Assembly: GCA_010093815.1 (NCBI GenBank)
Contig: ML996574.1
DNA length: 64,000 bases
From: Pseudovirgaria hyperparasitica
Lineage: Eukaryota
Reading direction: 5' to 3' (one strand)
Shown here piece after piece: positions 1 to 64,000 of this stretch. A program made the translations under genes and the position numbers. Within the stretch, counting starts at the first letter, position 1; the number at the start of each line of letters is the position of its first letter. The notes below the pieces were generated by a model, which was not told where the DNA came from, searched no databases, and was given only the letters and a program-made list of their open reading frames with translations.

Positions 1-2317
1 CATTTCTGTACAGTGCATTCTCGGCCTCGATGGGAAGGACGATATTCCATTTCTGCACGAGACCCCGAATGATGTTGAGAGAGCCGACGGCCCACTCGTT
101 ACGGGTAACAAGATCTTGGAACGAGTTGCAAGCGGCAGTAAGGTATGTTGAGGAAGCAATTGCTGGTATATTGATAATGTGTATGGTGCATGCAGTGAGC
201 AGGCAATGCACTTGAAATGTGTACAGTCCACTGAGACCGTACATGCGCCGGTGCTGTGCAAAAATATCTGATATGTAGTTTGCCGAGCGACGACAGACAT
301 CTCGTGGAGACAAATTTGATTCGGTAAAGGTTGCTTTCAGGAACGGGCGAAATAATAGGAGCACTGCGGCGTGATAGTACATGCTGTGAGAAAGTCAATA
401 ATGAGGAGTCGATGACGTCTCTTCGAATAGTAACTTACTGCAAGCATAATACATGAGGCGGTGCGTCGTCAATAGAAGAGATGATATCAGGGAGGCGCCG
501 AGACCAATTCACGTATTTCGTGTATTCATCCAAGAGAAGACTCCCACTCAGGACTCGGGTTGGTGCAAAAAACATGCAGAGTGTTGAGTTGACTATTTTG
601 GAAAGAGCAGCACACTGATTGAACGTTGTGGATCTTGCGCCAGGTTTGTCAGGTCCAGGTGTATCGTAGGCATTCCAGGGTTGCTTGTCCAGATCATCGT
701 CGACTGGTGGTAGTTCTATAGTCACAGCACTGGTAGGGATCTGTGGGACTCGGCCAAGGGTGAAACTTGTTACCCTTTTGGCATGTCAGCTCAAGGTCGC
801 GTGTGCGGGCCTGGTCTCACTTACTGGTCGGAGATGAAGCAACCCCAGAAGGCGTGGCGCCTGGCGAATTCTTGTCGTTGAGTCTCGTCGTCCATTTCAT
901 TCTCCCTCACTTCTATGCGAAGATGCAAGTTCAAGTCAAGTGCCATACGTGAGCTTTTACCGCTATACATCCACAGGGAGCTTAGGCGGCCCCTGTTCCC
1001 TTCGACATGACAGAGGAGAAATAGCGCTGCAGTAGTCGGTATGCTAGAAGCACAGTTATCTGAGTTCAGTAATCGTACTGCCTCTTCATAGAAATCGAGA
1101 CCCGCAGATCTAGCATCCTCAGGATCTCGTCTAGCTCTTGTTCTTGACGACAACAGACATCCTGCTGCACATATCGCATTCACAAGCGTCGATGAACAAA
1201 ACTTTGTCTCACCAGAGGCCATGTCACGGCGAAATAGGTTTTCTGGGAAGCTCTGGAAGAACGAGTGCTGCCATGCGAAGTAGACATCCAGAAGATGGTT
1301 GACATATTCCAAGTCGTCTGTGACAGTGGTCCATCTGGCACTTTGGCCAAGAGGTGTCTGCGCCTGCGGAGCTGCGCTCTCCTGGTAGGCAGCGCCTTTG
1401 ACCAGTCCAAACGTGCTGGCACGAGCAGAATAGTCTGCCTCCAATCCAGGTGTCACATTGTCACCACGTTGCGGACGCAACGGATGGAGTAGGTTTTTAT
1501 GCGCTATATCTCCCAATATCACCGGTACATCTTCCTTCCTTCGTAAGCGTCGTTGGATTTCTTCGAGCTCAGTCGAGTTTGCATGCGTGATGGTCTTGAC
1601 GAACAGTTCAAGTTGCTCCAGTCTCGATACTTGTCGCGGTCTTTCCTGCGCAGAACTTGCTATAGATGGATATATCAGCAGCTGACAGGAGTATAAGCCC
1701 TTAATGACGCACCTTCGGAATGTGAGACCGACTCTGCAGGCGATGCTTGAGCGGCGGCCGTGCGTGCGGCATGGGTCTCACGCGCAATTGCATTGGCATC
1801 TCCGCCAGGTGATCGTAGTCGGCGTAGAGTGTGAGAAAGCTGTTCTTCGGGTGCGGACTGTAGGGTGACGATGAGAGACTCGAGCACGTTTTTCTCCTCG
1901 GTGACAGATTCGAGGCTTTCGCGAAGGAAGGTAAGTCTTCGAACAGTCAGCACATCTGCGCTCTACCACGCTCTCACTCACCCTTACTTCCGCTGGTTGT
2001 CGTCCATATCATATAGGCAAGGTCCTCCCCCTCGAGCAATGCATTGCGAGCATGCAGGGCGGCGTCCATCGCACTGTAGCGGTAATTGTGTCAGAACAAG
2101 CCAACAGCTAAACAAGGGAAAGCATACAAGACAGAAGACCTACCTTTGTTTTGCGCCTGCGGCAGGGCACGCAAGCGACGATGGTGATTTTCCCACGTTT
2201 TGCGTAGGAAGGCTTGTTTGGGCCGGCACCAGACCCTGGCGGGGGCTGTGATTGGTCCTGGTCGGCGAAAGTGTTTGAAGGAGTATTGATAAAGGTGGGT
2301 AGAGGAGGTCTACTCAT
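1..2317 (-). CDS. Zn2Cys6 (GAL4-type) transcription factor with fungal TF middle domain; multi-exon, 3' end runs off the window
   Basis: ATG at 2317. The binuclear cluster ACVPCRRRKTK|CDGRRPACSQC...PC is split by a GT-AG intron (2143-2074). Middle-homology-like exons (HLLDVYFAWQH...RRHAFWGCFISDQ) lie in ORFs 821-1522 and 435-725, and the frame is still open at position 1. Confidence 0.9.
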
Positions 2318-4635
2318 GGCGACCTTGCAATGGTAGAAGAACAACGTGTGGCGGAGAAGGGTGCAGTGGCAGTGCGATGCAATTCAGAAGATGCAATTTA
2401 GAAGAAACCCATGTCCAGATTCAAATTCGCGTTTTCTTGGATCCTCAGGCTAGAACTCGCGAACGTTAGCGGGGTCTAGAGGTGGTGGTGGGTGGGCGGT
2501 ATTAGTGGTGGTACCTTAGCAGTGGAAGTCGGGTGGCAGTTAGGCAGTTAGGCAGTAAGCGCCGCCCGTCTGCTTCCAATGTCGGGGGGAGCTTTGGCGG
2601 GGGGAGAGGCAGAGGCAGAGGCAGCTGAAGGTGGCGGTGATAGCAGCCTACTGTAGCTGGTATTTAGTATTTAGTGCCTATCGGAGCCTTAAGCCAGCAG
2701 CACCTCACAACCCTCACTCAACAACCTGAGGCAACAAGCAGTCAGTTAGACCTCGGTCGCTTGTGGTGGCGAAATGCGAATCTCCTCCAATTCCACTAGC
2801 CACACCACGGTAAGAATATCGGTTTTTATATCGGTCGCGTCAACTTGAATAATTCAACGAGTTGAGTGAAAGAAGCAAACTGGCGAGAGAAGAGAAGTCT
2901 GATGGAGAAAGACAGGTTGACAGCAGGTCTATCGCGCAATTGGAATTGAAGAGAGTAAAAAAGGTAGAGAGAGGCACACTTGCGCGAGACCGAGACCGAG
3001 ACTGTGGGAAGAAAGTGCGACGACTGTGCTGAGGATGGATGAGGCGTGTGAAGACGGGGGCAGATACAGTAGTTGGGGTTTGGTCTTGAGTTGGACTATT
3101 CGGATTCGCCACCGCGTGAGCTAGATGCGACGGGAGATCCATATGGGCCACAATTCCTGTTCCTGATGCTATTTCGCCATCACCTTTCACCTGGCCAAGG
3201 TTTGTATATCCGTCTTCTGGCTCTGATCTGCAGGCTGGCCATGGGGTTTGCATGCTTGCATGCCCCCGACATGGCATTCAGCCATTTCTGTGCCCGGTCA
3301 GAGAGGCAAATGTCGTCTCGGAGATGGATCCGAAGCATGACTTTTGTCGTGTTCCCGTACCCTCGACGTAGATATCACTAGACTTGCGGGCACGGCCCTG
3401 GGAGATCGGCAGCGCCAGAGCCACATCCACTTCTGCCTCTGCTTTGGGCCCTGGGCGCTGCTGGCAACGGCAATTGCGACTACAACACTGCCTCGTTAGC
3501 CAGGACTTGTTGCAATATGCTGGGCTGTCTGAACCATCCCATACCTTATCTGAGCTCATGGCTTCGATGGACAGACGGGATTGGAGTGCCAGTGCGAGTG
3601 CGAGTAGGAGTGGCAGGAGGAATGAGAATGCCTGGGTGGAGAGAATGTCTGCGCTTACGTCGAGGGTGGATGCGCAGTGAGGTTTGACGTCCAACCCGAG
3701 TGGGCCGCTGCCGGGGTGCTTCCGACTTTTCGGCTTCGGAATGCGCCCGCAGTATTCACATCAATCGTCTGTCATCACAAAATCGTTGGATATGATCGAA
3801 AAGGTTGGTCGCCATTTCCTTCCCTTCTCCGATGTGATAATATGCTCCTCATCTCTGTCGACATCTCAATAGCCATGTATCTACACTCGACTTCGTCCGT
3901 TCAAAGGCGACGAAGTATAAGGCATGCGCACGGGCATGGGCATGGGCATAGAGTCTTACGCGACGCTGATGCTGATGCGTTGGTGCTGTATTGTACCACA
4001 GGAACCACAATCATCGCCACTCGGTATTGCATGGTTCAACCGTCCGGTGCTCCACCTGTCGATCCTGTACTCATCTTGCTGTGGCGTTTTGGCGTCGTGT
4101 CCACCCTAATGGCTTGTCGTATCTTTGCCACACTGATAACTATACTATGACTCAGAATCGACCTGCTTATGAATTCAGAAAGTTACGTGGACCACCTATG
4201 ATCATTTGACAAAGGAGCAGGGAAAGGGACTGGTATGACTGCTATGTTGTGTTGCACATAGCCCAATTGCTTAGACAAGGCACCCCTGTCAGGTATTTCT
4301 ATGAAATATGTACATGAATGGAGGACGCTCACGAAGAGCCGTGAGCGCCCAATGTATGTTCAAACGAGTGTTGAATGCCGCCCGCTATGCTAGGCTCATG
4401 ATTGGATATCGTCGTTAACGTAAAGGAAAATCAACCAAAGTTCAGGCTTGTCTGTTCAAGTGTAATACTTTTGAATGCAAACGAATTTGCAATGGCAGCT
4501 TCATTTGCACATTGCGAAAGAAAAGCCTTGTGGCTGACTGAAAATGAGCTCTGCTCTGAAGAAATGTATGATGTATCGTTCAATGTTCAGGACATCTTAC
4601 GACTTTACAAGGAAAACTTGCTAGTTTCTTGTGTG

Positions 4636-6011
4636 TTACGTGGACTTGACGCAGTAACTGTAGCCCAGCCACAAGTTCTTGCAGTCGGCCGTAAGCCCTT
4701 TGTTCCAGCTGATCAGCTGGGTCAATGAGATAGAGAACTGCTCGGTGACTTTGTCGCAGTATTCGCCATCGGTGATAGTGTGATACAGCGAACAATTGTC
4801 GACTGCTTCCGGGTATTTGTTTGATGGTGTGGTTTCCCCACCACTCACGTCTACGATGGTGGTAACTTGGTGTTGTTCAATATCAGTAGCGTCGTGGTCG
4901 TCCTCTCCAGTAGATGGTGTGGTAGTGACAGTCGCTGGTGACTGAGGAGGGTCTACAGTGACAGAGGCTGGTGGAGAAGAAATAGGAGTCGGTGTGGGTG
5001 TAGGTGTAGGTGTGAGGGATGAAGTCTCAGCCACGGCAGGAGCTGAAGTAGGTGCTGATTCTGGGGTAGTATCGACGCTCTCTTTCTGTGCATAGTTGCT
5101 ATCAACTTGGCCATAGCTGCCTTCGCTAGCAGTCAAAGTGCCCACGAGGCCAGCGTCACACTTTGAAGCGTCGGCACACCACCCAAGGAGGCGGTTGGCG
5201 ATGTCCGAAGCGTAACAATGAGTAGCGATTCCTTGCCCGAGATTTCCGGAGGATGCAATGCTTCCACTGTTGTACATTCTGGCTGCCTTGTAGTACTTGC
5301 TAACGTCAGAACCTCCTGACATCTCAACGAGTTGCTTGAGACCGTCGCCATCTGCAGTACCAGCAGCCCCCTATATCGTGTCAGCATTCGGTCGAGCAGG
5401 CAATTCTCAGGGGGAACCTTACATCACGAATCATCTGTGTGATGATTTCATCTGGGCATGGGTTCAGCACACCATTTGCGCCATTACAGGAACCTTTGCC
5501 ATTGTGAGATTGCATCAAGCCGGGGTTGATGACTCCGTTGTCTGTTGTTGGGGCTCGTACGCAACCATTGCTTTCTTGCATGACAATGGAGAAGATGAAA
5601 CGAGGATCCAGATCAGTTTCGCCAGCCACGGTTGATATGCTCTTCTTCAGAGCCTTAATCTCCTCGTCGCTGTTGTTCTCAACGTTCCATTGGGTGCAAG
5701 ATTTGGACAGGATATCCTTGTTATCAGAGAACCTAAGCAGATTAGCCTATGACCAGGATATCGACTCCCGCTGTGTTTGCTATCGTGCAAACGCTGTCAG
5801 CTTCAACTTACATGTCGTCATAGCTAGAAACCCATTCATTTTCAGCAGGCCAGCCCTGGAGAGGGCTACCATTTCCACCAAAGGTTGTATAAGAGTTCGC
5901 ATCACGCGACACGAGTTTAGCACGCGGTGCTAGAGAGCTAAACAGCAGAGGAGCAGCAGAAGAGAGAGTGACAAGACCGCTTGCGGCCAGTATGAAAGGA
6001 GTGTAGACCAT
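4636..6011 (-). CDS. Secreted lysozyme-like/lytic transglycosylase (SLT/GH23-like) domain protein with S/T/P-rich linker and C-terminal LysM; 3 exons
   Basis: Hydrophobic signal peptide MVYTPFILAASGLVTLSSA. Motifs IVMQES, PGLMQ and MYNSG appear in the order typical of SLT/goose-lysozyme folds. Fungal LysM: CSLYHTITDGEYCDKV...LISWNKGLTADCKNLWLGYSYCV. Canonical introns. Confidence 0.8.
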
Positions 6012-7705
6012 GATGATGGTAGTGGAACCGGCTAGCGGTATAAATGAATGAGAGAATTGAAAGAAAAGACGAAAGCAAAGAATGGAAGCTGAGCTGCTGT
6101 GTTCCCACAGAAAAAAGAGTGAGTGTGAGAGAGGAAGGGCAGTATTTAAGAGCAAGTCAATATGACGGACCTCCACACACTGCAGCGCGCACGGGCTGTC
6201 CATCTTCGAACGCCGAGAACGATCTAGCCGTGCCCCCGTAAACACGAGCTGACTCGGTAGCCCAATCAGCGACCAGAAAGGCAGTTTGCTGCATCACGAA
6301 CACAACATGAAACGTCCAGGTCGCTACCTGACAGGGCGCTGCAGCTGAACAAGCCCTACCCGTCGACCTGACCAACCATGAAATCGAAGCTGTACCTTGG
6401 TGTGCATCTTGTGTGCCTCAACACTCCCACTCTAGAAGCGCATTTGTGATCCTTTTGGGTTCGTGTTTCACCAGTTACGCCTGGTGTTATCTCCAAGGCT
6501 GCGAAGTAGAGTCTTATTTTGATGAAAAGAAGGCGAATGTTGTCAGTTTAGGTACAACAGAGCTAGCTGTATGGAGAGAACAGGCCGAGGAACGATGGTC
6601 AATTTGAAACAATCACCTTCCTTTTCCTTAGCTACGACTCTCTCCGGAACAGGGGAGAGGGTTCGGAGGAGGAGAAGAGTATGTATCCAGCATTCCTGGG
6701 CAGGGTAAAAGGTTTGTTTGATTTGATGAATGAGCCCTTGGGAGGAGATGTGGCTGTGGTACAGGTGAAGGTATGTCTGACTGTATCAGGGGCAGCCAAC
6801 CAAACAGGACGGTGGCGGCCTAGCGAAGGTTCTACGCCACGCAAGGGCACAGCCGACGATCTTCTCCCTGCCAGCAGCCCAACAACCGGGTAGGCCAGGG
6901 GCGAAACGTGAGGGGATGCACACTCAACCACGGTGGAACACGTCTGCATTACGGCGGTGAGGGCGGGATGGCGTGCGAGAGAAGGGAGAAGGTGAAGATG
7001 CGATGAATGATGATATACTGTAGTACCGAAAGGGGTCGAAGGAAGAGGTTGTTTCCCCAGTTCTCTCCACTTTTAAGATCTCACGCTTTGAACCTTAGTT
7101 GGTGGTGCGTACCGTGCCCCTTTCCCTCATCCCTGCAATCGATAAGGGGCCGCTCACGGTAACGACAAGGATGACGATAAGTCCATGCTGAAGTGTGCAC
7201 GGTTACCATCAGCATGAATATAATCATCATAAAAGGGACGACAGCAAGGAATGAGAAAAAGCATTACTAATTCTCTTCTGGAATATATTTTTCGCATCCC
7301 AAGGTCAACTGCGTGATTATCTTCTACATGGAATAAATACATCTATCTCTAAGCATAGCGGACCCAGAGACGACGATAGCTCAGCCATGCCCGACATGCC
7401 CATATTGCAGGAAACCCATGTTCACCTAGTGTGTGATCTATTCATACTTCAGGAGAGTGCTTTATATCTGCTTGTCAAGAGCTAGCAGTCTTCATTCTAT
7501 CTGTGGTGAGTTTACTTATATGCCGAATCTCAAGCCGGCCGAGTACCACTGAGTCACCTCATCCGACCCATAGCTTTCATTTGTCAGCGCGTAACTGTCC
7601 ACCTGTATATCCGTCTAGCTTCATATCCGCGAAACAAGTATTTCCTAGATCTGTCTTCTCACGCCATCTATCTGTTAGCCACTGTGTCACTGTGCTTCCC
7701 ACACC

Positions 7706-8809
7706 ATGGCCTCTGTCGCCCACATTCGCCTTGCCGTCCTTGACGATTATGCAGAGCTGGCAGAAAAGCACTTCCGTTCTGCAGGCCTCAACCTGGAGAG
7801 CTACCATTCCTTTCCCAAAACACTAGATCCAAAGACACCAGACGGCCTCGCTGCACTGACAGCCCAGCTCGAACCATTCAATGTCATTAGCACAATGCGC
7901 GAGCGAACGCCCTTCCCGGCAGAGCTCCTAACTTCCCTTCCCAACCTCAAGCTACTCCTTACGACAGGAATGAGGAATGCCTCCCTTGATCTCGAAACCG
8001 CCAGACAACGCGGTATCCTGGTCGCGGGCACGCAAGCGAAACCCCCAGCCGACAGCCTGGACTTCCGCCTCCCACCCTCCACACACGACACCACAACCCA
8101 ACAGGCAATATCTCTCCTTCTCAGCCTAACCTCCCGCATCCCGCACGACCATCGACAGATCACGAATCCAAGCACACCAGATGCATGGCAAAGCGGCTTC
8201 AGCATCCCCCTGTACGGCAAGACCCTAGGCGTCATCGGACTCGGCAAGCTGGGCACCAACCTCGCGCGCATCTGCGTGCAAGCATTCGGCATGAAGGTCA
8301 TCTGCTGGAGCAGCAATCTCGACCAGAGCAAGGCCGACGACGCAGCGGCCGGCGCGGGACTCCCCGCCGGGAGCTTCACGGCCGTTGCAAAACAGGAGCT
8401 TCTCCGGACGGCGGACGTTGTCAGTCTCCATCTCGTGCTTTCGGATCGCTCGCGCGGCACGCTGAAGGCGGAGGATCTCGCTCTGCTCAAACCAAGTGCT
8501 TTGCTCGTCAATACTGCGAGAGCGGGGTTGATCGAGGAAGATGCTCTGCTACATGTGCTGGAAAAGGGGCGGATCGCAGGAGCTGCTCTTGACGTCTTCT
8601 GGAAGGAGCCTTTGCCGGAAGATAGTCTGTGGCGGACAACGAGGTGGGGAGAAGATGGGCATAGTATGGTTGTGTTGAGCCCGCATATGGGCTATGTCAA
8701 TGAAGTGACTATGCGGTGGTGGTACAAAGAACAGGCTCAGGAGGTGAAGAGATGGTCTGAGGGCGAGTCGCCGCTGAACATTATGAATAATCCGGTCTCG
8801 GCGAGCTAG
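7706..8809 (+). CDS. D-isomer-specific 2-hydroxyacid dehydrogenase (PGDH-like), intronless
   Basis: 367-aa ORF with MRERTPF, TTGMRNAS, the GLGKLG nucleotide-binding motif, and catalytic NTAR, DVFWKEP and SPHMG. Confidence 0.92.
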   Translation: MASVAHIRLAVLDDYAELAEKHFRSAGLNLESYHSFPKTLDPKTPDGLAALTAQLEPFNVISTMRERTPFPAELLTSLPNLKLLLTTGMRNASLDLETARQRGILVAGTQAKPPADSLDFRLPPSTHDTTTQQAISLLLSLTSRIPHDHRQITNPSTPDAWQSGFSIPLYGKTLGVIGLGKLGTNLARICVQAFGMKVICWSSNLDQSKADDAAAGAGLPAGSFTAVAKQELLRTADVVSLHLVLSDRSRGTLKAEDLALLKPSALLVNTARAGLIEEDALLHVLEKGRIAGAALDVFWKEPLPEDSLWRTTRWGEDGHSMVVLSPHMGYVNEVTMRWWYKEQAQEVKRWSEGESPLNIMNNPVSAS

Positions 8810-9545
8810 ATCGTATTAAATACAGCCAGACAATATGTTCTACCACTCAACGCCCCAGAGACCAGTCTGCACTCTAACTTCACCTTATTCATAACACATA
8901 ACATCACACGCAAACACACAATCACTCAAACCCCAAAACAGACAACCTTCCCAAGAAACACAAATAACCTCAGAATCTCACTCAGATGAAATTCTCATGA
9001 ACCAAAAGTGCAAGAACTACATTACGCATAGACATAAATAGACATCACGTGTATAAGTTTGTGGCCCCAATCTTGGAAGACATGCAGCAGCGCATGCGAC
9101 CTATGCACTCTCCTCGTATGATCCTACGCTTTTCCTAGTTCGGAACAACTCAGAGCAAGACCTCTAGCCCCTGATATACACCAATCAGTATAACATGCCC
9201 TGAGAGGTTCTCTGGTGTGCTCCCGAGGGCCGGTAAGTAGCACTGAGTGGAGACAGGAGTGGGAAGCTCCAGATTGCTACCTGAACGACTACTATGAGCA
9301 GTTCACGGCAGGCATTGCTAGTAGGAATCATGCAATGGCGGTTCAGAACCATGTGGGTTAAGAGTGGAAGGACAGCAGCATCACTGGACGAAAGTTTGGC
9401 AGGAGCGGTCCCATCACGTGGAGCACGCACCCGGAACGATACACGAATACACTTTGAGCAAGTCACACAAGACACAACCTGATTATGATGAGAATTACTG
9501 AAGCGTGTACCAAAAACAAAGACGAGAGACTCTCAAACCCCATAT

Positions 9546-10904
9546 TTAACGCTTGCTTCGACGACGCGCCTTGCCATTTGACTTCTTCCCAGCATCGGCA
9601 TTGCCACTACCTCTTCGAACAGTGTAGCCAGCAGCGTCGTTTTCATTTGGCACAACCTCGACCAATCTTACCCCTTCTTCGGGACTCGGTGTCCTGCTCT
9701 CATCAGATATCTCGTGGCCAAGCGAACTATGTCTGTACGTTGAGCCCGGAAGCGCGGGATCAGAGTTCGATGCGGGGAGTCTAGCACCGCCGACGGGCAC
9801 GCGCCTTGTGATAGGCGCGTAGGCGACGTCGGACGATCCAGAAACTACGCGTCGACTGCCGTTTCCTGTCGGATATGGCGCCTGCGGCTGCAGCGCAGGG
9901 TTCTGATGGGTAAACGGATCGTACTGTTGAGCTTGTGGCTGTTGCTGAGCATATGAGTTTGATGACGAGCGAGAACGGTGCATATAGTCAAAGTCCTCAG
10001 CGGAAGGTATAGACTGCCGCGAGCCAGGACGTATAGGAGATGAATAGTAACTTCCTGGCACATCGTATGACTGCGGAGGAGTAGTGTTGCGAGTATTGCT
10101 GCTAGCAGAGCGCGAATTGGGTCTAGAGTGCGATTCGGAGCGCTTGCGAACAGGACCTGGTGATGCCTGCGCCATACCGTAGCTGATAGGGTAGATTTGA
10201 TTACCATTCGGCCCTGGAACCACGAAACCCGGCCCAGGAGCTTGCGGCATATCATCGTAGGATGACATTCGGCTTGTTGCCTTCGATTTTGGTCTAGCTG
10301 GCGAAGCGCTGAAGATAGAGGCGCGAGAGGAAGTTTTCTTTGATCGCAGACTCCCTGTGGCAACGGATGGCTTAGTTTGCTTGATCGGTGGTCGTTGGTA
10401 GGGGGCATCGGCTTGTATTGTTCGCCGGCCCTCAAGCGCAGCCAACTCTTCGTGCGTGAGCTTCACACCAGCTCTACCCTTCGCTGTTGCTTTCCGTATC
10501 CGCTCGATGGCTCGTTGGTAAATAATTTCGTCGTCTTCTGCAGGGTTCAATTGAAGTACGACACCTGGTTGGTCTGCGTAATCGTCGTAGTCCTCCTCCG
10601 AAGACTCAAAGTTCTCTCCATACGCAGGCCCTTCGTCTTGTCTTGAACTCGCTAAATCATATCCATCAAAATACAAGTGATCTGAAGAATAACGCCCCTT
10701 TTGTAACACTGGATCCAATAAAACGCCTTCGGACTCACTGTCCAACTCTTGAAATCTATATACGTCGTTTGGAGGTCTCTCCCATGCCCTTCGTCTCCGA
10801 CCAAGACCTCCATCTGGTGGTCTTCCCCCGGAAGGGGGCAAAGCATAAGGAGTTCGCGGCCGACCACCTAGACCGCCTCCTCTGAAAAAGCTGACTCGAT
10901 GGGT
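9546..10904 (-). CDS. 452-codon ORF of unknown function in the -1 frame of YIP3, with no AUG until 10268; possibly a recoded or spliced C-terminal extension of Yip3
   Basis: The frame is open from just after TAA (10907-10905) to the stop at 9546. Composition is protein-like: acidic patch, amphipathic helix DDEIIYQRAIERIRKA...LTHEELAALE, S/P/R-rich disordered tail and basic C-terminus. The start is undefined. Confidence 0.7.
   Translation of the reverse strand, partial: THRVSFFRGGGLGGRPRTPYALPPSGGRPPDGGLGRRRRAWERPPNDVYRFQELDSESEGVLLDPVLQKGRYSSDHLYFDGYDLASSRQDEGPAYGENFESSEEDYDDYADQPGVVLQLNPAEDDEIIYQRAIERIRKATAKGRAGVKLTHEELAALEGRRTIQADAPYQRPPIKQTKPSVATGSLRSKKTSSRASIFSASPARPKSKATSRMSSYDDMPQAPGPGFVVPGPNGNQIYPISYGMAQASPGPVRKRSESHSRPNSRSASSNTRNTTPPQSYDVPGSYYSSPIRPGSRQSIPSAEDFDYMHRSRSSSNSYAQQQPQAQQYDPFTHQNPALQPQAPYPTGNGSRRVVSGSSDVAYAPITRRVPVGGARLPASNSDPALPGSTYRHSSLGHEISDESRTPSPEEGVRLVEVVPNENDAAGYTVRRGSGNADAGKKSNGKARRRSKR
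10771..10871 (-). other. Putative structured RNA element (two stem-loops with complementary loops) at the YIP3 stop codon
   Basis: Sense-strand pairings: GGTGGTC (10868-10862) with GACCACC (10822-10816); inner CCCCC-TTCC-GGGGG (10838-10825); GGAGGTCT (10811-10804) with AGACCTCC (10778-10771). The loops CTCCTTATGCTTT (10852-10840) and AGGGCATGGGAG (10790-10779) are complementary to each other. Confidence 0.6.
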
Positions 10905-11398
10905 TTATCCATAAAGGCAGCGTGACCCAGAATGCTGACACCGCTAGCTCCGATGAGCCAGAGGACAGTTGCTAAGGGCGAAGAAATAAATGCAAGTGGG
11001 ACGGAAATGCAGATGAGTACGGTGTAGAGCTGCGAAGTCGTAGCACGCACGAAGCCGACATCGAGGTCTTGGCCTTGGAGCTTGCCAATTCCGTACATTC
11101 CACCAACCACAAGGAAGATGAGGAATAGGAGTTTGAGGTTCGTTAGAAGGCTGTAGATCGAGAGCATGACAAAGACAACGGCGTAGTTGCTAGAGAAGTA
11201 TCCCAAGTTGTAATTGACTCTGCTTTGGACTTCGCCGAAATTTTGAGGCTTCGAAACACGCTTCACATCGAGAAATTCGCCAATGGGCTTGAGGTTGGAG
11301 AACCGGCTCCCCAAGGACTGGGTGCGAATGCCATCGAAGCGACCGGAGAGGTTCAGACGCGATGTGATGGCGTCGAGAGGGATGTTGATGCGCGACAT
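10868..11398 (-). CDS. YIP3: Prenylated Rab acceptor PRA1-family protein Yip3
   Basis: 176-aa intronless ORF with RVNYNLGYFSSNY, two hydrophobic hairpins and HAAFMDKPIESAFSEEAV*. Confidence 0.93.
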   Translation of the reverse strand: MSRINIPLDAITSRLNLSGRFDGIRTQSLGSRFSNLKPIGEFLDVKRVSKPQNFGEVQSRVNYNLGYFSSNYAVVFVMLSIYSLLTNLKLLFLIFLVVGGMYGIGKLQGQDLDVGFVRATTSQLYTVLICISVPLAFISSPLATVLWLIGASGVSILGHAAFMDKPIESAFSEEAV

Positions 11399-12465
11399 CG
11401 TGAAAGAGGATTAAAATCTAATAACTTTGGTATTATTAGCAGAGGTTCTCGGTAGTGACCATCGCGCAATGTCTCAAGCATGAGACGAGATGGAGGCTGA
11501 AAAAGGCACATACGTCTCAAAGAGGATTACAAGAACGACAAACGCGCGAAGACAGAGCAGTGTCGACGCAGGTGAACAACGAGCGACAGGCGACGGCGAT
11601 GATGGTGCAGTGAAGATGAAAGAAGTGAAGATGGGAATTGATAGGGGTAGCGACAAGTACAAAATTAGAACAGGCGACGGTGCGAAGTTAACGGCGTGGA
11701 AAAGTTGTTTTAAGCTTTAGTGAGGAAGGACGCGGATCTCCTGAGCCATCAGACACCTGGCCTGACAGCCTGACAGCCTGACAGCCTTGAAGCCTGAGGG
11801 CGATAATCTCCTCACCGTGCTAGGCCGTTTCGGGGTGTAATTGTAAGCACCAGCAGGAACACGAAAACACACGAAATGCTTTCCACGGCGTGACAGACAG
11901 AACAGACAGCAGGCTTCATTCAGGATCTGCTCAGTTGTAGAGTGTAATTCAGTGCAGGGTACAAGTATCAAAGTTTGAAGAGACAGTGATGCAACAACAC
12001 ACATACCACGTACCTTGGAGCTGTCGGTGTGTTGTCCTCAGATATGGCTGACCATTGCAGTGTCCTGCCTATGCACCGCAGCGGCGCCGGAGGTCCGAAA
12101 CGGCGGTAAACACGCTCAATGCAGTGTACTTTGAGCTGCAACCGAGTAAAACAAAGGACGGTGAGGAGGAGAGGTGAAGTTGGCGGTAGACGTCTACGTT
12201 CTGGGGGCGCGGCGGCCTTTTTATCACTCTATGTGTACCAAAAGTTGACTTCTGCATACTGTGCGCCTGATTGGGCCACGTTCGGCATCGTCTGGGGATG
12301 GTCCTGGAAGTCCTAGGGGTTTTAGCGCAGCCTGCCACCGCCCGGGCCCCGGCTTCTGCTCGCCAAAACTTCACAAGCACAAAGCCTAGAGCCATGTCCA
12401 CTTTTCCACTCGGCTCGTGAATCGTGTCTTCTATTTTCTCTCGACAGCCACTCATCCTCTCAACG

Positions 12466-13860
12466 ATGAGGTCCTCATTGCTGCCACTGCTGTTGGTAGC
12501 CCTTGCGGCGCTCGTCGCTGCTTGGAGCAAGGAAGGTCAGTCAACCTAATTCATCTCAATCGCGATGCACTGGAGTTCAAGAGTCCCTGTGTATCTTGCC
12601 AAAATTTCTCGAATCGCAATTGCTTCAAACCATCTCGTCTAAGCTGCAACAAAATACTGACACTGTCTTCCAGACCATGAGATCTTCCGCCTCCACGACG
12701 AAGTCACTGCCCACGAAGGCGCAAACACGACCTTCTACTCCTTCATTGGCGTCTCGCCCTCCGCAACCCAGGACGAGCTCAACAAAGCCTACCGCAAGAA
12801 GTCGCGCTCACTACACCCGGACAAAGCTGTACGTAGCTGGGAAGCTGAATACGCGCTGAAGCACAAAAAGTCCCAGAAAGGCACCAAGCCTGGCGTCAAG
12901 GTTTCGAAGGGACCCTCCAAGAAGGAACTCGAGAAATACCGTGTCGAAGCCTCTGAGCGCTTCGCCCGTCTTGGTCTTGTCGCTGGCGTGCTGCGTGGCC
13001 CTGGTCGCGATCGCTACGACCATTTTCTCCGCAATGGCTTCCCGACATGGCGCGGCACCGGGTACTACTACGCACGCTTCCGGCCCGGGCTGGGCAGTGT
13101 CTTGTTCGGACTGTTCATTGTCGGCGGCGGTTTCGCGCATTATGGTGCCATGTTACTGAGCTGGAAGCAGCACCGCGAATTTGTGGAGCGCTATGTCCGA
13201 CACGCGAGACGTACGGCGTGGGGTGACGAGACGGGAATCCAGGGGCTGGACAACATTGGCGAGACGGTCGCTGCACCACCACCAGCGCAGCCACAGCAGA
13301 GCGAGGAGGCAGACGGCATGCAGCTGCTAAACCGTCGACAAAAGAGACAGCAGGAAAAGGAGGACAAGAAAGCAAGCAAGAAGCCCGGCGGCAAGAAGAG
13401 CGGCAATGGATCGAGCACACCGCGCGGGTCGGGCGTGTCCACGCCCGTGTCTGCGCCCGTCGATGCAACACTCACGTCAGGTCCGGTTGGCGCGAAGAAG
13501 CGCGTGCGCGCCGAGAACGGCAAGACTCTCGTCGTCGACTCTGTCGGCAACGTCTATCTCGAGGAAACGACCGAGGACGGCCAGACGCACGAGTATCTGC
13601 TCGACCCCGAGGAGATCCCACGTCCGTCCATCTACGACACGCTCGTATTCCAGGCGCCGAAATGGGCGTGGCGGAAGTCTGTAGGGAAATTCTTCACTAG
13701 CAGCGACGCTGAGCCCGACTCGCCCGTTGATGAGCCGACTGTCTTGACTCCGACGACGAGCGAGGACGAAGCGGTCGAGAAGCTGAAGGGCGCCATGGCC
13801 GCAAACCCGAACAGCGAGGCCAGGAAGCGCAATGTAAAGAACCGCGCGCACAGGAAATAG
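12466..13860 (+). CDS. ERJ5: ER-type DnaJ (J-domain) membrane protein, Erj5-like; exons 12466-12535 and 12674-13860
   Basis: Signal peptide [20 protein letters not shown], then SKE|DHEIFRL, a J-domain with [31 protein letters not shown] and a TM segment. Confidence 0.85.
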
Positions 13861-14794
13861 CGCGCGTGCGAAGGCTCAGTAGAGTCTTTGTATGTGTCAC
13901 AAAAAAGTGTTTTTGTTTTCGCCCATGTACAGTTTCACCCATAGTGTGTATACATAGAACTTGCCAATTGTATGTATTGCTACAGACAGGTCCTGTGTGC
14001 GTGATCTCCGTTATCGTTTCACCCGTCAAAGTACATCAATAATCCCATCCTTCCGCTCGCTAAGAAGAATTCTAGCCATCCGCCATCCATCATCATCATC
14101 CTCATCCTCGTCATCATCAATCAATCAAGTAGTACAACAACAACAACAACAACAACGACACAAGCAAGAGCGCTGAATCTGGAATCATAATCTAAACCAA
14201 GACTCTTCAAGTATCAAAAGTAAGCATAACAACGAATGAAAATTCCAAAGCACAAGAAAAGAGAAGATCCACACAGTCCCGTTGGATCTTGCATGATAGA
14301 TAAATAAACGAGCAAACAAGCAAGCAAGCATAGAAGAAAGACATGACGCAAACGACGATAAATAAAGACAACAACGACAACACCGAACAAGGGCAGGCAA
14401 AAAAAGGTATCAAACCAGCAAAACAACAGAAAACCGCTTGAAAGTACAGGTTTCATGAGGAAACTGACCATGGTGATGCGATACACGCGGCCAGACAGAG
14501 CCCATCCATATCCTACACAGCCAACAACGCGGCCTAAGTGACTCACAGTCTGCGCGGAACGCCTGCCCCTGATAAGGTAAGGTAGACGCTGCGAGGTAAG
14601 AACGAAATAAACAACCAAAGCAGACCCAAAACCAAAGAAAAAGGGGGTAACGGGGGAGAGAACGAGTAAGACAGCACAACCGCACACGCCGAGAAAAAAG
14701 AAAAAGCACTGCCGAACCCTGTTCAGAAAGCTAGTAACAACAGACTTGATTGCGGAAAAGAGTAAAGGTGGAAAAGGGGTAAGAGGCAACGTCC

Positions 14795-15711
14795 TCAGAC
14801 GAAAAGTCTCGCGAGCAAGCGGTCGAAAAACCCAGTCATGTCAGTCCCTTTCTCCGTCTTCCGCTCGCCGAGATACTCTCGCGCGTCAGCGAGGGCGCTG
14901 CGCACACCACTCACGAAGCTGGCCTCGGCAGTAGCGCTGTCGTCGACTCTGGCCTGTGGTGCGGACGCTGCGGACAGCGCGATAGGGGCAGGGGCATGGG
15001 CGGCTCCCTGCACTAGGTCACCAAACGAGTAGGTGTGTTGGTGGTGAGTAGGGCGGAGGGAATGGAAAGACGAGATTGTTGGGACGAGGGGGGCTGGGTG
15101 TACGGGCTGGGCAGGCAAGGCGAGTTTCTCGTGGCAGCCGCCGAAGCAGTTGCGGTAGAAGCGCAGGATGGCGTTGATGGCGCCGTCGTTGATGTCGACG
15201 ACGCTGCTGTGGGGTGTTGATAGACCAGTTGTGGAGAAGGAGGAGGAGGAGGTCGAGGATGTGGAGATGTTAGATGTGGTGGAGAAGTTACGTCGCATGG
15301 CAGGCATTGGGTCGATGTTCTTCCGGTCTTTCATGTGAGCGTGATACTCCTCCTTTGCAGCCTTGTAGTGGATGCTTTCCATGGCCATCAAGAGCACTGC
15401 CATCGATGCCAGGACGACGGGCCATTGGTTGCATTGACGGCTGAGTGCAATACGCTCGAGACGGGTGAGCAGGTTTCGAAGAAGTTTGGAGGCAAGGACT
15501 GGGACTTCGGCACCAAGCTGGCCACGGACGAAGCAAGGAGTTGGACAAGCCGCGAGGCTGGAGTCAACAGAGTGTAAGGTACCACGAATGATGCTACGGA
15601 CATTCTGGTCTGAGACCGGGATAACGGCGCCGTCAGCCATGTGTGTGAGCACAAGGAACTTGAGAGCAACTAATAGGATGACAGGCTGTTGCACATATGA
15701 GTATACCATCT

Positions 15712-15754
<43 letters not shown>

Positions 15755-17379
15755 TATGGAACTGACTCTGCCTATTTGCACATAAAAGTGGTAGATATTG
15801 CTCAGCACCTTCAGGGGGCTCTGATATAGAGGAAATGACTGGAAATGCTCGTTGACGAGCAGTGTAAGGTGTGCATCTAACTGCCACTGAGCCCCATCTG
15901 TTGAGGCTAGTACGACAGGAAGAACTGCATGGTACAACTCTGTACCATTCGCAGAGGTTGATCCAGGTATTGGAGGCCAAGGGTAGACGATGTGTCGATG
16001 GATTAGCTTGTCAAGCTCTAATGGCCACACGACTTTCATCGGGAGATACATAGAAGGACCAAAGCCCAGGCTGAGAGGCAAGATGTAAACATTAGGAGCA
16101 ACAACATAGGTCCCAGGACCAAGAAACTGATCAAGGCTGCGGTGGCTGGGGTGCCAGGTCAATTGATCTAGTTGCAAGTGGAGTGATCAGCACTAAGCAC
16201 TGGAACATACGAATAGCGAAGCACATGTCCAGTTTGGTTGGAGATGGAAAATGCTTCGAATGTATCGACAGGACATTAGTCCAGCTACGACTAAAGCAGA
16301 TCTCTCTACCAGAGCATCGCCAGAGAGCACATCTGACGTCACTTATAGCAGTTCCTTGGTTCTACTGTGTTGCTGGACTATTGTCCTGGACTTCTTCGAA
16401 AGAAAATGTGACTGAATAAAGAGAAGGAAAAGAGTCGAATGGAATAGAGTAGACCTACTAGAAAGCAGGACGCCAGCGATGTCCTCAAGGAAACTGCCTC
16501 TACAAGGCTGAAGAAGCAGATCGCATTTGAAGTGCTCGACACAGCTCTTACATGGTGTTCCTGGATCGCACTGACAACAAGATAAGTAAGGATAAGTCGA
16601 CCAAATGAGCTGGAGAGTGACGTTAGGAAGCCCACCTTCTCTTTGCGGCGGCGACATGAGTCGCAGGCTCCGATGATACGCATAGCCGCTGCCTCCTTGC
16701 GCGCGATTGGGGAAAGACCACCAGTGCGGCCACGATTTTTCCGGACAACTCCATGGCTATTTGCAGAAAAGGTCACCAGACGTCCAGTCTTGCCCTCGTC
16801 GGGCTTGTACTGGATCCATTTCTGGGCTGAGGCGGAGCTGGCACCGAAAGATGTTCGACGACGTCGCTGTTTGGTCTGCGTTGCCCGTGGAATGCTGATC
16901 GGGGTGGATTCTGCATGTCTTTCAGCGGGTGTAAATTCAGGCGTCTTGGGACGAGACGGCAGGACCAGTTCGTTGTTATCAAAGGACCCAGGCGCACTGT
17001 TCACATTGAAGTAGCCAGGGAATACGCTTTCATCCTCGAGCAGATTCGCGGAATGATATGATGCTTGGTTCGACGTCTGAAACGAACTTGCATTTGTTAA
17101 CGGAGGAGGCATCGACCATGAGTAAGTCGGCACATCCTCATACGACGAAGCACCAGAGAAGGTGTAGCTCATAGGAAAGCTCGCACCACCAGGACCAGCA
17201 GGGAGATGATCTGACAGACCAGAGCTCCCATCGCCAGAGCGGTGTATGTGTGCTTCATTGTCCAAATCGACAAGGCCTTGCCAGTCCGTATCGTCAAGCT
17301 GGAAGGTATCGTCGAAGTTGAGTTCGGGATTGGACGGTCTGCTGTCCATAAAGCGACTGGCGTTGAGCTGCCATGTCAT
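14795..17379 (-). CDS. Zn2Cys6-domain transcription factor-like protein, multi-exon (start uncertain; may be the downstream MDSRP ATG)
   Basis: GACDSCRRRKEK|CDPGTPCKSC is split by an intron. Long N- and C-terminal exons (16378-17379, 14795-16177) are joined by GT-AG introns. Confidence 0.75.
15715..15750 (+). repeat. (GA)18 microsatellite, probably intronic
   Basis: Direct read. Confidence 0.95.
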
Positions 17380-18121
17380 TGGTTAGCTTTGGCCTGTTAC
17401 TATAAGGTAGTAGGGGAGTACAGTGCATGGGGCTAAGTTTTAAGTTGGAGGGGGCGACAAACTCAAGCGATTGGCCGTGAAGGTTAGGGATCCTTGTAAG
17501 TGGATAGAGGTGCGTCAGACGTGGGTTAGGTAGCTAATATTGGATCAATAGCAACTAGGAATAACAAAAGTAGGTTGATTTGAGGTTGAAGGTAAGAGAT
17601 GCGTGCAATGAGACGGTAGCTGGGAAGAGAAATAGAAAGAGAAGAAGCTCATCCCTTATACTGGTCGTGTCACCTTGCAAGTGAGGCGGCATAGGCAGCA
17701 ATCTGGCGTGCTAAGAGGGGAAGAAGGCATCGGTAAAGGCCGCACAAGCACAGCTCAGCTCGGCTTATCGAAGTCCAGCGTGCGCAACGACAAAATACAA
17801 CGACAACAACGTGGGATGGACGGCCGGTCTTGACAAGACGAAATCATATAACTAACAACAGATTATGAACGGCGCCGTCGGCCTCTTTCTCGGCTACATG
17901 ATCCAACACCAACGCTGACCGGTCATGGATCTCGAGTTGACGTAGCCACGGCAGGTTTGACTTTACACCGGAACTGACAGTGGGTTGAAACGAGGTGGCA
18001 GGGCTGTAACACCAATCGGCTCCAAGCTTCTGATCATGACATCGCAACGTCTGTTGCCCGTGGCTTTCCGGCTTCTTCCTCCATCCACTAGCCAAAATGC
18101 ATCCGAGGGAGCAGAGCCTCC

Positions 18122-19784
18122 TCAAAGACCCCACTCTACAGCCTGGCTCTGGCCTTTCGCAGCACGTAGGGCTAATGGTGGGAACACGAATCCTCTACTG
18201 CTAATTGACTCATCTTGCATGTCTAGGGCGCTTCTTGGCTGGGCGGATTGAGCCTTGCGGGATGCAACGGTCTGCGCACGCTGCTGATCGCTCAGTAACT
18301 TATCCACCTTGACGAACGGTGTATCCGTGCCCGGGTCCGGATCTGAGCCCATGTCCTCGCGCAGAATCTTCACAGTACTGCAAGCATGTGATTAGTATGG
18401 ACGGCCGGCTATCAACGGGGTGAACTTACTGCTTGAACGCGCGCCAGAACTCGTATCTGTCCAGGTCGTCTTCCATGTCATCATCGGTATCGACAATGCT
18501 GGAATCATCGTCATTGTGCTTATTCGCAATCTCTAGAAGAGTCGTCACAAAAGCCTCCTTCAAGTACGCGAAGCTGAATCCGGCTGTAATCCCAGCAATG
18601 GCGCTGCATAGGCTTTTGGGAAACTCCATCTGCTCCTTGAGCTTCTGGTACCAGTAGAGGGAGTACAGACGCCTCTCCTCCTTGTTTGGGAGAGGGAAGA
18701 GATATTTCCTGTCGAAGCGGCTAGGTCGCTTTGAAAGTCCAGGATCTAAACGATCCAAGTAATTAGTACTGGCCACCATCAATAGTCCATCATTACTCTC
18801 CAACCCGTCTACTTCATTGAAGAAATAGCTGCGAGTTTGCTCGGTGACGATCGTTTCGATGTCTTCAAGTACGAGCAGACATGGTGCGAGCTTCCGGACC
18901 ATGTTGAAGACGTCGCCGATGTTGTACGTATAAGGTGCTGATTTGACGTATAGTGCCTCGACGCCTCTCTCAATCATCTCTTTCATCATTGCTTTGATCG
19001 AGATTGTCTTGCCTGAATCGTGCATCAGTCTGTTGATCTAGATAGGCTCTGAAGTCCGAAGCTTACCGTTTCCCACTGGGCCGTGGAAGATAAGCCCCCG
19101 TTTCCAAGGTACCCCGTACCGCTTGTACACATCCTCGTTATCGAAGAATTTCTTTGAGACAGATCTTAGATCCTTCTTCTTCTTTTCATCTAGGATAACA
19201 TCTTTCCAATCTGCTTTCTGTACCTGCTCCCACAGGCTAGTATCTTTCCTCCAGTAGCCGTCATACACCCAAATCCCATTGGCCTTCTTTGTGACCCATT
19301 CTCCTATGGTACGAATGAGTTTATCGGTGATCGACGAATGAGACTGTGCCGTCTCTTCGCGCACGGGTTCCTTCAAGATGAATTGTGTCGTGCCCCCCAA
19401 CGGATCAGTATAAACCGTGTAGAGAATAAAATATTCATCATTCCACCTGTAGTTGTAGCGAGCGAACAAGTTCGCATCGGCTAGATATCCAGTACCGTCA
19501 CCTCTAGGTGGCGGCGGAACAAACCCTCTCAAGCGAACGACAGGCTCTACGGCAGAGTCCAAGGTTGCAGTCGCAAACCCTGCTGCGGCAAATTGTAGAA
19601 GGTTGACATTAGTCCCCGGAACAGCGGTCACTATGAGATCTGGATGCTTCTGTTGCAAAGCGACTATAAGCTGTACGTCAATGCTGGCGTATGACGATGA
19701 CCAGCCTTTCTGAAACTCTTTGTATACTTGCGGTTGATGGGAACCCTCGTCCTCGATGATCGTGAATGGCTCCGAGGTCGACAT
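18122..19784 (-). CDS. AAA+ ATPase of unknown function; 3 exons
   Basis: Walker A GPVGN|GKT across intron 19066-19013, Walker B LVLEDIE, second region of homology ASTNYLDRLDPGLSKRPSRFDRK. Confidence 0.9.
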
Positions 19785-20382
19785 TATATAACGACGACTG
19801 CTGGATTCGTATTATGCGCGCTGATGCCAGAGTTCTGTGATGCTAACGAAGGCGTTTAGGCTTACCGATGGTGTTCTTGGCACCGGCGAGTATGATGACG
19901 GAGTGAACTCTAGGGGACTCTCACCCATTTATGTTGTCGTCTAATCACGATCAAGCTGCAGCCTAAAGAGAAGGATCAGTTTTCGATTCACATGTGAGTG
20001 ATGATTGGTCAACTGTGGCGACGTGTTGTTCTAAAGCAGGTTAGCGAACTGGAATGTACAGATGAGGTGGGGATGGGCATCCATCCATGTGGTCTAAGCG
20101 TTAACGGCCTCTCCTTCCTCTTTCGGATCACAATCGATAAATTGCAGCATCTAAGAGAATTATGGCAACAATAATGATGCGATTGGGACTGATCGTTCCT
20201 TGGTATATGACATCGCCACCAGATACTCGACGCTAAGTCATGCTTTGTATCCAGACATACCGGAGTATGTTCTGTTTGACTGCGACCAAGAAAAATCCTT
20301 CCCTCGCTCCGTGCGCCATTAGTAAAGAAGGCATACAAGCCATTTGGTATATTAATCTCATCCATCCAGCATAGGCATTCGC

Positions 20383-21832
20383 CTATGCCCTGCTCAAGTT
20401 CTCACCTTCCTCTTGCTTCTGCAGACCATATTTCTTCAGGCGGATACTTTGGATTCCAATGAATCCAGTAGTATCGACCGGGCTGAAGTTGTCAAGGGAG
20501 TCCATAGATGCCTCCTCTGCAGAGTAAAGCTTTTCTGTCTCAGAAGAACGTCCTAGGACGAAGACGTTTCCTTTGTAAAGGCGAAGGCGGACCTCACCGT
20601 TGACACGCTTCTGCGCGAAGAGGAGGCTGTTCTCCACGAATTCGCGCTCTGGTGAGAAATACATGCCATTGTAAAGCAGCTCAGACCACTTATGAGTTAC
20701 AAACTGGTCACGGATGGAACGAACTTGGGCATCAAGTACGAGGCCTAGAGAATATCAGCGAGAGCACCAATGCAAGATCTATACACATACCCTCAAGATC
20801 GAGATGAGCCCAACGAAGAATTGTCATCGCAGGGGAGTCGTAGCAGCCACGGCTCTTGAGACCGATGAAACGGTTCTCCACGATGTCAATTCGACCAACC
20901 CCATGCTTCTTACCGATCTCATTGAGCTTCTTGAACAAAGTTACGGACTCGGACTCCTCGCCACCTGGGTAAACAATCTTGGTGGGAATGCCTTTCTCGA
21001 AACTGATGGTGACATCCTCGTGCTCGTTGGGAGCTTTGAGTGGATCGTCAGTCATTGTCCAGACATGCTCTGGAGGAGTGATTGCCGGATCTTCCAAGAT
21101 ACCAGCCTCATATGAGCAGTGAGCCAGGTTGGCATCCATAGACCAAGGTTTAGCTTTGGTGGATGTGACGGGAATACCCTGTTGGGCAGCATAGTCTAGA
21201 AGGGCTTCACGACCAGCAAAGCGTTCAAAGAATTTAGGATCCCTCCATGGAGCGATGACTCGAATGTCGGGACGAATAGTGTAGAAGGCAAGCTCGAAAC
21301 GAACCTGGTCGTTTCCTTTGCCAGTGCAGCCATGAGAGACGAAGTCACATTTCTAGGGTTCAATCAGCCTGGACCCCCTCGCGCAACAACGGTTTTACGA
21401 ACCTCACGCTCAGCAGCACGCATCTGGGCCCTAGCAATGACAGGACGAGCAAGACTGGTTCCAAGAAGGTAGCGCCCCTCATATTGAGCGTTACACTGGA
21501 CAGCTCGGAAGCAAAGCTCGTCGACAAATTCTTTTTGGAGGTCTTCGATAATCATCTTCTTGGCACCAAGCTTGATGGCCTTTTTTTCCACTTCGTCCCA
21601 TGGCTCATCCTGTCCAACGTTTGCCAGAAATGCGACCACCTCATAACCTTCCTCTTTCTCGAATGTCAGCTTTGTAACAGTGGACGGGGGATCGATTCGT
21701 ACCGATAAGCCATCTTAGAATACAGCTGGTATCAAGGCCACCTGTCAGCGTAAGGATTAGAGACTATCTCCGGTGAACGTTTAACCTGGCGGACCTACCT
21801 GAGTACGCCAAACAGACACGTCCTTTGGCCAT
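20383..21832 (-). CDS. ARG1: Argininosuccinate synthase; 5 exons
   Basis: MAKGRVCLAYSGGLDTS, YLLGTSLARP, SHGCTGKGNDQVRFE, DIVENRFIGLKSRGCYDSP. Canonical introns. Confidence 0.97.
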
Positions 21833-22071
21833 TTTGCAAATTCGCTGGATATCAGATGACTGGAATCTAAAGGGTCGCGGCCAGGTGTATGCTTTAAGAG
21901 GTACGATTTTGAGCAAAATTTGCGAAAAATTTCAGTCGTGAGCGCTCGATTGTAAGACTACAAGGTCTATACAGGGTGCGGGCTTGCTGAGTGGTTCTGA
22001 TTGCGGCGTGCGGGGCCAATTGATGAAGTTGGGTCTGCTATGAATGTTTTCACAGAGAAAAATTTAGTTCC

Positions 22072-22078
22072 GAGTCAT
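22072..22078 (-). promoter_or_regulatory. Possible Gcn4/CpcA recognition element upstream of ARG1
   Basis: ATGACTC on the minus strand ~240 bp upstream of the ARG1 ATG. Arginine biosynthesis genes are classic cross-pathway-control targets. Confidence 0.4.
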
Positions 22079-23204
22079 CATGGATGCCGCATCACTGGAA
22101 GTTGTGGGGTGAGACGGCGAAGCTAGGCTAGTGTCACATAGCTGCATGCACTAAGATAAGGCACCCAAGCAAGGAGCGATTCTTATTACCTTCTTATCGA
22201 TGGCCATGCTGCCTACGACCTGTTATAGAAGTTGTATATAAACGATTTAGAATGTATTATGGTGTTCCATCATGGAGTTTTACCTTTGCGAGTCAAGCAA
22301 AAAGCCTAAAATCCTGGTTTCAAGACTAGTAAACCATATATTTTCGATATCTTGAAGGGACTACCAGGAGGTTCAGACGATGGATATGCATTTCAACCAA
22401 GATTTCTACTATAATCCCAACGATGGACGACTGACGAGACGATGACAGCAGATGTATCAAGCCTACAATCTCGAATTGGTGGGTCGGCGAACAAGAACCA
22501 GCCAAGCACCAGTAGGTGGACATCGCGAGCTGAACCTTAAACCGGCCTCAACTCAATCTCGGCGTCCAGCAGCCTGCCATCCATTCCCAGACGACGCAGA
22601 GCCTGCCATTCCCACTGATCCCAACAAGATCCAGCAGGTTTCTTTCATTATGCATAAGACGCATTGCTCCAGACAAGCTCGCGCCACAATCTCTCGTCAG
22701 CCAACCAGAGAGCCCAGCCACCCTTTGACGCAAGCCCTCCGCCCCACTATCCTGCCTCCATCCCGGCTCTCCCCAGCCAGCTTGTTTATGATGTGAGCTG
22801 GGATGGCTACAGAGCCCACCGCCTGTCTTTCACACTCCTCGGGTCTGTTTTCAACTGTTACTGCTATTGTTACTGCGATCCTAGTTCTACCCTGTATATA
22901 CTGACATTTACCTGGTAATTTCGTTTTCATGGCGTCACGACTTTAGGGTTGGTACCAAGCTTCTTGCCTTGTCCCACTGGGACTGTTCATCTCATTTCTG
23001 CATTCACTTTCGTTCTTGCCATGAGTATACAGGTAATTCTACAAATCCCCAACTCCGCTGCTGGAGGAGTGCGGCTTGCTTTGCATTGCTAATTCTCCGA
23101 AGAATCCTACCACTCCACCATGCCCTCCGCATAGCCCCTCACTGTCTCGCAACAGCCTTCTTCAAGCCATCGACTATTCCAAGATAATATAACCCAAGAG
23201 CACC

Positions 23205-26200
23205 ATGGGAAACACATCATCCACACTGGTCACTCCAGTAAAGGTGCAAAACCGGCTTTCCAAGCCAAAGACGAAGTCCAATTCCCCTAACAACCTGCCC
23301 ACTGGTCAGACACACAAGCTCGACCGTTTGGAAGGATCGCAGAACGAGACAGGGAACGAACCGGCAACACAATCGATCGGAAGCGGTTCTAAAAGCATGT
23401 CCAGCGTCCGCGAACACTTGCGAAGAACGCTGTGTGATACAAGAGCCAGTGCCGATACTATGCCCAACCACAACAGCGGCAACGATTGCCTTGGAGATAT
23501 AGCATATCCTGTACAGGAAAGATTCATGACTCGTTCAAGAGCAGGCTCAACTTCATCTGAAGGCCAGACGAGTCCTACCCGTGATTCGGATTGCCGGACG
23601 GTGGCGGTAGGCCACAGCTCTTGTCTCGAGAGTCAGGACGCGCTGGGTATCAGTCGGAACCTTAGCAAAAGCGCTTCACCCAAAGATATGGGATCCCTCC
23701 GTACGTTACAGCTGTGTCCTACCAAGGGACTTGTCTGATTACTTTTACTGATATATGTTTCAATCAGGCAAAGCATTAGGGCCGGAAACGGCCCATAGGC
23801 AAAGCCCCTCACTGCCAACAAAGCCCGACGATGAACTTACAAAGAGATCGTCTACAGCCCTAATAAGGCGTCGTTCCCTTGCTGCTCCTGGTATTGCCAC
23901 GCGTGAGACAACGCCGGAGGTTTTGCAGTCAAAGGGTCAACAATCCGAGGGATCTTTGTCAAATGGTAAAGTTTGGGCAATGGAGGAATTTGTACCATCG
24001 CCACTTGCGTACCTCGTCAATCTCAATTCGACAAGGTCCGAAACACCTGTTAACCTGGAACCTCCTCAGATTGGAGGCTTAGAGCTAGGATCGCTGCGGA
24101 TCACCAACGGGACCGCGTCCCCAGCACCAAGCGTATTATCGAGAAATATACCAGCGGCGAACGACTCGGCCGAAGAGCTTCAACAGGACGATGCGTACGC
24201 CACGGAATTGGAAGGGACAGCCAGCGTCGAAGGTCTGGCTGCCAACAAGGCAAACCACTCACCAATTCAAAGAGCGTCTCAAGGCCCCAAGAGACGTGGC
24301 GCGCGCAAACATTCAAAATCTCTCTCGCGTTTTGACTGTCCGTCGAAGATGCAACGTTGTGAGCCCGCATTGGGGTCTCCGCAGGGCTTTCCAGTCGAGC
24401 CGATAGCATCTCCGGATCATCCACGCAGTAAGAGAACGTTAAGTGCCCAGCTTTTTGCAGACGACTACATAGCAGAGATTTCACCCGGCCTGTATCCAGA
24501 TGGTGTCCCGAGACCCACCATGACTGTTGACCCGCGAAGTCCCCCGGTAGAAATGACTACAACACTCGACAAGGAGCCCAAAGATGGTTTGATCGGGACT
24601 GTCACGGGAAAGTCGAGCAATTCTGAACGATATTACAGCAAGTACCGTCACAGTGTTCATTCTGGCTATTCAAGTGGAGCTAGTGTGGCCGGCACTTTGG
24701 ATAAACCCGGAGCGGAGAAGGATTATTTCCAGCTTCGAAAGCGCCAATATACTGTGGATGCTCCTGGCGTCATGATGTCGCCATTTAGTTTTCAGGAGGA
24801 TTTCTCCGAATCATCATATGTGCAGGAGAGCAGCTCGAAATTCGCCGGACAAGCTACTCAAAGTACGACTAAGAGTCCGTTGCTGAGGGAATCGAAATCG
24901 TGGCGCTCTTCCTCTTTCGGAACGCCTTCGACGATCCCGCCAGACACATTAACTTCAGACGCATCCGAAACCTTTGGATGCAAGAGTCCAGCAATGAATA
25001 AAAAATTACAGAAGAAGCGCCCGGGATCCACACAGCCTGAGGTCAACTCACCCAAATCCACAAGCGGTGACAACATTCCTGATGTCCCAAAAAAGCTGGT
25101 GGACACTTTCGAGCGTAGGGTGGTAGGGTCTCCTGGCACAAACGACTTGCAGCATACGCCTAGCGCGGGCAGCCATACTGGTACGGACGGCGAAGACGAC
25201 TCCTCTTCCCCCAGCCCTGCCACTATTGAGTTCTCATCTCTGGGATTGCCAAAAGATGATTTCAAAGATGGAAACCAACACGAAGACGACCGACCACCAA
25301 CTCCGCCACCTCACCGATATCCTCCTAGTTTGTACAGCTCGACTCGGTATCCTTATGAAGCTCCATTACTAGATGAGACATGCACCACCATCAAAGACTT
25401 TGGGACTGTAGCTGATTCACTCGGCGCATCCCCGTACGACATCGCCACTAGCTCTCATCGCACTAGACCTGTGGCATCCCGAACCCGGACGCATCCTCAC
25501 CAGATTGGCAACGCGATGTCGAGGCCAAAGTCGATGTATAGTATGACTGACGAGGCCGCAGCGGAGTTTGCGCGCATGCGAAGCCTTGACCGTATGAGTA
25601 CGGACAGTCAAACCCGCAGCAAGTCACGACCACGTACTGAATCCGCTCCGAACACAAACGTTGCCGGACGTTTGTGGCACCTTAAGACTAAGTACGAGGA
25701 CATTCCTCCTGTGCCTCGCATACCCCCGCACGGGGAGTACAAGGTTCAGTCTCGACATTCACCACCAGTGGTCGCTCACACCAAACCGCTCATGAGGCAG
25801 GACTCTGCGCATTCGTCCGCAGAAGATGAAGCACCGCCGTCTGAGCCAAGATCCCAGAGAGAATGGGAGCAGACGCATCGCTCATGGTCAAAACGACGAA
25901 AGGCAATCAAGGAAGCCATGAAACTACTTGAAGAGCAGCTGGAAGCCACGAAGATGCCACCAAAGCGACCGGCCAGGAACACGGCTTGGCCAACAAAAGC
26001 TAGAGAGCGACCTCTGTCAGAAGGCTCGACGAGATCGGGTGGGTCAGATAGGAATGTTCTTTGCGACAGATACGGCGGCGGTCTACGCTACGGGTACGAG
26101 GCAGGGTATGGACTCAGTGGTAGTGCAGGCACAAGGCACAAGCAGAGCGCAGCGAGCAGAAAGAGCGCGCATGTGGCATATACATATGGAGTGGATTTGT

Positions 26201-26235
26201 CGGATATTCCAGTGTTTGTGCAGGAGATGCGTTGA
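23205..26235 (+). CDS. Large, mostly disordered S/P/R-rich fungal protein of unknown function with an N-myristoylation-like start; 2 exons
   Basis: MGNTSS start. ORFs 23205-23738 and 23755-26235 can be joined by a GTACGT...CAG intron (~23701-23767). Motif islands NRLSKP, LGSLRITNG and C-terminal RYGGGLRYGYE...GVDLSDIPVF. Confidence 0.75.
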
Positions 26236-27626
26236 TTTCAGCTCTGATTAATGGTTTTGCATGGCAATGTTTTCATGTTTTTAACAGACGATGAAGATGA
26301 CGATGACGATGGCGATGACGATGACGACGACGATATATTTGAGCATACACAAGCCAAAGAGCTATGAAAGTGGCGTTATGGGATGATTTACATGATGGTA
26401 TACGATTATTGGGTATATATTGCTCGCGATTTACTGGAAAGGATAATTGATATAGTAATTGACGTACACTTACATAAGCAAGTCATGCAATGTTTCGGTG
26501 ACACGCCCTTGTTAGACATGGGACCATTGGATAGCCAAAGACGATATGCTGCACCCATGACCGACAGTGAAGCTCTCCTGTGAAATGAGGTGAGCGATAG
26601 AATGACGTTCCGGCAGTAATCAAACAACAACATGTCTCATCTCAACCCCTCGGACAAGTTGCGAGCGTGTTTCAGCAGAGGAATGAGCAAGGATGGATGA
26701 ATCATAAATAGCTCTCTCCATCCTACCTGGGAGGACGTACCGTACGCAAGGACGAATAGATTGACAGTCAATGCAGTCTGATCGCATGCTGCCATTGGAG
26801 GAGGAGCCTTTGATTATGATGATAATAATAAAAGGCATGGTGACGGGGCGAAGCAAGAGTTGCACGGTACGGTACCTAGTAATTAGCTAGGGATCATTAG
26901 GGTTCTGCTGGTCCCCCTCCCTAATGATTACCCACACAGGTACCAACATGCTCTACGTAGAGAGAGCCAAGGGGGGGAGTTTAATGGTTGACACTGCGCC
27001 CGGATCGAGCCGCTGTTGGCTGGACCTTGTCTACAGTACTGTATGACGCGCCCCACCTGGGCAGTGGGCACCATTCGCCCGACTCTCTCCCCAATAAACG
27101 GGCCACCTTTCGTCGCGTCCCCTCATGTTATCCCGTCGTGGGGCTGGCGGACTGGCGGGCTGGCGGGCTGGCGGGCTCGCGGGCTGGGGCGCTGCTGTTT
27201 CGGCCAGGTTTCTGCGTTGAGGGGGCTTGCTTGTCCATTATCCCCCCAGGCTCGCTAGGGTTACGGCCACGTTTTGCTTAGACTGGTTGCCAGTCCTGCC
27301 CTGTCACCCTGTACTCTTCACCTCCAGAGTGACGAAATCTCACCGGCCACCACTATCACCCTGCACAGGCACAGTACACTTCTGTCTTTCTGTAGGTGCG
27401 ACCGTAGCTTTCTTTTTGTTTCTATCCTCCCTTCGCCTTAAATCTTCTGTTCTGCTGTCCTCATCCAAATCTTCTCTCCTTTGCGCTCATACAGAGAGCA
27501 ACATCCCTTCATTCTCCCTGTGAACGTCCGTCTTTCAATACCACCACTTCAGCTACTACTCAGCTATTCATAGCTCGCTTGTGATTGGCGCTCTACTGCG
27601 ATCCGCCAACCTCATCAACTGCGACA

Positions 27627-30579
27627 ATGTCGACCTTTGTCGTGTCGCTGTGAGTCTACACAATTCAGATTTTGGGCTTGAGTGGCTAATAGTGTCTCTC
27701 CTCTCCAGCTTTCTACCCTATACGGTTGATTTCCAGGACATTCCTACTCCCGCACGCCGTGATAGTCCTCCCGCGACCGCTAGACCGCCTACGGGCCACA
27801 GTGCGCACGGCCAAAGAGACTCTATCCCCGATTTCTCGGCTCTCGACAAGAAAGCCAGTCTGTTTCACCATCCTACCCCCCCTCGGACGCCTGCCAGCGC
27901 CACCCACCAATACGATGACTTCTTCAAACATGCCACCAGCGTAGCTTCTCACTTTCCCAAACCTCACGACCCTCGATCTCTTGTCCGTAGCGACTCGTTC
28001 GCTCCAGACTGGGGTAGCAGCTCGTTCTTCAATCAGCCAAAGTCCAGAGCCGGCCCCGCACCGCCAGATACAATTCTTGAGTACGCCAAAGCGCAAGAGC
28101 GTGTGAACAGTGCGAGGAATCATCAGCGTCGTAAAACTGGAGAGCGCGGTCCTCCGCGCGAGAAGAGCGGTGAGAGAGGTGCATGGCGAGACAAGTGGAC
28201 CATAGAGCCAGCGGTACAAGGCAATGGCGGTCTTGCCAATGCTATCAATGCTGCAGTTGAGGCTGGCAGCATGGGTGACGTGATCTGGGTTGGCACTCTG
28301 GGCTTCCCGACCGACAGTTTGGAAGAGGCCCAGAAAGACGACATACACGACCGACTTGAATCAGAGTTTGAAGCATTACCGGTCTACGTGAGTGACAGCG
28401 ATTTCGATGGCCACTATACGCATTACTGCAAGACGATTCTGTGGCCTGTCTTTCACTATCAGATTCCCGACCATCCTAAGAGCAAAGCGTATGAGGATCA
28501 TTCATGGATATTCTACGTCAACCTCAACAAAGCATTTGCCGAGAAAATCATCAAGAGCTACAAAAGGGGTGATATTGTCTGGATTCATGACTACCATTTA
28601 CTCCTGGTTCCTAAGCTCGTCCGAGATGCCCTCCCCGACGCGCAAATTGGCTTTTTCCTACACACTGCCTTCCCATCGTCGGAAGTCTTCCGCTGCCTAT
28701 CTGTACGGAAGGAGCTCCTTGAAGCTATGCTGTCCTCCAATCTAGTAGCATTCCAGACCCGCGAATATGCCCATCATTTCTTGCAGACTTGCAGTCGTCT
28801 TCTCGTGGTGGAGGCTACCGAAGAAGGCATCCAGCTCGATAATAGGTTTGTCAACGTCACGTGGTTACCCATGGGTATCAATCCTGAGGGTCTTTCCATT
28901 GCGCGTGAAGACGAGTCCGTTGGCGACTGGATCAAGGTCATGGAGGAGAGGTACAAGGGTAAAAAGCTGATTGTCGGGCGTGACAAGATGGACCAAGTTG
29001 GAGGAATCCGACAGAAGTTTTTGGCGTATGAGCTGTTCTTGAACAAGTATCCAGAATGGAAAGACAAGGCAAGCATAGCCATATCCTCTGAAAGGTCGTT
29101 TCTAATGATACCCAGGTCGTCATGATACAGGTCGCAACATCGACGACGGAGAATCCTGAGCTTGCTGAAACAATCTCGGATATCGTTACTCGCATCGACT
29201 CTGTCCACTCTACACTCGCGCATCAACCTTTGGTCTTCTTAAGACAGGACATTGATTTCTCGCAATATCTCGCTCTTCTGTCAGTCGCCGACGTGCTCAT
29301 GGTCACGAGTCTTCGAGAAGGACTCAACCTTACATGTCATGAGTATGTTTTCTGTCAGGATGGCAAGGCCAGTCCGAATGGTGAGAAGAAGCATGGACCG
29401 TTGATTCTGAGTGAGTTCACCGGAAGTGCTGCGGTCTTCAACGGCCAAGAACTGCCTGTGAACCCATGGGACTACAAAAATTGCGCCGAAGCCATCAAGA
29501 TCGCGCTCGAGATGACACCAGAGGAGAAGGTGCGTCGCTATGGCAAGCTTCGAGATGTTGTCATGCACCACACTGGAGAATTCTGGAGCCGCACACTCAT
29601 CAAGTCCCTTGCCCGAGTCCACGACGAGCATTATAAGCGCGATACCATGTCCATTCCTCGACTTTCAGCATCTCAGCTCAGCCAGAAATACAAGGAGTCG
29701 AGCAACCGCTTGTTCCTTCTTGACTATGAGGGCACGCTTGCAACCTATGGCTCTCCGGCTCGAATGGTTGTCGATTCCCCACAACGAGTCCTTGACACGC
29801 TTAGCGAACTCCTGCTTGATCCGAAGAACACTGTCTATGTCATGTCCGGCCGCACCAAGGAGGAACTAGAGTTCCTTTTCAATCGTGTTCCTGGACTCGG
29901 CTATATCGCAGAAAATGGCTGCTTTGTTCGCGAGGCTGGTGCTGGAAGTATTGTCGATGATCCCAAAGAATGGACATGCTTTCCTGACCAAGCTCGCATG
30001 GAAGAGTGGAAAGAAGCCGTTCATGGAATCCTGCAGTACTACCAGGAGCGTATGGAGGGATCTTGGATCGAACAGCGCTATTGCAGTCTTATCTACCATT
30101 ACGACAAGGCTGAGGACCTGGAGTCGGCGCAAAAGCACGCAGGTGACTGTGCCAACCATATCAACGACGCTTGCCGCGACCAACGCGTCCACGCCATTCC
30201 AGTCAAGGACGCCGTCATCATCGAGCCAATGGACTATGACAAGGCAACGGCGGCCAAGTATGTTCTGGGTCTGATGACGGGCGGAGAGGGATCAAACCTC
30301 AAACCCGCGATCGGCAAGCCCGACTTCTTGTGCGTAGCGGGGAATGACCGTGACGATGAGGTGCTGTACCGCTGGGCAAACGAGATGGGCGAGCATGCCG
30401 AGATCAAACATGTCACGACCGTCAGTGTCGGCCAGAGGAATACACAGGCGCAGAGCACGCTCACGCAGGGCACAACGGGGTTGTTGAGCGTTTTGCAGCG
30501 CCTGAGCAAGGCCGGTGGACCCAATGGCACGAGAGGACGGAGCACTACTGGGAGTAGCCAGTTCCGAAGCATGTCGTAG
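27627..30579 (+). CDS. Trehalose-6-phosphate synthase complex regulatory subunit (TSL1/TPS3/TslA-like; GT20 + HAD phosphatase-like domains); 3 exons
   Basis: MSTFVVSL|FLPYT start, ILWPVFHY, WIHDYHLLL, FFLHTAFPSSEVFRCL, LFLLDYEGTL. Intron 2 is GC-AG (29069-29115). Confidence 0.92.
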
Positions 30580-31739
30580 ACCGGTGGAGGAGGTTTCTGC
30601 GTTGATGCCCACTGGATTCTTCCCCTTCACTCACGATGATATGATTCCTGCTTGCTTTTTGGCACTAGTATTCGGGCGGTCGAGCGAGCGATTGAGTCGG
30701 CTAGTGCTGTTTCTCCTGTACGAGTCTCTTGCACCCCATTACATTGCATCCCCGTGCGCTCTGCATAGCATAAACTGCGAGTTTATTAGAAAAATTACAC
30801 CACCTTTGGCTATATATGTATACATTTCCCCACTTGCTTGCGTAGCTCTGTGTTCATCACCACTGATTCCTCCATCTCGTCGGGTCTGATTTGGTTTCAG
30901 CCATCCCCTTCCTCCGTCCCCATGTAGTAGAAATGTAGAGCTATGCATCTGGCATATCGATGGGGCTGGTTGCCCGTGTGTGGACGACGCAGTGCTTGGG
31001 AAGGCGTCGTTGTGGCGCGTGCATGTCGATCGTGGTGCTTCTTTGAGCATGGGTATTGTTAGGACGAGTATATTGGTTTGCTAATATTTAGTGGTGAAGC
31101 ATTTGAGAAGGGTCCAGTCTGACAGGTACACTAACTCACTATCCGGATTAGGAATATAGAGCTTGGACTTCCCATAAGTGTGGAGCCGGCACGCGAGCAA
31201 CGCGAGGTGGATTCCGAGGGGCGTGCCATGTGTCAGAAGGAGAGACCGGGCCCGTTGTATGACATGGCTTAAGTGCTGGGTGCCTTCATTCTGACAAGAA
31301 TATGGGGATATGCTATTTGCTTGATGCGTGCCCTGGCAGTCTTGTATGTATATTGAGGACTGGAAAGTAGGAGTGTTTATGTATTTGTATCGCAGGATCT
31401 CTCGACAACTGACGTCATTAAAGCTCGACGAGGCTTAACTGCGATTTACTTTGCGGCTAACTTGATATGGTAATCTAGGACGACGCCATGACTTCTTTGG
31501 GTGTAGTAGCCGCGCACTAGTACTTCAAGTCTTCAACCTCGCGCCCGAATGAGAGTTGGCATCGAACTCCTTTTCCTCCTTCTGTTACGGAATGGCGTTC
31601 GGGGCGGCTCAGCTGCAGCTTTCCAGACGTCATGTCGTCCGCCCTCATAGACAGATCCTCATCGCGTCAATGTCTTGCTGATTCCATCCTTCATGGACCT
31701 GCGACAGCTGCAGCAAGACCAAAGTAGCCAAAGATAGAC

Positions 31740-33851
31740 ATGGCCAGCCTACCCGGCGACATCTACACTGGAACCTGGACCAACTGGGGTGAGTCGTGTC
31801 TTCACACATATACTACTGCTATACGCGCTCGTTGCTGACTCTGGGGCGAAAAGACAGAGGACGTGTACTTGGATCAACAATCACCATCTCGACACAGCAA
31901 GGCTTGTTCCTGACGGCATTCCTAGCGATATGGATCACCTGGACAGGCGCCCATCTATGGGGCATCCTCTGCTTCTGGATGATGCAGCACCAGTCGACAC
32001 CAGAACCCCGTGACGGCCTTCACCACCAACGCCAGGCTCTCCTTCGCAATTCTGGTGCGCCCGGAGATGCCTTCTGGAGTCTCTCCAAGGTGGCGTGGGC
32101 GTGGCGTCGTCGGCCTGAATCCAAGGCGATCAAGCGTTCGATGCCTGCGATTGCGGTCGCGCTCCTGCATATGGCTGCATTCGCCGTCGCTGGTATCTTC
32201 TCCTCCAGAGTTACCCAGGCCGGTGCTGAGGTCCTCGTCGCTCCGGGTACGTGCGGGTGGCTATCTACAGATGTTGGGTTCACGTATAATCGCTATGCGG
32301 CGCTGCGTTCGACGGCTCGTGAGAGTCTGACGTATGCCCGTTCGTGCTACTCGTCTGGAGAGAGCAGTGACGATAGTAACGACGATGGCGAGGAGCGAGA
32401 CCGCACATGTCGCCAGTATTCTCGAGTCCAGCTTGGGAACCGGACGATAGACTTTGACGCGAAGTGTCCCTTTGACGCCTCGATGTGTGGCGGTGAGCCT
32501 TCCATGTCGCTTGACACCGGATATGTTTCGTCGAGTTCTGATTTCGGCATCAACACCCCTAATGACGAAGAGATGTGGCTTCGCAAGGTAGTGACGTGGA
32601 GTCCCCTGAATCTCACTGGGCATGTCGGCGATCCGGTCCCGGCCAGCGACTCGGATCCAAACGAGACCATCTCGTCGTATTACCTGGGAGACAGCATAGT
32701 AGACGGCGTTCGCTACAACTTTACCTTCCAACTCTCGAATGCGTACAGGCCTGAGAATGTCCGGCAATACATCCTCACGTAAGATTGCATCCTGTCTTGA
32801 TATGACGAGCTGACAGAGCATTAGACCTTTCCATGCCTATCTCAATGAATCAGACCAAGACTACTTCCCAATCGTCCAGCTGAACCGCACCGACGCCGAC
32901 GTGACCGTACTAGAACTGAACAACTTCATGAACTACGAAGCCCCAACCACAGATGCTCTCTACGGCACCGACCAGAACATCAGCTCAAACGGCTACTACA
33001 CACCACTGAATCGATACACCGCCCTCGCCGCCACAGAGCAATACCAGCTCTGCACCGCCCCTGAACAAGCATCCTGCACCCCTCTCAGCGGCATCCACAC
33101 CCAACCCCTCTCAACCCTCACCCTCACCCCCAGCCGCACCACACTCGCATCCCACCTCCTCCGCATCATGCGCGAAAGCACAATCGACAGCACAGTCGGC
33201 TACCTCGGCAGCCAATCCCTCCTCATCCCCGACCTCGCCCTGACCGAAGGCCGCCTCGTCTCCATCGCCCCGCCGCCCTACCAATGGCTCCTCGACGCCG
33301 AACACATCCACAACATCTCCCTCGCCTTTGCCCAGCGCCTCGCCGTCCACTTCGTCGCCCACTCCTCCGCCCCCGTCATCCCCGGCGTCCAGGTCCCTCT
33401 CGGCCAGCTCGAACCGCTGTCTACCGACCAGCTCCGTCTGTGCGCCCTCCAGAAGGTCCGCAGCTACACCTTTGCGAGCTTCACGACGCTTGGCGTCGCA
33501 CTCATTTTCAGCGTCGGCGGCCTCGTCATGCTCGTTAATTGCTGTCTCTCTGACGTTGTCAAAGCGCTGCGTGCGCGTAGGGCGGGTGCTGCTGGAAGCA
33601 ACGAGAAAAGCGTCGAATGGATCGAGACTGAAGTGCTGCAATTGCAGCGTCTTGCTGTTGAAGGGCGGAATGTGGGTGGTGCGTGGGCGGGGCTGAGGAG
33701 TGCGGTGCCGGTGCCGGTTGATGTGAGGCAGGTGTGGAGTTCGAGTGTGTTGGATGGGAAGGATGCTGTGGGTATGGGTGCTGGTGTAGGCGGGAGAGCT
33801 GGCGAGTATCAGTCTGTTCGGAAGGATGAGGGGGATGTGGGGGAGGATTAG
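31740..33851 (+). CDS. Fungal membrane protein of unknown function (N-terminal TM segments, Cys-containing luminal region, C-terminal TM); 3 exons
   Basis: MASLPGDIYTGTWTNW followed by an intron, then DGLHHQRQALLRNS, hydrophobic segments, CPFDASMC, LDTG and EW...LQLQRLA. Confidence 0.75.
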
Positions 33852-34973
33852 ATGGGATGGATATACAGATGTGGTTTGGAGTAGGTCGTGGTTTAGCATA
33901 GTGTGTGTATGTGCAGACGGCGATTGATAGTCAGTAAGTCCAGTCAGTCAGCTCAGTCGTGCATGAAGGAAGCCTCGTCGATCTCAGATTTCGATGCCCC
34001 CCCCCCAATTCCACCCAGTTTTGAGGTCGTAAACTACAGTGAATTGTCAAGCGATAAATACACGTCAAACCCACCCACGCACCCAACCCCCCTCTCAGCA
34101 AGATCTAAGAATCACCAGTATGTCAAACCCCCCTAACACCCCCTTATTTACAAACACCCTCGCCTCGCAACAGTAAGCACTCCTCTAATCCTCTAACCCC
34201 CTAACCCTAGACTAAACCCAAACCAAAAACCAACCAAGAAAAAAAAAAGGTTCTCTAGCCTCATACGTCATCCATACGCTAACTACCCAACAACATATCC
34301 AACAACATATCCAACACCCACAAAACCCGACCCAAAAAACCACAAACACGCTATACTTTCTTTCTTTCTTTCTTTCTTTCTTTCCTTCTCCGCCCAATCA
34401 AACCCCCACAACTCACTCCCCCACCAAACAACAAGCAGTTACCTCCCAAACCGCCAGCACACCAAAACCCAAACTCCCGGATAGTCCCGGAGGAAACCGG
34501 GGTTTTGCCCACTGCTATATCCGGACCCGCCTTCCTCTGCCTCTTGTCGTCGCTGATTAGCTGATTCGCTGATTGGCTGATTGGCTGCAGTGCGAGGAAT
34601 AGGGAGAAGTAGTGTTGATGACGCGGGCTTGCGAGATGTTGCGAGGCTGTTGATTTTGTTGGGGGGGTTTGAGAGAGAGAGAGAGACGGGGTTAGGTAGT
34701 GTGTTTTTTCGGCGGTTATGGGAGAGGGGGGGGGGGAGATAGATTGGGGTTAAGGGGGAGGTTGCGTGTGTGATGTATGATGTATGTGTATGTGTATGTG
34801 TATATATAAACTGCTCGTCGCAGGTTCGTGGTTGTTTGCATCACTGTCACCATCACCATCAACACTCTCAGCCTTCATTCTTCATCCTTCATCCTCCATC
34901 AACATCAACGACCCAAACTCAAATCTCTCACCCCCAACACCAAGCCCGAACCTCCGTCATCAACTCAAAAACC

Positions 34974-35940
34974 ATGCCCGCCCACTTCCCCGCCCACGTC
35001 GGCCAAAACTTCACCCCAACAACCCGCGCCGACATCTACCCACCCACCAACCCGCTCCTATCCGACCTCAGCCAGCCCACAAAAACAGTCCTCATAACAG
35101 GCGCATCCCGCAACATCGGCCGCTCCATCGCGCTCCGCTACGCCGAAGCCTCCGTATCACGCATCGTGCTCGTAGCCCGGGGCACGACCGACGGCGTCGC
35201 GCGCGAGATCAGCGCCATCAACCCTGCCGTCAAAGTACTCCAAATCACCGCTGACATCAGCGAGCCAGCGGACGTGGAGCGGGCAGGGCGCGAGTTCAGC
35301 GCATGGGCAGGCGCGGACGCGAGACTGGATGTTCTGATTAATAATGCGGGGGTGCTGGAGACGCGGGTGCCGCTGTGTGAGAGCGAGCCGGCGGAGTGGT
35401 GGAAGACGTGGGAGGTGAGTATCCGGGGGACGTATATGATGCTGCGGACGTTTGTGCCGTTTGTCGTTGCGACGGCGGAGAAGCGGACGGGGGTGCCGGG
35501 GACGGTGATTAATATGTCTAGTATCGGGGCGCATGTGGCTGCGCCGAGGATGAGTGCGTATCAGAGCAGTCGGTTTGCGGTTCTGCGGCTGAGTGAGTTT
35601 GTGGAGGTGGAGTATGGGGCGAGGGGGGTGAATGTGCATAGTTTGCATCCTGGGGCGGTGGCTACGGATATGACGAGGAAGAGTGCGATGGTGGAGGAGG
35701 CGGAGGGTAGGTGTCTTTCCTTGGTGTTTGCGTGGGTTGGGCAACGAGCTGACTGTGGTCGCAGATTTTTTCATTGATACTCCTGAACTTGCTGCTGGTT
35801 TCCTGGTGTGGCTCACGCATAAGAATAGGTCCTGGTTGAATGGCCGGTATTTGAACGCTGAGTGGGACGTGGACGAGTTGGAGGGGATGAGAAAGGAGAT
35901 TGAGGGGACCGACAAGCTGAAGATGCGCATGGTCGTGTGA
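34974..35940 (+). CDS. Short-chain dehydrogenase/reductase; intron 35707-35764
   Basis: VLITGASRNIG, LDVLINNAG, INMSS, YQSSR, LHPGAVATDM, WLNGRYL. Confidence 0.88.
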
Positions 35941-36017
35941 GGTGTCGGGTCGTCGTTCCGCCTTGCCCGTTCCTCTCACGGCAGGACATCTCATGTAGAC
36001 GAAATTTAAACAGTCGC

Positions 36018-36755
36018 TCATCCAGTGTCGTCAACATCATCGGCAGCATCATCTTCCCACTCCTCTTCTTGCGCAGAGCCCGGACTCTCACCGACCCCCT
36101 TGCTCATGATCAGATAATCACATCTCTTGACCTTGCCACCCCTGAGCACTCGGTCCCTGGGACTACACCCATCCACCCCAAAGCCCATAGTAGCATAAAA
36201 CCTCCTCGCACCTTCATTGCTGCGAAAGACCGTCAACATGAGAGCCTCCATACCCGTCTTGACCGCAATGTGCTCCACAACACGCATCAGATGCGCGCCA
36301 ATGCCCTGCCTCCGCACCGCATCCGCTAGGTGTATCTCATATATATACACCACCGGCCTCGCATCTTCAACCGTGATCATGAAGGACATGAATGCAAGGA
36401 TAGGTCTCTCTCCCCCCTCGACTTCCTGTGGAGGTGCCGCGCGGACAAGCAGGTAGCGCATGTCCGCTTCGGCCATCTCGCGCCATTTTGCGCGCGGCTT
36501 CCAGCCCTTTGTGCTTGCGCGATAGTCCCCTGCGGACGTGTGTTCGACGAGGTCGAAGCAGGTTTTGAGGTCGGACTTGGACATTGAGGCTATTGGATGC
36601 AGATGTAGCGTGTACGAGGGCGGGACTGGTGTTGAGATTGAAGGTGTCGGCGTGTATGAGAGGTCCGAGGAGGAAGCTGGGAGGAATTGCTGGGTGAATG
36701 CATCGTCGGACAGGGCATTGATGGAGTCGACGCGTTGCATGAATGGCGGAAGCAT
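36018..36755 (-). CDS. NAT4: GNAT N-terminal acetyltransferase, Nat4/NAA40-like
   Basis: KWREM...MRYLLV, VVYIYEIHL, RRQGIG acetyl-CoA motif, MLTVFRSNEGARRFY. Confidence 0.85.
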   Translation of the reverse strand: MLPPFMQRVDSINALSDDAFTQQFLPASSSDLSYTPTPSISTPVPPSYTLHLHPIASMSKSDLKTCFDLVEHTSAGDYRASTKGWKPRAKWREMAEADMRYLLVRAAPPQEVEGGERPILAFMSFMITVEDARPVVYIYEIHLADAVRRQGIGAHLMRVVEHIAVKTGMEALMLTVFRSNEGARRFYATMGFGVDGCSPRDRVLRGGKVKRCDYLIMSKGVGESPGSAQEEEWEDDAADDVDDTG

Positions 36756-37117
36756 TGTGGAGGGCGGTGGTGTTAGTTTACAGTCTATGACGGAGCGATA
36801 CTGTAGCTGAGAGGTAGCTCTGCGAGGTCACAGACATACTTCATGAGAGCAGCATGTTGGCGACATATGAGATGGATCTATCAAATTGTGAAGTCATGCA
36901 CGGCCACATCCAGCCTAAACAGCTCTATTGCGGCAACCCACAATTATTCTTTTCCCCGCCGCCGCCGCCGCCAAAACTTATTCTCGATCTTCATCCTGCG
37001 ACGACATCTGCACGCACACACTTCCTCACCGACTCTCTCACACACACGAACCCTCAATTACCTGCCAACGCCGACGTCTCGACCGGATCCCAAGGTTCAA
37101 TCTACTCAGTCCGAAAT

Positions 37118-38104
37118 ATGCCTGCACCCACAGCGCTCCAGCGCGCCCCCGAGACGCTCGTCCCAGAAGCAGAAACACAAGCACAAGCACAAGCAGATCA
37201 AAACGCAGAAATGCAGACCGTAGACGGTACACACCCATACCCATACACCATTAAACAACCCTCTAACAAATCCCACAGAATCTTCAGAACCCATCACCCT
37301 CGACCCCTCCGCCCTCGCACCCACAACCACCCTCCTCCCCACCCCCTCCACCCCCTCCGACACCATGGAAATCGACCCGGAATCCCGCCCACACTTCGCC
37401 CCAGCCAGCACATCCACCACCTCCCCCTCTACCCAATCCCGCGACACGCGCAAAGTCCGCATCCCGCCGCACTCCATGACGCCGCTCAAGAAGCAGTGGG
37501 CCGACAAGGTCACCCCGCCGCTCGTCGAGCACCTGAAGCTCCAGGTCCGCATGAACCTGCGCGAGAAGGCGGTGGAGCTGCGCACGTCCAAGGACACGAC
37601 GGACGCGGGCGCGCTGCAGAAGGGCGAGGACTTTGTCCGGGCGCTGAGTCTGGGGTTTGATGCCGATGATGCGATTGCGCTGCTGCGGCTGGATGACCTG
37701 TATATCGAGACGTTTGAGATTAAGGATGTGAAGACGCTGCAGGGGGATCATTGTGCGTTTTTTTTCTTCCTTTCTTTCTGTCTTTCTGTCTTTTGTCACC
37801 GACTTGATTGAATGACGGAACAACATGACATGGTGCCATCGATAAGGCGTGCTGACTTGGTATAAATACAGTATCCCGCGCAATCGGCCGCATCGCAGGC
37901 AAAGACGGCAAAACCAAATTCGCAATCGAGAACGCGAGCAAGACGCGCGTCGTCCTCGCCGACTCGAAGATCCACATCCTCGGCGGCTTCAAGAACATTC
38001 ATGTCGCGCGCACGGCGATTGTCAGCCTGATCATGGGCGCGCCGCCGGGCAAGGTGTACGGCAACCTGCGCACCGTCTCGTCGCGGATGAAGGAGCGGTT
38101 TTGA
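37118..38104 (+). CDS. PNO1: Pre-rRNA processing KH-domain protein Pno1/Dim2; exons 37118-37226, 37279-37752, 37872-38104
   Basis: PPLVEHLKLQVRMN, ALLRLDDLYIETFEIKDVKTL, SRAIGRIAGKDGKTKFAIENASKTR, VYGNLRTVSSRMKERF*. Confidence 0.95.
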
Positions 38105-38536
38105 GAGGGGGGGGGAAGCAGAGGGGGCAAATCTACAGGACAGGCTGGTGTCTGTCTACGCATGCATGCATGAATCGGCGTTTTAAAAGGGTGTTGGGCC
38201 TGTTCGTCATGAGCTCGAAATAAGATATGGGGTGATATTCCTCGGCGTTGCAACGAGGTATCAGAGAGATAGATAGATGGATAGATAGCAAGTCATATAA
38301 CGATCTATTCTATAAGTATCTAAATGTTGAATCGTACCAATTCTATGCTCTAATTATGCTCTATCCACACTTTTACTCTCTTTCCTCCCCCTTCTTCCCC
38401 ATCCCCCTTCTCTTCCTCCCCCTCCTTCCCCATCCCCCTTCTTCCCCATCCCCCTTCTCTTCCTCTCGCTTCTCTTCTTCCCCCTTCCCCAATCCCATTT
38501 TCACCCTCGTTTCCCCAAATCAAACCCCCCCAATCC

Positions 38537-41500
38537 TCACGCCCCCACCCGCACACAAACAACCCCACGCAACTCCTCCCCATCAACACCCCAAACCCGC
38601 TCACACGGCACTACACAAGCTCCCGTTTCCGCGATCCACTCCCACTCCCGTCCTGTGTATCCCTCTTCTTCTTCTTCTTCTTCTTCTTCTTCAAAGGTAT
38701 CCGCTAGCCAGGCGGTCCATATCCCCATGTCCATGTCCATTTCCAAGCTTTCATCGCTCCTCTCTGCTTCATCCATGCCTGCTTCACCCATGGCCATGCC
38801 TGCTTCGCCCCACCGCCGCCGCCGCTGCTGCTGCTGGATATACCCCCTGACAAACTGCACGATCTTCTGCTCCTCCTTCAGCCCCCCTTTCTGCCCCCCT
38901 TTCTGCCCCTCCTTCTGACCCTCCCCCGTACGACCACGCAGCGGAATCCAGAGTACGCACACGTCAGTATCTTGAACTTTGACGATATACGACTCGTCGA
39001 CACCATCATCATAGCCATGCCCATCTCCATCTCCATCTCCACCTCCATGCCCATCTCCATGCCCATCTCCATGCCCATCTCCATCTCCATCCTCATAGCC
39101 ATGCCCATCCCCATCTCCACCTCCACCTCCATCTCCATCCCCGTCATCAATACCCTCTTCGCCGTTGACGTGGGTAGCGACAGTGGCGGCAGCGGTGGCG
39201 GTGGTGGTGGTCATGGTGGTCATGGAGACACACCCGCCCGCCAACCCGGTGGCAATCCACTCGCACGCGGCGCCGCGCGGAAGGGCGGAGACGAGGACTG
39301 TGAAGAGCGGCGGGACTAGTACCGGCGGTCGCGGTGGTGGTGGTTGGGGGGTCTGATGGGTAGTATGTGTTGTTTGAGGGGATGTGGTGGGTGTTGAGTG
39401 TGATGTGCGGATGGTGTGCCAGTTAGGTAGGAGGGGGCGGATATCATGCTTCTGCTGGTGGGTCGGTGTTGTGGTATACTTATCAGCGCCGTGGGTGGCG
39501 TGCCAGATGTCGAAATTGGGGTCTGTGTCTTCGTCTTCGACTTCGGAGTTATTTGCGTCAGCGTGCATGTGCGGGTGCTGGGCATGGAACGAGGAGGTGT
39601 GGATGGTGTGCCATGCGTGTCTGACTGCTGCAGCATGCTTCTCTGCGGATTCTGCTGCTGTTGTTGTAGTTGCAACGGCCGCGACGCCGCCGAGGAAGGT
39701 GCCTACGCCCATTGCGCGGCCGATGCGCCAGAGGTGCTGTAGGCTGAGTACGGCCTGGAGGTGTGCGTTGTCGGCGAGATGCATGGTTGCTGGCACGAGG
39801 CCGATTTGGCCTGCTATGTGGATGAGCTCGGGGGGTTGTGATGTGGACGTGGTGGTGGTGGTGGTGGAAGGCAGGGGGAGGGCGATGGCTTGGGAGTAAG
39901 GTCCGATGTTTGCGGGGGCCCAGTAGCTGTGGCTTTGGACGTGGAGGCCGCGTTTTGGGGCGGTGGGACGGTGGTGGTGGTGGTCGTTGTCATCGTTGTC
40001 GTCGTCGGGAACGGCAGGTGGTGTGGGTATGGGAGCGAGTGCGAGCGCTGTGTCAGGGCGCAAGACTGCGAGGGTGCGGTTCAGGACTGCAAGGGTGGAC
40101 GGCGTGTATAGATGACGAGCACTACGGGCGTCGATGAGCATCGACATTGCAATGTCGGTATTTTCGGGGAGCAAGGGGCCTGCGGCGAGGGTGATGCGTG
40201 CCGGAGGGAGGGGCTCGGGGAAGAAGGCGCCGTAGAGAGTGTTTACGGCGGCAAAGGAGGACATGTCGCGGAGGAGGATTGTGGTCTGTATGACGTGTGT
40301 TGGGAGAAGGTGGAGGTAGTGGAGGATGCTGGTGAGTCTGGAGAGGATAGGGGGAAGTTGGGGCGATGGGGAGAGTGAAGGGGATGTCATGTTTGAGATG
40401 GAGATGGTTGTGCCGGCCTGGGAGATTCGCCATGGGAGGAGAGGGATTGGCGTGCGAGGAGAGCTAGTAGTGTGTGATGATATCGATCGTGAACTTCTTT
40501 GTTGTTGAGAGGCCGTAGTATCGACACGATGGGTCGTGTCTGAACTGGGCGCTTCTGTGTTGCTCTGCGACAAGAGAGCTGCAAACTCATCGTCAAGCAA
40601 CGGCGGTATCCTCAAGTCCTCAAGCGTGTCAACACCATGCTCTTTCTCGACAGTCTTGGCCCCCCTGAGCCGCAACGTCGCACTCCCTCCCTCGCCAACC
40701 ACGGCATCACCAACATCGACCTCAATCCTCCTCTTCCACAACACGCTGGGCCCATCAAGAGCCAACGTCTCAAACTCCCCACCCTCGCCCAGCACCGCCC
40801 CCTCTCCACCGAACCGTCTCACAGCATGCTCAAGCCTACGTATCACCTTGCTATCAGCTACATTGGCCCACAAGACACTCTCGTCCAGACCGCCCGAAGC
40901 AACCTTGATGATGCGAGCGTCTTGGCCGACGATGCTCATGTCTTGCAACAGAGACGCGTCTGCATAGGGGAAAAGATAGGGGTACTGCCACAGATACGAG
41001 AGAGGAACCAGGCCAAGGCGCAGGGCAACAGATTCAACGCGCGTACGCTGGTATGTGCTCAAGATGGCGCCAGTCGAGATAGCGTTTGCAGAGGGGTGGG
41101 CGGCCATGATGGTTTGGAGGAGGGGAATCAGGGACTCCGTCTCATCCGGCTCGTCTGAGGGCGTATCATTTTCGCCGACGACTTCATCTCCTTCTGCAGG
41201 AGTGTTGTTTGGCTGTGTTGACGAGGAGCGCTTATGCTCCGAGTGAGACGGCGACCCTGATGTTGATGTTGACACGGAAGCTAGAGGCGATTCATTCAGG
41301 CCTATCGTGCTCCGGTGCACTGATGACGGAGGTGCATAATCTCTGCTGCTGTTGACAGCGCTGCCACTAATTGCATGGCGATACAAGGGAATGCCAAGGG
41401 CATCCTCATACAACGGAATAATAGAGTGACCAACAGTCTGGTACATGAAGCTGTCGAGATCCTGCTCTACATCCAGCGAGCTCTGCGTCGTCGAGGCACG

Positions 41501-41794
41501 AGCATTTGCATCAACGCCCGCCAAGTCAGCAGCACGATCAGCACAACGATCTACAGCAGCAGTTCCTGTAAGGCCGGTATGTGCCAGGCCATCATGTGTT
41601 CGCGCGTGCAGTGCTGCTGCTGCTGCTGCTGATGATGATGTGCGTGGGCGGCCACGTTCGGACTCCACACCGGGGGGGTGTAGGTTGGCCAAGGCGACGA
41701 GATGGTGTCCGTTCGCCAGCACGTGCAGGATAGAGAAGAACGAGTCTTTGCCGCCCGAGATCAGGGCGATGACATGCAGACTGGTAGACGTCAT
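38537..41794 (-). CDS. DPH6: Diphthine--ammonia ligase with C-terminal RidA/YjgF-like domains and large low-complexity insertions
   Basis: ALISGGKDS PP-loop, DSFMYQTVGH, GAILSTYQRTRVESV, GEGGEFET, LHVQSHSYWAPANIGPYSQA. Confidence 0.92.
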   Translation of the reverse strand: MTSTSLHVIALISGGKDSFFSILHVLANGHHLVALANLHPPGVESERGRPRTSSSAAAAAALHARTHDGLAHTGLTGTAAVDRCADRAADLAGVDANARASTTQSSLDVEQDLDSFMYQTVGHSIIPLYEDALGIPLYRHAISGSAVNSSRDYAPPSSVHRSTIGLNESPLASVSTSTSGSPSHSEHKRSSSTQPNNTPAEGDEVVGENDTPSDEPDETESLIPLLQTIMAAHPSANAISTGAILSTYQRTRVESVALRLGLVPLSYLWQYPYLFPYADASLLQDMSIVGQDARIIKVASGGLDESVLWANVADSKVIRRLEHAVRRFGGEGAVLGEGGEFETLALDGPSVLWKRRIEVDVGDAVVGEGGSATLRLRGAKTVEKEHGVDTLEDLRIPPLLDDEFAALLSQSNTEAPSSDTTHRVDTTASQQQRSSRSISSHTTSSPRTPIPLLPWRISQAGTTISISNMTSPSLSPSPQLPPILSRLTSILHYLHLLPTHVIQTTILLRDMSSFAAVNTLYGAFFPEPLPPARITLAAGPLLPENTDIAMSMLIDARSARHLYTPSTLAVLNRTLAVLRPDTALALAPIPTPPAVPDDDNDDNDHHHHRPTAPKRGLHVQSHSYWAPANIGPYSQAIALPLPSTTTTTTSTSQPPELIHIAGQIGLVPATMHLADNAHLQAVLSLQHLWRIGRAMGVGTFLGGVAAVATTTTAAESAEKHAAAVRHAWHTIHTSSFHAQHPHMHADANNSEVEDEDTDPNFDIWHATHGADKYTTTPTHQQKHDIRPLLPNWHTIRTSHSTPTTSPQTTHTTHQTPQPPPPRPPVLVPPLFTVLVSALPRGAACEWIATGLAGGCVSMTTMTTTTATAAATVATHVNGEEGIDDGDGDGGGGGDGDGHGYEDGDGDGHGDGHGDGHGGGDGDGDGHGYDDGVDESYIVKVQDTDVCVLWIPLRGRTGEGQKEGQKGGQKGGLKEEQKIVQFVRGYIQQQQRRRRWGEAGMAMGEAGMDEAERSDESLEMDMDMGIWTAWLADTFEEEEEEEEEEGYTGREWEWIAETGACVVPCERVWGVDGEELRGVVCVRVGA
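39002..39150 (+). repeat. Coding hexamer tandem repeat (CCATCT/CCATGC) encoding (GD/GH)n in DPH6
   Basis: Direct read; translates to GDGDGHG... on the minus strand. Confidence 0.85.
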
Positions 41795-43304
41795 TACCTG
41801 CCGGGGTAAAGACTAATGTCCCGGCGTGTGGTGTGCTGTAAGTTTATATCAATGCAGGACGAATGTTGCATGTACGTACATGCAAGATGATGACTCGGAT
41901 GCACCAAGTGAACCTGCTGAGAGAGGACAGGAGGGGAGGGGAGGGGGAGGGGGAGGGCTCCTCGAAAGTTCCACCCAAGCTCTTTCCGGAGAATTGTATA
42001 GCGCAAATCCAAGCAATCTTGGAGGATTATCAAAGAAACCGGGTCCGTAGAGTCGGAACCGTGACCATGACCGTGATCGTGACCGTGACCGTGACCGTGC
42101 TGGTGCTGGTGCCCCTCGCGAGGTGCCGATATGTGTTTCTTTCTTCTTTGATCAGAAGCGTGCTTGGGACTCTAGAGGTACCATGGACAGAATCTGTGTG
42201 TGTGAGAATGGCCTAGAACGAGGTTGTTTGTGTGTAAAGTGTAAAGTGTGTGGGCCCGTTCCGTCCTAAGGCTGATATGTTAATTAAGTTGACCCCGCCA
42301 AAGGCTACAAGCACACACACACACACACACATACACACACACAACACGATCCATTAGTTCGTGCTAAATTAGGGGACAAACGATAATGATAATGATAATG
42401 ATAATGGCTATCTATGGCGCAAGTGTCGGGGAGGCCTGATTGACGCTACGGGCGGGTTCCAGATCTTTGGATTGGATTTAGACATATCTTCTTAGCGAGG
42501 AGATTCTGGCGGTAATTACTGGTGGATTTCATTCGTGTTTTAATAGCACAGTCAGGCTCATGCACAGGATGTGTCAATGTTGAACGGATAATTGGTCAAT
42601 TCTTCTTTAACTTTGGCATTTGCCCTTCTCTAATGCCGTTGCATGTGCCTGCACACTAGCGTACATTTGAACAGGCCGTAGATGGCCGTCCCAAGATGGA
42701 TGGTGTGAATATTAAAACAAGATAGCAAAGGGTAGAGAGAACAGACGCTTGTCTGCGCGGGTTGCGATCAACGGCAGGATTACAACAATGCTATGTCGGG
42801 GGTGCAATTTGTGAAAATTGTTCAAGAGGGAAACGAATGAAGAAGAAAGTAGTACTAGACATGAAAAAAAAAACTGTCCAGATTGTACAGCTAAACAGCA
42901 GGGAAGACCCCCCACGTCAAAAACACCCCCATGTCCCAATTGCCTAGTCTTCACACAAAAAGGCTTCGCTAGCAGTCAAAAAGAAAAAGTGTGCAAGTCG
43001 CTAAAAAAATATAAAGAGCAAGTCCTGAGCAGTCTAAATAGTATAGAGAGAGCTGGAAACAAAGAGTATGGTGCGAATCGGAATGGCTTTTGATGTCGGG
43101 GAAGAAAAGGTTTTTCCACGCTCGTGATTTCCCTGGCTCCCATCTACCTTTAGCTTCCCAGGCGTAACGACATCAGAAGACGACCGCAGATGATCGCCTG
43201 GCATTATGTGACCACATTGCCTGCGAAGGCGGTGGGGGTATTTGTCATGTCTCATGATAAAGTGGAAGGAAAGAAGTCAAAACGCCGCAAACAGCGCGAC
43301 TTGT

Positions 43305-45306
43305 CTAGTCTTCCCGCTTGCGCTTCTTCATCTTGTTGTCCCCGGTAGGACTCAGCTCATGGTCGTTGTCTGAGAATCCACTCGATGATGAGTCAGTGTG
43401 GACAGCGGCAGTAGCACTGTATAGCAAGTGACCGAGATGCTCGGTGCCGGTGCTATCGTAAGCCTCGTCCATGCCACCGCTGCTGGTGCCACGAAGCATG
43501 GAGTCATCAAGAACACCCATCACAATGGCGCCAGTGCCGTGTGTGCGTTGGTGCTGGGACAGGTTGTCGCTGCGCGAGAACTTCTTGCCACAGTCACCAC
43601 ACTCGAACGGCTTGTCGTGGGTGTGAAGGGAGCGGTAGTGGCGCTTGAGGTGTTCCTGGCGACGGAAGCGACGAGAGCAGAGATCGCAGACGAACGTCTT
43701 GGAGGGATCTTCAGTGAGCGACTGCTTGCGACCACGGCGGCTGATGGGAGTGGGGTTAGGCATGCTACCATCCTCAGAGCCGAGGGTGCCGTTCTCGTTG
43801 GAGTTCTCTGGCTGCTCCGAGTGCTGTTGGTTAGACGACGTGGAATGTGTGCGCTGCTGGTTGCCTGCAGGGCGTCCATAGTCAGAGTCAGAGTCCGTGT
43901 CCGAGGCTTTGGCATTCTTCAGCGCCTTCTTGGACTTCTTGGTGACCATGGCGGAAATGTCAAAGTCGCTGCAGAAGGAGGTGTCAGTGTCGCAAGGCGT
44001 GGGAAGGCCGTGGGCGACAAACTCTCCCTCAAAGTCTGAAAATGACTCGTCGGCGAAAGCGCTCTCCTCTTCGGGGAAAGTCAGGAGATCAGTGCGCTGA
44101 CGCTTGGCACCGTGGAACTGGATGTTCTCTGAGGGAGTGAAGTTGGCAAAGTCGTCTTCGGTGTCGAGCTCGAAGAGAGGCTCAAACTGTGGCAGGCCAG
44201 ACAAAGTGAAGTCGGACGAGGACACAGTGGAGTCGGCGATGGAAGAAGTGAAGTTGTCGGTGGTGCGGAAGATGATCTTGTGATCCTCGTCTTCGGCGGA
44301 GATGGTTGGCAGCGAAGGGAGATCGGCGGCGGCGACGGCGTTGTTGACAGGCGTGACGGTGAGGTTGCGTGGATCGCAAAAACTGCTCTCGGCCTCAGAT
44401 GAGAGGGAGATAGAGGTGCGTGGATGAGGAGATGGAGATGGAGAGAGCGAGGGGCAGGAGGTTGCGCTGAGGAGGTAAGGTGCCTGACTAGCCGGGGCCT
44501 GAATAAAAACTGTGGTGCAGCCACGTTAGCTTTTCCGTGCTGCTGGCTTCGTTTTTATTGGCTTGTGTGGCAGTGCCGCACAGCACAATATATATCACAC
44601 AACATTTCGAGTCCAGCACAACAATGCTCGACACTCGCAGATCGGCTGTTGTTCGCTTTTCCATGCCAGTCCATTCAAGACTGCTCCGCCACGCAAGTAT
44701 AAAATAAAAAATTAAAAAAAAAAAATGTTGCTTACCTGGCGTCATTGGGGGCGAAGTGGCTCTGCTGAATTCTCCACCGAGAATCTCTGAAAAGACCTCT
44801 CCTTCACATCCTTCCTTGATTCCCTCGAGAATGTCAATTGGGTAGCTCGGGCCGTTGACAGGAGTGGGCAGAAACTCGCAGAGGGACGGCGGGCTGCTGA
44901 TGCTGCTGCCAGAGGACGACAATGGTGGAGTGGAAGGAGAGAAGCGCATGTCGCTGCAGTCGGTGTCCAATGGATACAGGTATGGTGAGTCTTGTTGCTG
45001 CACCAGTATGGTTGGCTTGTGGTACATTGGCTGTGGTGAAGCAATGGGAGTCAGGACTGATTGCGAGGTGTATCCGTTGTGTGCAATATATGGAGTCTGC
45101 GAAGAAGACGAGTCTGGTCGAGAGTAGCCCATTGGCGCACTGTAGATGGGGAGAGTCTCTGAAGACATTGGCTGACACGTTGGCATCGGCATAGCATGAG
45201 GATGTGGCTTGAAGTGTCCATGTTGTCTGTTGTTCTCCGGACCTGGGTTCGGGTCATAGTAAAAAAAGGCCGACTGGCCAAGATGCTGGGTAGTGGTGTT
45301 GTCCAT
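43305..45306 (-). CDS. C2H2 zinc-finger stress-response transcription factor, Msn2/Seb1/MsnA-like; exons 45306-44736 and 44509-43305
   Basis: RRGRKQS PKA site, [52 protein letters not shown]. Intron GTAAGC...CTAAC...CAG (44735-44510). Confidence 0.92.
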
Positions 45307-47059
45307 GATAGCTGTCAAAGTACTACTACACTGCCATCATCAATCAGCCTTGATCCTCTCTCCGAAAGCACACACTTCCATCCACATACCAAAAAGAACA
45401 ATGTGTTGTCCGGAGTTATTTATTTCTTATCGGTTGGTTTTTTTTATGGTCGTGGTTTGGCGTAGTCGGTTGATTAATGGTACACGGATGGTACAGCGTG
45501 AGGCATACAAGATTTGGACAAGTAAAATGGCGTGTCGAGAGAGCGACTGGGAAACAGCTCGAATGTACTCGAGGGCTGTGTACTACTAAAGATAAAACAA
45601 GGTCGTTGCTGATGTTGTTGTCTGGCGAGATGGCAAAGATCGAGCGTGGACCACGGTGGCTTCGACGTTGATAGTGTGTGTGGAGGGACGGACGGACGGA
45701 GGAAAGGGCTTTGTCTAAGGAAGGGCTGGAGTCAAACGAACTACTTTTTGTGAAAGGCAGATCGTAATGAAGTTCCGGAACAAAAGAGTCAAATAAGGAA
45801 AGAAAGGTTGATTGTATAAAGAAACAGGTTGGGTGCAGACGACAGATTGATAAACCCTAGAACGAAGAGGCCGAGCGAGTGTGTGTGCGTACGGGAAAAG
45901 GGCAGTGGATAAGTAGCGCGGCCTTGATCGACGGGCTTCTTCTGGCTCGTCTGGGCAGACTTGAAGAAGAAAAGATGACCAGGCACATCAGCGTGAAGCC
46001 CCGGCATTGGTTAGGACTACTGTAGATAGGGAGGGGGGGGAGGGGGGAGGGGGGGGGAAGGATGAGGAAGTGTGTGTGAGCAGGCAGGCGGGAAGACCAT
46101 TAGAAGGCGCAGCATCCCTCCTCCCCCCCTCGCGGAGTACCTGGCTTTCAAGCCTGTCAACGCCTTCGAGCCGACGGCTCTACTATTACTATGAGCGTGG
46201 CAATTGTATGTATGTATGTGAGTGTGTCTGTGTGTCTGTGTGTGTATGTGTGTGTAGTGGTAGGTAGCAAAACGAAGGGTCAGATGAGTGGCTCGAGGAA
46301 GAGAAGACTGGCATGTCCCCCTCCCCCCCTCTCTTCCCCCCATCCTTCCATTCCCCTCGTGCACTCAATAATTCCCGAGACCAAGGCCGGCGAGATAATA
46401 GCAAAGAAGGGACACAAGAGAAGATCAGTTGAGAAGATACGGATAGACAGACAGGACAGCAGGGCACCGCGCCCTACACCGCACCCGCACAGCAGTTAAT
46501 GCAGACTACGTAGACTTCGCACTGCACCCTGGCACAGCTACTCCACACTATAGAGGCCCGCCGGCACACACCATACATACACATACACACACGGTCTAGG
46601 AAAGGAATATCCACCTCTATGAATCCCCCCCCCAAAGCGGAAAGGACCCTGAAAGTTAAAAAGCTCCCGGAGCCGGACCACAGACTGGAGAGGATCGTCG
46701 TGTTGGAGAGAGAGAGAGAGGAGACAGATAGACACACAGGCACAGACATGGACACAGACACAGACGTAGGCACAGACACACAGACACATAGGCACGCAGA
46801 CACACCCACACCCACACCCACACACACACACGGAAGTCTCCCACAACCAGAAATCGAGGACTGACTCGGTGAGAGGATGGCTATTTAGTGGGGGAGGCTA
46901 GAGTGGAGTTTTGTGTGGATGGCGGAAGTTGTGCAAAGCAAGGTGTGACGGTTGTGACGGAGTGTAGAGGAGTTAGTGGACAGATTGGGCGGGAAAGGAT
47001 GATGAGAGAGGGTAAGACAAGGCCAGCCAGTTGTGTTGGAAGGACATGGCTATGGGTAT

Positions 47060-47062
<3 letters not shown>

Positions 47063-47106
<44 letters not shown>
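47063..47106 (+). repeat. (AG)22 microsatellite
   Basis: Direct read. Confidence 0.95.
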
Positions 47107-47110
<4 letters not shown>

Positions 47111-50100
47111 GTGAAAGAGAGAGGTTGCAGGGCGGGCAAAAGCAGTAAGACGCGCGGCATTATGCACGCTGCACTATTTATCGACACACACACACACACA
47201 TGCACACATAGACATAGACATGGACATGGACAGAATACAAGCACGAGTAATGAAGTGGTGGAATGGGAGTGAGAGGTAGAGTGTGATGGTAAGGGTGTGT
47301 GGGAGATATTGAGAGAGACAACAAGAGAGTGAGATTGCGGGCGTGCAACTGGCTGACGGTGTGCCGGCTTGTGCAGGCTTGTGCAGGCTTGTGCATGGTC
47401 GTGGGTGATTGTGCATGGTTGTGCATGGATTGTGGGCGCAAGGAGGAGGGCGTGTGCACTAATCCAGCAATTCACTAATTTCACTAATTAAAAGCGAGCA
47501 GTGAAATTGCGAGCAGCAGCATGAAAGATGAAAGCAATTCGGGGCTACAGCGACTCCAGCGAGTTCAGCGACTCCAGCACAGCCATCACAGCCAGCAGCA
47601 CAGCCGTCCAACCAATAATGCATGCACAAGTCCAGAAACGGTCGACACTAACTGACTACTGACTACCTACTCGACGCCCACACACGTCCCGGCATCACCG
47701 CACAACTCGGTCATGGTCATGAATTAGTGAAACTCTCTTTTGCTTGTGTGTTTGTTGTGCACTAATTACTGACTGGCCAAGCTAGCAGTTGCACTACTTT
47801 TAGCTAGCCACCACTCGCTACCGCCCACCACCTACCCAGCTAAACCCAGCTAACTCAGGCACCTTAGCAGCCAACTAGACCAGCTAGACCAGCTAAACAC
47901 CCAGCTAAGCCAGCCCAGCCCAGCTAAATTGATAGTTCTGGCTGGTACTCTAGCCCCGTTGACAGCCCATTGACAGCCCCATTTCCAGTCGTGCAGAACA
48001 GCCAAGCCAAGCCCGTTTCAAGCTAATTGATAGCCAGGCCAGCTCCTATTAGCAGCCCAATTATACCATCTATTATCATCATTTCCCTTTCCACTCCAGC
48101 CCAGCCAGCGCCTACGCCGACCGACCCAGCAAACCGTTGTTGTGCTGCATCATCATCATCACCATCACCATCATGATCATCTTGGTTCCCATTTACCGGT
48201 TCCATCCCATCCCATCGCTGCTGAACCTGACTATTCATTCGCTGCCCACCACACCTTGCATCTGCCGTGGCCCAATCACACCACGCCCGCTTCACGGCTT
48301 CAGCGACCCGACTGTCTTTCTTTTTTTGTGCGAGAGAGAGAGAGAGAGAGAGTGGCACGCTAGACGACGTCAGATGGTAGCCCGGCCGTCTGTCCATCCC
48401 ATCCACACGGTACGGTACAGTGCACACACACACACACATACACATACACATACACATACACTACAACGCCAATCGCTACGTAGACTTTGCTTTCCTTTGA
48501 GATACCAAACACACTACCACTCTTATCCAGCGCGCCCCCGCCGAAGAGGATCAGACCTTTGCCATGTCCGGTACCGTACCTACCGTACCTACCTACCTAC
48601 CTACACTACTAACCTCCTACTCCTACTCCTCAATCCTCCACGTCAGACTCGATACCTTCCCGCCCCGCCGCGTCTGTGTCTCACTTGGCAGCCCAAAGAA
48701 CTGCTCAGTGCTCAGTGCCCAGTGCTCAGTGCTCAGACCAGTGCTCTTACTATCTATCTTAGCTACTGATTAATTAATTTACCTAGTGATTAGCAGAGCA
48801 GCATAATACATACATCCTATCTGTTCTTTTACTCCCTACACGCGCCTAAGGTACATAGTAGAGCAGACCATATCACCGTGCCGTAATTACCCCTCTGCTA
48901 CAACAACAACAACCCGTCCCTCTAGGAAACTTTTTTACCCTGAATGAAGAAACATGCCGAAATTATCAAAGAAAGACACTGATGATTTCGTCATTGTTTG
49001 AGGACTGCCAAGCACGTGGAGTCCTGTGCCTGCGTGCGTGCATGCATCCATGCATCCATGCGTATGTCGTGGTTGTTCGATAATTCTCCTCGATCGAAAA
49101 AAACGCTGTGGGTAGAATACATACAGATGGATCGTCATGTGGGAAAAATTCGCCTTTTCTTTACTGCTGCTGCACGTTGCAGGGTCATAGTACACTACTA
49201 CACACTACCTACACTACACTACACGGTATACATAATCATATAATCACCTAGCGTACAAGCGAGCGTGCCCGTGCTCTCTCAACCTAAGTCTTCATTAATC
49301 TACGAACGACCTACTATGTGTACTGTGTACCTGCAGATAAGTCCGTCTTTCGACTGGTAGGATGGGTATGGGTACCCCCTCTTCGACCCGACGACGACGA
49401 CGACGACGACGTGACTACGTCCTGCAGTAGCGGGGCACTCTAGAAGGATTCTTCTATCATGCCGGCTCTTGGATACATACAGACTGCGATATACGAACTT
49501 ATTACTGTACTGACTACACTAACTGACTACTGTACTGACTACACTAATTAACTACTAACTAACCATCCCGTTCCTTCAATGGTGCGACAACACCAAAAGC
49601 CACTCGTTCGTGCAAGCGTGTGCCGTCAAGGTTCGTCAGGCATGAACACATCCGTCCATCCATCCATTGTACTCTTACTTGTTATCCATCCATCCATCCC
49701 GTCATGTCTAATCATCTAGCTTTTACTTCCATGTGCGCGGCCGGGGCGGGCTGGCTGGCTTCTGCATCCTAGTCTATCCTATCCACCACATCCATCCATA
49801 CATTCCATAGTCCATTCCAATCCCTAATCCTACCCGCTCACTCATTCAGTCCAGTCCAGTCCAACCAAGAAAGCAAGCGAGCGTTTCAACCGCGCTTACT
49901 GTGCATGTCGATATGCAGCCACCGTCCATACGTTGGGATGGAAGGGGATGGCATGGCATGTCTTCTGCGCAACGGTTAGGCTTATGTTAGCTTAGCTTAG
50001 GTGTCAGGTCAGTCAGTCAGGACGAAGGATTCCAACGAGTTTTCCGTTTTGGGCCGGGCGAGGCAACTGAGACATACGTACATCCATACATGTGCGTGAG

Positions 50101-50705
50101 GTGAGGGGCAGGACAGGGCAGGGTCGTCGTTTATCGATATTGTATCTAAGGTGCTATCTGTAATCTGCGTATCGATATGCAGCCGTGGGTAGGTTTGTCA
50201 CGCACCCTTGCGTGTGTGAACCGCCGAAAAAGTAAAAAGGTAGAAAGGTTAGTGGTGTAGTGTGATCGTGATCGTGAGTGGGTGGCGGCGCAGGTTCAGG
50301 CTCAGGCTCAGGCACATCTAGCTAGTAAGTAAGTAGGGCCCAGGCACAGGCACAGGCTCAGGCTGCCGCTCAGGAACAGGAACAGTGCCTTCCTCTCCCG
50401 CCCGTCCTCCCTCCTCGCACACGCTCGCACGGGAACAAGAGTCAAGTCAAGTCAGACAAACCAAGCCAGACAAGTCAAGTCAGGCAAGCCAAGCCAAGGG
50501 CCACAAAAGCCACAGTCGCACAGTCAGGATTCAGGATTATTACTACCCTTAACCATTATTATATTTTAACGTTTCTAGCTAAATTCTCACTTATTCGTCC
50601 GATTTTTGCCAATTGAACTGGACGGGTTGGTTTGGCTTGCGTTTGTTCGGTTCGGCTCTGTGGTGATCCATCCTGTCGTCGGCTTGTCAGGACTGAACTG
50701 ACTGT

Positions 50706-50733
50706 CTGACTGACTGACTGACTGACTGACTGA
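50706..50733 (+). repeat. (CTGA)7 microsatellite
   Basis: Direct read. Confidence 0.9.
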
Positions 50734-52371
50734 CTTGGGCTCCGTGGATCTAAACTTTGTTGTCTTGATTCACGTTCGAGACGTGCTTTGGCTAGGTGCC
50801 AGTTATGGATGGGGTTTTACCACTCGCTTATGGCGGGACACATATACACACATACATACATACACCTCTGAAGAGAAAAAACCTTCACGTGCCGTCATGC
50901 AGCCAGAAAGCCAGCCAGCCAGGCACCGTGAGACTCGCGACTCGACTCTATTTTGAGTTGCGCCACCACACACACACACACACACACACAAGCACAAGCA
51001 CAAACACACCACTGCAAGGAGAGACAGATAGTTCACACCCCTACCGTAGTGGTTGGTAGGTAGTGACCTGGAAATTGTGCATTCCCCTTCCGGCATAGCG
51101 TCCTCTCGGCCACTTGCACCCGCTGCAAGTTGTGCAAGCGAGGTGTATGTGCATGTGTGCATGTGTGCATCTGTGCATATTTGTAGTAATTAATTAGGCG
51201 TGCGAGAACGACGACTCCACGACGGACGACCACCACGACCACCGCCCTTATCTAGGCCTTGGCTTTCGAGAAGGACTGACGGAATATTCACTCTTCCCAT
51301 CTCTTTGCCCCCTCCCCCCGGCCTTACCTCTACCCTCTCTCTAACGCAGCCAGTCGGTCGGTCGGTCGGTCGGTCAGTCGGTCAGTCAGTCAGTTCAGAC
51401 CCAAGTCGTCGGCTCTTCGGCGAATAGTTATTTAGTTACCAGTCAGTACTAAGTAGAGAGACCCTAACTACCTAATAACCAATCGCAATTCCGCATAGCA
51501 TAAATCCTAGTTCCCTTTTATTTCGATTGGGTGCGGTGTGCTGCTCGAACCGACATATTCCGCTGAATTTTTTAATCTAATCGATGCAGAGTCGAGGGTC
51601 CGGTTTTTGGTCGTACGTACTACGTAGGTAGGGTCGTCGTCGTCGTCGATCTAATGCAGGAACGACGCAGGTACAGTACGAAACAACGAACACTTCGATG
51701 GATCGGCTGTTTTTTTTGGCTTCGTTTTTCCTATCTGCCGATTAGTTATTTATGCGAACCTCAGGAGGAGTGTGGTATCTAGCTGTTCTCCTAGATTCGT
51801 TTGCTGGATGTCGGTCTGCCGAGTCACGTACAGTAGTAGCTTTCTGCATGTGAGGATTGATTGTAAGATGTTGTTGTATCATGTATCATGTAGCATGTTT
51901 GCATGTATCATGTATGTATCGTATCAAAAAAACCCACGACTCTACTCCTGGACCCTGGCTTGATGCTTTTCTACCCGCTTTTTCGTCGTCGATAACGGCT
52001 TGTTGTATACGCTTGTCTGTACCCAGTAGTCTCAGCAGTCTCAGCAGTCCCAGCAGTACGTGGACCCCCCCTCCCCCCCTCTCCCTCCCAGAATCATCAA
52101 TCAATCAGACGGCCGGACGCGTGGGTTCTCCTCCAGAATCGCTCAAACAGGACTAGACCACGCCCTCTCTATTGGCTCGAAGCCTTGAAAGCCTTGAACG
52201 CCCTGGAAAACAAAAAGAGGACCCCAATTCCTGCCGAAGCCACGGAGCAATGGTGCCATGAAGCTGGAGCATGGCAACAAAAGCGACCACTATCTAGCAC
52301 GCGGCGCCCCGGGGAACAAAGGAAGCACCACTTCCTTTCCAGAAACGGCGGGGGAGTCTCGCCGGCGTTGT

Positions 52372-52402
<31 letters not shown>

Positions 52403-52796
52403 CATCATTATCAAAGCAAGCCAGATTTTCTCTTGCCTTTGCCTTGTCTTTTCTGTTTGTGTGGGTGGGATACGTAGTCTAGACAGACACACGAAACAAA
52501 TCTGCCGAAGATACCTACACACATACGTCAAAGACACGACAAGACGGACCCAAGAACCTTATGTTGTGGTGGTGATCTTCGTCGACGCAGAAACCTTCCT
52601 GGGGCGTGTGCCCAGATCCGCCCGTATACCAACCAACCCACCAACATACTACATTCTACCACTAATTAATTACCAAGCAAATCCGTTTGTCTTCACTTGC
52701 TTCGCTCGTGCCTCTGCCGTTCCCTCTCTTTCCCCCGGAATAATATGGCGTATATCCGCTTGACTCGGGGATGGATGGCGTTGGTCCAGACGACCC

Positions 52797-52836
52797 GATG
52801 GATGGATGGATGGATGGATGGATGGATGGATGGATG
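52797..52836 (+). repeat. (GATG)10 microsatellite
   Basis: Direct read. Confidence 0.95.
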
Positions 52837-55800
52837 GAGAAGAGGGTTAGCTAACGGTTAAATCCATTCCTTCCATCCCATCGATTCATGCCATGTCTGG
52901 CCGGCCGCCGACATTCTACTACGTTTCGTAGTATATATCTCCGAGTAATTAGTGAAGTTTACCACGGCTTCTGAGAGCGTCGAGACTTCGACACTATCAC
53001 CATCATCTCATGCATCTCCGATTCTTTGCTCGATTGCTGCTCGATGCTGCTCGATTGCTACTCGAAGCCCGTCCGTTCTAGATTCCGCCTACTGCAGTAG
53101 AAAAACCCTTCCGAGTTTCCAAAACGTTAGCTAGTTGCTTAGTTAGTGCTGGCAGGATTGGCCCAGGTGGCCCCCAGGACGTCAGTCGTTGTTTTCAGTT
53201 AGTTCTTTATTTTACTTGTATCAGGCGGCGCAGGGCCAAATCTCATCCCATATCCGGGCAGGGAAGAGGGGCTAAAGTAGATAGAACTGACCATGCCAAG
53301 CAGCCAGCGCCAGCGCCAGCCTCATGGAAGCCGGAAGCCCATATTAACAGGAACAAGCCTAGTTCCCTGAACGGTCCTTATTACTGCTGCTTTGCTGGAA
53401 GAGGAAATCCACCTACTGTACAAAGGAAAAAAAAAACGACACTACAAAACGGTCATACACTACACTACACTACACTACATGCACTGTCCTGCACTCGGCC
53501 AATGCGATTGTGTGGGATCCGCCAAGAACCCTTTTCTTGCCATGATTGATGGGAATTAATTTTTTTTTCTCTCTCTCTCTTTCGTTTCCCTTTTCCTGCA
53601 GAGGAAGTAAGAAACCGAGAACGAAAAGCCAGCCATGGGGATAAGTTGATTAATTAGACAAAGAGACGATATTACACGCCCACAGCAAACTACCGTGCTC
53701 AACGGTGGAGAGACGACCCACTGCAACACACAGTCAGTCCAACAGCCGAGCATATAGCATAGCATATAGCATAGCATACAGTTCTACATACAGTAGCATA
53801 ATACTGGAGGAGGAGGAGCGTGCTTCTACCATCTGCCTTTGCTTTTTCCTCGGATGGAGTGCTCTTCCATGACTGAACGGTTGCGCTCGGTGGGAGTTGC
53901 CGCCCCATCCATCCCATTCCTTCCTCCCGCCGCCGGCGGAAAGGGCCACCGCTGCTTTGACGTGATTGTCTTCTATCAGGGTCGTGCTTGCTTTTCGGAG
54001 ATGGTGTATCCTTGTCGCGCTTGCCCTGCCTTGCCTTGCGCCAGGGTCATGGGTCATGGGTTATGGTCCTGGTCCTGGTCCTAGTCATTCATGGTCGTTG
54101 GAATAGGAATGGGCTAGAAGAATACGTTGAATACGTTGGAATAATTAGGGCAGGGCAGGGCAGGGCAGGCATCACCCTGGTCACGCGTCCTCATGGAATA
54201 AATGGATAGGGCAATCATTAAACTTCAGGGCAGAGTAATTAGTAGGGTTGGAAATGCCAGCCAGGAAGGGAGGAGCATTTTCTCATTGGCCGGTTTTGCA
54301 CTGCCGAAAGAACTGCGCCGCAACGTGTATGTCCCATTGTTTTTCTGTACATATACAGTAGTATACAGTAAACCTAGAACAGGCAGAGTTTAAAAAAAAT
54401 CAGAGACTTACGGACATATTCCAGCCCAATCACAGGTAGGTCTAATTAGGTCCTCCCTCGCTCTCACCGAATGTGTCCCAGATTTTCTTTTGTACAAAGA
54501 CATAATTATAAACTCTAAATTCGAACAAAGCAATCGAAATGTCGTCGACGGCAACATCCGCTGTCAGACCTACCCTTCTTCGAGTCGTGGACCAAAATAA
54601 AAGCTCGGGGCTTGCTGATGACGATTACTATATACTCATACACATATCATGGTATAGATACAGATGTTCCCGCGGTTTCCGGTGGAGATGCACGGCATTG
54701 ATGGAGGTCCTCCCTGGGCCCCCCGTCCGTCTGCCCTGTGCGACCGCAATTGCCCTGTGCGAGACGACACCGAGTTTTTTCTGGTTCTCTGAAAGAAAGG
54801 GAAAGGATGGAGGGAAGGAACCGTATTCTGGCGTCATGTGTACGGTATGGATGATTTGCATGTTTTCTCATCATCATGTTGTTCCGTCCGTGTTGCTGCT
54901 CGCTGTCCCCGGCCGGGGGATCTCCGTCTGCTCGACTCTGGATATTGGAATGCAGAGACCAGGTGTTTACAGCATTGATCTGTCGTCGCCTCACGGTATC
55001 CTCCTGGACAGACTGCCTGCTTTTGACGCCAACCAAGCACGCACCCGCGACACCACACGACCGCGGAAGTCCTCGCTGTCATATGTCAAATGTCATTCAC
55101 GGCAGCTACATCGGCAGCTCTGCAGCATCTACACGAGCGCCATTCAATGAGGTAGGTGGAGTGTATCCTGAAGACAGAGACGGGCGGGTATTTAGCATTT
55201 CCACCCAATACAGGCTCAAACGATAGACGCCATGTATGGACGAAGTTTAATATCTGCCGCGTCGAGGCGGGCAGGCAGGCCACACACATGCTACAGGCAG
55301 ATCGTGGGCTGGGGAGGGGGACTTGTACTACGATGAAGAGACTTTATCAAGAGTGTCCGAGGTTTGTGGGGGATGTGTATTGCTTCAGATTGTATTGAGC
55401 TTCATGCATTCCGTGGTGGTGGTGGTTGGGATTCATTCTCAGAGATACCGCTGCGCCCAAGATGAACCAGCATGGTAAACAAGCCAGTCAAACTCTATCC
55501 ATATGCAACAAGACACAGCATAAACAGCCAACAAGGAACGGTCTACCCTTCCTTCTCAAAAAGTCCTCTCCTCTTCGCAAGTTGATTCCGAATCTCTTCC
55601 CAGTCGCACTGAGCCACTGGGCGCAAATCATCCCACCTCCCTCCCAATACCCAGACAAGCCTCAGAAAATACAACAATTTGGAATCAAGCCCAGCCGAAA
55701 AAGCCAGGTCATACTCTTCCTATCATATGTTTTAAAACGTTCATCATCGGCCATGTCAAAAGAAGAAGAAGAAGAAGAAGAAAACCCTTCAAACCCACAC

Positions 55801-56563
55801 TGACATTCCAACAAAGAAAAAAAAAAGAGGCCAAAGCGCTCACGCTAACCCCAACCCATCCTAGACCAATCACATCACGTGATACTCCCAGCCCCGAGCT
55901 ATATAAACTTTTCGCACCGCGCAACAAACCACTTTTCCTCTTTGTGCGGTCGGCGCAGCTATGATTCTCCGTGTTGCTTGCTCATCTACGAATTTTTCTT
56001 CGTTCGGTGATGAATACCAAGTGTCTGCTGCGCCCCAGATGAAACATATTGCAAAATTTACCATATTTACACTTTACGCTGGTGGACTGTTTTTCGAGTG
56101 TCGCTGGCGTTGGAATAATGGTTGAACATACATACATACCTCCCCCCTCCTTGCGAGATTTAGTTATGACGTGTGCATCTGAGTCGCCTCTGGTCTCGGC
56201 GAAGCGTAAAGCATTTATTTTCTGCGGCTTTGGCGGCGGCCTTGGAGATGGATGCATCGTGTCTGTTGTAATCTTGTGCAGTCGTTTGAAATGCGATAGA
56301 TGATTCGTGAATACTTCAGTCGCGACATGAAAACTTCGTACGGTTGATTGGGCCTTGGTGATCCCGGCAGATATTGTGCCTAAATTCTACTACATACCTT
56401 TTATCTATGTGGAAGAGTACAGGAGCATCAGCCTGTCCAACGCTGTGGCTGTGACTGGTATGAAGTGTTCAAATTCCCAAGTTCGACTCCCTCGCCATGC
56501 AGGACAGGACGTACATGAACGTTCGCTCCCTCAACTATCCTCATCATCCTGCCTCTCCAGCCT

Positions 56564-57697
56564 TCAACTATCATCATCACCCTGCTTCTCAAGCTTGCCC
56601 ATCTCTCGCTTCTCACCGGTCTCTCCGATTATGCGGATCCTATCTAGACGCACCCTCTCACTCTCGCCATCGCCGTCGACAATGAACACGACAAGCGAGG
56701 TGACATTCTGGAACTTGACAAATCTCAGCTCCAGACGGGCGGTGCCAGTCTCTTCGTTCCAGTCCTGTTGTTTCAGCTCAATCTCTTGAGTCGGTGTGAT
56801 GTCGTCGGCCTCGTCGAAGCCGAGATTGTGCGCGCGATTCGAGTAGATTCTGACAGTCTTGGGCCGCATTGGCAGCTCGTCATCCTCATCTTCACCTTCG
56901 GGCACTCGTGGCGGACGGGATGTGATCTGTATGGTGTGTATCTTCATGGTCATGTTGAAGGGGATGTACAGCATGAGCTGCTCGTCCGTATCGCTCTCCA
57001 CCCAGTCAGTCTTCTTCTGGGTATCGGTGGCCTTGCCTTTGCCCTTTGCGCCATCGAGGTCCAGCGCCGAAGGTTTGCCTAGATCGAAGAGGACTCGGGC
57101 TTCTCCAAAGTCACTGTCGCGATTCAACAAGTCTAGTCCTTTTGTGTCGACGTGCTCCGTAACATCGCTGTAGCCGCGAGCCAGTTCAGCACCGCGCCAG
57201 GTGCCTCCGTTGCCAGTGCCACTGCTTTCTCCTCCAAAGCCGCCGCTCGAGTCTGAGTCGGCCTCGGCCGCGATCTTCTTTATGGTATCCTGTAGAGCCT
57301 TGGGGTCGGCACCCCTCACTCTTGAGACCTCCACACCCTTCTTGAAGACGAGGAAGGTAGGCATCCTAGGAGGATATTGTTAGTCTCTGCGCTTGTGAGG
57401 AAAGAATATGTGCCTACGCTGTTATCTCATATGTCTCGGCAATGCCAGTCTGGTTGTCGACATTGACTTTTGCGAATGTGACAATCTTCGGTCGTGAGAG
57501 CTGTGCAGCAAGTTGCTCGTACACAGGAGCAACGTTCTTGCATGGACCACACCAATCGGCATAGACCAAACTGCTGTTAGACTCTATGTTGGCGATTGAC
57601 CATCAGAGAAAGACTCACAGTCTACCACTACAACGCGGGAGCTGTCCAGTAGAGAGCTGAACTGGCGTCCAGAGCTGATTTCGACTGGTTTCGCCAT
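56564..57697 (-). CDS. Thioredoxin + PITH domain protein (Txl1/TXNL1-like); exons 57697-57619, 57565-57418, 57365-56564
   Basis: YADWCGPCK active site, AMPTF, and PITH motifs ESDTDEQLMLYIPF and LRFVKFQNVTSL. Intron 1 has a non-canonical 3' end. Confidence 0.9.
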
Positions 57698-58277
57698 GAT
57701 GACCGGGTTTGAAAAGAGTCGCAAGAAGGTTCTATCGGATGCGCTGTCGAATTAAGCAAGTCCAGAACTCCAGAGTCTATCACGAAGTGAAGAACTGAGG
57801 CTTGAGGCTTGTTTGTCGCCTTCGACTGAAGTGGGGTAGTGGGATGATTAGAGCTGTTTTAGCAAAAGCGCATGCATTTGTCGGCCGCGCGAACTTCACA
57901 GTTTCTTGAGAGGTCGCGCTTCATAGACGACACCTCGCCAGTTGTATCTATATGGACATTTCTCCAACAAGCTTCTTAGACAATTACTCATCCCAATATG
58001 ACTTCGCCACCTTCCTAAGTCTTCCTTCGGCTTCGTTATCCGGTCTGACACCAACTCTGAGCATGCGTATGCGCATGGCACAGCCCAGCTTGACGTTGAA
58101 AGCAAAAGAACTTCACTTACTTGCTGCCTTGACCTATACGTTCGTGGCATATTCAAGTTTTGGACTGGCCCGAGAAACACTAGACGCTCATCATAAGGAC
58201 TGTACCCGCGGAAGATTCCGACGGAGACTGCTATACACTGCAGCCATAGCTTCAGGTCTGCAAAGTGTAGTCACAGT

Positions 58278-59857
58278 ATGGCATCTCATGTCGTAGTGGT
58301 AGACCCTTCTGCCAGGAGGGCTACGGTCAAGACGCAACCGCAAACATACTTGACCGATGTAAGAGATGAGGCTTGTAAGAAACTTGGCGTGCCTGGAGAC
58401 CAATTTACCTTAAAGTCAGTCGACTTCGGCGTCCGCTTTGTCCTGAGCTGACCGCATTTCCAAGGTTCAACCAAAAGCAAATAGATCTCTCGCTCACGAT
58501 TAGACTGTCTGGATTACCGCAAGGCGCAAAACTTGATCTCATACAGCAGTCTCGCTCCCCTACGGTCGTCTCGGTCGCTCTACAGCTCCCCGCATCGGAA
58601 GACAATGCTCGTCTCACGCAAAAATTCCCAAGTAATACCTCCCTATGGCAGATTCTCAGAGTGTTCGAAAGCTCCCCAGCACCAAGAAACCCTCGCGGGG
58701 CGTACAACTTCACACAACGAGCCGCCACAGACATGAATGACGGCTCTACCTCCGGGGCTGGGCGACTGAACTACGAGGCACCTGTGCTGAATGTGATGGG
58801 AAGAGAAAGATCAAGCTTCACAGAATTGCAGCAGACTCTCGCACAGCTGGGTCTCAGCGGAAGCGTGCTTCTAAGACTCAGCTACCGTAATAGTGGGAAG
58901 CCATTAGAGGAAGCCATGTCGGAGATATCGCAATTCTTCAAGACGAGCGACAATCTTGCTACGGAAGCGAACGATCCTCCAACGACCACCCATCTTGGCA
59001 CTGTGATCGAAAAGTCTTCCCCCAAGGATGTGGCAAGTGTTGTGGACACGAAAGAAGTACCAGCTGAGGATAACCTGCCAACACCAATGGAAGACGTTGT
59101 ATCGACATCTCCTCAAGATTTACAGAAGCAAACGGAAGCAAATGCAACACCTGTCCAGCCTACTACCGGTCCCGGCGATCGCCCCGTAGTAATCTTCTCT
59201 CCCCCAAGTACATCCACACCACAGGCCGCATCCCAGCCGCACAACTCCAACGACTACGATCTTTCCGTTGATCAGGCGAGACGCTATCAGACACAACTAC
59301 AAGATCTAAGTCGTAACAAGCGGCTCCCATCGGACAAGGAGATAGAAGCGGCCGATAAAGCGAAAGCTGAGAAACTGGCAGCTGTCACAGAGGTCAAGAT
59401 TCGCATCCGAGTGCCCGATCAAACCCAGGTCGAAGTTCACTTTACACGACAGGACACCACGAAAGAACTCTTCGACCTCGTGAGATCAATGCTCGAGCAT
59501 GGAGACCAACCTTTCTTGTTGCGCTACACGTCACCGAAGGGGGGACTGGCGGTGTTGAAGGAAGGCACGCAGAAACTGGTGTCAGACCTGGGTTTCCATG
59601 GCCGTGTTCTAATCACCTGCACCTGGGATGATAGCGTGCCCATACCTGCTAGGAGACCTCCGAGCCTGAAGCAGGAATGGAGGGAAAAGGCACAGGTCCT
59701 GAAGGTGGAAACGATCGCTACTCCAGTTCCTGAGCAGAATCCTGGAGGAGGATCATCACTGGCATCTTCCAGCAAGGGCAAGGGAAAGATGACTGATGGG
59801 GATAAAGAGTCTAAGCTGAAGGCAATGCTGAACAAAGGACTGTTCAAGAAGAAGTGA
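58278..59857 (+). CDS. TUG/ASPSCR1 (Ubx4-like) UBL-UBX domain Cdc48 cofactor; exons 58278-58414 and 58465-59857
   Basis: MASHVVVVD...EACKK, IDLSLTIRLSGLPQGAKLDL (TUG-UBL1), and IRIRVPDQTQVE (UBX). Confidence 0.85.
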
Positions 59858-60174
59858 ACAGGTCCCGATTGTCGATATTTGAATAGAGCATAAGCGGCAT
59901 TGACAGCGTACTTTAGCTTCTACTACATTCTTTGGATTGGCGATGTCGAGCCGTTAAGCATCCGTCACAAACACTGCATAGAGGTGAATGCTAAATTGAT
60001 CTTGTAGTTTTTCATTTGAGTGCTCCCATATATGCATCCCGGTTCCGATCAGAACGACCCATAGAAAGAGGCTACAGAGAGAGAGGTTGCTCCACGCTTG
60101 TTGTAAAGCAGACCGATTTTTGCTCCGTCCAAGTTAACACACATTGTAAAACCCCCGTTGTCATATGTATGCAT

Positions 60175-60820
60175 CTAGTGACCCGCTCTCCTCGACTCGG
60201 CAATGATCTTGGTCATCTCGTCAACCTTCTTCTTGGCGCGGCCGAAAGTGCCGAGCTGTTAATGGTGTTAGTAGGGTATTTCTCTCTTGCATGACGAATG
60301 ATGCGTTGGGATTTGTTCAAGGGAGTGATGTGAGACGTACTCTCTTCTTAGCCAGCTTGCGCGCACGCTTATCCTTTGAGTTGCGGAGCAGTTCGATAAC
60401 ACGGCGTTCGTAGGGTGCGAGACTGTGACAGAGGCGATCGAGTTAGCCAGCAATTCTCTGAAATCTTCTCTCTCTCTCTAATCCACCACAGATAGTGCCT
60501 CAGGTTGTCCACCTCTTCCCTCAAATCCATGCCCATAGATAGTTCCGTTCCAGAAAGATGTGTGCGTGACATACCCAGAGACCTCACGGACGATTTCCCG
60601 GACAAACGCAGTCCTCTTGCTCAATCTTCCCTTGCGAGTCGAGATCTTGGGTGCTGGGGTGCGAGGGGTGACTTTCTGTAGTTGGCGACCGGGACGTTAG
60701 CTCTCTCTTATTCCTGCTGGCGAGGGCGACGAAGACAGGAGAAGAAGGACTTGGAAGACGTACGTGTCCAGAGTTGAGGCCGACGGCCAAGCCAGACTTC
60801 TGCTTGACTTCCTGCGGCAT
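60175..60820 (-). CDS. RPL36: 60S ribosomal protein L36 (eL36); 4 exons
   Basis: [15 protein letters not shown]...[52 protein letters not shown]. Confidence 0.96.
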
Positions 60821-61496
60821 CGTGGTGGTTAGTATTGCCTGGTATGGGGGCGTCGTGGTGTCGGTCGAGAAGTGAGGTCGGGTGCGAGCAAAAGTGGTAG
60901 CTGGAAAATGTGCGCAGGCTCTGACTAGGCGAGCCAATCACGTTGGTTTTCGTCCATGTCTTGCTTATGTAAGGGTGTTTCTGACTCCACGAACAAGCAT
61001 GCTTTCGCTTGATGATTGATTCTCCTCTTCTTGTACGGTTCTGAAGTGTCTTAAGTTCTTGGTCCGTCGCAGTGCGCTGCATTCACGTAGAATGCCAATA
61101 ACATCACTTTTATAACCACAAGCACACAGAGCTCATATGTATAAATTTTGGTAACAATCCATTCGCCTTGCCAAGGGTATATCTCATCTTCAAAGTCCTA
61201 AATCTGGTTCCCAAATTGACATCCAACGACCCTATGCAGCTCGTGACTATTTCTATATACACCCAATGCTCACCAAGTCTCCGGTCCTAACAAATCAGTC
61301 TCACCCATTACCACGACCGTACCCAAATTCTTACAATCAAAAACCCATGGCAACATACAATCGCGATGAATCCAACGTATTACAGGCGCCGAGCAAAATG
61401 TTGTATGGCCAGTGACCCACATTTCTTGTTGTTGGGTCTAAAACCATGATGCATCACAATACTGCGTTGCAAGATCTGGAGGTTGCCATGTCGGCT

Positions 61497-62512
61497 TCAA
61501 GGCTTCACGCCATTCACACCATTCGTGCCATTCGCGACGCCGTTGTTGTAGCGAGTTTCTGCACCAGCTCCGTTCGTCCTGTCGTAGAACCTGCCGGTAG
61601 GCGCAGTAACCGCAGGATCCTCGAGCGCCGCCTGCTGTTCGACCATGCCGATCGTAGTCTCTTCGCTTTCGTGGTGTTTCGTCTTGATCGCTGGGAGGAA
61701 GTCAAGGAAAAATGACAAGACGTAGAACGTGTATATCAGTGCAATGATCCACTCCAGGATGGCTGCGGCGTTCCACTGAGCCTGATTCTGCGTCACACCA
61801 AATGCTATACTTTCGTATTAGTCATGTGCATGATGGAGTAGTCACCAGGTCTTACCGATTGCAAGTGCCAACTCAAGGAGGATAAAAGACAACTTGATCC
61901 AGAAAGAAATGCGTAGTATGCGATGTTCGCGGAAGTGTATTCCAAGGCGCTGGTATTCGATACAGATGAATATGGCTGAGACGATATATCCTGCACTATT
62001 TGGTATGTCAGATCCAAAGTCTCAGAATCGAGCGCTCGCAACCCACATGAAGAGAACCAGGAAGATGTTATGCAAACGCGGATGGTGGAGGGTATCGAAT
62101 ATCGACAGTAATATTATGCCCGCAGCACCGACAACTGCTGCAATAATGGAGAGAATGGAACAGATTTTTTGGAACAAAGAAGTATTAGGTGTGAGTCTGC
62201 CCTTGTGCCTGAGCCAGCGTTCCGCAATGAACGCAAGATCTAAAGATACGACGGTGACGGCTGACATGGCGATGAATAACGGCTTGAGGCCTTGTGCGCC
62301 CACATCGGAAATATATCTGTATCAGTGTAAGTTTGATTGGTATTCTACCATGCTTGAAAGGTGCCCTACGCGATTCTCTGGCTTTGGTTCATGGATGGAT
62401 AATGCGGTGACCCTTGCACCAGCCATGTTATCAACATGGCCAGCAGCATGGCGAGCCACACGCAGGCCGAGAATATCGGAACCATCCAATACGAGATCAC
62501 GCCGTGCAACAT
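61497..62512 (-). CDS. Frag1/DRAM/Sfk1-family membrane protein; 4 exons
   Basis: MLHGVISYWMVPIFSACVWLAMLL, YISDVGAQGLKPLF, ERWLRH, LLSIFDT...HNIF, AAILEWIIA. Confidence 0.85.
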
Positions 62513-64000
62513 CTTGGCAGATGGCTGTATTCGAGTTGTGGATAAAGGAATAAGGAAATGCGGATGCAGGAATTATCAATAACAACCCGACGACTACTAG
62601 TGCCGTGGACGGCGCGTGTTGAAAATTGGATTTTCGCAAGTCGCGCGACCGACGTACAAGGATACAACCGTGAAAAGGCCTTGTAGTAGATCGCACGAAA
62701 CCGTGGCAGGAGAGGGATGTCGACGAGGTGGTACGGCGGTGCGATCAAAGAGAAGCCTGCCTTGTGGACGGGAGGAGTATTTGATTCATAGTCCTGTAGG
62801 AAGGTAGTTTGGCAAGAAAATGACATCATCGCATTTCTCGGCACCCTGCATCCGGATCTGGTCGGAATCGCGCCTGAGCCACTCACGCAACTTCGCAAGG
62901 CGTTATACGATTCGACACGCATCTCTCGCATCTCTCGCAACTCTCGCAAAGGCCGCGTGGCACAATAACGAGGGCTTTGTTCTATTACTGGGCCAGATCA
63001 TTTCTTGTCTTTTTTGCGCAGCGCGGGAGGCTGCACTGCAGCTTTTAATGGCCGATCATCCTAGTCGCAGATCTTGTGGTGTCGTACCTGTGCAAGACTA
63101 TTATAGTAACGCCTTTTGTGCTACTGTCTGTCTACTTGCGCAAAATCAGTGTCAGTAATCGCCAGTCGGGACCGAACTCCGGGTTCGGATCTTGTCTGCT
63201 ATTTCCGACAGGATGACCAAGCATACGCGTTCCGGCAAGGACTTGTTACTACTACTTTGACGATATTAGCTAGAAGGCATGAAGCAGTTCTTTCTTATAG
63301 TTCCAACCCGTCTACGTATATGCGTTGATTCGTGGTGAATTTGCAGGCGTTTTGCTGAATAAGTAAATTCTCAATAGCGAAAGGCATTGGTGCATGTTTG
63401 GTTCTTCGCAGTCAGGCGTATTCTCTATCTAGACAATTATCTTCTTCTGGACGACTGAACTGCATAACGAATGATATTACATGGGCTGTTGAGAAGGTAG
63501 TGCAATGATGGTCACAGATGCCATGGCCACTTTTCAAGAAAAGAGCCAAAGAAAGCGGGTGGAACGTTTTATGCACCCACGCCTTGACCAAGTTAGGTCT
63601 AGCTTGACAAGGCTCCACGGAATAATCTACCCCACACGCAAGCGCGTCGCGAATCGCGACAAGGTCCCTATTATCTACTGCTCCTCAGATGAACTCTCTC
63701 AGCACTGTTGCATGCAATTCCAACCCTCATCGCCTCACCACCACACATCGCTATATCTGCTTCCCTTATAAATTCCGCTCTTCTAGGTTGAAGACCGCCA
63801 TGTTTTCTTGCCATGCAAGCGTAAAAATTACACAATGCGATGGCTCCTCCTGTGGCGTTGATGATCATGCCGCAGCGCAATCGCCCCGAAAGCTCACGAA
63901 CAGCATGCGCAAATTCTACGAACAAGGTGTGAAGGGTCTTGATGTCTGCACCGAGTCTCCTCCTGCGCCTGCTATCAATAAGCGCAAGAGGCGGTTTGTC

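What the first reader, a model, noticed from the sequence alone, without database searches (positions are those of the whole stretch)
9546..11398. YIP3 overlaps a long AUG-less -1-frame ORF: candidate programmed frameshift or non-canonical expression system
Seen: YIP3 (minus strand) ends ...GCT TTT TCA GAG GAG GCG GTC TAG. In the -1 frame a stop (TAA, 10907-10905) is followed by 452 open codons (10904 to 9546) overlapping the last 37 nt of YIP3. The first in-frame ATG is 212 codons in (10268), yet the AUG-less part holds the most protein-like segment (DDEIIYQRAIERIRKATAKGRAGVKLTHEELAALE). There is no intergenic space for a promoter. Inference: the ORF is expressed from the YIP3 mRNA, by one of three routes. 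(a) A -1 slip, at GCU_UUU_UCA (10891-10883) or at the G_GUC_UAG stop; neither is a canonical X_XXY_YYZ heptamer. This would give a ~615-620 aa Yip3 fusion with a long disordered tail (...GLGGRPRTPYALPPSGGRPPDGG...). (b) Splicing into the TTTTTCAG acceptor-like site at ~10882; no clear CTRAC branch point is visible. (c) Non-AUG or internal initiation, e.g. the TTG at 10841. Any of these would be an unusual bi-functional locus for a Rab/membrane-traffic factor. I cannot tell whether it has been described before.
Basis: partly seen in the sequence, partly recalled or inferred. Interest (0 to 1): 0.88.

Follow-up and report, generated by a model that had tools for sequence, protein, structure and literature searches.

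The report
Known YIP3 programmed -1 frameshift site

Summary
A 176-codon YIP3/PRA1 ORF (minus strand, 11398-10868) overlaps by 37 nt a 452-codon -1-frame ORF (10904-9546). That ORF has no ATG for its first 212 codons.

This layout is the hallmark of the programmed -1 ribosomal frameshift of Pezizomycotina YIP3, shown experimentally in Podospora anserina (PMC3777964, 2013).

The window has every sequence feature that paper names:
- a slippery U UUU UCA at codons 171-172 (10889-10883)
- a G+C-rich stem 1 directly downstream, with a 3-nt bulge
- a loop that holds the UAG stop and pairs with GACCACC (10822-10816) to form a pseudoknot

RNA-derived contigs cover both ORFs colinear with the genome. 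They show no splice or indel at the junction, and only a 5'UTR intron is removed.

In 80 related metagenome loci the slippery run is invariant. The frame-0 stop lies exactly 6 codons after UUU in 79 of 80, and the -1 frame stays open for 386-566 codons. Stem 2 shows compensatory changes.

The predicted products are 176 aa (19.2 kDa) and 617 aa (67.2 kDa). Splicing and assembly error are rejected, and non-AUG initiation is at most a side route. Novelty: already known.

The parts
11514..11662 (-). 5'UTR exon 1 of the YIP3 mRNA, as far as the RNA contig reaches. The true transcription start is not determined.
   Evidence: X2 record 4 covers 11662-11514 joined to 11424-9468.
11425..11513 (-). 89-nt intron in the 5'UTR (GTATGT...CTAAT...AG on the minus strand)
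   Evidence: a joint from 11424 to 11514 skips 89 nt, with ends CT..AC on the + strand, in one contig of each of X1 and X2. Sequence read. The P. anserina orthologue also has its only intron in the 5'UTR (173 bp; PMC3777964).
10868..11398 (-). YIP3/PRA1 short-form CDS in frame 0: 176 codons plus UAG (10870-10868), 19.2 kDa
   Evidence: Pfam PF03208 E 2.9e-40. Mass.
10905..10907 (-). TAA in the -1 frame, 5 open codons upstream of the UUU. Together with the frame-0 UAG it confines any shift to 10904-10871.
   Evidence: A -1-frame stop lies 6 or fewer codons upstream in 19 of 80 related loci, and only 2 codons upstream in L054.
10883..10889 (-). Slippery sequence U UUU UCA (frame-0 codons 171 UUU and 172 UCA)
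   Evidence: CUUUUUCC in 67 and CUUUUUCA in 13 of 80 related loci, with the U5C run invariant. The paper names U UUU UCC at codon 170.
10847..10882 (-). Pseudoknot stem 1 hairpin. 10880-10871 pairs with 10861-10856 and 10852-10849. The 3-nt bulge GAA is at 10855-10853. In this window two more pairs form (10882-10881 with 10848-10847). The 9-nt loop UAGGUGGUC (10870-10862) holds the YIP3 stop.
   Evidence: Folding, and (-16.6 kcal/mol, z -2.14, 7 of 200 shuffles fold at least as well). All 10 core pairs are 100% paired in 58 distinct sequences.
10862..10868 (-). 5' arm of pseudoknot stem 2 (GGUGGUC, in the stem 1 loop)
10816..10822 (-). 3' arm of pseudoknot stem 2 (GACCACC), a perfect 7-nt complement of 10868-10862
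   Evidence: The six core pairs are 98.3% paired, with G-C to A-U in 12 rows and U-A to C-G in 2 rows of 58.
10825..10838 (-). Small CCCCC/GGGGG hairpin inside pseudoknot loop 3. This element is conserved and may be an extra helix.
   Evidence: helix 5: 99.6% paired, 3 of 4 pairs never vary.
10839..10841 (-). UUG in the -1 frame, 16 codons after UUU and 27 nt after the UAG. It aligns to AUG in many relatives and is a candidate secondary start, not shown to be used.
   Evidence: ATG 31, GTG 12, TCG 8, TTG 3, GCG 2, ACG 1, gapped 1, of 58 distinct rows.
9546..10883 (-). -1-frame extension read after the slip: 445 codons from AGA 10883-10881 to 9549, then a stop at 9548-9546. It is Ser/Pro/Arg/Gly-rich, hydrophilic, has pI 9.6 and no Pfam domain. 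The long form is 617 aa, 67.2 kDa.
   Evidence: Homologues.
9468..9545 (-). 3'UTR as far as the RNA contig reaches
   Evidence: X2 record 4 ends at 9468, and depth falls from 169 to 3.4 beyond it.

Best explanation
This locus is the window organism's orthologue of the Pezizomycotina YIP3 gene, which is expressed through a programmed -1 ribosomal frameshift. One mRNA carries both ORFs, and its only intron is in the 5'UTR. Most ribosomes read frame 0 to UAG 10870-10868 and make the 176-aa Yip3/PRA1 membrane protein. A minority slip back one base at U UUU UCA (10889-10883) and pass the UAG out of frame. The slip is promoted by an H-type pseudoknot that begins 0-2 nt downstream: a 10-12 bp G+C-rich stem 1 with a 3-nt bulge, a 2-nt loop 1, a 7-bp stem 2 and a loop 3 of about 26 nt. 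Those ribosomes read 445 more codons, giving a 617-aa Yip3 with a long hydrophilic, basic, probably disordered tail.

Shown here: the ORF geometry, the slippery run, the stems, their conservation and covariation, and continuous unspliced RNA cover. Inferred from the P. anserina experiments: that the slip really occurs and the long protein is made. The role of the long form is unresolved even in P. anserina.
For: - The 5' ORF is PRA1/YIP3.
- The 3' ORF is homologous to a Pezizomycotina-only protein. 11 of its 32 database hits are annotated as PRA1 fusions with mutually inconsistent junctions, as expected when gene callers bridge a frameshift with invented introns.
- PMC3777964 reports for PaYIP3: the same two-ORF mRNA; U UUU UCC at codon 170; a stem-loop/pseudoknot 2 nt downstream with a conserved 3-nt bulge; 12 cDNAs unspliced except in the 5'UTR; an 88-kDa GFP-tagged long form on western blots; 1% frameshifting in a yeast reporter against 0.3% for an out-of-frame control; and conservation across Pezizomycotina.
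- The window has U UUU UCA at codons 171-172, stem 1 with a GAA bulge, and a perfect 7-nt stem 2 complement.
- RNA-derived contigs have two GT..AG introns removed. They cover 11662-9468 colinear with the genome apart from the 5'UTR intron, with no indel.
- In the 80 related loci: the U5C run is invariant; the frame-0 stop is exactly 6 codons after UUU in 79 of 80; the -1 frame is open for 386-566 codons and the +1 frame for only 14-80; and 79 of 80 have a YIP3 homologue (65-82% identity) in frame 0 ending at that stop.
- The base after UUUUUC is only C (46) or A (12) in 58 distinct rows. These are the two choices that keep Ser in frame 0 and Arg in frame -1.
- Downstream of the stop, third-codon positions that lie in stems are invariant or covary, while the one in the bulge varies A/G.
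Against: - There is no protein or ribosome-profiling evidence for this organism. The frameshift itself is inferred by homology.
- Contigs cannot prove a single RNA molecule, and they drop rare isoforms.
- The heptamer does not fit X XXY YYZ, and the spacer is 0-2 nt rather than 5-9.
- In the paper the reporter efficiency was only 1%, the pseudoknot did not stimulate the IBV slippery site well, and the long form alone did not complement the deletion.
- Covariation is modest. 15 of 21 pairs never vary, and 'pairs with a change on both sides' (3) was reached by 26 of 500 shuffles.
- The loci were found with peptide patterns covering the motif, and the structure was derived from the window itself. 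Both bias the counts toward conservation.
- The 93-nt fold as a whole is not unusual (z -0.87, 45 of 200 shuffles fold at least as well).
Confidence: 0.88

Rival explanations
1. The 3' ORF is translated on its own rather than as a fusion. Initiation would be at the UUG 10841-10839 (AUG in many relatives), by reinitiation 27 nt after the YIP3 stop or from an internal transcript, giving a protein of about 431 aa.
For: The codon aligned to this UUG is ATG in 31, GTG in 12, TTG in 3 and ACG in 1 of 58 distinct rows. ATG is the first in-frame ATG (codon 16/17) in 46 of 80 loci. Databases hold stand-alone models starting there (P0001, P0015, P0032). Contigs cannot exclude an internal transcription start.
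Against: - TCG (8) and GCG (2) at that codon are not near-cognate starts.
- M, V and L are an ordinary conservative amino-acid series.
- Stand-alone models start at the first ATG by construction.
- The base after UUUUUC is restricted to C or A, which fits -1-frame reading from the slip site.
- In P. anserina the tagged product had the size of the fusion (88 kDa with GFP).
- In 34 of 80 loci, and in the window, the first ATG lies 26-218 codons in.
Confidence: 0.06
2. A minor mRNA isoform restores the frame. This could be a small frame-shifting intron ending at the TTTTTCAG acceptor-like site, or RNA polymerase stuttering that adds a U in the U5 run.
For: TTTTTCAG looks like a 3' splice site. 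Contigs drop rare variants, so a minor isoform cannot be excluded.
Against: No joint and no inserted or deleted letter appears between 11424 and 9468 in either run. 12 of 12 P. anserina cDNAs were colinear with the gene here. A -1-frame stop 2-6 codons upstream of UUU in 19 of 80 loci, and in the window, leaves no room for an intron whose acceptor precedes the FF codons. Five U's are few for transcriptional slippage (general knowledge).
Confidence: 0.03
3. Assembly error or decaying gene: a 1-nt indel split what is really one ORF.
For: None beyond the adjacency of the two frames.
Against: RNA-derived contigs agree with the assembly letter for letter. The same frame offset and the same stop position recur in 79 of 80 independent loci.
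Confidence: 0.01

Closest known systems
PaYIP3 (Pa_1_8470) of Podospora anserina and its Pezizomycotina orthologues: programmed -1 frameshift (Malagnac et al., PLoS One 2013, PMC3777964)
   Same: - The 5' ORF is YIP3/PRA1, and a long domain-less 3' ORF lies in the -1 frame.
- The slip site is a U5 run about 6 codons before the stop (codon 170 there, 171 here).
- The stem-loop/pseudoknot lies almost directly downstream, with a 3-nt bulge in stem 1.
- The only intron is in the 5'UTR.
- The short form is about 19 kDa (19.5 there, 19.2 here).
   Different: The A-site codon is UCA here rather than UCC, as in 13 of 80 related loci. The long form is 67.2 kDa against 61.6 kDa. The 5'UTR intron is 89 nt against 173 bp. 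No experiment exists for this organism. These are ordinary orthologue differences.
Canonical viral -1 frameshift signals, e.g. the coronavirus IBV 1a/1b site (U UUA AAC, 6-nt spacer, H-type pseudoknot)
   Same: An H-type pseudoknot with a long G+C-rich stem 1, a short loop 1, a 6-7 bp stem 2 and a long loop 3. The -1 shift extends a protein past a stop. The paper itself draws the IBV comparison.
   Different: The heptamer does not fit X XXY YYZ and the spacer is 0-2 nt, not 5-9. Efficiency is low (1% in yeast). The PaYIP3 pseudoknot did not stimulate the IBV slippery site well, and the authors favour single P-site tRNA slippage or a trans-acting factor. This is a cellular gene, not one derived from a retroelement.
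Edr/PEG10 and Ma3 (mammalian cellular -1 frameshift genes)
   Same: Cellular genes that use a -1 frameshift to lengthen a protein. The Edr pseudoknot also has a 3-nt bulge in stem 1 (as stated in the paper).
   Different: Those genes derive from domesticated retroelements and use tandem slippage on canonical heptamers. YIP3 shows no such ancestry (paper's statement).

Membership tests
Pezizomycotina YIP3 -1 programmed frameshift (PaYIP3 type) | The 5' ORF is the YIP3/PRA1 orthologue | tested here: met
   Pfam PF03208 E 2.9e-40, residues 32-172 of 176. 65-82% identity to the frame-0 ORF of 79 related loci.
Pezizomycotina YIP3 -1 programmed frameshift (PaYIP3 type) | A long 3' ORF in the -1 frame overlaps the end of YIP3, has no known domain and is restricted to Pezizomycotina | tested here: met
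   452 open codons in the -1 frame. No Pfam hit at E<=0.1. All named homologues are Pezizomycotina. The Atlas neighbours are domain-less Ascomycota clusters named 'Prenylated Rab acceptor 1'.
Pezizomycotina YIP3 -1 programmed frameshift (PaYIP3 type) | The 3' ORF is homologous to the P. anserina extension itself | not tested
   I had no P. anserina sequence to compare. Indirect support only: a Sordariomycete PRA1-fusion model (P0030, Sarocladium) matches at E 4.8e-10, and the paper states the extension is shared across Pezizomycotina.
Pezizomycotina YIP3 -1 programmed frameshift (PaYIP3 type) | The mRNA is colinear with the gene across the junction (no splicing or editing), with an intron only in the 5'UTR | tested here: met
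   the only joint on the stretch is 11424/11514, and no indel or changed letter is seen. This is contig-level evidence, so rare isoforms are not excluded.
Pezizomycotina YIP3 -1 programmed frameshift (PaYIP3 type) | Slippery U UUU UCN about 6 codons before the YIP3 stop | tested here: met
   U UUU UCA at 10889-10883, codons 171-172. The same is seen in 80 of 80 loci (UCC 67, UCA 13).
Pezizomycotina YIP3 -1 programmed frameshift (PaYIP3 type) | A G+C-rich stem 1 about 2 nt downstream, with a conserved 3-nt bulge | tested here: met
   (minimum-free-energy structure). 10 of 10 core pairs are 100% paired in 58 rows. The bulge is GAA, GAG or GGG.
Pezizomycotina YIP3 -1 programmed frameshift (PaYIP3 type) | Pseudoknot stem 2 between the stem 1 loop and a downstream segment, with compensatory changes | tested here: met
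   GGUGGUC 10868-10862 pairs with GACCACC 10822-10816. 98.3% of cells are paired. G-C changes to A-U in 12 rows and U-A to C-G in 2 rows. Slid controls are 35.5-68.9% paired.
Pezizomycotina YIP3 -1 programmed frameshift (PaYIP3 type) | The long fused polypeptide is actually produced | not testable with these tools
   Shown only for P. anserina (GFP western blot).
Canonical -1 PRF signal (X XXY YYZ, 5-9 nt spacer, structure) | The heptamer fits X XXY YYZ in frame 0 | tested here: not met
   U UUU UCA: the A-site codon UCA is not YYZ. The paper notes the same for UCC.
Canonical -1 PRF signal (X XXY YYZ, 5-9 nt spacer, structure) | A spacer of 5-9 nt before the stimulatory structure | tested here: not met
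   Stem 1 starts 0 nt (with the G.U and A-U pairs) or 2 nt (conserved core) after the heptamer.
Canonical -1 PRF signal (X XXY YYZ, 5-9 nt spacer, structure) | A downstream H-type pseudoknot | tested here: met
Termination-reinitiation or non-AUG initiation of a separate downstream protein | A conserved AUG or near-cognate start close to the upstream stop | tested here: inconclusive
   ATG 31, GTG 12, TTG 3 and ACG 1, but also TCG 8 and GCG 2, of 58 rows. The sequences are related, and M/V/L is a conservative series.

The most novel reading that the evidence does not exclude
The frameshift may not be the only route to the 3' ORF. An in-frame AUG lies 16 codons after the slip site and 27 nt after the YIP3 stop, inside loop 3 of the pseudoknot. 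It is AUG in 46 of 80 related loci and UUG here. It could let terminating or scanning ribosomes start a stand-alone extension protein of about 431 aa. The locus would then yield three products, with the pseudoknot gating both events. The small conserved CCCC/GGGG hairpin just after this codon could then be part of a start-site context rather than mere coding sequence.
Probability: 0.08. Interest if true: 0.45.

Novelty: already known. Interest (0 to 1): 0.15.

Why it matters
In the authors' words (PMC3777964), the YIP3 frameshift would be the first cellular -1 frameshift that lengthens a protein and does not derive from a retroelement. They also state it has been kept for over 400 million years. 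Its mechanism is not settled (non-consensus heptamer, 0-2 nt spacer, bulged pseudoknot, possibly a trans-acting factor), and neither is the role of the long form.

This window adds no new kind of biology. It does give a clean further example with RNA support. With the 80 metagenome loci it also shows how rigidly the roughly 75-nt signal is kept.

The practical point concerns annotation. Public gene models treat the locus inconsistently: 11 of 32 hits are fusions made with invented introns, and others are stand-alone 'prenylated Rab acceptor 1' proteins that lack the PRA1 domain. Rfam 15 gave no match to the element. Pipelines for Pezizomycotina genomes should flag it as a recoding site.

Tried and rejected
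- **Constitutive splicing into TTTTTCAG (about 10882).** Rejected: there is no joint in the contigs.
- **A GTGAGT...CAG stretch of 57 nt inside the 3' ORF (10739-10683) as an intron.** Rejected: there is no joint, its length is a multiple of 3, and homologues align through it.
- **My early inference that the stop must always be UAG.** Wrong: UAG 67, UAA 11 and UGA 1 among the 79 loci with the stop at that place.
- **RNA runs.** No RNA holder is listed. The two runs of unknown kind, from one sample and one study, turned out to be RNA-derived, judged by two removed GT..AG introns. Being contigs, they give no transcript ends, no expression levels and no rare isoforms.
- **The search for related loci with the 24-sequence alignment A1.** It failed because no stretch was conserved enough. 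It was repeated with the 8-sequence alignment A2.
- **Rfam scan of 10700-11000 at E<=1.** No match.
- **Earlier notes of this scan.** Nothing by place or by words.
- **Literature follow-up.** Searches for 'PaYIP3', 'YIP3' with 'ribosomal frameshifting', and a search limited to papers up to 2012 found no further primary study. PMC9375231 was seen only as a search listing. The 2008 P. anserina genome paper, cited by the 2013 paper as the first mention, was not found in the library and was not read.
- **Fold of the whole 93-nt region.** Not significant (z -0.87). ViennaRNA cannot predict the pseudoknot.
- **Pfam on the extension.** No family.
Full report
**Observation.** On the minus strand, a 176-codon ORF runs from ATG 11398 to TAG 10870-10868. 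It is a PRA1/YIP3 protein (Pfam PF03208, E 2.9e-40). In the -1 frame, TAA 10907-10905 is followed by 452 open codons down to a stop at 9548-9546. This overlaps the last 37 nt of YIP3. The first in-frame ATG is at 10268.

**The downstream ORF is a real, conserved coding sequence.** A search with it returned 32 proteins at E<=1e-3, and all the named ones come from Pezizomycotina. Eleven of the 32 carry PF03208, so they are annotated as PRA1 fusions. I read 15 of the 32. Eight of those reach a shared motif, FFRGGGLGGRPR(T/A)P, which in the window spans the YIP3 stop in the -1 frame. The fusion models join PRA1 to this motif at different, mutually inconsistent places. Other models start at the first available ATG. 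This is what gene callers produce when they must bridge a frameshift.

**RNA evidence.** No run is on record as RNA. The two runs that hold the stretch come from one sample and one study, and they behave as RNA assemblies.
- An 89-nt GT..AG intron (11513-11425) in the YIP3 5'UTR is removed.
- A 138-nt GT..AG intron (12536-12673) in the neighbouring + strand gene is also removed.
- Depth changes stepwise at gene borders.
- One 2109-nt contig covers 11662-11514 joined to 11424-9468. That is the 5'UTR, YIP3, the whole -1 ORF and 78 nt beyond its stop.
- There is no further joint, indel or changed letter.

This excludes an assembly indel and any dominant splice between the ORFs. Contigs cannot prove a single molecule, and they drop rare isoforms.

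**Literature.** A search for 'Yip3', 'frameshift' and 'fungi' found Malagnac et al., PLoS One 2013 (PMC3777964). I read its abstract, Introduction, all of the Results, and part 1 of 2 of the Discussion. I did not see its figures or supplements. It reports the following.
- The P. anserina PaYIP3 mRNA carries a YIP3 ORF and a larger domain-less 3' ORF in the -1 frame.
- Twelve cDNAs were identical to the gene apart from a 173-bp intron in the 5'UTR.
- The likely slip site is U UUU UCC at codon 170.
- A stem-loop, possibly a pseudoknot, lies 2 nt downstream. Its stem 1 is G-C-rich at the base and has a conserved 3-nt bulge.
- An 88-kDa GFP-tagged long form is made from the wild-type allele.
- Frameshifting in a yeast dual reporter was 1%, against 0.3% for an out-of-frame control.
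- The arrangement is conserved in Pezizomycotina except Ascosphaera apis and Arthrobotrys oligospora. Capnodiales and Ophiostomatales have a +1-frame variant.
- The long form alone does not complement the deletion, and its role is unknown.

Further searches found no later primary study.

**Membership tests on the window.**
- The slippery run is C UUU UUC A, read as U UUU UCA in frame 0. It lies at 10889-10883, codons 171-172.
- Folding gives a stem 1 of 12 bp. 10882-10871 pairs with 10861-10856 and 10852-10847. A GAA bulge lies at 10855-10853, and the 9-nt loop UAGGUGGUC contains the stop.
- The hairpin alone folds at -16.6 kcal/mol, z -2.14, and 7 of 200 shuffles fold at least as well. The 93-nt region as a whole is not unusual (z -0.87).
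- Seven loop bases, GGUGGUC (10868-10862), are perfectly complementary to GACCACC (10822-10816).
- The result is an H-type pseudoknot with a 2-nt loop 1 and a loop 3 of about 26 nt. This is the architecture the paper describes.

**Independent comparative test: how the loci were gathered.** One scan of metagenome contigs with an 8-sequence alignment returned 95 confirmed stretches, of which the best 80 loci were kept. They were found with the peptide patterns R[EVY][SC]FFRGGG and LGGRPRTP[YH]. Conservation of those residues is therefore partly imposed by the search.

**Frame geometry over all 80 loci.**
- The heptamer context is CUUUUUCC in 67 and CUUUUUCA in 13.
- The frame-0 stop lies exactly 6 codons after UUU in 79 (UAG 67, UAA 11, UGA 1). 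The exception is L032, which has UAC there.
- 79 of 80 have a YIP3 homologue at 65-82% identity in frame 0 ending at that stop. L032 starts only 19 nt upstream of the run, so it could not be tested.
- The -1 frame is open for 386-566 codons in the 60 loci that reach a stop. The +1 frame is open for only 14-80 codons.
- A -1-frame stop lies 6 or fewer codons upstream of UUU in 19 loci, only 2 codons upstream in L054, and 5 codons upstream in the window. Any shift must therefore occur within about 25-37 nt that contain the slippery run.

**Base-pair counts.** I took one row per distinct 104-nt segment, which gave 57 loci plus the window.
- 98.5% of 1217 cells are paired. Shuffles gave 97.8 +/- 0.2, and 0 of 500 reached the observed value.
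- Stem 1 is 100% paired. 8 of its 10 pairs are invariant and 2 change on one side only.
- The six core pairs of stem 2 are 98.3% paired. G-C changes to A-U in 12 rows and U-A to C-G in 2 rows.
- Slid controls are 35.5-68.9% paired.
- The caveats are real. 15 of 21 pairs never vary. The count of pairs with double changes (3) was reached by 26 of 500 shuffles. The structure was derived from the window itself.
- Column composition helps. Downstream of the stop, -1-frame third positions that lie in stems are invariant or covary, whereas the one in the bulge varies (A 51, G 7).
- The base after UUUUUC is only C or A. These are the two letters that keep Ser in frame 0 and Arg in frame -1.

**Products.** The short form is 176 aa, 19.2 kDa. 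The long form is 617 aa, 67.2 kDa, on either slippage model. The two models differ only in residue 172, Ser or Phe. The 445-aa extension is rich in Ser (12.8%), Pro (10.6%), Arg (10.3%) and Gly (9.2%), has pI 9.6, and has no hydrophobic segment (maximum Kyte-Doolittle 19-residue mean 0.45, against 2.11 in Yip3). It ends in a basic tail and has no Pfam domain. Its nearest ESM Atlas clusters are domain-less Ascomycota proteins auto-named 'Prenylated Rab acceptor 1' (scores 0.93 and 0.92). These are the same ORF annotated on its own.

**Rivals.**
- Splicing and assembly error are rejected by the RNA contigs and by the conserved geometry.
- Transcriptional slippage or a rare isoform cannot be excluded with contigs. 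It is unlikely given the 12 of 12 colinear cDNAs in P. anserina and the shortness of the U5 run.
- Independent initiation at the UUG 10841-10839 has a weak hint in its favour. The aligned codon is ATG in 31, GTG in 12, TTG in 3 and ACG in 1 of 58 rows. However, it is TCG in 8 and GCG in 2, and the P. anserina product has the size of the fusion.

**Verdict.** It is an ordinary orthologue of a recoding site published in 2013, so it is already known. What remains open is the exact slippage mechanism and the role of the long form, here as in P. anserina. Rfam 15 gave no match to the element, and public gene models of the locus are inconsistent. That is the one practical lesson.

Noticed in passing
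window 11425-11513 (minus strand): The YIP3 5'UTR contains an 89-nt GT..AG intron with a CTAAT branch-like site, and it is removed in the RNA contigs. The P. anserina orthologue also has its only intron in the 5'UTR (173 bp), so the position class seems conserved.
   Followed up: partly
window 12536-12673 (+ strand): A 138-nt GT..AG intron of the neighbouring + strand gene is removed in the contigs (loose end at 12535 joins to 12674). By eye the downstream ORF (12661-13860) has a J-domain-like '...HPD...' segment. This was not tested against Pfam.
   Followed up: partly
L032:12-115: This is the only one of the 80 loci without the frame-0 stop. It has UAC where its near-identical relatives (L027, L028, L064, L075) have UAA, so frame 0 stays open for 84 codons. 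It could be a read error, a polymorphism or a natural readthrough-type variant.
   Followed up: no
L013:849-952 and L023:655-758: A 3-nt insertion in the pseudoknot loop (UAGGUCGUGGUC instead of UAGGUGGUC), together with GGUUUAG instead of GGUCUAG. Stem 1 keeps pairing through a C-G to U.G change.
   Followed up: partly
window 10825-10838 (minus strand), alignment A3 columns 66-79: A small CCCC(C)/(G)GGGG hairpin sits inside pseudoknot loop 3. It is 99.6% paired in 58 rows, and one pair changes C-G to U.G (11 rows) or U-A (1 row). It also encodes the conserved P-x-W-G-R-P residues, so RNA and protein constraint cannot be separated. It is not mentioned in the parts of the paper I read.
   Followed up: partly
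window 10839-10841 (minus strand), alignment A3 columns 63-65: The in-frame codon 16 codons after the slip site is AUG in 46 of 80 loci and UUG in the window. It is a possible secondary start for a stand-alone extension protein.
   Followed up: partly
window about 11763-11786 (minus strand): Three tandem copies of GGCTGTCA lie about 100 nt upstream of the 5' end of the RNA contig, in the presumed YIP3 promoter region. Seen by eye.
   Followed up: no
proteins P0003, P0007, P0008, P0011, P0013, P0017, P0019, P0024, P0026, P0029, P0030, P0020, P0032: Public gene models of this locus are inconsistent. Eleven fuse PRA1 to the extension through differing invented introns. Others are named 'prenylated Rab acceptor 1' or 'Yip3' although they contain only the extension.
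   Followed up: partly

Follow-up and report, generated by a model that had tools for sequence, protein, structure and literature searches.

YIP3 and the reading frame behind its stop codon

The window analysed here, a 64,000-nucleotide stretch of contig ML996574.1 from Pseudovirgaria hyperparasitica (GCA_010093815.1), carries on its minus strand a 176-codon open reading frame (positions 10868–11398) that is identified as YIP3/PRA1 by the ORF list, its translation, and a match to Pfam PRA1 (E 2.9e-40, residues 32–172 of 176). The frame ends in a UAG stop codon at 10870–10868. A second open reading frame, the 3' ORF (9546–10904, minus strand), lies in the –1 frame, measures 452 codons between stops, and overlaps the last 34 nt of YIP3. 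Its earliest in-frame ATG is at 10268 (codon 213), with none near its beginning. The 3' ORF has no Pfam family and has 32 homologues, several of them annotated as PRA1 fusions. The peptide FFRGGGLGGRPR runs across the stop codon in 7 of the 14 homologues that were fetched, as it does in the window.

The gene pair is transcribed as one unit. A 2109-nt transcript contig (9468–11662, minus strand) spans the 5' UTR, YIP3, the UAG, and the entire 3' ORF. Its sole joint is an 89-nt intron in the 5' UTR (11425–11513, minus strand; a skipping joint, CT..AC on the plus strand), which is skipped in contigs of both sequencing runs. Neither run has a recorded kind, and both were taken as RNA since their contigs skip two GT..AG introns. 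The junction between YIP3 and the 3' ORF is unspliced in the 2109-nt contig, and no letter differences from the window are listed, which gives no sign of editing across it. No joint across the YIP3 stop occurs in the assembled contigs, which can drop rare forms. The only candidates in the window for an intron joining the two frames (GTGTCA...GAG, 47 nt), sought by eye, have poor splice sites and no observed joint. Many public gene models nevertheless fuse YIP3 and the 3' ORF through an intron, and the positions of its junctions vary between species. Such fused models probably contain an invented intron and are wrong, a reminder for annotation.

For comparison, 80 orthologous loci, all on metagenome contigs, were gathered by YIP3 alone at 66–82% identity, with 27 further relatives left out. 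Of the 80, 65 carry the 3' ORF in –1 and four in +1. Six others have an intron directly after the YIP3 stop, and once this intron is discounted, their 3' ORF is in the +1 frame; the remaining five contigs are too short to tell. Alignment A1 consists of 60 distinct sequences, the window and 59 of these loci. Frame 0 beyond the UAG is open for 71 codons in the window and then closed, and there is no conservation of a frame-0 extension. Readthrough of the UAG, which an earlier reading made from the sequence alone had mentioned as a process stimulated by such structures in viruses, is excluded by this closure and by the conserved ORF occupying –1, or +1 in a minority of loci. The same point separates the locus from readthrough pseudoknots of the MuLV gag-pol type: in both, a structure adjoins a UAG, but readthrough needs a frame-0 ORF, and that of YIP3 is in –1 or +1.

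A programmed –1 frameshift of YIP3 involving a pseudoknot is already known. It was published in 2013 for Podospora anserina and described as conserved in Pezizomycotina (PMC3777964; Malagnac et al. 2013, PLoS One 8:e73772), and it is summarized in a review (Atkins et al. 2016, PMC5009743); no literature on this structure was found beyond these two. An earlier list of frame-shift genes does not give structures in its accessible part (Espagne 2008, PMC2441463). In P. anserina, the long protein is evidenced by a GFP fusion, and 12 cDNAs are unspliced (PMC3777964). The window shares with the Podospora system a YIP3/PRA1 5' ORF followed by a long, poorly conserved 3' ORF in the –1 frame, homologous to an extension confined to Pezizomycotina, as well as an mRNA with a 5' UTR intron and no splicing at the junction. 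Similarly, the orthologous loci include minority lineages in which the 3' ORF is in the +1 frame and UUUCU replaces UUUUU; the 2013 text describes the +1 arrangement in two orders.

The putative shift site and the stem that adjoins it

By its sequence, the putative shift site is the heptamer U_UUU_UCA (10883–10889, minus strand), whose run of five U's covers YIP3 codons 169–171; the Podospora site is likewise a U5 run at codon 170 but has the published form U_UUU_UCC. Among the 66 rows with a –1 3' ORF, UUUUUCC occurs in 58 and the window's variant, UUUUUCA, in eight. Where the overlap is shortest (22 nt), the –1 frame becomes open a single codon ahead of the U-run, which fits the requirement for a shift at this site. 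The window heptamer does not conform to X_XXY_YYZ, and its A-site codon cannot fully re-pair in the –1 frame. The UCA codon is also at odds with the argument for tandem slippage of tRNA-Ser(IGA) given in PMC3777964.

Directly 3' of the U-run is a stem of 12 bp with a 3-nt bulge, S1. Its 5' strand (10871–10882, minus strand) consists of GAGGAG and GCGGUC and encodes Glu-Glu-Ala-Val, the last four sense codons of YIP3. Its 3' strand (10847–10861, minus strand) is composed of GGCCGC (10861–10856), the bulge GAA (10855–10853), and CUCCUU (10852–10847). S1 is paired in 95.8% of cells in A1, as compared with 42–77% for slid controls, and four of its pairs have changed on both sides, a number reached by none of 500 shuffles. 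RNAalifold predicts S1 unaided. S1 matches stem 1 of the published YIP3 pseudoknot, which likewise begins next to the shift site and contains a 3-nt bulge that is conserved (PMC3777964).

The spacer between the heptamer and S1 is 0–1 nt, as compared with a canonical 5–9 nt; PMC3777964 gives 2 nt. We infer a 6-nt spacer only if the six lower pairs of S1 are discounted. Were these pairs melted when the ribosome is at the U-run, a core of 6 + 6 bp, the upper part of S1 and the second stem described below, would be left at the canonical 6-nt distance.

A candidate second stem

The sequence-only reading had placed a two-hairpin element between 10771 and 10871. Its stem 1 is literally present, with GGUGGUC (10868–10862) facing GACCACC (10822–10816) and the first G being the last base of the UAG. 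We call this pairing S2. The 5' strand of S2, (G)GUGGUC (10862–10868, minus strand), is located in the loop of S1, and its 3' strand, GACCAC(C) (10816–10822, minus strand), is located within the invariant GGGGAAGACC block. S2 is paired in 96.9% of cells in A1, whereas slid controls reach 15–64%, and its covariation score is matched by none of 500 shuffles. Two of the seven pairs covary. The pair 10867–10817 is GC in 36 of the 60 rows, AU in 13, GU in eight, CG in one, and unpaired in two; the pair 10866–10818 is UA in 53, CG in five, and unpaired in two. Four pairs never vary and are therefore uninformative on covariation, and the seventh, formed by the G of the UAG and C 10816, is broken in nine of the 60 rows.

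Within a single clade (81% support), the same S2 pair is G:C in the window, C:G in locus L031, and A:U in loci L033, L017, and L019. On the tree, the A:U state occurs in four groups, which are joined at weakly supported forks. A test restricted to independent pairs yields at most five, one of them on well-supported branches, which is too few to reach significance. S2 is also 6/6 complementary in the +1-frame row L053 and in those five intron-bearing loci for which the contig extends into the 3' exon.

Both S2 strands also encode protein in the 3' ORF (Gly-Gly and Arg-Pro-Pro), and constraint on that protein may account for part of their conservation. The third positions of GGA AGA CCA are, however, invariant in 60 of 60 rows, as compared with a typical third-position majority of 0.40–0.67 in YIP3, which rises to 0.93 in its last five codons. 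Column conservation in A1 is 0.8–0.99 up to about the 3' strand of S2 and 0.42–0.55 thereafter.

Between the two strands of S2 is an inner hairpin, CCCCC-UUCC-GGGGG (10825–10838, minus strand), which the sequence-only reading had described correctly and which occurs as CCCC-N3-GGGG in most orthologues. It is paired in 95.7% of cells in A1 and is nearly invariant, a conservation confounded with that of Pro-x-Trp-Gly codons. The hairpin is missing from the four +1-frame rows.

The combination of S1 and S2 would be an H-type pseudoknot whose loop 1 is the UA(G) of the stop codon and whose loop 3, of ~24 nt, holds the inner hairpin. We think it likely that the stretch from 10771 to 10871 constitutes the 3' portion of the programmed –1 frameshift signal of YIP3 (PRA1, a Rab-GDI displacement factor) of Pezizomycotina. 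By analogy with Podospora, frameshifting may be presumed in P. hyperparasitica too. Most ribosomes would terminate at the UAG and produce the 176-amino acid YIP3, and a minority would slip back one base on the U-run of U_UUU_UCA (10889–10883) and read the low-complexity 3' ORF of ~450 codons in the –1 frame, giving a long isoform of YIP3. The stimulator would be the RNA structure directly 3' of the U-run, S1 and then S2, with GUGGUC in the S1 loop pairing to GACCAC ~40 nt downstream. The proposal in the sequence-only reading of a cis-element controlling access to the downstream ORF is thus right in kind, a pseudoknot being involved, but its architecture is not: CUCCUU has its conserved pairing with GAGGAG, which lies upstream in the YIP3 coding sequence, in lower S1 and outside the stretch that it considered, rather than with the loop of a second hairpin.

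Alternative pairings and related recoding signals

The remainder of the sequence-only reading concerned a second stem-loop (10771–10811, minus strand), 4 nt (AGAU) beyond stem 1, in which GGAGGUCU (10811–10804) pairs with AGACCUCC (10778–10771), and a 12-pair match between its loop and the unpaired part of the first stem-loop, with three G-U pairs and one bulged U. As a rival to S1 plus S2, this would make the recoding stimulator of this species two hairpins joined by a kissing interaction. Each of these pairings is literally present in the window; stem 2 alone has a folding energy of –12.0 kcal/mol, the two stem-loops together have –33.3, and the 75 nt after stem 1 have a z of –1.62. The stem-loop is nevertheless specific to the window sequence and does not belong to the conserved element. 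Over the 60 sequences, pairing amounts to 36.4% for stem 2 and to 50.9% for the kissing interaction (50.2% in shuffles), as in shuffled and slid controls, and conservation collapses where stem 2 begins, just past the 3' strand of S2. Conservation and covariation in orthologues thus uphold the first stem of that reading and neither the second nor the kissing pairs. Furthermore, the CUCCUU strand required for kissing is occupied by S1.

Folding of single sequences likewise fails to favor the kissing arrangement. The 101-nt stretch is no more stable than its shuffles (minimum free energy –40.0 vs –37.56 ± 3.65, z –0.67, 55 of 200 shuffles as good), and the minimum free energy fold uses neither stem 1 nor stem 2. 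Among 63 distinct orthologous segments of the 75 nt after stem 1, there is no excess folding (mean z –0.13, six of 63 below –2). A 231-nt fold has a z of –1.70, with 14 of 200 shuffles as good, and the nested minimum free energy fold of the 124-nt region (–49.5) is built from pairs other than S1 and S2; the single-sequence folds thus count against S1 plus S2 as well. In our reading, Gly (GGN) codons and Pro/Arg (CCN, AGA) codons of this one sequence happen to be complementary, which produces stem 2 and the kissing loop by chance, and we regard the full two-hairpin model as very improbable.

A closer competitor accepts the frameshift signal and S1 but takes the second stem to be a local pairing, between GGUG in the loop and YGCC 5' of the CCCC run, leaving GUGGUC/GACCAC as a by-product of Gly-Gly and Arg-Pro-Pro codons. 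The Podospora fragment cloned as the pseudoknot is 59 nt long and ends ...CGCCCC(AT) (PMC3777964), which implies that its authors placed both stems inside it. This local pairing is our reconstruction of their second stem from the text of the article without its figures. It is paired in 87.0% of cells in A1, GGN GGN and CCN CCN codons are inherently complementary, and the covariation of S2 falls below significance in the independent-pairs test. However, no pair forms at columns 37–72 of the local pairing in 19 of 57 rows, those with A or C at column 37, and no compensation is seen. In the rows in which this pair is broken, it is the long-range partner of column 37 that switches so as to keep the S2 pair (AU in 13, CG in one), with A at column 37 facing U in 13 of 13. 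The covariation score of the local pairing is reached by 461 of 500 shuffles. The invariant third positions of GGA AGA CCA also argue against a codon by-product, and the +1-frame rows lack the YGCC-CCCC segment yet retain GUGGUC/GACCAC. We consider the local stem unlikely.

Least probable of all, in our estimation, is a route to the 3' ORF that dispenses with frameshifting, by a rare splice, by termination and reinitiation, or by a non-AUG start after the hairpin, with the structure serving that event. A frame-independent route would suit the four +1 loci and the six intron-bearing loci, and many public models do place an intron between the ORFs; in most rows read, moreover, the codon before the CCCC run is AUG, GUG, UUG, or ACG. 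This start-like codon is replaced by UCG, GCG, or GCC in seven loci (L006, L071, L075, L078, and L072–L074), for which reason a start at AUG or a near-cognate codon just after S1 was rejected. The inconsistent junctions of the fused models, the assembled contigs (from which rare forms drop out) with their unspliced stop, the Podospora cDNAs and GFP-tagged long protein, and the shortest-overlap loci with their frame opening just before the U-run all speak against such a route. Excision of a hairpin of the Ire1 or tRNA type and a hop from GUC to GUC, both checked by eye, would each give the wrong frame.

S2 is our candidate for the true second stem of the frameshift pseudoknot. Its GACCAC strand is located beyond the 3' end of the fragment cloned in 2013, as far as the accessible text defines that fragment, and this is the one point that is possibly new; the window itself is just one more YIP3 orthologue. 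The 60-sequence comparison suggests a better-supported second stem that was absent from the earlier constructs. If so, its absence would explain why the YIP3 signal gave only 1% frameshifting in a yeast reporter and why the cloned fragment, unlike the IBV pseudoknot, failed to stimulate frameshifting at the IBV slip site (PMC3777964). According to the same text, the pseudoknot is not conserved in Capnodiales, whereas the UUUCU/+1 loci here keep upper S1 and S2. The combined reading, in which the true second stem is GUGGUC/GACCAC, the pseudoknot is IBV-like and kept in the UUUCU/+1 lineages, and the 3' strand was missing from the 2013 reporters, is put forward tentatively, at slightly less than even chances. 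A construct that includes the omitted strand would be a cheap and concrete one for researchers of recoding.

Conserved programmed –1 frameshifting is known from very few cellular genes of eukaryotes, YIP3 among them, and the YIP3 signal is odd in having a non-canonical heptamer, nearly no spacer, and low reporter efficiency. The IBV frameshift pseudoknot is of the H-type, with a stem 1 of 11–12 bp, a stem 2 of 6–7 bp, a loop 1 of 2–3 nt, and a long loop 3. S1 and the S2 candidate in the window would have the same layout. The two differ in that IBV has a canonical U_UUA_AAC and a 6-nt spacer, whereas the YIP3 heptamer is non-canonical and its spacer is 0–2 nt. Mammalian Edr/PEG10 is, like YIP3, a cellular, non-viral gene read with a –1 frameshift, but it originated from a retroelement, its slippery site is canonical, and its sequence is unrelated to that of YIP3. 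The 2013 text describes the G-C-rich base of YIP3 stem 1 as reminiscent of IBV, and its Discussion mentions a 3-nt bulge in stem 1 of the Edr/PEG10 pseudoknot (PMC3777964).

Arrangement and transcription of YIP3 and the downstream ORF

The YIP3 gene occupies 11398–10871 on the minus strand (176 codons; Pfam PRA1, E 2.9e-40) and ends in a UAG stop codon (10870–10868). The 3' ORF (10904–9546, minus strand; 452 codons) is in frame -1 with respect to YIP3, overlaps its end by 34 nt, and is without an early ATG, its first in-frame ATG occurring at 10268. Frame 0 is open for only 71 codons past the UAG and is then closed. A protein search with the 3' ORF translation yielded 32 homologues from Pezizomycotina fungi, and a Pfam search with it gave no family match. 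In several public gene models of 429–701 aa (P0005, P0009, P0013, P0015, P0019, P0021, P0026, P0028, P0031, and P0032), PRA1 and the 3' ORF are fused via introns, with junctions that vary by species; in the five whose sequences were compared (P0005, P0009, P0015, P0028, and P0032), the position of the joining introns changes from one species to another. The fused models are probably annotation artefacts standing in for a frameshift.

The YIP3 -1 frameshift system is already known. The long Podospora anserina YIP3 isoform arises through programmed -1 frameshifting, U_UUU_UCC at codon 170 being the shift site (Malagnac et al. 2013, PMC3777964), as retold in a review (Atkins et al. 2016, PMC5009743). 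The arrangement is described as kept across Pezizomycotina, with the 3' ORF in +1 in Capnodiales (UUUCU) and Ophiostomatales, and a yeast reporter gave 1% frameshifting (PMC3777964).

Contigs of two public runs, their kind unrecorded, cover the YIP3 locus. We took these runs as RNA assemblies because the contigs skip introns of 89 and 138 nt with GT..AG ends. The 89-nt intron (11425–11513, minus strand) lies in the YIP3 5' UTR, parallel to the 173-bp 5' UTR intron of PaYIP3, the only splice in twelve P. anserina cDNAs (PMC3777964). A 2109-nt contig (11662–9468, minus strand) spans YIP3, the UAG, and the entire 3' ORF, with no letter differences and no joint besides the 5' UTR intron, although rare isoforms can escape contigs. 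The 138-nt intron (12534–12671) belongs to a plus-strand gene, and contig breaks at ~14083–14167 and ~15686–15766, flagged by the tool as skipped repeats, may be further introns of this neighbouring gene.

Orthologous loci and stem S1

Orthologous loci were collected from metagenome contigs, with only the YIP3 protein as query. Among the best 80 of 107 relatives (66–82% identity), the long ORF is in the -1 frame in 65 and in +1 in four; six carry a 50–56-nt intron (GTGAGT...YAG) directly 3' of the UAG, and in five the contig ends too early to assign a frame. Alignment A1, of the window and these loci, contains 60 distinct sequences after duplicates and the intron-bearing and truncated loci were left out. 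The heptamer in the 66 -1-frame rows, window included, is UUUUUCC in 58 and UUUUUCA in eight, the window (U_UUU_UCA, 10889–10883) being among the latter; its UCA is at odds with the tRNA-Ser(IGA) tandem-slip argument built on U_UUU_UCC (PMC3777964). The overlap is shortest, at 22 nt, in loci whose -1 frame opens a single codon 5' of the U-run.

The third-position majority of YIP3 is 0.40–0.67 over most of the gene, 0.81 at codons -10 to -6, and 0.93 at the final five (-5 to -1). Beyond the gene, conservation by column is 0.8–0.99 to about column 100, just beyond the 3' strand of the second stem (S2), and then 0.42–0.55. Comparison within A1 identified stem S1 directly 3' of the U-run (minus strand), in which 10882–10871 pairs with 10861–10856 and 10852–10847 around a GAA bulge (10855–10853). 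S1 is 95.8% paired as compared to 42–77% in slid controls, both sides have changed at four pairs (matched by 0/500 shuffles), and RNAalifold finds the stem unaided. It is the published stem 1, which bears a conserved 3-nt bulge in a stem-loop, "possibly a pseudoknot", beginning 2 nt downstream of the shift site (PMC3777964).

Stem S2 and a candidate pseudoknot

The sequence-only reading had proposed a two-hairpin kissing-loop structure at the YIP3 stop codon, controlling access to the downstream ORF. Its elements are all present on the minus strand by inspection: stem 1 (GGUGGUC, 10868–10862, with GACCACC, 10822–10816), the inner hairpin CCCCC-UUCC-GGGGG (10838–10825), stem 2 (GGAGGUCU, 10811–10804, with AGACCUCC, 10778–10771), and a 12-pair loop match including three G-U pairs. 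These 101 nt do not fold better than dinucleotide shuffles (MFE -40.0 versus -37.56 ± 3.65 kcal/mol; z -0.67; 55/200 equal or better), and their MFE fold uses neither stem; the 231-nt context has z -1.70.

The proposed stem 1, here S2, is conserved (96.9% paired in A1 versus 15–64% in slid controls). Pair 10867–10817 is GC in 36 sequences, AU in 13, GU in eight, CG in one, and unpaired in two; pair 10866–10818 is UA in 53, CG in five, and unpaired in two; four pairs are invariant, and the pair involving the G of the UAG is broken in 9/60 rows without compensation. The covariation score was reached by 0/500 shuffles, but the independent-pairs test, on a tree of YIP3 coding sequence excluding the signal region, had at most five pairs (one on well-supported branches), putting significance out of reach. 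The A:U state occurs in four groups joined at weakly supported forks; one clade (81% support) combines three states at the same pair: G:C (the window), C:G (locus L031), and A:U (L033, L017, and L019).

The 5' strand of S2 lies in the loop of S1, and therefore the two together would constitute an H-type pseudoknot, with loop 1 UA(G), no loop 2, and loop 3 of ~24 nt. Small insertions (A1 columns 34–40 and 55–57) are confined to loops or the bulge, and the stems remain whole. Loop 1 has an added GUC 3' of the UAG in L024 and L044 and an added GAC in L063, and one insertion is in the S1 3' strand (L026).

The nucleotides GUGGUC GGCCGC ... GGGAAGACC are kept in +1-frame loci despite being read there in another frame, which argues for RNA-level constraint. 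S2 retains 6/6 pairs in the UUUCU/+1 loci (L053 and five intron-bearing loci); these match the Capnodiales as described in PMC3777964, which have reportedly lost the pseudoknot, yet keep S2. In L021, L034, L042, L051, L054, and L056 (+1 frame), the intron starts ~3 nt past the YIP3 stop, exactly between the UAG and GUGGUC of the S2 5' strand. As the S2 strands are fully complementary in the five that reach the 3' exon, splicing would rebuild the pseudoknot.

The Podospora pseudoknot fragment cloned in 2013 ends ...CGCCCC(AT) (PMC3777964), at about column 78 of A1 and ten nucleotides 5' of GACCAC; going by the paper's text, S2 thus cannot be the published second stem. The sole pairing reconstructable inside that fragment, loop GGUG with YGCC, is 87% paired in A1, with no compensation there and one position unpaired in 19/57 rows. 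Our literature searches found no structural studies beyond PMC3777964 and the review, and the accessible portion of Espagne 2008 (PMC2441463) gives no structure for the element. S2 is possibly unpublished as a second stem, to judge from the text of the 2013 paper.

Other pairings and a frameshifting model

The inner hairpin is 95.7% paired in A1, yet is nearly invariant and confounded with Pro-x-Trp-Gly codons. Stem 2 is only 36.4% paired, and the kissing interaction is 50.9% paired versus 50.2% in shuffles, with slid controls alike; CUCCUU, assigned to it as a strand, is part of conserved S1. The 75 nt 3' of S2 have a mean z of -0.13 (63 distinct segments). Chance complementarity within a Gly/Pro/Arg-rich coding stretch accounts for stem 2 and the kissing loop. 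The proposed structure is thus confirmed in part, and its proposed role as a control element supported in part; its conserved stem 1 is, on comparative sequence evidence, a credible second stem of the YIP3 pseudoknot.

Observed here are the placement of the two ORFs, a transcript contig with no splice between them, and the conservation of S1 and S2; the evidence for frameshifting and a long protein is from P. anserina (PMC3777964). In the model we propose, a minority of ribosomes would slip -1 on the U-run, with the pseudoknot acting as a barrier. Given an A-site UCA, the P-site tRNA-Phe would more plausibly slip by itself than in tandem. The lower six S1 pairs, if already melted with the ribosome on the U-run, would leave a 6 + 6 bp core 6 nt from the heptamer.
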